Below, one piece after another: positions 1-32,000 of a stretch of 32,000 bases of DNA. The notes below the pieces were generated by a model. The model searched no databases, was not told the DNA's origin, and was given only the letters and a program-made list of their open reading frames with translations. The translations under genes and the position numbers were made by a program. Location of the stretch: contig NC_015067.1 in assembly GCF_000196555.1 (NCBI RefSeq), forward strand, positions 240,001 to 272,000, written 5' to 3'. The first letter of the stretch is position 1, and each line of letters opens with the position of its first letter. The DNA comes from Bifidobacterium longum subsp. longum JCM 1217. Lineage in GTDB: Bacteria > Actinomycetota > Actinomycetes > Actinomycetales > Bifidobacteriaceae.

Positions 1-2609
1 TTGGTCGGCGGAATAGTGGGGATGATTGCGGTAACAGCGGCGCTCGGGTCCGCTTCTTCGTGGCGTTCGGCGGAGGTGTCGCGACGCTTGGCCTTATGCC
101 CGTACAGCATGGCGCGGATCGACTCGTCGGAGAGGCTGCCGAGCTCGGTTTGGCGGCGGATGGAATCGCGCATGAATTCCACGACCATCAGGAAGCCCAT
201 GATGATGAGCACCCATGCCAGCCATGTGCCCATGACTACGATTTTCTCGCTGGTGGTCAGCGCAAACACGATAATGAGCGCGGCCGGCACCACGAATCCG
301 GCAATAAGCGCACCCAGCAGCAGCCGGGGATAACGGTAGGCGAATTTGGCGGCCCGACGTTCGATGGCATGACGGTATTCGTCGTGGTCGGCCAGTGCTG
401 CAATGGCCTGAGTGACACGGTATTCGCTGCCGGGCAGATGCACCGGCTCGCCGATAATCATGTCGCTTTCCTTGATTTCCCGCGCGAACAGGCGGTTGAG
501 ATTGGCCAGTTTCGGCCGGGCGCCGAGGCCAAGCGCAAAGGCCAGAACCACGAAAACCAGCAATTTGCCGATATAGGCGAACCAGAGGCCGTCGTAGAAG
601 CCGCCGATGGTTTCACGCATCGCGTCAATCGAATAGGTGAACGGCAGCAGCGGGTAGATGGCGCGGAAGAACGCGGGCATCATTTCAATCGGGTACAGGC
701 CGGAGGCGCCCGGCACCTGCAGAATGACCAGCGCCACGCATACGCCTTTGCCCACGTGCATGAACGTGGTGGAGAGGGCGAAAATCACCGACATATACAC
801 CAGTGAGGTGATGACGCAGGTGAGCAGAAACACTGGGGCGCTCGCGCATTGAATGCCGATGACAAGATCGCCGATGGCCGTGACCAGGCCTTGGACGGCA
901 GCCAGCGTGGCCAGTAGCAGGAAGCGACCGAGATAGCCTTGGGTTGGTGTGAGATCGTCGATGCCCTCATCATCGGTTTCGAGTTTGGGAATGACCACGA
1001 GCACGAACGCGCCCACCCACAAAGACAGGGTGGTGAACAGCGGTGCCATGCCGGAACCATAGGAGGCGACCGGATAGACGGCCTGTTCGCTGATAACAGT
1101 GGGGGAGAGCATGAAGTCGGCGATTGTGGCGGCATCCAGTTTGCCGTCGGTGCCGATCAGGGAACTGAGTGAACTGGAGATGCTCAGGGCTTTGATGTCG
1201 GTGACCAGCGTATCGAGCTTGGTTTGTACGCCGGCCAGCGCCTTATCGGTGTCGCGCAGCGCGGTCACCGTGGTGGAGGCTGCTTTGTCGAGTTGGTCGA
1301 GGGTATGCTTCGACTGATCGATGAGTGAGCCTTGCGACGTGATGCCGGTCGACAGAGTGCTGGCGGTCGAGCTGAGGGCGTTGAGACCGGTGTTGAGCTG
1401 AGGAATGGCGCCGGAGGTGATGGTGCCGCGAGCGGTATTGGCCTCGCGCACCGTGGTTTGGGTGGCGGTATTGAGATGCTGCGCCAATCCGGCGGTGTCT
1501 GTGGAGGCATTGCCGATAGTGGTGTTCAGGCTATCGAGGTTGCCCAGTGCGCCGGCAAGCTCGCTATTGCGGCTTTCCAGTGTGGCAATGGCGGATTGCA
1601 GCGGTTCTCGATTGGCGTTCGGCAGCCCTTTGAGTTGGTCGATGATGTCGGCGTTCGCTTGGTTGATGTCTTCCGCCGTATTGATCAGTCCGCCTACCTG
1701 CTGATTGGCGGCGCTGATGGTTCCGGTTACCGTGCCCACGCTTTGGTTGGCCTGTGCTGCGGCTTGGCTCAGCAGGCTTGAGCCTTGGTCAAGCGCTTCG
1801 GACGTGGAGGTGACGAAGCCGTTCAGACTGGTCTGGGTAGTGCCGATCAGGGTGGAGACGCCGGCCAGACCTTCTGCAGTGTCGATGCCAAGTGTGCGCG
1901 CGTCGTCCAGCGCCTGACGTGCGGTGCGTGTCTGCTCTGGGGTGTCGGTGAGTTTGGTGGTGAGCTTGGCGATGGTGCTGCGTGTGTGCTGCACATCGTC
2001 GGAGGCCTTGGCAAGGGCCGTGAGGGCCTTGGCTTTGGTGGTGTCTTCGGTACTGATGGCTTTGCCGTCAACCGTATTGATGACTTCGGTAAGTACTTCG
2101 GATACGGTGGAGACGAATGTGGAATTGACCGTGCGGTCCACAGTGGACGCGCCGACGTCGGTGACTTTGGGGGCGATGGCGCTGGCTTTTTCGTTGACGT
2201 AATACTCCAGAGTGGGCCGACTCTTGCCGCCGGTCACCACGCCGGCGAGATCGTCGGAAAAGTCTTTGGGAATGATGATGGCTGCGTATGCCTTGCCGGA
2301 TTCCACTTGGTCCATGGCCTCGGCTTCGGTGACGAAGGTCCAGCCGAGCTGGTCGTTGCTTCTCATCTGCTTGACGATTTGATCGCCGAGGTTCTGCTTG
2401 CCGATGAGCGCGTTGTCGGTGCCGTCGTCATTGTTGGCGATGGCGACGGTGATGCCTTTGGTATTGCCGTACGGGTCCCAGAAGCCGACGATGTTGTACC
2501 ACGAATACAGTGGCGGGATGAACACCATGCCGAACAGGATCACCCATGCGGCCGGCACCTTGAACAGGCGCAGGAAGTCGCGTCTGAGGACCTTGAAGAT
2601 ATTGCCCAC
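1..2609 (-). CDS. YhgE/Pip-domain membrane protein (phage-infection-protein-like); N-terminal about 869 codons, continues beyond window start
   Basis: Absent from the ORF track because it has no stop in the window. Hand translation of the minus strand from GTG (2609-2607) gives VGNIFKVLRRDFLRLFKVPAAWVILFGMVFIPPLYSWYNIVGFWDPYGNT, a YhgE/Pip N-terminal signature. GGAGG lies 6 nt upstream and an in-frame TAA at 2666-2664. A long Thr/Ser/Ala/Leu-rich central region and hydrophobic C-terminal helices follow. I spot-checked the frame as open at 1321-1380 and 1-60. No minus-strand track ORF lies in this frame. Confidence 0.8.
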   Translation of the reverse strand, partial: MGNIFKVLRRDFLRLFKVPAAWVILFGMVFIPPLYSWYNIVGFWDPYGNTKGITVAIANNDDGTDNALIGKQNLGDQIVKQMRSNDQLGWTFVTEAEAMDQVESGKAYAAIIIPKDFSDDLAGVVTGGKSRPTLEYYVNEKASAIAPKVTDVGASTVDRTVNSTFVSTVSEVLTEVINTVDGKAISTEDTTKAKALTALAKASDDVQHTRSTIAKLTTKLTDTPEQTRTARQALDDARTLGIDTAEGLAGVSTLIGTTQTSLNGFVTSTSEALDQGSSLLSQAAAQANQSVGTVTGTISAANQQVGGLINTAEDINQANADIIDQLKGLPNANREPLQSAIATLESRNSELAGALGNLDSLNTTIGNASTDTAGLAQHLNTATQTTVREANTARGTITSGAIPQLNTGLNALSSTASTLSTGITSQGSLIDQSKHTLDQLDKAASTTVTALRDTDKALAGVQTKLDTLVTDIKALSISSSLSSLIGTDGKLDAATIADFMLSPTVISEQAVYPVASYGSGMAPLFTTLSLWVGAFVLVVIPKLETDDEGIDDLTPTQGYLGRFLLLATLAAVQGLVTAIGDLVIGIQCASAPVFLLTCVITSLVYMSVIFALSTTFMHVGKGVCVALVILQVPGASGLYPIEMMPAFFRAIYPLLPFTYSIDAMRETIGGFYDGLWFAYIGKLLVFVVLAFALGLGARPKLANLNRLFAREIKESDMIIGEPVHLPGSEYRVTQAIAALADHDEYRHAIERRAAKFAYRYPRLLLGALIAGFVVPAALIIVFALTTSEKIVVMGTWLAWVLIIMGFLMVVEFMRDSIRRQTELGSLSDESIRAMLYGHKAKRRDTSAERHEEADPSAAVTAIIPTIPPT

Positions 2610-2963
2610 TGATACCTCCGGAGCTTGGTGTTGCTTGGTTGCTACGTTTTCCGTAGCGATACGTTAATCGTAGCGCTACGTTTGTAGTAGCGTAATACGG
2701 CTGCCGGAGATTAATGGGGTGATTGATGATGTTTTTGGCGGAATAACGCTGCTGCCCAGCGGCTTATCGTGTGTCGCTGGGCAGAGCGAAAGGCGTTCTG
2801 GAACTTATTGACAAGATTTCTGGATGGTTTTTGGACGTTTCCTGAACGCGATGGATAGGCTCGGTGCTCGGCAATGTAGACAGACATGTACCGACCGCCC
2901 ATCAAGTTCAGCAAAACCGCAATCGGGTGATAGGGTGAGGGGACGCTATGTGGGGAGGAAACC

Positions 2964-4250
2964 ATGGTTGAATTCAAGGACGATGGCACGGCCACTACCC
3001 CCGGCAAGCCGCGGGAGAACCGTGACGCCGAGTCCGCAGTCGTGGCCGATCTGGTGGCCGTCGAACTGGACGACGCCGGCTTGAACCTGAACGCCAAGCG
3101 ATTACCGATTCTGGCGCGCATCTATGGCGCGGTCGTGCTGCTGGACGGACTCGCCACATTGCCGATTATGGTGATTTCCATCCTCTATGCCGTGCGCGAG
3201 ATTCTGGATGGTCATGTGCACGTCGATGCGATGAGCCTGACCTTCATCCTGTCCGCGATTCATGCGGTGGTGCTGGTAGTCAGTGCCGCATGCCTGATTG
3301 TGCTCGGCGTGATGCTGCTGCGCAATCATCGCCGGTATGCCGCGCGCTGGACCTACGTGCTGATGCCGTTGACGTTGGCCGACGGCATGCTGTCGCTGGC
3401 CCTGACCGGCCTTGGCTTCAACCTGCTGCTGCCGCTGATTCAGATGATTATTCTCGTCGTGATTTCGGTGACCGCCGATCCCTCCCTGAGCGAGGAACGC
3501 CGTCTGCAGCGCGCGCTCAGGCGTATGGACGATCGCGATGATTATGAATCGGCTGTGGCGGCCGGCATGCTAGGCCGCGACCAGTCCGGCAAGGGCTATA
3601 TTGCGCTGGACTTTTTCAATATCTTCTGGCTGTTTACCATCGCTTCGGTGGGTGGCCTGATTGTGGAGACGATCTACCATATGGCGCTGTATAACGGTGA
3701 ACTTCAGGACCGCGCTGGTTTGCTGTGGGGCCCGTTCTCGCCGATTTACGGCTGTGGTGCGGTATTGGTAACCGTGTGCCTGAATCGTCTGTGGAAGGCG
3801 AATCCGTTCTTGATTTTCTGCGCTTCGGCGGTGATCGGCGGCGCGTTCGAATATTGCACCAGCTGGTTCATGGAAGCGGCGTTTGGTATTACCGCGTGGG
3901 ATTACACCGGCCGTTGGCTGTCCATCGACGGACGTACTTCGGGCCAATTCATGTTCTTCTGGGGACTGATTGGTGTGGTGTGGATCAAGTGGCTGTTACC
4001 GCGACTGCTGGCTCTGATTAATCGCATTCCATGGAAAGTGCGGTATTCGCTGACTGCGGTATGCACGGTGCTGATGGTGATCGACATTGCCTTCACGCTG
4101 ATGGCCTTGGATTGCTGGTATGGGCGCATGGCCGGCCAGCCGCAGGATTCACCGGTCGCGATGTGGTTCAGCGAACGCTACAGCGACGCTTACATGGCCA
4201 ATCGCTTCCAGACCATGCATATCGACCCTTCCAAGGCCGGGCGTATGTGA
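2964..4250 (+). CDS. Polytopic membrane protein with a C-terminal CmpB-like domain (putative ABC-transporter type IV, DUF1113-like)
   Basis: 428-aa ORF with GGAGGAA 5 nt upstream of the ATG. Multiple hydrophobic helices. The C-terminal half carries ...LLWGPFSPIYGCGAVL...FEYCTSWFMEAAFG...WDY..., which I recognise as the PF06541-type signature. The N-terminal half has no recognisable family. Confidence 0.65.
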   Translation: MVEFKDDGTATTPGKPRENRDAESAVVADLVAVELDDAGLNLNAKRLPILARIYGAVVLLDGLATLPIMVISILYAVREILDGHVHVDAMSLTFILSAIHAVVLVVSAACLIVLGVMLLRNHRRYAARWTYVLMPLTLADGMLSLALTGLGFNLLLPLIQMIILVVISVTADPSLSEERRLQRALRRMDDRDDYESAVAAGMLGRDQSGKGYIALDFFNIFWLFTIASVGGLIVETIYHMALYNGELQDRAGLLWGPFSPIYGCGAVLVTVCLNRLWKANPFLIFCASAVIGGAFEYCTSWFMEAAFGITAWDYTGRWLSIDGRTSGQFMFFWGLIGVVWIKWLLPRLLALINRIPWKVRYSLTAVCTVLMVIDIAFTLMALDCWYGRMAGQPQDSPVAMWFSERYSDAYMANRFQTMHIDPSKAGRM

Positions 4251-4428
4251 ATGGCCGGCAAGTAATTACGCTTCGCGGGCAGAAGGTGCGTAGAACCTAA
4301 GACAGCCCTCGCGTGTGGGTGGTAAGCGGGATACACTTTCAAGCGTTGAAGGAATGATTCCCTCCGCTGATGCGCTGTTTTGTGACGCGCGTGATGACGA
4401 TGGGACAATCAAACGAAAGGCAAGGCAC

Positions 4429-5883
4429 ATGGCCGAAGCTACAGCAAACATTGGTGTGATTGGACTGGCCACGATGGGCTCCAATCTGGCGCGTAATCTG
4501 GCGCACCATGGCAACACGGTGGCGTTGTTCAACCGCCACTACTCGCGTACCGAGAAGCTCATGAACGAGCATGGCACCGAAGGCAACTTCGTGCCGGCCG
4601 AAACGCTCGAGGAATTCGCCGCGTCCCTGAAGCGTCCGCGTACCGCCATCATCATGGTCAAGGCCGGTGCTCCGACCGACGCGACCATCGCGCAGCTGGA
4701 AGAGGTGTTCGAACCGGGCGACATCATCGTCGACGGTGGCAACTCCTTCTTCAAGGACACCATCAAGCGTGAGAAGGAAGTACGTGCCAAGGGCTTCCAC
4801 TTCGTGGGTTGCGGCGTGTCCGGTGGTGAGGAAGGCGCGCTCAACGGCCCGTCTCTGATGCCCGGTGGCACTGCGGAATCCTGGAAGACCTTGGGCCCGA
4901 TTCTTCAGTCCATCGCCGCCAAGGTGAACGGCGAACCGTGCGTGACCCACATCGGCACCGATGGTGCCGGCCACTTTGTCAAGATGGTGCACAACGGCAT
5001 CGAGTATGCCGATATGCAGGTGATTGGTGAGGCGTATGACATTCTGCGCCGTGGACTCGGCATGGATGCCGAGGAGATTGGCGACGTGTTCGCTGAATGG
5101 AACAAGGGCGACCTTGACTCCTACCTGATCGAGATCACCGCTGAGATTCTGCACCACAAGGATGCCGAGACCGGCAAGCCGTTCGTGGACGTGGTCGTGG
5201 ATCATGCCGGCATGAAGGGTACTGGTACGTGGACCGTGCAGACTGGTCTGGAATGTGGTTCTCCTGTGGCTGCCATCGGTGAAGCCGTGTTCGCTCGTGC
5301 ACTGTCTTCGCACGGTGAGCTGCGTGAAGACGCTCAGAAGGAAGGTCTGGCTGGACCGAACAAGACCATCGATCTGGCCGGAGAAGACAAGGCCGCGTTC
5401 GTCGAGGACGTGCGCAAGGCTCTGTTCGCTTCCAAGGTCGTGGCCTATGCTCAGGGCCTGAACGAGATTCAGGACGGTGCCAAGGAATACGGCTGGGATA
5501 TCAACCTGTCCGAAGTGGCCCGCATTTGGCGTGGCGGCTGCATTATTCGCGCCCAGTTCCTGCTCGACCGCATCACCGAGGCTTTCAGGGGCGATAACCC
5601 GCCGGCTTCCCTGCTGTTCGATCCGTACTTCGAGAAGATCATCGGCGAATCGCAGGATGCATGGCGTCGCGTGATCGTTCGCGCGGTGGAGGCCGGCATC
5701 CCGACCCCGGTGTTCTCCAGCTCCCTGGCGTACTACGATGGTCTGCGCTCCAAGCGCCTGCCCACCGCTCTGACCCAGTCCCAGCGTGACTTCTTCGGTG
5801 CCCACACCTACGGCCGCGTAGACAAGCCCGGCGTGTTCCACACGCTGTGGGCTGAAGAAGGCAAGCCTGAAATCGAGGCGTAG
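4429..5883 (+). CDS. gnd: 6-phosphogluconate dehydrogenase, decarboxylating
   Basis: MAEATANIGVIGLATMGSNLARNLA is the Rossmann N-terminus. Typical Gnd motifs run throughout (GGNS.F.DT, HFVKMVHNGIEY, RDFFGAHTY). The track ORF starts at 4315, but the conserved N-terminus and a GAAAGG SD favour ATG 4429. Confidence 0.95.
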   Translation: MAEATANIGVIGLATMGSNLARNLAHHGNTVALFNRHYSRTEKLMNEHGTEGNFVPAETLEEFAASLKRPRTAIIMVKAGAPTDATIAQLEEVFEPGDIIVDGGNSFFKDTIKREKEVRAKGFHFVGCGVSGGEEGALNGPSLMPGGTAESWKTLGPILQSIAAKVNGEPCVTHIGTDGAGHFVKMVHNGIEYADMQVIGEAYDILRRGLGMDAEEIGDVFAEWNKGDLDSYLIEITAEILHHKDAETGKPFVDVVVDHAGMKGTGTWTVQTGLECGSPVAAIGEAVFARALSSHGELREDAQKEGLAGPNKTIDLAGEDKAAFVEDVRKALFASKVVAYAQGLNEIQDGAKEYGWDINLSEVARIWRGGCIIRAQFLLDRITEAFRGDNPPASLLFDPYFEKIIGESQDAWRRVIVRAVEAGIPTPVFSSSLAYYDGLRSKRLPTALTQSQRDFFGAHTYGRVDKPGVFHTLWAEEGKPEIEA

Positions 5884-6144
5884 CCTCGTGATTTCAGGTT
5901 TAGGACAGCCCTGTGGGCTGTCCGGCCTTCTTCAGGCTCGGCGATAGCCGAGCTGAGAAAACAGCAAGCCCGAGATCGAGGCGTAGCCTCGCGATCTCGG
6001 GCTTAGGGGAGCCCGGTGGGCTCCCCGGCCCTCTTCGGAGCGAGGCGGCTATGCCGCCGAGCCAACACTGAGCCTCGCCGCAGGCGAGTCCCTAATTGCA
6101 GGGGCCGGCGGCGAAGAGGGCAAGTCCGAGATTGAGGCGTAGCC
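5857..6144 (+). repeat. Imperfect repeat, three copies, of the gnd 3' end (last codons plus TAG) within hairpin-rich units
   Basis: Copy 1 is GCAAGCCTGAAATCGAGGCGTAGCCTCGTGATTTCAGGTTTAGG at 5861-5904. Copy 2 is GCAAGCCCGAGATCGAGGCGTAGCCTCGCGATCTCGGGCTTAGG at 5965-6008. Copy 3 is the partial GCAAGTCCGAGATTGAGGCGTAGCC at 6120-6144. Copies 1 and 2 are each followed by homologous hairpins (GGACAGCCC-TGT-GGGCTGTCC versus GGGGAGCCC-GGT-GGGCTCCCC). Confidence 0.8.
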
Positions 6145-6150
6145 ATAGAC

Positions 6151-6184
6151 GAATTAAGCCCCCTCATCAGAGGGGGCTTAATTC
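6151..6184. terminator. Bidirectional hairpin terminator between convergent gnd and pgl
   Basis: Perfect 15-bp inverted repeat GAATTAAGCCCCCTC-atca-GAGGGGGCTTAATTC, 2 nt beyond the pgl stop. The GC-rich core is flanked by A/T on both sides. Confidence 0.7.
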
Positions 6185-6186
6185 AC

Positions 6187-7029
6187 TCACAACTCGGTGA
6201 CGGTTTCTTCGGTGGAGAACCAGATGAACTCGTCCACTCCGTTGGCGTAGGAGGACGGGTAATCCGGTTTGTTGGGCTGCTCGAAGACATGGGCCAGCGA
6301 TTCGGCTTTGCCGGCACCGGCGGCGAAGAACCACGTATGGCGTGAACGCGCGATGAGCGGCGCGGTCAATGAAACACGCAGCGGCGGCATCTTGGGGGAG
6401 TGGTTCACACCCACGGTGAGCCTATCAGTAACCTTGACCTCATCATGACCAGGGAACAGCGACGCATAGTGACCGTCCGGTCCCATGCCGAGAATCATCA
6501 GATCGATTACCGGTTCCGGCCCCAATTCATTCACCAACTCGCGCTCATAGTCGCTCGCGACATCGTCCAGCAACGCATCATTCGCGGCATCGGCGGCGGC
6601 GCGAACGGAAGCATCATCGCTGTCGGCCTGATCCATCACATCGGCGATGTCATCGGCTGAACGGGTATCGGCCGCCATCTCATGAATATTCGACTCAGGC
6701 AGCTTGCCATCTGCCACCAGCTGGTCAAGCAGCAGGCGACGGGCCTCCAAAGCATTGCGATCGGTGTCGTAAGCCGGCACAAAACGTTCGTCGCTCCACC
6801 AGAAATGCACGCGCGACCAATCAATCGCGTCAGCCAGCGGATCGTTCAGCACCAAGCCCAGCGGCTGCGCGGCCGAACCGCCAGACAGCGCCACATCCAC
6901 ACGCGTGCGATGCGTGCCATCAGGCAATCGTTCGGCGAGCAAATCGAGTAGCGCCAAGACAAAACGTTGCGCGCCAGCCTGAATCATCAGATCTTTATTC
7001 GGATACACAATGAGTTTTCGAGTTGCCAT
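6187..7029 (-). CDS. pgl: 6-phosphogluconolactonase
   Basis: MATRKLIVYPNKDLMIQAGAQRF...LSGGS...GMGPDGHYASLFPG are the DevB/Pgl family motifs. The track ORF extends to 7119 across a 42-bp palindrome, so I prefer ATG at 7029-7027. There is an acidic low-complexity insert in the middle. Confidence 0.9.
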   Translation of the reverse strand: MATRKLIVYPNKDLMIQAGAQRFVLALLDLLAERLPDGTHRTRVDVALSGGSAAQPLGLVLNDPLADAIDWSRVHFWWSDERFVPAYDTDRNALEARRLLLDQLVADGKLPESNIHEMAADTRSADDIADVMDQADSDDASVRAAADAANDALLDDVASDYERELVNELGPEPVIDLMILGMGPDGHYASLFPGHDEVKVTDRLTVGVNHSPKMPPLRVSLTAPLIARSRHTWFFAAGAGKAESLAHVFEQPNKPDYPSSYANGVDEFIWFSTEETVTEL

Positions 7030-7064
7030 GTATGGTCCTTGTATGGGGTATGTGTCGTACTTTG

Positions 7065-7106
7065 CAATGTGGATTGTGTTGTCAGTTGACAACACAATCC
7101 ACATTG
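7065..7106. promoter_or_regulatory. 42-bp near-perfect palindrome in the opcA-pgl spacer (operator or RNA stem-loop)
   Basis: CAATGTGGATTGTGTTGTCA-gt-TGACAACACAATCCACATTG, with 20-bp perfect arms, 36 nt upstream of the pgl ATG. Confidence 0.6.
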
Positions 7107-7255
7107 TGCGACATCGCATATGTCACTTTATTACTCCGCGGGCATGAGCTTCGGCATCGCATGAGGTAGGAAACGATGAGCAACGGCGTTGGCATGGCTC
7201 GGCCACAATTGCCGAACTCATTCCAACGCCGCTGTGGCAACGGGTTCTACCGACT

Positions 7256-8281
7256 TCAGTGACGAATCAGATCCCAGCCTTCGTTGATGACCTCGGCGTA
7301 GATCTCATCGGGATCGATGCGACGCAGTTCCTCGGTCAGGCAGTCCTCGATGGTGCGCATCGGCACGGACACTTCCTGCGGAGTCTGGCCGGGCAGCGAG
7401 ATCAGCGCTTGGTCCTCATACGGGCGTTCCAGCGAGATCACACCGTCCTCACGGGTCAGGTACACGCCGGTCACGGCCTGCGCGTCGGGCACGAACTCAG
7501 TTTCGACTGGTACGCCAAGTTTCAGACGCAGCCATGCGCACAGCATTTCTATAGGCAGGAAGTCGGCCTTGCCGGTCACCTTCGCGGCGGTGATGGGCAG
7601 GTGCGGCGGCTGATCGAGCATCGAGGCGAGCATTGCGCGCCAGACGGTCAGTCGTGTCCAGGACAAGTCGATATCTTCCGGTGTCCAATTGCGGCGCAAA
7701 CGCTCAATCGTGGCCTCCGGATTATTGGAGTGCAACGCGTCGGTGATGCGACTGCGGGCCATCGCACCCATCAGATCCTTGGCCGGGTTCGACGGCGGTG
7801 TGGTCGGCCACCACGCCACTACAGGCGCATCCGGCACAAGCAGCGGGATAACCAGCGTATCCGGGTGGTTGATAAGGCCACCGCGCGGACGCAAGATGAT
7901 GATCTCACCGGCACCGGCGTCCGCGCCGAATCGCACTTGGGCGTTCAGGTTGGAATCGTTCGGATCGTTCGGGCCGTCGGTCAAATCGACGGCCGGATTA
8001 TCGCGACTCGCGCTCACCTCGGCGGCCACTTCGGCCGCGTTCGGTTCGCCTTCGCCGGACTGATCGGCAGGATTGGTATCCGGTACTACGGCAATCACGC
8101 GGCACGGGTGCTCACGGCTGGCCGAGTTCGCGATTTCCAGCGCATGCTCTAGGTCCGCGTCCTCGGTGGCGATGAGCAGCGTCAGCACGCGGCCGGTCGC
8201 CGATTCGCCGCGCTCCTCGTGCAGCTGTTCGATTTTGTGCGCAATCTCGCGGGTGCGGGTGTTCGGCATATCGATGATCAT
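7256..8281 (-). CDS. opcA: Glucose-6-phosphate dehydrogenase assembly protein OpcA
   Basis: MIIDMPNTRTREIAHKIEQLHEERGESATGRVLTLLI... is the OpcA family N-terminus. It sits immediately downstream of zwf with an ATGA start/stop overlap at 8278-8281. The track start at 8341 lies inside zwf. Confidence 0.88.
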   Translation of the reverse strand: MIIDMPNTRTREIAHKIEQLHEERGESATGRVLTLLIATEDADLEHALEIANSASREHPCRVIAVVPDTNPADQSGEGEPNAAEVAAEVSASRDNPAVDLTDGPNDPNDSNLNAQVRFGADAGAGEIIILRPRGGLINHPDTLVIPLLVPDAPVVAWWPTTPPSNPAKDLMGAMARSRITDALHSNNPEATIERLRRNWTPEDIDLSWTRLTVWRAMLASMLDQPPHLPITAAKVTGKADFLPIEMLCAWLRLKLGVPVETEFVPDAQAVTGVYLTREDGVISLERPYEDQALISLPGQTPQEVSVPMRTIEDCLTEELRRIDPDEIYAEVINEGWDLIRH

Positions 8282-9816
8282 GGCATCCTCCAGTGGCGGC
8301 CGTCGCGCGCCAGCATTTCGTCGGCCTGTGCCGGACCCCACGTACCGGCGCGGTAGGCCTGCGGCTGGCCAAGCGTGGACCAGAATTGTTCAATCGGATC
8401 GAGGATCTCCCAGCTGAGGTTCACCTCTTCGGTGGTCGGGAACAACGGCGGATCACCGAGCAGCACGTCCAGAATCAGTCGCTCATAGGCTTCCGGCGAG
8501 TTCTCGGTGAAGGAGCGGCCGTAGCTGAAGTCCATGTTCACGTCACGGACCTCCATGGTGGAGCCGCCCGGCACCTTGGCTCCGAAGCGCATGGTGACGC
8601 CCTCGTCGGGCTGCACGCGAATCACGATGGCGTTCTTGCCGAGTTCGCGCACGGCGGTCTGCTCGAACGGCAGATGCGGGGCGCGCTTGAACACCACGGC
8701 GATTTCGGTTACACGCTTGCCGAGGCGCTTGCCGCAACGCAGGTAGAACGGCACGCCAGCCCAGCGGCGGGTGTCGATATCGAGGCGGATGGCGGCGTAC
8801 GTTTCAGTGGTGCTCTTGGGGTCGATGCCTTTTTCCTCCAAGTAGCCGACCACTTCGTGCGAGCCCTGCCAGCCCTTGGCGTACTGGCCGCGCGCGGTGT
8901 TGGCGGCGAGGTCCTTGGGCAGGCGCACGGCGGAAAGCACCTTGGTCTTTTCGGCGGTCAGGTCCTTGGCGGTGAAGCTCACCGGCTCCTCCATGGCGGT
9001 CAGAGCCATGAGCTGAAGCAGGTGGTTCTGGATGACGTCGCGTGCGGCGCCGATGCCGTCGTAATAGCCGGCGCGGCCGCCGATGCCGATGTCCTCGGCC
9101 ATCGTGATCTGCACGTGGTCCACATAGTTGGCGTTCCAGATCGGCTCGTACATGGCGTTGGCGAAACGCAGGGCCAGCAGGTTCTGCACGGTTTCCTTGC
9201 CGAGGTAGTGGTCGATGCGGAACACGGAGCTCGGGTCGAACACTTCGGATACCACGCTGTCGAGTTCCTTGGCGCTGGCCAGATCATGGCCGAACGGCTT
9301 CTCGATGATCACGCGGCGCCATGCGCCCTCGGACGAGCGCGACAGGCCGGAGGCGGCCAGCTGCTTGGCGACCTGTGGGAATGCGCGCGGCGGCACCGAC
9401 ATGTAGAAGGCATGGTTACCCTGCGTGCCGCGGTCGCGGTCAAGCTCCTGCACGGTGGCGCTCAGACGCTCGAAGGCCTCCGGGTCGTCGAACGTACCCT
9501 GCACGAAGCGGATGCCGGCGGCCAGATTGCGCCAAGTCGACTCCTTGAACGGCGTACGGCAATGCGCCTGGACGGCGGCCTTGACGAATTCGATGAACCG
9601 TTCCTGTGTCCAGTCGCGGCGGGCGAAACCGGTCAGACCGAAGCTCGGCGGCAGTAGGCCACGGTTCGCCAGGTCGTAGACGGCTGGCAGTAGTTTCTTT
9701 TGTGCCAGATCGCCCGTGACACCGAAAATGACGAGGCTGCATGGGCCGGCGATACGGGGCAGTCTGAGGTCGCACGAGTCGCGCAGGGGATTGCTCCAAT
9801 TGGGGGATTCACTCAT
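8278..9816 (-). CDS. zwf: Glucose-6-phosphate 1-dehydrogenase
   Basis: LVIFGVTGDLAQKKLLPAVYDL is the NADP-binding motif, RIDHYLGKE is the active-site motif, and there is a conserved C-terminal domain. The ATG at 9816-9814 gives MSESPNWSNPLRD.... The upstream extension to 9945 is Arg-rich and non-homologous. Confidence 0.95.
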   Translation of the reverse strand: MSESPNWSNPLRDSCDLRLPRIAGPCSLVIFGVTGDLAQKKLLPAVYDLANRGLLPPSFGLTGFARRDWTQERFIEFVKAAVQAHCRTPFKESTWRNLAAGIRFVQGTFDDPEAFERLSATVQELDRDRGTQGNHAFYMSVPPRAFPQVAKQLAASGLSRSSEGAWRRVIIEKPFGHDLASAKELDSVVSEVFDPSSVFRIDHYLGKETVQNLLALRFANAMYEPIWNANYVDHVQITMAEDIGIGGRAGYYDGIGAARDVIQNHLLQLMALTAMEEPVSFTAKDLTAEKTKVLSAVRLPKDLAANTARGQYAKGWQGSHEVVGYLEEKGIDPKSTTETYAAIRLDIDTRRWAGVPFYLRCGKRLGKRVTEIAVVFKRAPHLPFEQTAVRELGKNAIVIRVQPDEGVTMRFGAKVPGGSTMEVRDVNMDFSYGRSFTENSPEAYERLILDVLLGDPPLFPTTEEVNLSWEILDPIEQFWSTLGQPQAYRAGTWGPAQADEMLARDGRHWRMP

Positions 9817-9953
9817 AATGTACAAGGGTAGTCGCCGGCGGCTATCTATCGCTAGAGGCGATATGCGATTTGGGCTGCGATTTGGGCCACATTGCGTGTG
9901 CTGTGCCGTGCGTTGGGCCAATCGCGTACGCAAACGTGTACGCAACGCCGTAG

Positions 9954-9982
9954 TTGAAATATCCCAAAACGGTGTGTATTTT
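9954..9982 (+). promoter_or_regulatory. Sigma-70-type promoter for tRNA-Lys
   Basis: TTGAAA (9954-9959), a 17-nt spacer, then TATTTT (9977-9982), ending 9 nt before the mature tRNA 5' end. Confidence 0.5.
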
Positions 9983-9991
9983 AGAAGAGTT

Positions 9992-10064
9992 GCCCCTTTA
10001 GCTCAACGGTTAGAGCAGCGTCCTTTTAAGTCGTGGGTTGTGGGTTCGAATCCCACAGGGGGCA
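9992..10064 (+). tRNA. tRNA-Lys (anticodon UUU)
   Basis: Hand-folded cloverleaf. Acceptor stem GCCCCTT/AGGGGGC, D arm GCTC..GAGC, anticodon loop CTTTTAA (anticodon TTT), T arm GTGGG-TTCGAAT-CCCAC, discriminator A. No encoded CCA. There is one U-U mismatch in the anticodon stem. Confidence 0.9.
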
Positions 10065-10068
10065 CAAC

Positions 10069-10106
10069 AAATCCTCGGAATCGCAATGGTTCCAAGGATT
10101 TTTTTG
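10069..10106 (+). terminator. Rho-independent terminator after tRNA-Lys
   Basis: Stem ATCCTCGGAA/TTCCAAGGAT (9 of 10 bp), 9-nt loop, followed by a run of 7 T. Confidence 0.8.
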
Positions 10107-10139
10107 TTTCGACCAGCCTGGCTCCTAGAGTGGTGTCCC

Positions 10140-11774
10140 ATGTCATGCACCACGATTCTTGTCGGCAAAAATGCCAGTTACGACGGTTCCACCATCATCG
10201 CCCGCGATGACGATTCGGGCTCGGGCCGTTACGATCCCAAGCGCTTCGTCGCTGTCGCCCCCGACGACCAGCCGCGCCACTACCGCAGCGTGCTGAGCCA
10301 TGTCGAAATCGAACTACCGGACAATCCTTGCCGGTACACCATCGCACCGAACGTGCTGAATAATCGTGGCATTCTGGCCGAAGCCGGTGCCAACGAACAC
10401 AACGTGGCGATGAGCGCCACCGAAACCATCGCTGTCAACGAGCGCGTGCTCGGTGCGGACCCGATGGTCGAGTTGCGGCCGGCTGTCGGCGAACCGGACA
10501 GCACCGATTATCAGGCCGAGCAGCCCGGCGGTATCGGTGAGGAAGACATCATCACCCTTGTGCTGCCGTATGTCACCACCGCGCGCGAGGGCGTCGCGCG
10601 GTTGGGCGAACTGCTCGAAACCTACGGCACCTACGAATCGAACGGCGTGATTATTTCGGATGTGGACGAGATCTGGTACGTCGAGACCATCGGCGGCCAC
10701 CATTGGATCGCCCGCCGAGTGCCCGATGACTGCTATGCCACGATCCCCAACCAGCTCGGCATCGACGACTTCGACCTCGCCGATGCGTTCGGCGAGCAGC
10801 GCGAATACCTATGCAGCGCCGACCTGCGCGAGTTCATGGCCACGCATCACCTCGACCGCACAATGGGAACGCCGGTCTCTTCCAACGGCCGTCACGCGCA
10901 TAGCGCCGGATTCGGAACAACCGTTGCCCTTCCCACCCGTTTCAACCCGCGCAAGGCCTTCGGCACCGCGACGCCGAAGGACCATATCTACAACACGCCG
11001 CGTGCCTGGTACATGCAACGCCGCCTCAACCCCAGCGAGGACTGGGATTCGCCGGCCGCCCGCTACACGCCCGAATCCGACGACATCCCGTGGTGCCGCG
11101 TGCCGGAAGACAAGGTGAGCCTCGAAGACGTTGATTTCCTGCTGTCCTCGCACTTCGAAGGCACGCCGTACGACCCGTACGGCACGACCGGCACGGCGGA
11201 ATCGCGCCACCGTTACCGTCCGATCGGCGTGAACCGCACCGGCCATATGGTGGCGATTCAGGTCCGTCCGTATGTGCCGGCGGCCAATCGCACGGTGATG
11301 TGGGTATCGTTCGGCTCTGGTCCGTTCACCGCCGCCGCGCCGTTCTACGCGAACGTCAACGACACGCCTGCCTACCTGCGCGACACCACGCCCGAAGTCT
11401 CCACCGGCAACCTGTATTGGACGAACCGCCTGATCGCCGTCGTGGCCGACGCACACTGGTATGAGACGAACCGGTTCATCGAAGGGTATGCCGAGGGCGT
11501 GCGCGCGTTCGGACACCGGCTCATCGAGCGCACGGATGAGCAGTTGCTTGCTCGAAGCGATGCCGAATCGACGGATACGAATGCATGGCCGCTCGATGGC
11601 GGCCACGGCGATGAGAAGGATGTGCAGGGCGTGGCGGATGTGCTCGAAGCGGCCAACGACGAGATGGCCGACTACCTGCGCGAGCACACAACCAAGCTGC
11701 TGAACGACGTGCTATACACCTCCAGCAACCTGATGCACAACAGCTTCGCGATGTCCGACCGTTGGGCCGAGTAG
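10140..11774 (+). CDS. C69-family dipeptidase
   Basis: MSCTTILVGKNASYDGSTIIARDDDSG is the typical C69 (Ntn-type Cys) N-terminus. The track ORF start at 10038 lies inside the tRNA, so ATG 10140 is used. No SD is visible (see the leaderless finding). Confidence 0.88.
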   Translation: MSCTTILVGKNASYDGSTIIARDDDSGSGRYDPKRFVAVAPDDQPRHYRSVLSHVEIELPDNPCRYTIAPNVLNNRGILAEAGANEHNVAMSATETIAVNERVLGADPMVELRPAVGEPDSTDYQAEQPGGIGEEDIITLVLPYVTTAREGVARLGELLETYGTYESNGVIISDVDEIWYVETIGGHHWIARRVPDDCYATIPNQLGIDDFDLADAFGEQREYLCSADLREFMATHHLDRTMGTPVSSNGRHAHSAGFGTTVALPTRFNPRKAFGTATPKDHIYNTPRAWYMQRRLNPSEDWDSPAARYTPESDDIPWCRVPEDKVSLEDVDFLLSSHFEGTPYDPYGTTGTAESRHRYRPIGVNRTGHMVAIQVRPYVPAANRTVMWVSFGSGPFTAAAPFYANVNDTPAYLRDTTPEVSTGNLYWTNRLIAVVADAHWYETNRFIEGYAEGVRAFGHRLIERTDEQLLARSDAESTDTNAWPLDGGHGDEKDVQGVADVLEAANDEMADYLREHTTKLLNDVLYTSSNLMHNSFAMSDRWAE

Positions 11775-11804
11775 CAAAACCTCGACTGGGGAGGTAATAG
11801 GGAT

Positions 11805-11831
11805 GCCCTGCTGATAACGCGTCAGCAGGGC
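11805..11831. terminator. Hairpin between the convergent dipeptidase and GT2 genes
   Basis: Perfect 10-bp stem GCCCTGCTGA-taacgcg-TCAGCAGGGC. No clear U-tract on either strand. Confidence 0.45.
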
Positions 11832-11847
11832 AAAACCACAATCCGAA

Positions 11848-12882
11848 TCAGTTAAAGCCGACGATGCGTTTGGCGATGAGATAGCCGTTGCGCACGATCC
11901 AGCGGCCGGTTTTGCCGGGCAGATTGAGCGCGCGGGACATCAGCTGCGAGCGCACATCCTTGCCGATGGCCGGCGAATAGGCGTCAATCGCATCCCACAG
12001 CTCGGTTTTCTTAACGTAGTTGGCCGGATCGCGCGAGAGAATCAGGAACGTCGAGGTAACGCACGATTCGATCGCCAGGAAGTGAATCATGTACCGGTAC
12101 AGCCCCTCCGGCACCGTACCGCGTTCGGGCGTGGCCTCGGTCATCAGCCGATTGACGAGCCGCAACTGGTCCACACGCTTAATCATCACGTCGGTCTGCA
12201 CGCTCTGACCCTCGCGCCCGATGAAGTAGTGGTAGAACGGCACATCGAGGTACTGGATGCGCTTCACCCACGGGAACGGCTGGTACGAGTAATAGAAATC
12301 GACGTAGAACGTGTGCTCCGGCAGCTTCAGCCCGGAATCGCGCACCACCTGCGTGCGGAAGGTGAGCGCATGCATGATGATGTACTGCGCCAGACCGAAC
12401 TTGCCCAGGTCATCCCAGCCGAGCACGCGGCCGGCCTCCATTACACGGCGGAAGTTCACTACGGTCTTGTGACGCTTGGCCACCTTGTCATACACGTAAT
12501 TGGTCACCAGCATGTCAATCGGTTCGTCGGTGTCATGCTGTGCACGCAACGTGGCCAGAACCGTGTCGATGGCCTGCGGGTCGACCCAATCATCCGCATC
12601 CACCACTTTGACGTACATGCCGGTCGCCGCCGCGATACCGGTGTTCACCGCGCCGCCGTGGCCCTTGTTCTCCTGATGAATCGCGCGCACGGCGCCCGGA
12701 TTGGTGCGTTCCAGCTTGCGCGCGTACTCCAGCGTGCCGTCTTTCGAACCGTCGTCCACAATCAGCACCTCGAGGTCGCTGATGTCGCTTGCCGAAAGCA
12801 GCGAGTTCACGCAACGGTCAAGGTAGGACTCCATATTGTATGCGGGGATCACAAAGGTGAGCGTCTTTGCCGTGCTGGCCAT
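11848..12882 (-). CDS. Glycosyltransferase family 2 protein
   Basis: FVIPAYNMESYLDRCVNSLL...LIVDDGSKDGT...VDADDWV are the GT2 (GT-A, DxD) motifs. A GAGGAC SD lies upstream, and the gene starts 23 nt downstream of the TetR gene. Confidence 0.85.
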   Translation of the reverse strand: MASTAKTLTFVIPAYNMESYLDRCVNSLLSASDISDLEVLIVDDGSKDGTLEYARKLERTNPGAVRAIHQENKGHGGAVNTGIAAATGMYVKVVDADDWVDPQAIDTVLATLRAQHDTDEPIDMLVTNYVYDKVAKRHKTVVNFRRVMEAGRVLGWDDLGKFGLAQYIIMHALTFRTQVVRDSGLKLPEHTFYVDFYYSYQPFPWVKRIQYLDVPFYHYFIGREGQSVQTDVMIKRVDQLRLVNRLMTEATPERGTVPEGLYRYMIHFLAIESCVTSTFLILSRDPANYVKKTELWDAIDAYSPAIGKDVRSQLMSRALNLPGKTGRWIVRNGYLIAKRIVGFN

Positions 12883-12905
12883 GAAAGTCTTACGTCCTCA
12901 CATAT

Positions 12906-13745
12906 TTAGTCGTTATGTTCAGTTTCCTGTTCAAACCGTAGCACTTCGCCTCCCGACTCGGCAGAGTGTTGCGTAACCTGTGCCCCTGAACGCATGTTCT
13001 GCAACCCTGAATCTTCCCCGGTGGCGTGCTCGGGATCCGATTGGGCAGAACTCGTCTGGTCTGAATCCGGGCTGCCGGAATCGGACTCGCGCTTGGCTCG
13101 GCGCTCGGCCTCCTTCCGCGCCTTGGCGCCCTCAAAGAACAACTGGGGCTTGGAGTCAAGCCGGCTCAGGCCATGCCAGGCCAAATCCACAATGTATGCA
13201 GCCAGCTGCTCCTTGCTCACCTTTGGCCGGTCGGCCCAGTACTGCCCGGTGAATACGGTCATGCCCACCAGCATCTGCGCGTAGTACGGCACGCCCTTGG
13301 CAGACAGCTTCTGCCGTTTGAATGTTTCGGAAAGAATGTCTTCAACGCGTACGGCGATGTCTCCCATCAGCGAGCTGAATGAGCCGGACGGGTCGGTGCT
13401 CGGCGAGTCGCGTACCAGTACCTGGAACCCCTCGGCATTCTCTTCGATATAGGTGAGGAGCGCAAGCGCCGTGCGTTCCACAATCTGGCGCGGGTGCACG
13501 GTCGGATCGTCGAGCGCGGCGGTCAGCGTACCGGTCAGCGCGCGCATCTCACGATCCACAATGACGGCATACAGGCCCTCTTTGCCGCCGAAATGCTCAT
13601 ACACAATCGGCTTGGAGACTTTGGCGTGCGCGGCGATTTCCTCCACGCTTACCGCTTCGAAGCCTTTGGCGGCGAATAGCGAGCGTCCGACTTCAATCAG
13701 CTGCTCGCGGCGCTGCAGCGACGTCATACGTGAAGAATGTGCCAT
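12906..13745 (-). CDS. TetR/AcrR-family transcriptional regulator with a long acidic C-terminal tail
   Basis: RREQLIEVGRSLFAAKGFEAVSVEEIAAHAKVSKPIVYEHFGGKEGLY is the TetR HTH. The core is about 200 aa, followed by about 75 aa of Ser/Asp/Glu-rich low-complexity sequence. Confidence 0.9.
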   Translation of the reverse strand: MAHSSRMTSLQRREQLIEVGRSLFAAKGFEAVSVEEIAAHAKVSKPIVYEHFGGKEGLYAVIVDREMRALTGTLTAALDDPTVHPRQIVERTALALLTYIEENAEGFQVLVRDSPSTDPSGSFSSLMGDIAVRVEDILSETFKRQKLSAKGVPYYAQMLVGMTVFTGQYWADRPKVSKEQLAAYIVDLAWHGLSRLDSKPQLFFEGAKARKEAERRAKRESDSGSPDSDQTSSAQSDPEHATGEDSGLQNMRSGAQVTQHSAESGGEVLRFEQETEHND

Positions 13746-13770
13746 GCGGTTCAGCTTAAGTCGCCGGGTG

Positions 13771-13798
13771 GAATTGTCGGCCTGAGACTGCCGAATTC
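13771..13798. promoter_or_regulatory. Imperfect inverted repeat in the tetR/ftsY divergent region (candidate TetR operator)
   Basis: GAATTGTCGGC-ctgagact-GCCGAATTC, 26 nt upstream of the tetR ATG. The arms match apart from a 2-nt bulge. Confidence 0.3.
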
Positions 13799-13834
13799 GT
13801 AGGGGATTCCATCTGCGGGCTAGACTTGACAGGT

Positions 13835-15112
13835 ATGGATATGAATACTGTGCTCGCCGTTCTTGGCGTGATTGTGGCGGCGGTTATCGTAATCGCCCTG
13901 AGCATCTGGTTGGGCAAGTCCCGCAAGCGCGATTTGGATCGTGCGATGGGCAAGGTTGCCCCCGACAACAAGAAGACCCGCGACGCCAAGGCCGCCGCCG
14001 ACGCTCGGCTGGCCGCCGAAGCCGAGGAAGCTAAGGCTGCGACTGCCGCCGAGCCGGCCAAGTCAGCCGAATCGGCCAAAGCCGAGCCTGCGCCAGCCGC
14101 GCAGGCCGAACCCGAACCGGCAGCTGCGCCCAAGCCCGAGTCCCAACCTGCCTCCAAGCCCACTCCCGCCAAACCTGAAACCCCCGAATCGGTCGGCTCT
14201 CGACTGACCCGACTCAAGGCAAAACTTGCCAAGTCCGGCAACCCGTTCGGCAAGGCCCTGTTCGACATCCTCGCCAAAGACAATCTCTCCGAGGCCGATT
14301 GGGAAGACGTCGAAGACACACTGCTGCTTGCCGACGTCGGTGCGGATGCTTCCGCCCAACTGGTCGATGACCTGAGAACCGACGCCCGCATCACTGGTAA
14401 AGCCGACCCAGCCGAAGTACGCGCCACGCTCAAGGAGAAGCTGCTCGATCTGGTCGGTCGAGATACGGACCGCCGCCTCAATGCCGAAAAGCCGGGTGCC
14501 GCCAAGCCCAGCGTCATCATCATGGTCGGCGTCAACGGCACCGGCAAGACCACCACTGCCGGCAAACTGGCTCGACTGTTCGTGGCCGAAAACAAGCAGG
14601 TCATGATGGGCGCGGCCGACACCTTCCGCGCGGCCGCCGCCGACCAGCTCGAAACCTGGGGCGCACGCGTCAATGTGCCCGTCGTCCGCTCCGACAAGGA
14701 CGGTGCCGACCCGGCATCCGTCGCCTTTGAGGCATCCGCCAAGGCCAAGGAAGCGAACGCGGACGTGCTCATCATCGATACTGCCGGCCGACTGCAGAAC
14801 AAGTCGAACCTGATGGACGAGCTCGGCAAGATTCGCCGTGTTACCGAAAAGAACCTGCCGGTGGATGAAGTGCTGCTTGTGCTCGACGCCACCACCGGCC
14901 AAAACGGCATGGCCCAGGCCAAGGTGTTCGCCGAAGCCATCGGCATTACCGGTGTGGTGCTCTCCAAGCTTGACGGTTCCGCCAAGGGCGGCATCGTGGT
15001 CAGCGTGCAGAAGGAGCTCGGCGTGCCGGTCAAGCTCGTCGGTCTTGGTGAAGGTCCGGACGATTTGGCACCTTTCGATCCCGAAGGTTTCGTGGACGGC
15101 ATTCTCGCGTAG
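13835..15112 (+). CDS. ftsY: Signal recognition particle receptor FtsY
   Basis: An N-terminal TM helix is followed by an Ala/Glu/Lys/Pro-rich acidic domain. The NG domain then follows (VGVNGTGKTTTAGKLA, DTAGRLQNK, SKLDGSAKGG). The start is ambiguous among TTG 13826, ATG 13835 and ATG 13841. Confidence 0.9.
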   Translation: MDMNTVLAVLGVIVAAVIVIALSIWLGKSRKRDLDRAMGKVAPDNKKTRDAKAAADARLAAEAEEAKAATAAEPAKSAESAKAEPAPAAQAEPEPAAAPKPESQPASKPTPAKPETPESVGSRLTRLKAKLAKSGNPFGKALFDILAKDNLSEADWEDVEDTLLLADVGADASAQLVDDLRTDARITGKADPAEVRATLKEKLLDLVGRDTDRRLNAEKPGAAKPSVIIMVGVNGTGKTTTAGKLARLFVAENKQVMMGAADTFRAAAADQLETWGARVNVPVVRSDKDGADPASVAFEASAKAKEANADVLIIDTAGRLQNKSNLMDELGKIRRVTEKNLPVDEVLLVLDATTGQNGMAQAKVFAEAIGITGVVLSKLDGSAKGGIVVSVQKELGVPVKLVGLGEGPDDLAPFDPEGFVDGILA

Positions 15113-15169
15113 ACGGTCGAGTTCTTCTCAGTCTCGCTTTGCTCGACAGCTCCCCTCAGCGAGGGGAGC
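15106..15169. repeat. Hairpin-forming element downstream of ftsY
   Basis: It contains GCTCCCCTC-agc-GAGGGGAGC (15149-15169), preceded by TTCTTCTCAGTCTCGCTTTGCTC. Its reverse complement shares both ends with a 50-nt segment inside murT (22986-23035). Confidence 0.55.
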
Positions 15170-15222
15170 CCTGCGTCCGTCCACGTTGTGGGCGCGGGAA
15201 ACGCCCGCAACGCACCAAACCT

Positions 15223-15257
15223 AGCCCCGAAGCATATTCGAAACATGATTCGGGGCT
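15223..15257 (+). terminator. Terminator-like hairpin in the ftsY-amt spacer
   Basis: Perfect 9-bp stem AGCCCCGAA/TTCGGGGCT with a 17-nt loop, followed only by TTTC, so the U-tract is weak. Confidence 0.4.
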
Positions 15258-15323
15258 TTCCCATATCCGTTGGAATCATGCCGGAATCAGCCCATCCGAT
15301 GCCAACCTAATTGTCAGGTGCGC

Positions 15324-15360
15324 TTAACAATCGCGTAACTTGCCGTAACGAAACCAAAAC
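15324..15360. promoter_or_regulatory. GlnR-box-like phased repeats upstream of amt
   Basis: TTAAC-n6-GTAAC-n5-GTAAC-n6-AAAAC. The four AAC cores are spaced 11, 10 and 11 bp apart, about 120 bp upstream of the amt ATG. This resembles the actinobacterial GlnR consensus gTnAC-n6-GaAAC. Confidence 0.4.
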
Positions 15361-15479
15361 GAGACCGGCTTTTACTGACGAACTGTTAGCCCCCACAAGG
15401 GGGACGGCATTGTAGAGACAAAGTCGACGCCGGCCGCGCAAAGCCCCCGGTGCCCTGAACGAAAGAGAGGGAGGTAGAC

Positions 15480-17115
<1,636 letters not shown>

Positions 17116-17161
17116 TAACACAGACGTCCATGCTTAGAAGGGGATGGACTGCATAGGAAAG

Positions 17162-17204
17162 GTCCCCGCACGCCGCGAATTGACGCCGTGCGGGGACTTT
17201 TTTT
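17162..17204 (+). terminator. Rho-independent terminator or attenuator between glnB and glnD
   Basis: 11-bp stem GTCCCCGCACG/CGTGCGGGGAC with a 14-nt loop, followed by 7 T. It ends 4 nt before the glnD ATG at 17209. Confidence 0.8.
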
Positions 17205-17208
17205 GGCA

Positions 17209-19050
17209 ATGAAAGATGAAGCAATGACTTCAGCAGTAGATGGCTTGAAACAACGATTCATGGATATGAGCCAGCCGGATGACGACGGCGTCTACCGGAA
17301 TGGTGCGACCAAGCGCAAAGCCCGCACGGAACTGGCCATGCAATGCCTCACTGAGCTGTGGAATGCGGCCTGCAAGGATGTCTCTTTCCCCGTGCCCGAC
17401 TCCGGCATCGGCTTCGCCGCGGTAGGCTCGCTGGCACGTGGCCAACTGGGCCCCAGCTCCGACCTCGACCTGGTCATCATCTACGAGCCTCGCACGTTGA
17501 ACGACCAGCAGCTCAACGAGTTGGCCAACAAACTCTGGTACCCGCTATGGGACAGCGGTCTGGACCTCGACCACTCCATCCGCACGCGCGCCCAATGCGA
17601 GGAAGTCACCGACCATGACCTTCCCGCCGCCATGGGCTGGCTGGACGTGAAGCCCATCGCCGGCGACACCGCTCTGATCACCACCACCGCCACGTCCATC
17701 CTCGAACGCTGGCGCAAGGCCGCCCGCAAGCGCCTGCCCGAACTGCTCGACTCCGCCAAAGCCCGACTCGACGAATTCGGCCGGCTCCAATACGTCAATC
17801 AGCCCGACATCAAAGAGGCCCGTGGGGGGTTGCGCGATTCGGTGCTCGTCTCCGCGCTCGCCGCCTCATGGCTGGCCGACCGCCCGCACGGCATTTACGA
17901 CGAAGCTGTGGAACGTCTGCTCGACGTACGCGACTGCATCCATCTGGTGGCCGGCAAGGATACCAACCTGATGCTGACGCCCTATCAGGCCAAAGTGGCT
18001 GCCATGCTTGGCCTTGCCGATCCGACTTGGCCCGAAAACGAGCGTGCCGCCTACTCGATCGACGATCTGCAGACACTGCTTGCCCGTATCGGTCGGCGCA
18101 TCTCCTTCTCGCTTGATTCCACCGCTTCCCGCGCCGAACATTCGCTGACCCACGAAAAGCCGCGATTCGCGTTCTTCCAGATGTTCTCTCAGCGCTCTGG
18201 TGGCAAGCGCGAAGCCCCGCAATTCGACGTGGTGGCTCCCGGCGTGGCCAAGCACGAAGGCGAATTGGTGTTGGCGCCCGGTGCCGAGCCTGCCAAGGAT
18301 GCCAAGCTGGCGTTGCGTATGGCCGTGGCGGCCGGCGAATTCGGTCTTCCCATCAACCCGTCTACCTTGGTTAATCTGAAGCGCTGCCCGATTCACGACA
18401 ACCAGTGGGATGACGAATCGCGCGAGCTGTTTATCCGTCTGCTTGCGTGCGGATCGAATCTTATGGAAGTGTGGGAGAGCATCGATTTCGTGGACATTCC
18501 GGGTCGATGGATGCCGGAATGGCTCGGCGTCCGCAACCGTCCGTCCGCCTCGGCCGCCCACCGGTACACCATCGATCGGCATATGGTGGAGGTCACGTCG
18601 CGTCTGGGTCGTGAGACACCGTCCGGTGGACGGTACGATGACGATCATTTCAAGGCATTGCTGTTGGCCGGTATCACCCACGACATCGGCAAGCGCGCGT
18701 TCGTGGCCGATCACGCCGCCGAGGGTGCCCGCCATGTGCCGGTGATTCTCAAGCGTATGGGCTACGCGCCGGACATCGTCGACTGGGCTACCGTGCTGGT
18801 GCGTGAGCATTTGACGCTATCCGAATTTGCCACGGGTAAGGACCCCTATGATCCGGCCGTGGCGGAGGAGTTGGCCGACCGCTTGCACCACGACAAGATG
18901 CTGCTGGATATGCTGTTCGACCTGACCCGGGCCGACGGCTCCTCGCTCGGTGCCACCGCCGGTGAGACCATCACCAAGCAATACGGCTGGTCCAAGTGGC
19001 GCGAACAAATCGTCCGCGGCATGTATTCCGCCGCCCGCGCCGCTATGTAA
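17209..19050 (+). CDS. glnD: [Protein-PII] uridylyl/adenylyl-transferase GlnD, short form (NTase plus HD, no ACT domains)
   Basis: The nucleotidyltransferase motif is GSLARGQLGPSSDLDLVIIY. The HD domain is AAHRYTIDRHM...GITHDIGK. The track start at 17188 lies in the terminator stem, so ATG 17209 (or 17224) is preferred. Confidence 0.85.
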   Translation: MKDEAMTSAVDGLKQRFMDMSQPDDDGVYRNGATKRKARTELAMQCLTELWNAACKDVSFPVPDSGIGFAAVGSLARGQLGPSSDLDLVIIYEPRTLNDQQLNELANKLWYPLWDSGLDLDHSIRTRAQCEEVTDHDLPAAMGWLDVKPIAGDTALITTTATSILERWRKAARKRLPELLDSAKARLDEFGRLQYVNQPDIKEARGGLRDSVLVSALAASWLADRPHGIYDEAVERLLDVRDCIHLVAGKDTNLMLTPYQAKVAAMLGLADPTWPENERAAYSIDDLQTLLARIGRRISFSLDSTASRAEHSLTHEKPRFAFFQMFSQRSGGKREAPQFDVVAPGVAKHEGELVLAPGAEPAKDAKLALRMAVAAGEFGLPINPSTLVNLKRCPIHDNQWDDESRELFIRLLACGSNLMEVWESIDFVDIPGRWMPEWLGVRNRPSASAAHRYTIDRHMVEVTSRLGRETPSGGRYDDDHFKALLLAGITHDIGKRAFVADHAAEGARHVPVILKRMGYAPDIVDWATVLVREHLTLSEFATGKDPYDPAVAEELADRLHHDKMLLDMLFDLTRADGSSLGATAGETITKQYGWSKWREQIVRGMYSAARAAM

Positions 19051-19083
19051 ACGGAATCGCCCAGCGCTTCGCGCGGCCGATAC

Positions 19084-20529
19084 CTACCTCATCCATGCGT
19101 CCGAGCGCACGCGTAGTCCGTTGGACAGACCGCGCCCACCCATGAGCACCACGTTGAACGCGGCCCAGAGTACGGCGGTACGCATCAGGTCGCTCGTCAG
19201 CGCCGGCGTCACCATATTGGCCAGTATGAGTATGAGCGTCACATACACCACGGCGGTCAGCGTGCATGTGACGGCCAGATAGCGGTAGTCGCGCGCGCCG
19301 ATAAGAATGCCGTCGATTGCCATCATCCAGCCTTGCAGTGGGAAGAAGATGCCCATCGTCACCATGCCCACGGCGATCAGCGTCTGAATATGTGGCGTAG
19401 GGGAGAAGAAGTGCCCGGCGAACAGGCCGACTACCGCAAAAGCCGTGCCGATTACCGCGCCGGTGACCAGTCCCGCACGCCCGGTCGCCCGCGTCAGCCG
19501 CCGCGCCTGCTGCACGCTGCCAGCGCCCAGCGCTGTGGCCACCAGCGTCTGGCCGGCGATGCCCACGGAATCCAGCATGTTCATCGCAAAATTCCAAGAG
19601 GAGTTCACGGCCTGAAACCCGGCCAACACGGCAGTACCCATGCGCGCGGCACAGGCGACCGTAGTCACCATGGCCGCACGAATCGCCAATGTGCGAATGA
19701 ACAATGGCAGTCCGTCGCCCCCGGCTGCCGCAATACCGGCCAAACGAGGCCGCAGACTCGCACCATCCGCCCGGGACCACAGAATGGCGGGGATTACCAG
19801 GAACAGCCCCATGAACCACTGAGCTACCAGCGTCGCCACTCCGGAGCCGGCAATGCCCCAATTCAGCACAATAACGAACAACACATCAAGCACCGTGTTC
19901 ACCACCGCGCCGCCCACCGCAGCGATCAGCGTGATACGAACCTTCTGCAATCCTCGGAAAATGCCGTTCGCCGCATATACCATCAGCATGCCTGGCGCAC
20001 CCAGCACGATTGCGCGCGTATAGGTCACGGCTTGTTCCAATACTTCGCCCTGACCGCCCAGTGCCCGGCATAATGGCTCGGCAGCCGCGAACAATCCCAA
20101 TCCCAGTACGGTGCCGATGCTCAAGGCCAGCCACAGGCCATCAATGCCTGCCTGCAGTCCCTCGCGACGACGACCCGCTCCCAGCAGATGTGCCACCTGC
20201 GCAGTGGTCGAGTAGGCCAGGAATATGCATAGTCCGACTGCCGTGAGGATGATGGTGGAGCCGATTGACAGGCCGGCCAACGCCGCATCCCCGATATGGC
20301 CGACGATGGCTGTGTCGATAAGGATGAAGGTCGGTTCGGCGATGAGCTGGCCGAAGGTCGGCAGGGCCAGCGCCATGATCCGGCGGTTGGTGGAGCGGGC
20401 GTCGGTCGGGCCGTTGCTGACGTTTGTGTTTGCGCCGGCATGCGGGGTGCCGAAGCCATCGCGGCGTGTAGTATCGCCGGAACTGGTGGCTTTGGCGTCG
20501 GAAGAGTCTATGGGCACGCTCACACGCAT
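19084..20529 (-). CDS. MATE-family efflux transporter (DinF-like)
   Basis: 12-TM profile with IMALALPTFGQLIAEPTFILIDTAIVGHIG and a second-half repeat. The track ORF extends to 20679 through the DnaA-box cluster. ATG 20529-20527 (MRVSVPIDSS...) is the first plausible start. Confidence 0.85.
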   Translation of the reverse strand: MRVSVPIDSSDAKATSSGDTTRRDGFGTPHAGANTNVSNGPTDARSTNRRIMALALPTFGQLIAEPTFILIDTAIVGHIGDAALAGLSIGSTIILTAVGLCIFLAYSTTAQVAHLLGAGRRREGLQAGIDGLWLALSIGTVLGLGLFAAAEPLCRALGGQGEVLEQAVTYTRAIVLGAPGMLMVYAANGIFRGLQKVRITLIAAVGGAVVNTVLDVLFVIVLNWGIAGSGVATLVAQWFMGLFLVIPAILWSRADGASLRPRLAGIAAAGGDGLPLFIRTLAIRAAMVTTVACAARMGTAVLAGFQAVNSSWNFAMNMLDSVGIAGQTLVATALGAGSVQQARRLTRATGRAGLVTGAVIGTAFAVVGLFAGHFFSPTPHIQTLIAVGMVTMGIFFPLQGWMMAIDGILIGARDYRYLAVTCTLTAVVYVTLILILANMVTPALTSDLMRTAVLWAAFNVVLMGGRGLSNGLRVRSDAWMR

Positions 20530-20576
20530 ATCACGCCTGACTGCGTTGCGCAAGCACCTGTTGTGGGCGCGGAATG

Positions 20577-20680
20577 TTATCCCCAGACTATCCACCAAGT
20601 TATCCCCAGTATGTGGATAACTTAGTGGATTATCCCCAGAATTATCCCCAAAATGTGGATAACTTATTTTTCTATCCACA
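20577..20680. promoter_or_regulatory. Cluster of eight DnaA-box-like 9-mers in the MATE/dnaB divergent intergenic region
   Basis: The eight sites are: TTATCCCCA 20577-85; CTATCCACC 20588-96; TTATCCCCA 20600-08; TGTGGATAA 20612-20 (perfect, reverse); TTATCCCCA 20630-38; TTATCCCCA 20642-50; TGTGGATAA 20654-62 (perfect, reverse); CTATCCACA 20672-80. The consensus is TTATCCACA. Confidence 0.7.
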
Positions 20681-20803
20681 TTTTGCTTTCTGCGTGTCGT
20701 GGCGCTGACTCATAGGTGAATAAGGAATGAACCGATGCGGGCAACCGTTTCGTTTCCATACGATATCGTTCACCTGCCACGCCACATCCTATACTTGGAG
20801 GCT

Positions 20804-22264
20804 ATGCCAGAAGGAAGTGAACACTCGTATCAGAATGGGTTCGGCGGTGGCCTGGATCGTGGCGATCGTGGCGACCGCGCGGGCCGGGGCGGCACGCAGA
20901 CGTCGGCGGCGGCCGGCGACCCGATTTTCGACCGCGTGCCCCCGCATGATGACGACGCGGAAATGGCCGTGCTCGGCGGCATGCTGATGAGTAAGGATGC
21001 CATCGGCGAGGTCTCGCAGACCATTGACGTCACCGATTTCTACCAGCCCAAGCATCAGACGATCTATAACGCGATCATCGATCTGTTTTCCGCCAGTCAG
21101 CCGGTGGACGTGGTGCTCGTGGCCAACCAGCTGTTGGCGGATGGCAACCTCGACAAGGTCGGCGGCGCGGACTATCTGCACAGCCTTGTCGCATCCGTAC
21201 CGACCGCCGCTAATGCCATGTACTACGCGGAGATCGTCCATCAGCGGGCCATTTTGCGCAATGTGATCGCCGCCGGCACCAAAATCGCCCAGCTCGGTTA
21301 TTCCGCCGAGGGATCGCAGGCTGAGGATGTGGTTAACCTCGCCCAGTCCGAGATCTACGAGATGTCGATGGGCAAGGTGCGTCAGGACTATGCCGCCATC
21401 GGCCCGGTGGTCCACGACGCGCTCGACCAGCTGGACAAACTGCAGCAAGGCCTCGTCAACAAGGGCGTGCCGACCGGCTTCCGCGACATCGACGACGTGA
21501 CCCAGGGCCTGCAGCCCGGACAGATGGTCGTCGTCGCAGGACGTCCGGCCATGGGTAAGTCCACGCTCGGCATCGACTTCGCCCGCGCCGCCGCGTTGCA
21601 CCACAACATGACTTCCGTGGTCTTCAGCTTGGAGATGAGCAAGGTGGAGCTCGCTCAGCGTATTATCTCCGCCGAAACCAATATTCCGATGGCCGCCCTG
21701 CGCCGCGCCGACGACATCACCCCCGAACGCTGGAACACCCTGAACCAGTTCTGGACCAAGATGCAGAACGCGCCACTGTTCATTGACGACAGCCCGAACA
21801 TGAGCCTCATGGAGATCCGTGCGAAATGCCGTCGTCTGAAGCAGACCAACGATCTGAAACTCGTAGTCATCGACTACCTGCAGCTGATGACCTCGGGCAA
21901 GGCCGTGGAATCCCGCCAGCAAGAGGTGTCCGAATTCTCCCGTGCCCTGAAGCTCTTGGCCAAGGAACTCGAAGTGCCGGTCGTGGCCCTTTCCCAGCTG
22001 AACCGTGGCCCGGAAATGCGTAACGACAAGAAGCCGCAGCTCTCCGACCTGCGTGAATCCGGCTCAATCGAACAGGACGCCGACGTGGTGTTCCTGGTCC
22101 ACCGCCCTGACTTCTACGACAAGGAAGACCGCCCTGGCGAGGCCGATATCATCATGGCCAAGCACCGTAACGGCCCGACCGAAACCTTCCACCTCGCCTT
22201 CCTCGGTGCCACGTCCAAATTCAAAGACATGCCGCAGGACTACAACGCCAATCAGGGGGTGTGA
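20804..22264 (+). CDS. dnaB: Replicative DNA helicase DnaB
   Basis: N-terminal domain PPHDDDAEMAVLGGMLMSKDAIGEV, Walker A GRPAMGKSTLGIDFA, IDYLQLM, and SQLNRGPE...DLRESGSIEQDADVV. The start is uncertain: ATG 20804 has GGAGG only 2 nt upstream, and ATG 20735 has AAGGAA 7 nt upstream. Confidence 0.9.
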   Translation: MPEGSEHSYQNGFGGGLDRGDRGDRAGRGGTQTSAAAGDPIFDRVPPHDDDAEMAVLGGMLMSKDAIGEVSQTIDVTDFYQPKHQTIYNAIIDLFSASQPVDVVLVANQLLADGNLDKVGGADYLHSLVASVPTAANAMYYAEIVHQRAILRNVIAAGTKIAQLGYSAEGSQAEDVVNLAQSEIYEMSMGKVRQDYAAIGPVVHDALDQLDKLQQGLVNKGVPTGFRDIDDVTQGLQPGQMVVVAGRPAMGKSTLGIDFARAAALHHNMTSVVFSLEMSKVELAQRIISAETNIPMAALRRADDITPERWNTLNQFWTKMQNAPLFIDDSPNMSLMEIRAKCRRLKQTNDLKLVVIDYLQLMTSGKAVESRQQEVSEFSRALKLLAKELEVPVVALSQLNRGPEMRNDKKPQLSDLRESGSIEQDADVVFLVHRPDFYDKEDRPGEADIIMAKHRNGPTETFHLAFLGATSKFKDMPQDYNANQGV

Positions 22265-23736
22265 TGATGGCAAGCAACGTTTCACGCGATGTTTCGCAAG
22301 ACCAATCGTCCGTGGTGCAGACCTGCAAACCGTGGTATGCGTTCGCCACCGTGGCCGCAGGCCGCTTCGTGCGGTTTGCATCCCGCGTCACCAAACATGG
22401 CGGTTCGGCTTTGCCCGGCAAAGTCGTAGAAAAGATTGACCCCGGCTTCCTGACCCGTACGCTCGGGCAGTTGCCGCTTGGCGTGGTATTGGTGTCCGGC
22501 ACGAACGGCAAGACCACCACCACCCGCATGGTCGCCTCGATGCTCTCCGATCTGGGGCTGAAGGTGTTCACCAATCCGACCGGCTCGAACTTCGTGCGCG
22601 GCGTGGTCTCCGCACTGCTTACCGAAGTCACGCTCGGCGGCAAATTGGACGCGGACATCGCCGTGCTCGAGCTCGATGAGGCGTACGCCGTCCACTTCGT
22701 CAAGCAGGTCAAGCCCCGTTATGCATTGCTGCTGAACGTGATGCGCGATCAGCTTGACCGATTCGGTGAAATCGACACCACGGCCAAACTGCTCAGCCAT
22801 GTGGCTGCGGCGACTACCGGCACTGTGGTACTGAACCGCGAGGACCCGCGTATCGCCGCGCTCGCCGCGAAGGCCCCGGCTGGCACCACCGTGCGATACT
22901 TCGGCCTCGCCGACGATTTGCGCCACTATTTCCCGTCCGATGACGACATGGCCACGACCGTGTCGGTGGAAGGTGTGGCCGGGCCGCTCCCCTCAGCCAG
23001 AACTCCTCTCAGTCCGCGAAGCGAACTGAGAGGAGCTTCCACAGGCACGGCAGAACTTCCCGCCGACGTGACACTTACCGCCGTGGGCGACCACAAGGCC
23101 ACCTTCCAGATGGACGGTCAGGGCTACGCCACCGACGTCAAGCTTGAAGGCGTCTACAACCTGTACAACGCGGCCGCCGCGCTCGCTGTGGTACGTGCGG
23201 TGATGCAAGACAATGCCGCCGCATCCAAGGCCACCGCCGCAGCCAACGCCTGCGCCGTGTCCGCCGACGAGCTTATCGCCGCCGTTTCCCGCGTCACGCC
23301 GGCTTTCGGCCGTGGCGAGGTCATCGACGTCAACGGTTCCCCGGTCGAACTGCTGCTGGTCAAGAACCCGATGGGCTTCCGCCTCTCGCTCGCCAGCTTC
23401 GACCCGGCCAACGCGGACACCATGATCGCCATCAACGACGAATATGCCGACGGCCGCGACATGAGCTGGCTGTGGGACGTGGACTTCACTTCCCTGCGCG
23501 CGTCCGGTGTCGCCATGGTCTCCGGCGTGCGTGCCTGGGACATGGCATTGCGCCTGGGGTATGACCAAGTGCCAGTCGCCGATACGAACACCGACCTCGA
23601 ACAGGCCGTCACCGCATTCGTCAACGCCAATCCCGGCACACGCAAGCACATCTACTGCACCTACACCGCCATGCTCAAAACCCGCGCCGTACTGGGCCGC
23701 ATCACCGAAGTACGGGACGCGGGCGTGGGCAAGTAA
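22264..23736 (+). CDS. murT: Mur-ligase-like lipid II isoglutaminyl synthase subunit MurT
   Basis: GSALPGKV...VSGTNGKTTTTRM is the Mur ligase P-loop. NVMRDQLDRFGEID and the C-terminal DUF1727-like ...NDEYADGRDMSWLWDVDF... are also present. The ATG at 22264 overlaps the dnaB TGA (TGATG), with AGGGGG SD upstream. A GatD gene follows. Confidence 0.85.
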   Translation: MMASNVSRDVSQDQSSVVQTCKPWYAFATVAAGRFVRFASRVTKHGGSALPGKVVEKIDPGFLTRTLGQLPLGVVLVSGTNGKTTTTRMVASMLSDLGLKVFTNPTGSNFVRGVVSALLTEVTLGGKLDADIAVLELDEAYAVHFVKQVKPRYALLLNVMRDQLDRFGEIDTTAKLLSHVAAATTGTVVLNREDPRIAALAAKAPAGTTVRYFGLADDLRHYFPSDDDMATTVSVEGVAGPLPSARTPLSPRSELRGASTGTAELPADVTLTAVGDHKATFQMDGQGYATDVKLEGVYNLYNAAAALAVVRAVMQDNAAASKATAAANACAVSADELIAAVSRVTPAFGRGEVIDVNGSPVELLLVKNPMGFRLSLASFDPANADTMIAINDEYADGRDMSWLWDVDFTSLRASGVAMVSGVRAWDMALRLGYDQVPVADTNTDLEQAVTAFVNANPGTRKHIYCTYTAMLKTRAVLGRITEVRDAGVGK

Positions 23737-23840
23737 CCACCCTTCGGCGCTCGCGCGCCACCTCCCGCCAGCGGAAGGGGCATGGTGAGGGAATAAGACG
23801 CTTCCCGGCAGCGGGAGAACATCGACAAGGAGAACGTGAC

Positions 23841-24593
23841 ATGGCCAGAACAATTGATGTGGTGTCCCTGTATCCCAAAGACATGAACATCTACGGCGAT
23901 TCCGGCAACGTGCTGACTATCCGCCGCCGGCTGGAACTGTACGGTTACGAACCGGTCGTTCACCAGTACAATCAAGGCGACGATTGGCCCGACCAGGTGG
24001 ACCTTATTCTGGGAGGCGGCGGCCAAGACACCGGCCAGAAGAAAATCATCGACGACTTCTACCATCGCGCCGACCTGTTGCGTTCGCTTGCCGCAGACGG
24101 TACGCCGATGCTGATGATCTGCGGCCTGTACCAGCTGTTCGGCGAGTACTTTGAAACCGTGGACGGCACCCGTCTGGACGGCATCGGCGTTATCGGTGCT
24201 TATACCGTGGGCCAGAACGTGCGTATGATCGGCAATCTTGTTGAGCATTCCGACCAGTTCGGCGATGTGATTGGCTACGAGAACCACTCCGGCCAGACCT
24301 TCCTGCGCGAAGGCGTTCAGCCACTCGGCACCGTCGATCAGGATGGCCGAGGCAACAATGGCGAAGACCATACCGAGGGCGCGCGCGTGCACAACGTGAT
24401 CGGCACCTACATGCACGGCTCGTTGCTGCCTAAAAACCCCGCCATCAGCGATTTCCTTATCGAAACTGCCGTGACTCGTCGTTACGGTACGTTCGATACG
24501 TCCGATCAGACCCCCGAACAAGCCAAGGAGCTTGCCCGGCTCGATCAAGTAGCCACCAACGCGCGCAAGGCTGCCGCCGAACGTCCTCGGTGA
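23841..24593 (+). CDS. gatD: Glutamine amidotransferase GatD (CobB/CobQ-like GATase), partner of MurT
   Basis: LYPKDMNIYGDSGNVL, the nucleophile context MLMICGLYQLFG, and the histidine context GTYMHGSLLPKNP. AAGGAG SD upstream. Confidence 0.85.
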   Translation: MARTIDVVSLYPKDMNIYGDSGNVLTIRRRLELYGYEPVVHQYNQGDDWPDQVDLILGGGGQDTGQKKIIDDFYHRADLLRSLAADGTPMLMICGLYQLFGEYFETVDGTRLDGIGVIGAYTVGQNVRMIGNLVEHSDQFGDVIGYENHSGQTFLREGVQPLGTVDQDGRGNNGEDHTEGARVHNVIGTYMHGSLLPKNPAISDFLIETAVTRRYGTFDTSDQTPEQAKELARLDQVATNARKAAAERPR

Positions 24594-24741
24594 ATTCTCG
24601 GTGAGTCCTCGGTAAGTACCAATCAGCGAAAAATCAGTCGAAATCAGTCTGAGGGTCTAGTACATTGCCCTGTTGTTTGCGCTAGGCTTGGTGGTACGAG
24701 ACATGGCACCAGGCCATGTCGGACCTCGAAGGAGGGGTATC

Positions 24742-25029
24742 ATGGCTGATTTTGATCTTCTGGGTGATGGCCTGCGCAAGGTCCTGCTGGCGGGCATCGG
24801 AGCCCTTGCCACCGGATACGAGAAGAGCAGCGAGCTCGTCGACGAACTCGTCAAGAAGGGTGAGATTACGGTCGAGCAGGGCAAGGCGCTGAACACCGAG
24901 CTCAAGCGCAAGGTGAGCGAGACGGTGGATGACGCCAAGAAGGCCGCCGCCGAAGCCGGCGACAAAGCTGCTGCCGCAGCCGACACCAGTGCCGCCGACA
25001 AGCCCGCTGACGAGGGCAAGGCCGAGTGA
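24742..25029 (+). CDS. Small phasin-like (COG3937-like) coiled-coil protein
   Basis: 95 aa, MADFDLLGDGLRKVLLAGIGALATGYEKSSELVDELVKKGEITVEQGKALNTELKRKV, then an Ala/Lys/Asp-rich tail. A strong GAAGGAGGGG SD lies 5 nt upstream. The family assignment is from memory of the GxGA...EK...ELVxKGExT signature. Confidence 0.7.
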   Translation: MADFDLLGDGLRKVLLAGIGALATGYEKSSELVDELVKKGEITVEQGKALNTELKRKVSETVDDAKKAAAEAGDKAAAAADTSAADKPADEGKAE

Positions 25030-26846
25030 CCAAGCCCACACGCGCTACGCCGGAATCAGGGTCGACCCCGCTTTCCAGCAGGGTCGACCCTATTCTGACG
25101 CCTGCGAAAGCCGAACGTGAGGCGGCGGCGAACCGGTCCGTCGACACGTCGGACACGCTCAAGCAGACCGTTACCAAGGCGACTCCGAGCGTATCCGACG
25201 AAACGCTGGCACTGTTCGGACGCAGGAACGATTTCGCCACGCGCTACCATCTGACGCGTCGTGGCAAGATCAAACGACTGGGGCAGATCACCAGAATCGT
25301 CGAGCAATTCGACGTGCTGCACGGCCTGACTCCGGTCAAAATGCGCCTCATGTTCGAGGCGCTCGGCCCCACGTTCGTCAAAGTGGGCCAGATTCTGTCG
25401 ATGCGCTCCGAGATTCTGCCGCAAAGCTTCTGCGACGAACTCGCCAAACTGCGCGCCGACGCCGACCCGATGCCGTATTCCACGGTGTTGGATGTGCTTG
25501 CCGCCGAATACGGGCGTCCCGCCGACGAGGTGTTCGCGCATATCGACCCCAAGCCGTTGGGCTCTGCTTCACTGGCGCAAGTGCATCGCGCCACGCTGAA
25601 AACCGGCGAAGATGTGGCCATTAAAGTGCAGCGCCCGGGTGTGCGCGAAACCATGGCCCAGGACGTCTCCATCATGCGCTCCATAGCCAAGGCCGCCACT
25701 AAGGTGATTCGCACCTCACAGATCGTGGACCTGAAGGGCGTGGTCGAGGAGCTGTGGGACACCTTCGAATCGGAGACTGACTTTCTGATTGAGGCCCGCA
25801 ACCTCGCCGAATTCAAGCGTTTCGCCGCCCGATTCAAATACATGGACTGCCCGACGGCGTACACCGAACTGTGCACCGAGCATGTGGTGGTCATGGAGTA
25901 CATCGACGGCATCTCCGTCTCCCACCCGGGCCGGCTCGTCGATGCTGGTTATGACTTGAAGGAGATCGGCACCAAGCTCGTCGACAATTACGCCACGCAG
26001 ATTCTCGACGACGGCTTCTTCCACGCTGACCCACATCCCGGCAATATCATCATCCGGGGCGGCCAGATCGTACTTATCGACCTCGGTATGACCGGTCGGC
26101 TCGACCAGCGCACCCGTGCAGTCCTCAAAGAAATGATTTTCGCCGTCGCCAAACAGGATTCGCCCGCTCTGGCCGAGGGGCTGCTGCGATTTGCCGGCAC
26201 CGAGGCCGATCCGGAGGACTACCCAGCACTGCTGGCTGATCTGGACGTGATCGTCAAGGAATTCGGCACTGTGGATCTGGCCGAACTGGACATTGCCGCC
26301 TTCCTGACCGCACTGACGCAGATGGCCGGCCGCCACAACATCGAGGTGCCCAGTACGGTGACCACCGTCGGCCGCGCGTTGGTTACGCTCGAAGGCTTGC
26401 TGGACGAGTTCATTCCTGATGTGAATATGATCGAAATCATTTCCGACCATATCGCCACGTCGAAATCGCTGAAGAACGCCACCAAAGACGAGATCAAGTC
26501 GCTGGGCGTTGAGGGACATCAGGCTTTGCATGCCACGCTCGGCACCATGACCGAACTCAAGACCGTGGCCCGTATGCTGACCCGTGGTCAGTTGCGCGTC
26601 AACATGGAACTGGTCGGCTCTGAAGAGCCGTTCCAGCTGCTTTCGGATATGGTGAATCGTCTGACGATGGCCCTGATTGTGGTCGGTTTGTTCGTTGGCT
26701 CGTCGATTGTCTACTACGCCGGCATGAAGCCGATTATCTTCGGCATTCCGGTCATCGGCTTCATGGGCTACGTCGTGGCCTTCGCCCTCGGCGTATGGAT
26801 CGTCATCGACATCTACTTAAAGGGGCGCAAAACCAAGAAGCGGTAG
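25026..26846 (+). CDS. ABC1/UbiB-family atypical protein kinase with two C-terminal TM helices
   Basis: GPTFVKVGQILSMRSEILP, LGSASLAQVHRATLKTGEDVAIKVQRPGV, FFHADPHPGNI and LIDLGMTGRL. There is a hydrophobic C-terminus. The GTG start overlaps the upstream stop (GTGA). The first 80 or so aa look disordered, so a later start is possible. Confidence 0.85.
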   Translation: MTKPTRATPESGSTPLSSRVDPILTPAKAEREAAANRSVDTSDTLKQTVTKATPSVSDETLALFGRRNDFATRYHLTRRGKIKRLGQITRIVEQFDVLHGLTPVKMRLMFEALGPTFVKVGQILSMRSEILPQSFCDELAKLRADADPMPYSTVLDVLAAEYGRPADEVFAHIDPKPLGSASLAQVHRATLKTGEDVAIKVQRPGVRETMAQDVSIMRSIAKAATKVIRTSQIVDLKGVVEELWDTFESETDFLIEARNLAEFKRFAARFKYMDCPTAYTELCTEHVVVMEYIDGISVSHPGRLVDAGYDLKEIGTKLVDNYATQILDDGFFHADPHPGNIIIRGGQIVLIDLGMTGRLDQRTRAVLKEMIFAVAKQDSPALAEGLLRFAGTEADPEDYPALLADLDVIVKEFGTVDLAELDIAAFLTALTQMAGRHNIEVPSTVTTVGRALVTLEGLLDEFIPDVNMIEIISDHIATSKSLKNATKDEIKSLGVEGHQALHATLGTMTELKTVARMLTRGQLRVNMELVGSEEPFQLLSDMVNRLTMALIVVGLFVGSSIVYYAGMKPIIFGIPVIGFMGYVVAFALGVWIVIDIYLKGRKTKKR

Positions 26847-26860
26847 GGCATCGATTGATA

Positions 26861-27883
26861 TCAGTCCAGCGGGAGGGTGGATTCGCGCTGGATAAGGTGG
26901 CAGGGTACGTAGTCGACACCGTGATGCGGGTTGCCGTCGATGGCATCGACCAAGTATCGTGCCGCACGCCGTCCGATGGTTTCGGTTTCGTTGTCGATCG
27001 ACGTCAGTGCGGGCCTCGAGCTGGAGGTCAGTACCGACCAGTTATCGTGGCCGATGACGGCGACGTCATCCGGGATGCGCAGTCCCTGCTGCTTGAGCAC
27101 GTCAATGCAGCCGCGGGCCAACTGATCGTTCTGGCAGACCACTGCATCGAACTTGACCCCTTGGTCGAGCAGCAGGCGGGTGGCGGCGCGGCCCCAGCCT
27201 TCGTCCCATTTGCCGTAACGAATTGGGCCGGCGGGTTCAATACCTAATTCGGAGAGTGCCTCGAGCGCGCCCTTGGTGCGGTCGGTGGCAGCGGTATAGG
27301 TTTCGTCGCCGCCGATAATGGCGATGTGCCGGCGGCCACACGAGATGAGATGGTTGATGGCCATGCGGCCGGCGTCCACGTTGTCGCAAGTGACCGAGCA
27401 GTCTTTGGGGTCGGTGGAGGGGCCGTAGACGTAGACCAGTGGCACGCCCCAGTCATGGCCAAGCGTGGGCCTGGGGTTGGTCTCGCACTGCACGATGAGC
27501 AGTCCGTCGACCTTGAGGGACAGCAGTTTCTCGACATGCTGACGTTCCAAGGCGGCGTCGCCACGAGCGTTGGCCAACAATACTGAGGTCGATTGGGCTC
27601 GCAACTCGTTCTCCGCGCCGATAAGAATCGGTGTGGAGAAACGACCCTGCAGATCGGAGGTGACCAGGCCGATAGTGCCGGTGGTGCCGCGGGCTAGGGA
27701 TTGAGCGAGTTTGTTGGGAGAGTAGTTGAGTTGCTTGGCGGCATCCAGTACACGCTGCTTGGTTTCTTCGCTGATACGGGGTTTGTTGTGCAGTGCCTTG
27801 GATGCAGTGGCCGTCGAGACTCCGGCCAATGCCGCCACATCCTCAAGTCGCGCTGCCCGTCCGGTTGCTGGCTGGGTCATCAT
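26861..27883 (-). CDS. LacI-family transcriptional regulator
   Basis: The HTH is RLEDVAALAGVSTATASKALHNKPRISEETKQRVLDAAKQLNYSPNKLAQSLARG, followed by a periplasmic-binding-protein-like sugar-binding domain. It is divergent from the sugar ABC operon. Confidence 0.9.
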   Translation of the reverse strand: MMTQPATGRAARLEDVAALAGVSTATASKALHNKPRISEETKQRVLDAAKQLNYSPNKLAQSLARGTTGTIGLVTSDLQGRFSTPILIGAENELRAQSTSVLLANARGDAALERQHVEKLLSLKVDGLLIVQCETNPRPTLGHDWGVPLVYVYGPSTDPKDCSVTCDNVDAGRMAINHLISCGRRHIAIIGGDETYTAATDRTKGALEALSELGIEPAGPIRYGKWDEGWGRAATRLLLDQGVKFDAVVCQNDQLARGCIDVLKQQGLRIPDDVAVIGHDNWSVLTSSSRPALTSIDNETETIGRRAARYLVDAIDGNPHHGVDYVPCHLIQRESTLPLD

Positions 27884-27988
27884 GCCTCGATTCCTTGGTT
27901 CTTCAGCAGTATATAGCGCATTGTTTTGCGATGAAATACCTCATACGGTGTGGTGCGCCATTGCATCTGGGAATAATTGTAGCTTCAA

Positions 27989-28004
27989 TGCGAAAACTTT
28001 CGCA
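27989..28004. promoter_or_regulatory. LacI-type operator candidate O1
   Basis: The 16-bp palindrome TGCGAAAA|CTTTCGCA (7 of 8 per half-site), 105 bp upstream of the lacI ATG. Confidence 0.5.
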
Positions 28005-28204
28005 AACATCTTTTTTTCGGCGTGGCGTAGTCAGGGAAATTGTTCAAGTGCAAGGTAAGTGAAAGAAAGCGTTACTTCCATGTTCGCTTTTGTTTGATTT
28101 GCTCGACACGCCGGAATAATCATTGATATTAAGCCAATTCAAGCACGTTATTCATAGTCGAATCACAGTCTCGAACCCGTTTGATGTGAGAAAAAACGCG
28201 AAAA

Positions 28205-28263
28205 TGCGAAAGCGCTTTTGCAAAAACTTCCATGTTCGTTTATATTGAGAAAAGGCTTTCGCA
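28205..28263 (+). promoter_or_regulatory. Promoter of the sugar ABC operon, flanked by operator candidates O2 and O3
   Basis: O2 is TGCGAAAGC|GCTTTTGCA (28205-28222) and overlaps the -35 TTGCAA (28218-28223). A 17-nt spacer leads to the -10 TATATT (28241-28246). O3 is TGAGAAAAG|GCTTTCGCA (28246-28263), immediately downstream. Confidence 0.5.
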
Positions 28264-28368
28264 GTGTTACCTGCTCCGGGCAAAGGAGCGAGCAGGGCGA
28301 AACCAAGGAGGCGGACCGTCCGCCACCGCCTCTCATAGTTGAGCGGATATATAGAGAAAGAAGCGAAC

Positions 28369-29694
28369 ATGGTGTCTTTCAATAAACTGACCCGTACTCT
28401 TGCTGGCATCGCTGCCGCCGCGTTGATCGTTCCGCTGGCCGCCTGTGGTGGCTCCGGCAATGGTGGCACTGCCACCGCCGAAGGTATCCCGGCCAAGGGC
28501 ACCGACGATGGTACCGAGATCACCCTGTGGACCCGTTCCCCTCTGGAGCGTCAGGCCAAGAACGTGGTCGAGGCTTACAACAAGAGCCACAAGAACCAGG
28601 TCAAGCTCGAGATCATCCCGAACGACGATATGGAAGGCAAGGTCGGCGGCGCTTCGCAGACCGACTCCCTGCCTGACATCCTCGCCGGCGACGTGGTCCG
28701 TATTCCGTACTGGGCTTCCGAGGGCATCTTCACCGACATCACCAAGCAAATCGATGGCCTGGACAACAAGGCCGACCTGCAGCAGGGCCACATCGAAGCC
28801 GGTACTGTTGACGGCGCCGAGTACACCCTGCCGTTCATCACTGACGTTTCCGTGATGGTCTGGAACAAGAACCTGTACAAGGAAGCCGGTCTGGACCCGG
28901 AGCAGGGTCCGAAGAGCATCGACCAGTTCGTCGAGCAGGCCAAGAAGGTCGCCGCCCTCAACAAGGATGGCGTCGCAGGCTCCTACCTCGCCGGTCAGTC
29001 CGGTGGTGCTCTGGTCTTCGACCTCTTCCCGTCCGTGTGGGCTGACGGCGAATCCGTCATGAACAAGGATGGCTCCGAGGCCACCCTGGACAACGACTCC
29101 ATGAAGGGCGTCTTGGACGCTTACAAGGAGCTGGCCAACACCACCAACGGCCTGGGTGCAGGCTCCAAGGAAGAGACCGGCGCCACCTGGACCGCTCCGT
29201 TCGCGAACGGCAAGATCGGTGTCATGCCTTACCCGAACACCTCCACCACTGCTCTGTTCGATGCTGAGAAGGACGGCGGCTTCGAGGTCGGCGTTGCTCC
29301 GATCCCGGGCACCAAGGAAGGCAAGACCTCCACGTTCCTCGGCGGCGATGCCATGGGTATCTCCAAGGACTCCAAGCACGTTGCTCAGGCCTGGAACTTC
29401 CTCTACTGGCTGATGCAGTCTGACGCTCAGAAGGAAGTCTTCGCTGACCAAGGCGACACCGCCTCCAACATCCAGACCCTGAAGACCGCTTACAAAGACG
29501 CTGACCCACGCATCCAGACCATCAACTCCGTGATTATCGACGGCAACGGCCAGACCCCGAAGTCCCCGGCCTTCAACGAAGCCTTCAACGCCGCTGGCTC
29601 CCCGTGGCAGCTGCTCGTGCAGAACGCCGTGTGGGGTTCCGGTGACCTCAAGGCCGACAACAAGGCCGTCACCGACGTCCTGTCTGCCCAGTGA
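28369..29694 (+). CDS. ABC transporter extracellular solute-binding lipoprotein (family 1, sugar)
   Basis: MVSFNKLTRTLAGIAAAALIVPLAACGGSG is a lipoprotein signal with lipobox LAAC. The body is typical of sugar SBPs. The track start at 28339 is a TTG, so ATG 28369 is preferred. Confidence 0.9.
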   Translation: MVSFNKLTRTLAGIAAAALIVPLAACGGSGNGGTATAEGIPAKGTDDGTEITLWTRSPLERQAKNVVEAYNKSHKNQVKLEIIPNDDMEGKVGGASQTDSLPDILAGDVVRIPYWASEGIFTDITKQIDGLDNKADLQQGHIEAGTVDGAEYTLPFITDVSVMVWNKNLYKEAGLDPEQGPKSIDQFVEQAKKVAALNKDGVAGSYLAGQSGGALVFDLFPSVWADGESVMNKDGSEATLDNDSMKGVLDAYKELANTTNGLGAGSKEETGATWTAPFANGKIGVMPYPNTSTTALFDAEKDGGFEVGVAPIPGTKEGKTSTFLGGDAMGISKDSKHVAQAWNFLYWLMQSDAQKEVFADQGDTASNIQTLKTAYKDADPRIQTINSVIIDGNGQTPKSPAFNEAFNAAGSPWQLLVQNAVWGSGDLKADNKAVTDVLSAQ

Positions 29695-29761
29695 TTCGGT
29701 GGTGATGCTCCTCACCATCACTCATCAAATCACAGCAATAACTGAATAACAACTGAACAGA

Positions 29762-29802
29762 TTGAGCCGGTCCCTCCCTTGTGAGGGCAGGAGCCGGCTC
29801 AA
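29762..29802 (+). other. Compound hairpin in the 287-bp SBP-permease spacer (possible mRNA stabiliser or partial terminator)
   Basis: TTGAGCCGG...CCGGCTCAA outer stem (9 bp) enclosing CCCTC-ccttgt-GAGGG. No U-tract. A roughly 45-nt CT-rich tract follows. Confidence 0.45.
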
Positions 29803-29981
29803 CCACATAATCGAACTTCTATCTTCTTCTTCATTCCTTCTCTTCCTTCATCACTACATACCTTATGAATGCGGTGTGTTGGCGGGGCTTCGGAGTCCTC
29901 CTTCCTCGAAGCCCTGACATCGGATTGCATTCGGATTCCGTGATTACCATTTCACAGTAATTTCCCAAAGGAGAGAGAAAC

Positions 29982-30908
29982 ATGTCGAGTGTTTCCAAGA
30001 GCGCCGGGGCTGTGCCCGTGCATAAGTCCAAGGCGAAGGCGGCGCAGACCAGGCGAGGTCTGCTGTACGCACTTCCGGACTGGCTGATGATTATCGTCCT
30101 GTTCTTCGTGCCGATTGTTCTACTGGTCGTCATGGCCTGCTCTCGTTGGAGCCTGCTGGGTGGCAACCGCGGCGTGAACTTCCCGGACAACTTCGTCAAG
30201 GTGTTCGAGAACAAATTGTTCTGGCCCTCGATTTGGTTCACGCTCGAGTACACCGTGATCGTCACGATCTTCCTGTTGGTCCTTGGCCTGGGCATGGCCA
30301 TGATCGTGCAGGAGAGCTCGAAGTGGAACAACGTGCTGCGTACCTGCTTCCTGCTGCCGTCCGCGACGGGCCTGGCGTCCGCGTCCCTGCTGTTCTACGC
30401 CCTGTATTCCCCGCAGGTGGGCCCTGTCACCAAGATTCTGAGCTCGTTGGGCCTGATGCAGGAGGGTGGTTCGGTGCTGGCCACTGGCCAGTCGGCCCTG
30501 TGGGCCACGATTATCGTGATTGTCTGGCGTTTCTCGGGCTACTACATGCTGCTGATGATGATCGGTCTGCAGGCCATCCCCGGTGATCTGTACGAGGCGG
30601 CCCGCATGGACGGCGCCGGTTCCTGGCGTATCTTCCGCTCCATCACCCTGCCGCTGATGAAGCCGACCATCGTGATGTGCCTGGTCTACTGCGTGACCGG
30701 CTCGATCCTCGCGTTCGATCAGTTCTTCATTCTGACCAAGGGTGGTCCGAACAACTCCACCATGACCGTGGTGCAGCTCATCTACAACTTCGCCTTCGAT
30801 TCCAAGAAGGATCTGGGTATGGCCGCGGCGCTCTCGCTGATCGTGCTGGTGGCCCTGGTCATCATCAACTCCATCCAGATGCGCGGCATGCGCGACAACA
30901 CCAAGTGA
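29982..30908 (+). CDS. Carbohydrate ABC transporter permease (MalF/UgpA-like)
   Basis: Six TM segments and the EAA-type loop YEAARMDGAGSWRIFRSITLPLMKP. AAAGGAGAG SD upstream. Confidence 0.9.
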   Translation: MSSVSKSAGAVPVHKSKAKAAQTRRGLLYALPDWLMIIVLFFVPIVLLVVMACSRWSLLGGNRGVNFPDNFVKVFENKLFWPSIWFTLEYTVIVTIFLLVLGLGMAMIVQESSKWNNVLRTCFLLPSATGLASASLLFYALYSPQVGPVTKILSSLGLMQEGGSVLATGQSALWATIIVIVWRFSGYYMLLMMIGLQAIPGDLYEAARMDGAGSWRIFRSITLPLMKPTIVMCLVYCVTGSILAFDQFFILTKGGPNNSTMTVVQLIYNFAFDSKKDLGMAAALSLIVLVALVIINSIQMRGMRDNTK

Positions 30909-30928
30909 GAAAGGGGAGGTAACACATT

Positions 30929-31747
30929 ATGACTACCCCATTGTGGAAGCGTATCATCGCCCGGATCCTCGAGGCCCTGCTGGCCATCATCTTCATCAGC
31001 CCGCTGGTCTGGGTCATCATCTGCTCGTTCAGCCCGCAGGCCGGTTCGGCCCAGTCCAAGGGCTGGGGCGTGGCCAACTACCTGACCCTGTTCGGTTATC
31101 AGGAAGGTCTGCCCAAGTACCTGTTCAACTCGGTAATCGTGACTCTGGTCGCGGTCGTGTTCTCCGTGGTCGTCTGTACGCTGGCCGGCTACTCGTTCTC
31201 CCGCTTCGACTACCCGGGCCGCAACCTCGGCTTCATGGTCACCCTGTCGATCCTGATGGTACCGTACGCCTCGCTGCTGATCCCGCTGATGGTCTGGTAC
31301 AAGCAGATCGGCCTGAACGACAGCCTGCTGGGCGTGGGCCTGGTCATCACCCTGTTCCAGCTGCCTATGAGCACGTTCATCATGCGCAACGCGTTCGACG
31401 CGATCCCCAAGGACATGGAGGAGGCCGCCATGGTCGACGGCTGCAACAGCCTCCAGGCCTTGTTCAAGATTCTGGTGCCGGTGGTCAAGCCTTCGATGGT
31501 TACGGTTGGCCTGCTCGCCTTCCTCGAGGCATGGAACAACTTCATGATTCCGCTGTACTTGAGCTCTTCGTCCAAGTCCACGCTGCCGCTGGCGATGGTG
31601 AACATGCGTCAGCAGACCATGGGCGTCATCGATTACGGTGCCACCGAGGCCGGCGTCGTGATCCTGCTGATTCCCTGCGCCATCCTGTTCCTCGCACTCC
31701 AGAAGTACTACGTCAAGGGCTTTATGGCTGGAGCCGTGAAGGGCTGA
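30929..31747 (+). CDS. Carbohydrate ABC transporter permease (MalG/UgpE-like)
   Basis: Six TM segments and the EAA loop MEEAAMVDGCNSLQALFKILVPVVKP. GGGGAGG SD upstream. Confidence 0.9.
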   Translation: MTTPLWKRIIARILEALLAIIFISPLVWVIICSFSPQAGSAQSKGWGVANYLTLFGYQEGLPKYLFNSVIVTLVAVVFSVVVCTLAGYSFSRFDYPGRNLGFMVTLSILMVPYASLLIPLMVWYKQIGLNDSLLGVGLVITLFQLPMSTFIMRNAFDAIPKDMEEAAMVDGCNSLQALFKILVPVVKPSMVTVGLLAFLEAWNNFMIPLYLSSSSKSTLPLAMVNMRQQTMGVIDYGATEAGVVILLIPCAILFLALQKYYVKGFMAGAVKG

Positions 31748-31749
31748 TC

Positions 31750-32000
31750 ATGAACGTTACAATCACTTCCCCGTTCTGGAAGCGGCGTCGCGACCAGATT
31801 GTCGAATCCGTCATCCCCTACCAGTGGGGCGTGATGAACGACGAGATCGACACCACGGTGCCCGACGACCCGGCCGGCAACCAGCTGGCTGACAGCAAAA
31901 GCCATGCGGTTGCCAACCTGAAGGTTGCCGCCGGCGAATTGGACGACGAATTCCACGGCATGGTGTTCCAGGATTCCGACGTCTACAAGTGGCTTGAGGA
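31750..32000 (+). CDS. hypBA1: GH127 (DUF1680) beta-L-arabinofuranosidase, N-terminal 83 codons; continues past window end
   Basis: Not in the ORF track because it has no stop in the window. Hand translation gives MNVTITSPFWKRRRDQIVESVIPYQWGVMNDEIDTTVPDDPAGNQLADSKSHAVANLKVAAGELDDEFHGMVFQDSDVYKWLE. The FQDSDVYKWLE motif and the overall N-terminus match my memory of B. longum HypBA1. The ATG is 2 nt after the permease stop. Confidence 0.8.
   Translation, partial: MNVTITSPFWKRRRDQIVESVIPYQWGVMNDEIDTTVPDDPAGNQLADSKSHAVANLKVAAGELDDEFHGMVFQDSDVYKWLE

Follow-up and report, generated by a model that had tools for sequence, protein, structure and literature searches.

A conserved array of DnaA-box-type sites between a MATE transporter gene and dnaB in Bifidobacterium longum

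Gene neighborhood and layout of the array

The window analyzed in this study is a stretch of 32,000 nucleotides from Bifidobacterium longum, and it is identical base for base to B. longum CP049767.1 across the 9.7 kb compared. The gene order at the locus is ftsY-amtB-glnK-glnD-MATE(-)-array-dnaB-murT-gatD. The two genes flanking the array, identified in the initial annotation as a MATE efflux gene and dnaB, were confirmed by Pfam and NCBIfam (Table 1). The absence of dnaA, dnaN, rpmH and parAB from the 32-kb window was also verified. Two minus-strand open reading frames (13756-15279 and 15372-16799) were rejected as genes; they have no Pfam match and are shadows of plus-strand ftsY (SRP54 family) and amtB, which is followed by glnK and glnD. 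The dnaB start at 20804 is the one chosen by gene callers; annotations of B. longum CP016019.1 and CP049767.1 and of many metagenomes contain the exact product. The record coordinates of the locus, 252 kb in CP016019.1 and about 320 kb before the end in CP049767.1, are only suggestive of its place relative to dnaA.

Eight DnaA-box-like sites lie within the 104 bp from 20577 to 20680. They were reproduced by reading the sequence and by a search with the pattern YTATCCMCM, which has eight matches in the 32-kb window, every one inside the 104 bp. In 100 shuffles of the window, the same pattern gave a mean of 1.05 matches and a maximum of 5. The remaining layout claimed by the initial annotation also held: start-to-start steps of 11, 12, 12, 18, 12, 12 and 18 bp, two 25-bp units (20600-20624 and 20642-20666) with 23/25 identity, and distances of 48 bp to the MATE ATG and of 55 or 124 bp to the dnaB start candidates. 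The local G+C content is low, at 0.38-0.49 vs about 0.60-0.65 in the flanks. Where a cluster is taken as at least three DnaA boxes of the local oriC consensus, the array contributes eight sites, two of them perfect. The flanks of box 4 resemble those of the oriC strong boxes, and this box is likely a high-affinity anchor. No Rfam family was matched in 20300-21000. Sites for NrdR, LexA, MtrA and ParB were considered by their consensus sequences and rejected, none being like the boxes.

Table 1 Features of the MATE-dnaB intergenic region and its flanking genes, in window coordinates.
Feature	Coordinates	Strand	Remarks
MATE-family transporter gene, 481 aa	19084..20529 (ATG 20529)	-	Divergent; Pfam/NCBIfam; nearest specific model DinF, below cut-off
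Box 1, TTATCCCCA	20577..20585	+	C at position 7; weak-type DnaA box
Box 2, CTATCCACC	20588..20596	+	Two mismatches to TTATCCACA; 2 bp past box 1
Box 3, TTATCCCCA	20600..20608	+	Central weak box of conserved triad
Box 4, perfect TTATCCACA	20612..20620	-	Plus strand reads TGTGGATAA
Candidate extra weak box, TAATCCACT (read as AGTGGATTA)	20624..20632	-	3 bp past box 4; overlaps box 5
Box 5, TTATCCCCA	20630..20638	+	From YTATCCMCM search
Box 6, TTATCCCCA	20642..20650	+	Lineage-specific; part of 25-bp unit repeating 20600-20624
Box 7, perfect TTATCCACA	20654..20662	-	Plus strand reads TGTGGATAA; 42 bp from box 4
Box 8, CTATCCACA	20672..20680	+	Back-to-back with box 7; T-rich 9-bp spacer between
WhiA-type motif, CGACACGC	20692..20699	-	Plus strand reads GCGTGTCG; twelve bases past box 8
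TATACT, candidate -10 element	20790..20795	+	8 nt ahead of dnaB ATG 20804
dnaB, replicative DNA helicase, 486 aa	20804..22264	+	Pfam DnaB and DnaB_C; TIGR00665 above cut-off

Conservation of the array in Bifidobacteriaceae

Conservation upstream of dnaB in relatives, on which the initial annotation had made its reading depend, was found in 15 of 17 Bifidobacteriaceae loci. The array is missing solely in two loci (L002 and L003), where the region upstream is rearranged. Ten of the 15 array-bearing loci were aligned, and the eight box positions could be aligned over all ten arrays. The TCCCCA core is present at the box 1 position in nine of the ten (the exception is L017), and boxes 1 and 3 have C at position 7, as TCCCCA or ACCCA, in nearly all of them. 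Box 4 reads TGTGGATAA in seven arrays, with a single-base change in the other three. Box 7 contains an invariant ATGTGGATAAC in 10/10 arrays, followed by T in nine. The distance of 42 bp between boxes 4 and 7 is conserved. In the relatives, the box 2 position holds TTATGCACA, TTATCCACT or TTGTCCACT, the box 5 position TTATCCACC, TTTTCCACA or TTATTCACC, and the box 8 position TTATCCACA, TTGTCCACA or TTATTCACA, all three of the latter being known DnaA-box types. The candidate extra weak box is only partially conserved in the family.

The internal architecture of the array is kept although its distance to dnaB spans 124 bp to about 1.7 kb. The distance increases from 124 bp in B. longum to about 300 bp in B. 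cebidarum and to about 1.1 kb in B. apri. B. callitrichos and Gardnerella have the array and the MATE gene inverted together, in the order array-MATE(+)-dnaB(+), and their arrays lie beyond MATE, about 1.6 kb from dnaB. The MATE start codon stays near the box-1 side in both array orientations. In three loci (L004 of B. apri, and L013 and L014), the MATE gene has been lost and the array is in place.

Repeats were observed between the array and dnaB in two of these species. The gap in B. apri (L004, about 9000-9950) carries at least five copies of the palindromic GTGAGGATTGGCTCACA over about 1 kb, which resembles a small repeated or mobile element and seems to have moved the array away from dnaB. 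B. cebidarum (L001, about 9760-9950) has an insertion of about 170 bp between array and dnaB, with repeated inverted copies of GGCGCTAAGTA...TACTTAGCGCC.

Probable promoter elements of dnaB and the WhiA-type motif

Relative to the dnaB start at 20804, the array spans -227 to -124. The initial annotation had stated that the array occupies the whole divergent promoter region; this has to be corrected, as the TATACT hexamer lies outside it. Of the 17 Bifidobacteriaceae loci, 13 have a -10-like hexamer (TATACT in 11, TAGAAT in 2) 6-7 nt ahead of the dnaB start, which is written ATGGC. It also occurs in species without a nearby array, and TATACT is kept in L002 and L003. TATACT is thus a probable -10 element of dnaB's own promoter, separate from the array and beside the start codon. 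Leaderless genes are known among actinobacteria, and on this basis the dnaB mRNA would be leaderless or nearly so if TATACT is the promoter. Since a consensus scan of 20400-20900 found no sigma-70-type promoter, the promoter positions are taken from conservation and are weak assignments.

The second element on the dnaB side is a WhiA-type motif. In M. tuberculosis, the WhiA motif consensus is GACACGCC, and WhiA and WhiB2 bind and activate the dnaB promoter (PMC13473873). In Bifidobacteriaceae, CGACACGC beside box 8 is conserved, inverted arrays included. When a GACAC(GCC) motif upstream of a gene is taken as the mark of a WhiA/WhiB-dependent promoter, CGACACGC is a conserved predicted site of this kind. 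The box-6 position holds a second copy, GACACGCC, in B. subtile, B. asteroides, Bombiscardovia and Gardnerella; in B. longum, the 25-bp duplication has overwritten this copy. Members of the Micrococcaceae have GACACGCC immediately after the inverted box of the triad described below, and across 79 loci the region upstream of dnaB is enriched about 4-fold in GACACG. The B. longum locus therefore resembles the WhiA/WhiB2-dependent dnaB promoter of M. tuberculosis in having GACACGC(C) upstream of dnaB, conserved with the array in Bifidobacteriaceae. It differs in being known from the motif alone, at 7/8 bases, and in having a DnaA-type box in place of the second copy.

Conservation across actinomycetes

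The same region was compared in 62 other actinomycete loci, from genera that include Cellulomonas, Arthrobacter, Kocuria, Microbacterium, Promicromonospora, Gleimia, Nonomuraea and Mycolicibacterium. In 58 of these, the 600 bp upstream of dnaB hold the densest DnaA-box cluster of the whole locus (roughly 21 kb), and in 53 of them at least three boxes lie within this distance. The box density in these other actinomycetes is 8.0 per kb upstream of dnaB vs 0.18 per kb elsewhere. The divergent MATE(-)-dnaB(+) pair is common to many actinomycete orders. Upstream of dnaB, 28 loci from Bifidobacteriales and Micrococcales share a box triad in which TCCCCA does not vary: a direct box, 3 bp, TTnTCCCCA, 3 bp and an inverted box TGTG(G/C)A(T/C)AA. 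The position immediately upstream of the helicase gene is conserved in relatives (15/17 in the family and 58/62 in other actinomycetes). Judged by these comparisons, the array is the B. longum copy of what appears to be an ancient actinomycete DnaA docking module upstream of dnaB.

Binding of DnaA at this position has been published for mycobacteria. In an in vitro pull-down with M. tuberculosis DnaA, Rv0057, upstream of dnaB, was among the five top regions (Hicks et al. 2020, PMC7738170). DnaA ChIP-seq in M. smegmatis gave the strongest peak of the genome at dnaB-rplI, at 225-fold vs 44-fold for oriC, and the M. tuberculosis DnaA I282T variant showed less binding at the dnaB promoter, with dnaB under-expressed (PMC7738170). 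The initial annotation had offered direct DnaA control of the helicase gene as one option, and this option matches the mycobacterial data. The B. longum array thus corresponds in position to a site at which DnaA binding is proven, and since binding upstream of dnaB is documented in mycobacteria, the existence of the array is no surprise. The two sites share the position immediately upstream of the helicase gene, the WhiA-type motif and a box cluster that includes TTGTCCCCA-type variants (Mycolicibacterium, L080), and they belong to one continuous conservation pattern across actinomycetes. They differ in the upstream neighbor, which is rplI/Rv0057 in mycobacteria and the divergent MATE gene in B. 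longum, and in details of the box order. They also differ in that DnaA binding is proven for M. tuberculosis and M. smegmatis only, and the B. longum array is known from its sequence. In a different phylum, DnaA of Caulobacter crescentus is likewise reported to bind upstream of dnaB (as cited in PMC7738170).

The position 7 variant of the DnaA box

The sequence TTATCCCCA, with C at position 7 (C7), does not occur among the 47 boxes of the B. bifidum, B. longum and B. asteroides oriC regions, so in bifidobacteria it is a feature of the dnaB-upstream locus. Among the clustered boxes upstream of dnaB in the other actinomycetes, position 7 was substituted by C 17 times and by G or T never; the background had 3 C, 12 G and 7 T. 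This absence from oriC, with the retention of C7 at boxes 1 and 3 throughout the family and in Micrococcales, would fit the suggestion of the initial annotation that the variant marks a different protein, binding beside DnaA. The form of the sites argues for DnaA itself. The C7 variant in triads retains the DnaA frame (T1, T2, T4, C5, C6, C8 and A9), with extra mismatches at the degenerate position 3 only. The clustered C7 boxes upstream of dnaB, including all four in the window, lie 2-3 bp from another box, and cooperative binding of DnaA pairs in E. coli requires 2-3 bp spacing (PMC11317965).

The pairing of weak and consensus boxes was further searched in metagenome contigs with TTNTCCCCA-N3-TGTGSAYAA, which returned 118 loci. 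Twenty of them adjoin dnaB or MATE, and at least 42 adjoin dnaA, rpmH or dnaN in other, unrelated, mostly low-G+C bacteria. Since it also adjoins these genes elsewhere, the convergent pair is a general DnaA layout. These points, together with the C-only substitution at position 7, make a different protein at the TTATCCCCA sites very improbable. The sites are best read as weak DnaA boxes, but the strict retention of C7 over very long divergence is more than a weak box alone explains.

Literature searches for the bare 9-mers TTATCCCCA and TTGTCCCCA returned unrelated primer matches only. A lone TTATCCCCA was observed in the bioD-uvrB intergenic region of E. coli (L094, 1331), about 200 bp from the DARS1 core, and may be there by chance.

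Relation of the array to oriC

DnaA proteins were searched for with B. bifidum DnaA domain I (PMC13270200), which alone gave fragments only, and with domains III-IV, which reached B. longum DnaA. The B. longum oriC region (L088) has the gene order parB-parA-gidB-jag-yidC-rnpA-rpmH-dnaA-dnaN-recF-dciA-gyrB and shares no gene with the window. It contains three DnaA-box clusters of its own, around parA-gidB, rpmH-dnaA and dnaA-dnaN. Its main box is TTATCCACA, and the seven types of box that occur in it agree exactly with the published set for B. longum (PMC2430713). A single contig of B. subtile carries both dnaA (at 105.7 kb) and dnaB (at 531.5 kb), with 424 kb between them. The gene content of the oriC region and the gap in B. 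subtile uphold the earlier description of the array as a secondary DnaA-box cluster away from oriC.

The array could nevertheless be imagined as the replication origin or as a detached part of oriC, as it is a dense DnaA-box cluster within locally AT-rich DNA, and Lee et al. found the B. longum oriC slightly off the position predicted by genome asymmetry (PMC2430713). The locus is neither beside dnaA/dnaN nor at a skew minimum, and GC skew does not change sign at the array. The claim that a long AT-rich unwinding element is missing proved correct: the lowest G+C over 100 bp is 0.38, it coincides with the boxes themselves, and no separate tract lies beside them. With the three clusters at oriC and the distance between dnaA and dnaB in B. 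subtile, an origin at this site has practically no probability and is rejected.

Several further observations were made on the window and the origin regions. Cumulative GC skew over the window (1-32000) rises to about 10 kb and then falls without tracking gene orientation, in a window too short for the curve to be interpreted. In the parA-gidB intergenic region of B. bifidum (L087, 1383-1398), a perfect parS-type palindrome, TGTTTCACGTGAAACA, lies beside the first oriC DnaA-box cluster. The dnaA gene of this metagenome contig (5093-6672) is split into open reading frames of 147 and 396 aa, and an assembly frameshift is probable. A DciA-family gene follows recF near oriC in B. longum (L088, 10625-11095) and B. 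asteroides (L089, 10561-11058), and bifidobacteria thus appear to use a DciA-type helicase operator for the DnaB encoded beside the array. Another metagenome contig (L173, G+C 0.44) has two DnaA and two DnaN matches in opposite orientation around a pattern match, which points to an origin that was either duplicated in inverted form or misassembled.

Discussion

The array is probably a multi-site DnaA docking platform that couples the expression of dnaB and MATE to DnaA and serves in addition as a DnaA sink. In mycobacteria, and only there, DnaA, WhiA and WhiB2 have been shown to bind upstream of dnaB and to affect its expression; we infer that the same proteins bind the array in Bifidobacterium. 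The consensus boxes 4 and 7 and the near-consensus box 8 would be occupied by DnaA most of the time. The weak TTATCCCCA and CTATCCACC boxes, 2-3 bp away, would be filled cooperatively only when DnaA is abundant or active, and DnaA would thereby form two assemblies in phase, separated by 42 bp (four helical turns). Such a division of labor between strong and weak boxes would tie the expression of the helicase gene to the status of the initiator. Occupancy probably helps the WhiA/WhiB-type dnaB promoter marked by CGACACGC beyond box 8, and it probably impedes transcription of MATE from a promoter that must overlap boxes 1-3. As a by-product, a sizeable share of the cellular DnaA would be held at the array.

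Control of dnaB from the array is not free of difficulty. The distance and the orientation of the array to dnaB are not conserved, which fits poorly with a simple regulator acting close to the dnaB promoter, and the retention of TATACT by dnaB in L002 and L003, which have no array nearby, counts against array-driven control. A role as a sink or in replication control stays in play because of the variable geometry and the large mycobacterial peak. The array could then be primarily a sink that titrates or inactivates DnaA after initiation, its position next to dnaB being incidental to transcription. The models for this are E. coli datA, the B. subtilis clusters and S. coelicolor D78, which belongs to the Streptomyces DnaA-box clusters named H69, H24 and D78. 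Like these, the array is a non-origin cluster of the high-affinity type that could hold DnaA, a few hundred kb or less from oriC. D78 reportedly binds DnaA better than oriC, and its deletion is said to raise the initiation frequency. The content of two consensus and six weaker boxes in 104 bp, the internal architecture that stays constant whatever the distance or orientation of dnaB and persists without MATE, and the M. smegmatis peak, the strongest of its genome and five times that of oriC, all fit a sink. Unlike the array, which is a box cluster and shows nothing comparable, datA requires an IHF site and promotes ATP hydrolysis. We know of no IHF in actinomycetes. The cluster also stays in the dnaB/MATE neighborhood in 73 of 79 loci and is coupled to the WhiA-type motif, and in M. 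tuberculosis the reduced binding of DnaA I282T at this site is linked to lower dnaB expression. A primary sink is accordingly possible but rather unlikely, and one site could serve both as a sink and in transcription.

A role in DnaA reactivation, in the manner of DARS, would require the convergent pair of weak and consensus boxes to force a head-to-head DnaA dimer from which ADP is released. DARS function requires oppositely oriented boxes I and II (PMC6868365). The E. coli DARS1 core reads TTATCCACT-5 bp-TGTGGATAA-3 bp-TGTGTATTA, and box 3, box 4 and the extra site of B. longum read TTATCCCCA-3 bp-TGTGGATAA-3 bp-AGTGGATTA. As in the DARS1/DARS2 core, a weak box converges on a consensus box in the middle, and a second weak box follows 3 bp later in the same orientation. 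However, the first spacer is 3 bp rather than 5 bp, and the third box is conserved only partly in the family. The same convergent pair is common in ordinary rpmH-dnaA and dnaA-promoter regions of other bacteria, which indicates a general binding layout and no DARS signature, and no DnaA nucleotide-cycle factors are known in actinomycetes. DARS-like reactivation is therefore highly unlikely. A broader proposal is that the triad and the array form an actinomycete control locus of the DnaA cycle, an autonomous element that sets the initiation frequency by capturing DnaA or switching its nucleotide state. The weakened TTnTCCCCA box and its convergent consensus box would be the core of this element, and dnaB regulation would be secondary. 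To our knowledge, no DnaA-cycle control element has been defined across actinomycetes, from which Hda, datA and DARS are not known. We regard this proposal as doubtful.

Conclusions

The docking platform proposed here extends the mycobacterial findings, in that the site is one conserved module from Bifidobacterium to Arthrobacter and no mycobacterial peculiarity. Added by this analysis are the fixed internal grammar (the triad, whose TCCCCA weak box is invariant, and two consensus boxes at a distance of 42 bp), the usual pairing with a divergent MATE gene, and the WhiA-type motif that the module carries. The array offers a compact fragment on which the readout of the DnaA level at the helicase gene, and a possible buffering of initiation, may be tested in actinomycetes. 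In bifidobacteria, where replication control is essentially unstudied, it is the obvious first candidate for a DnaA target outside oriC.
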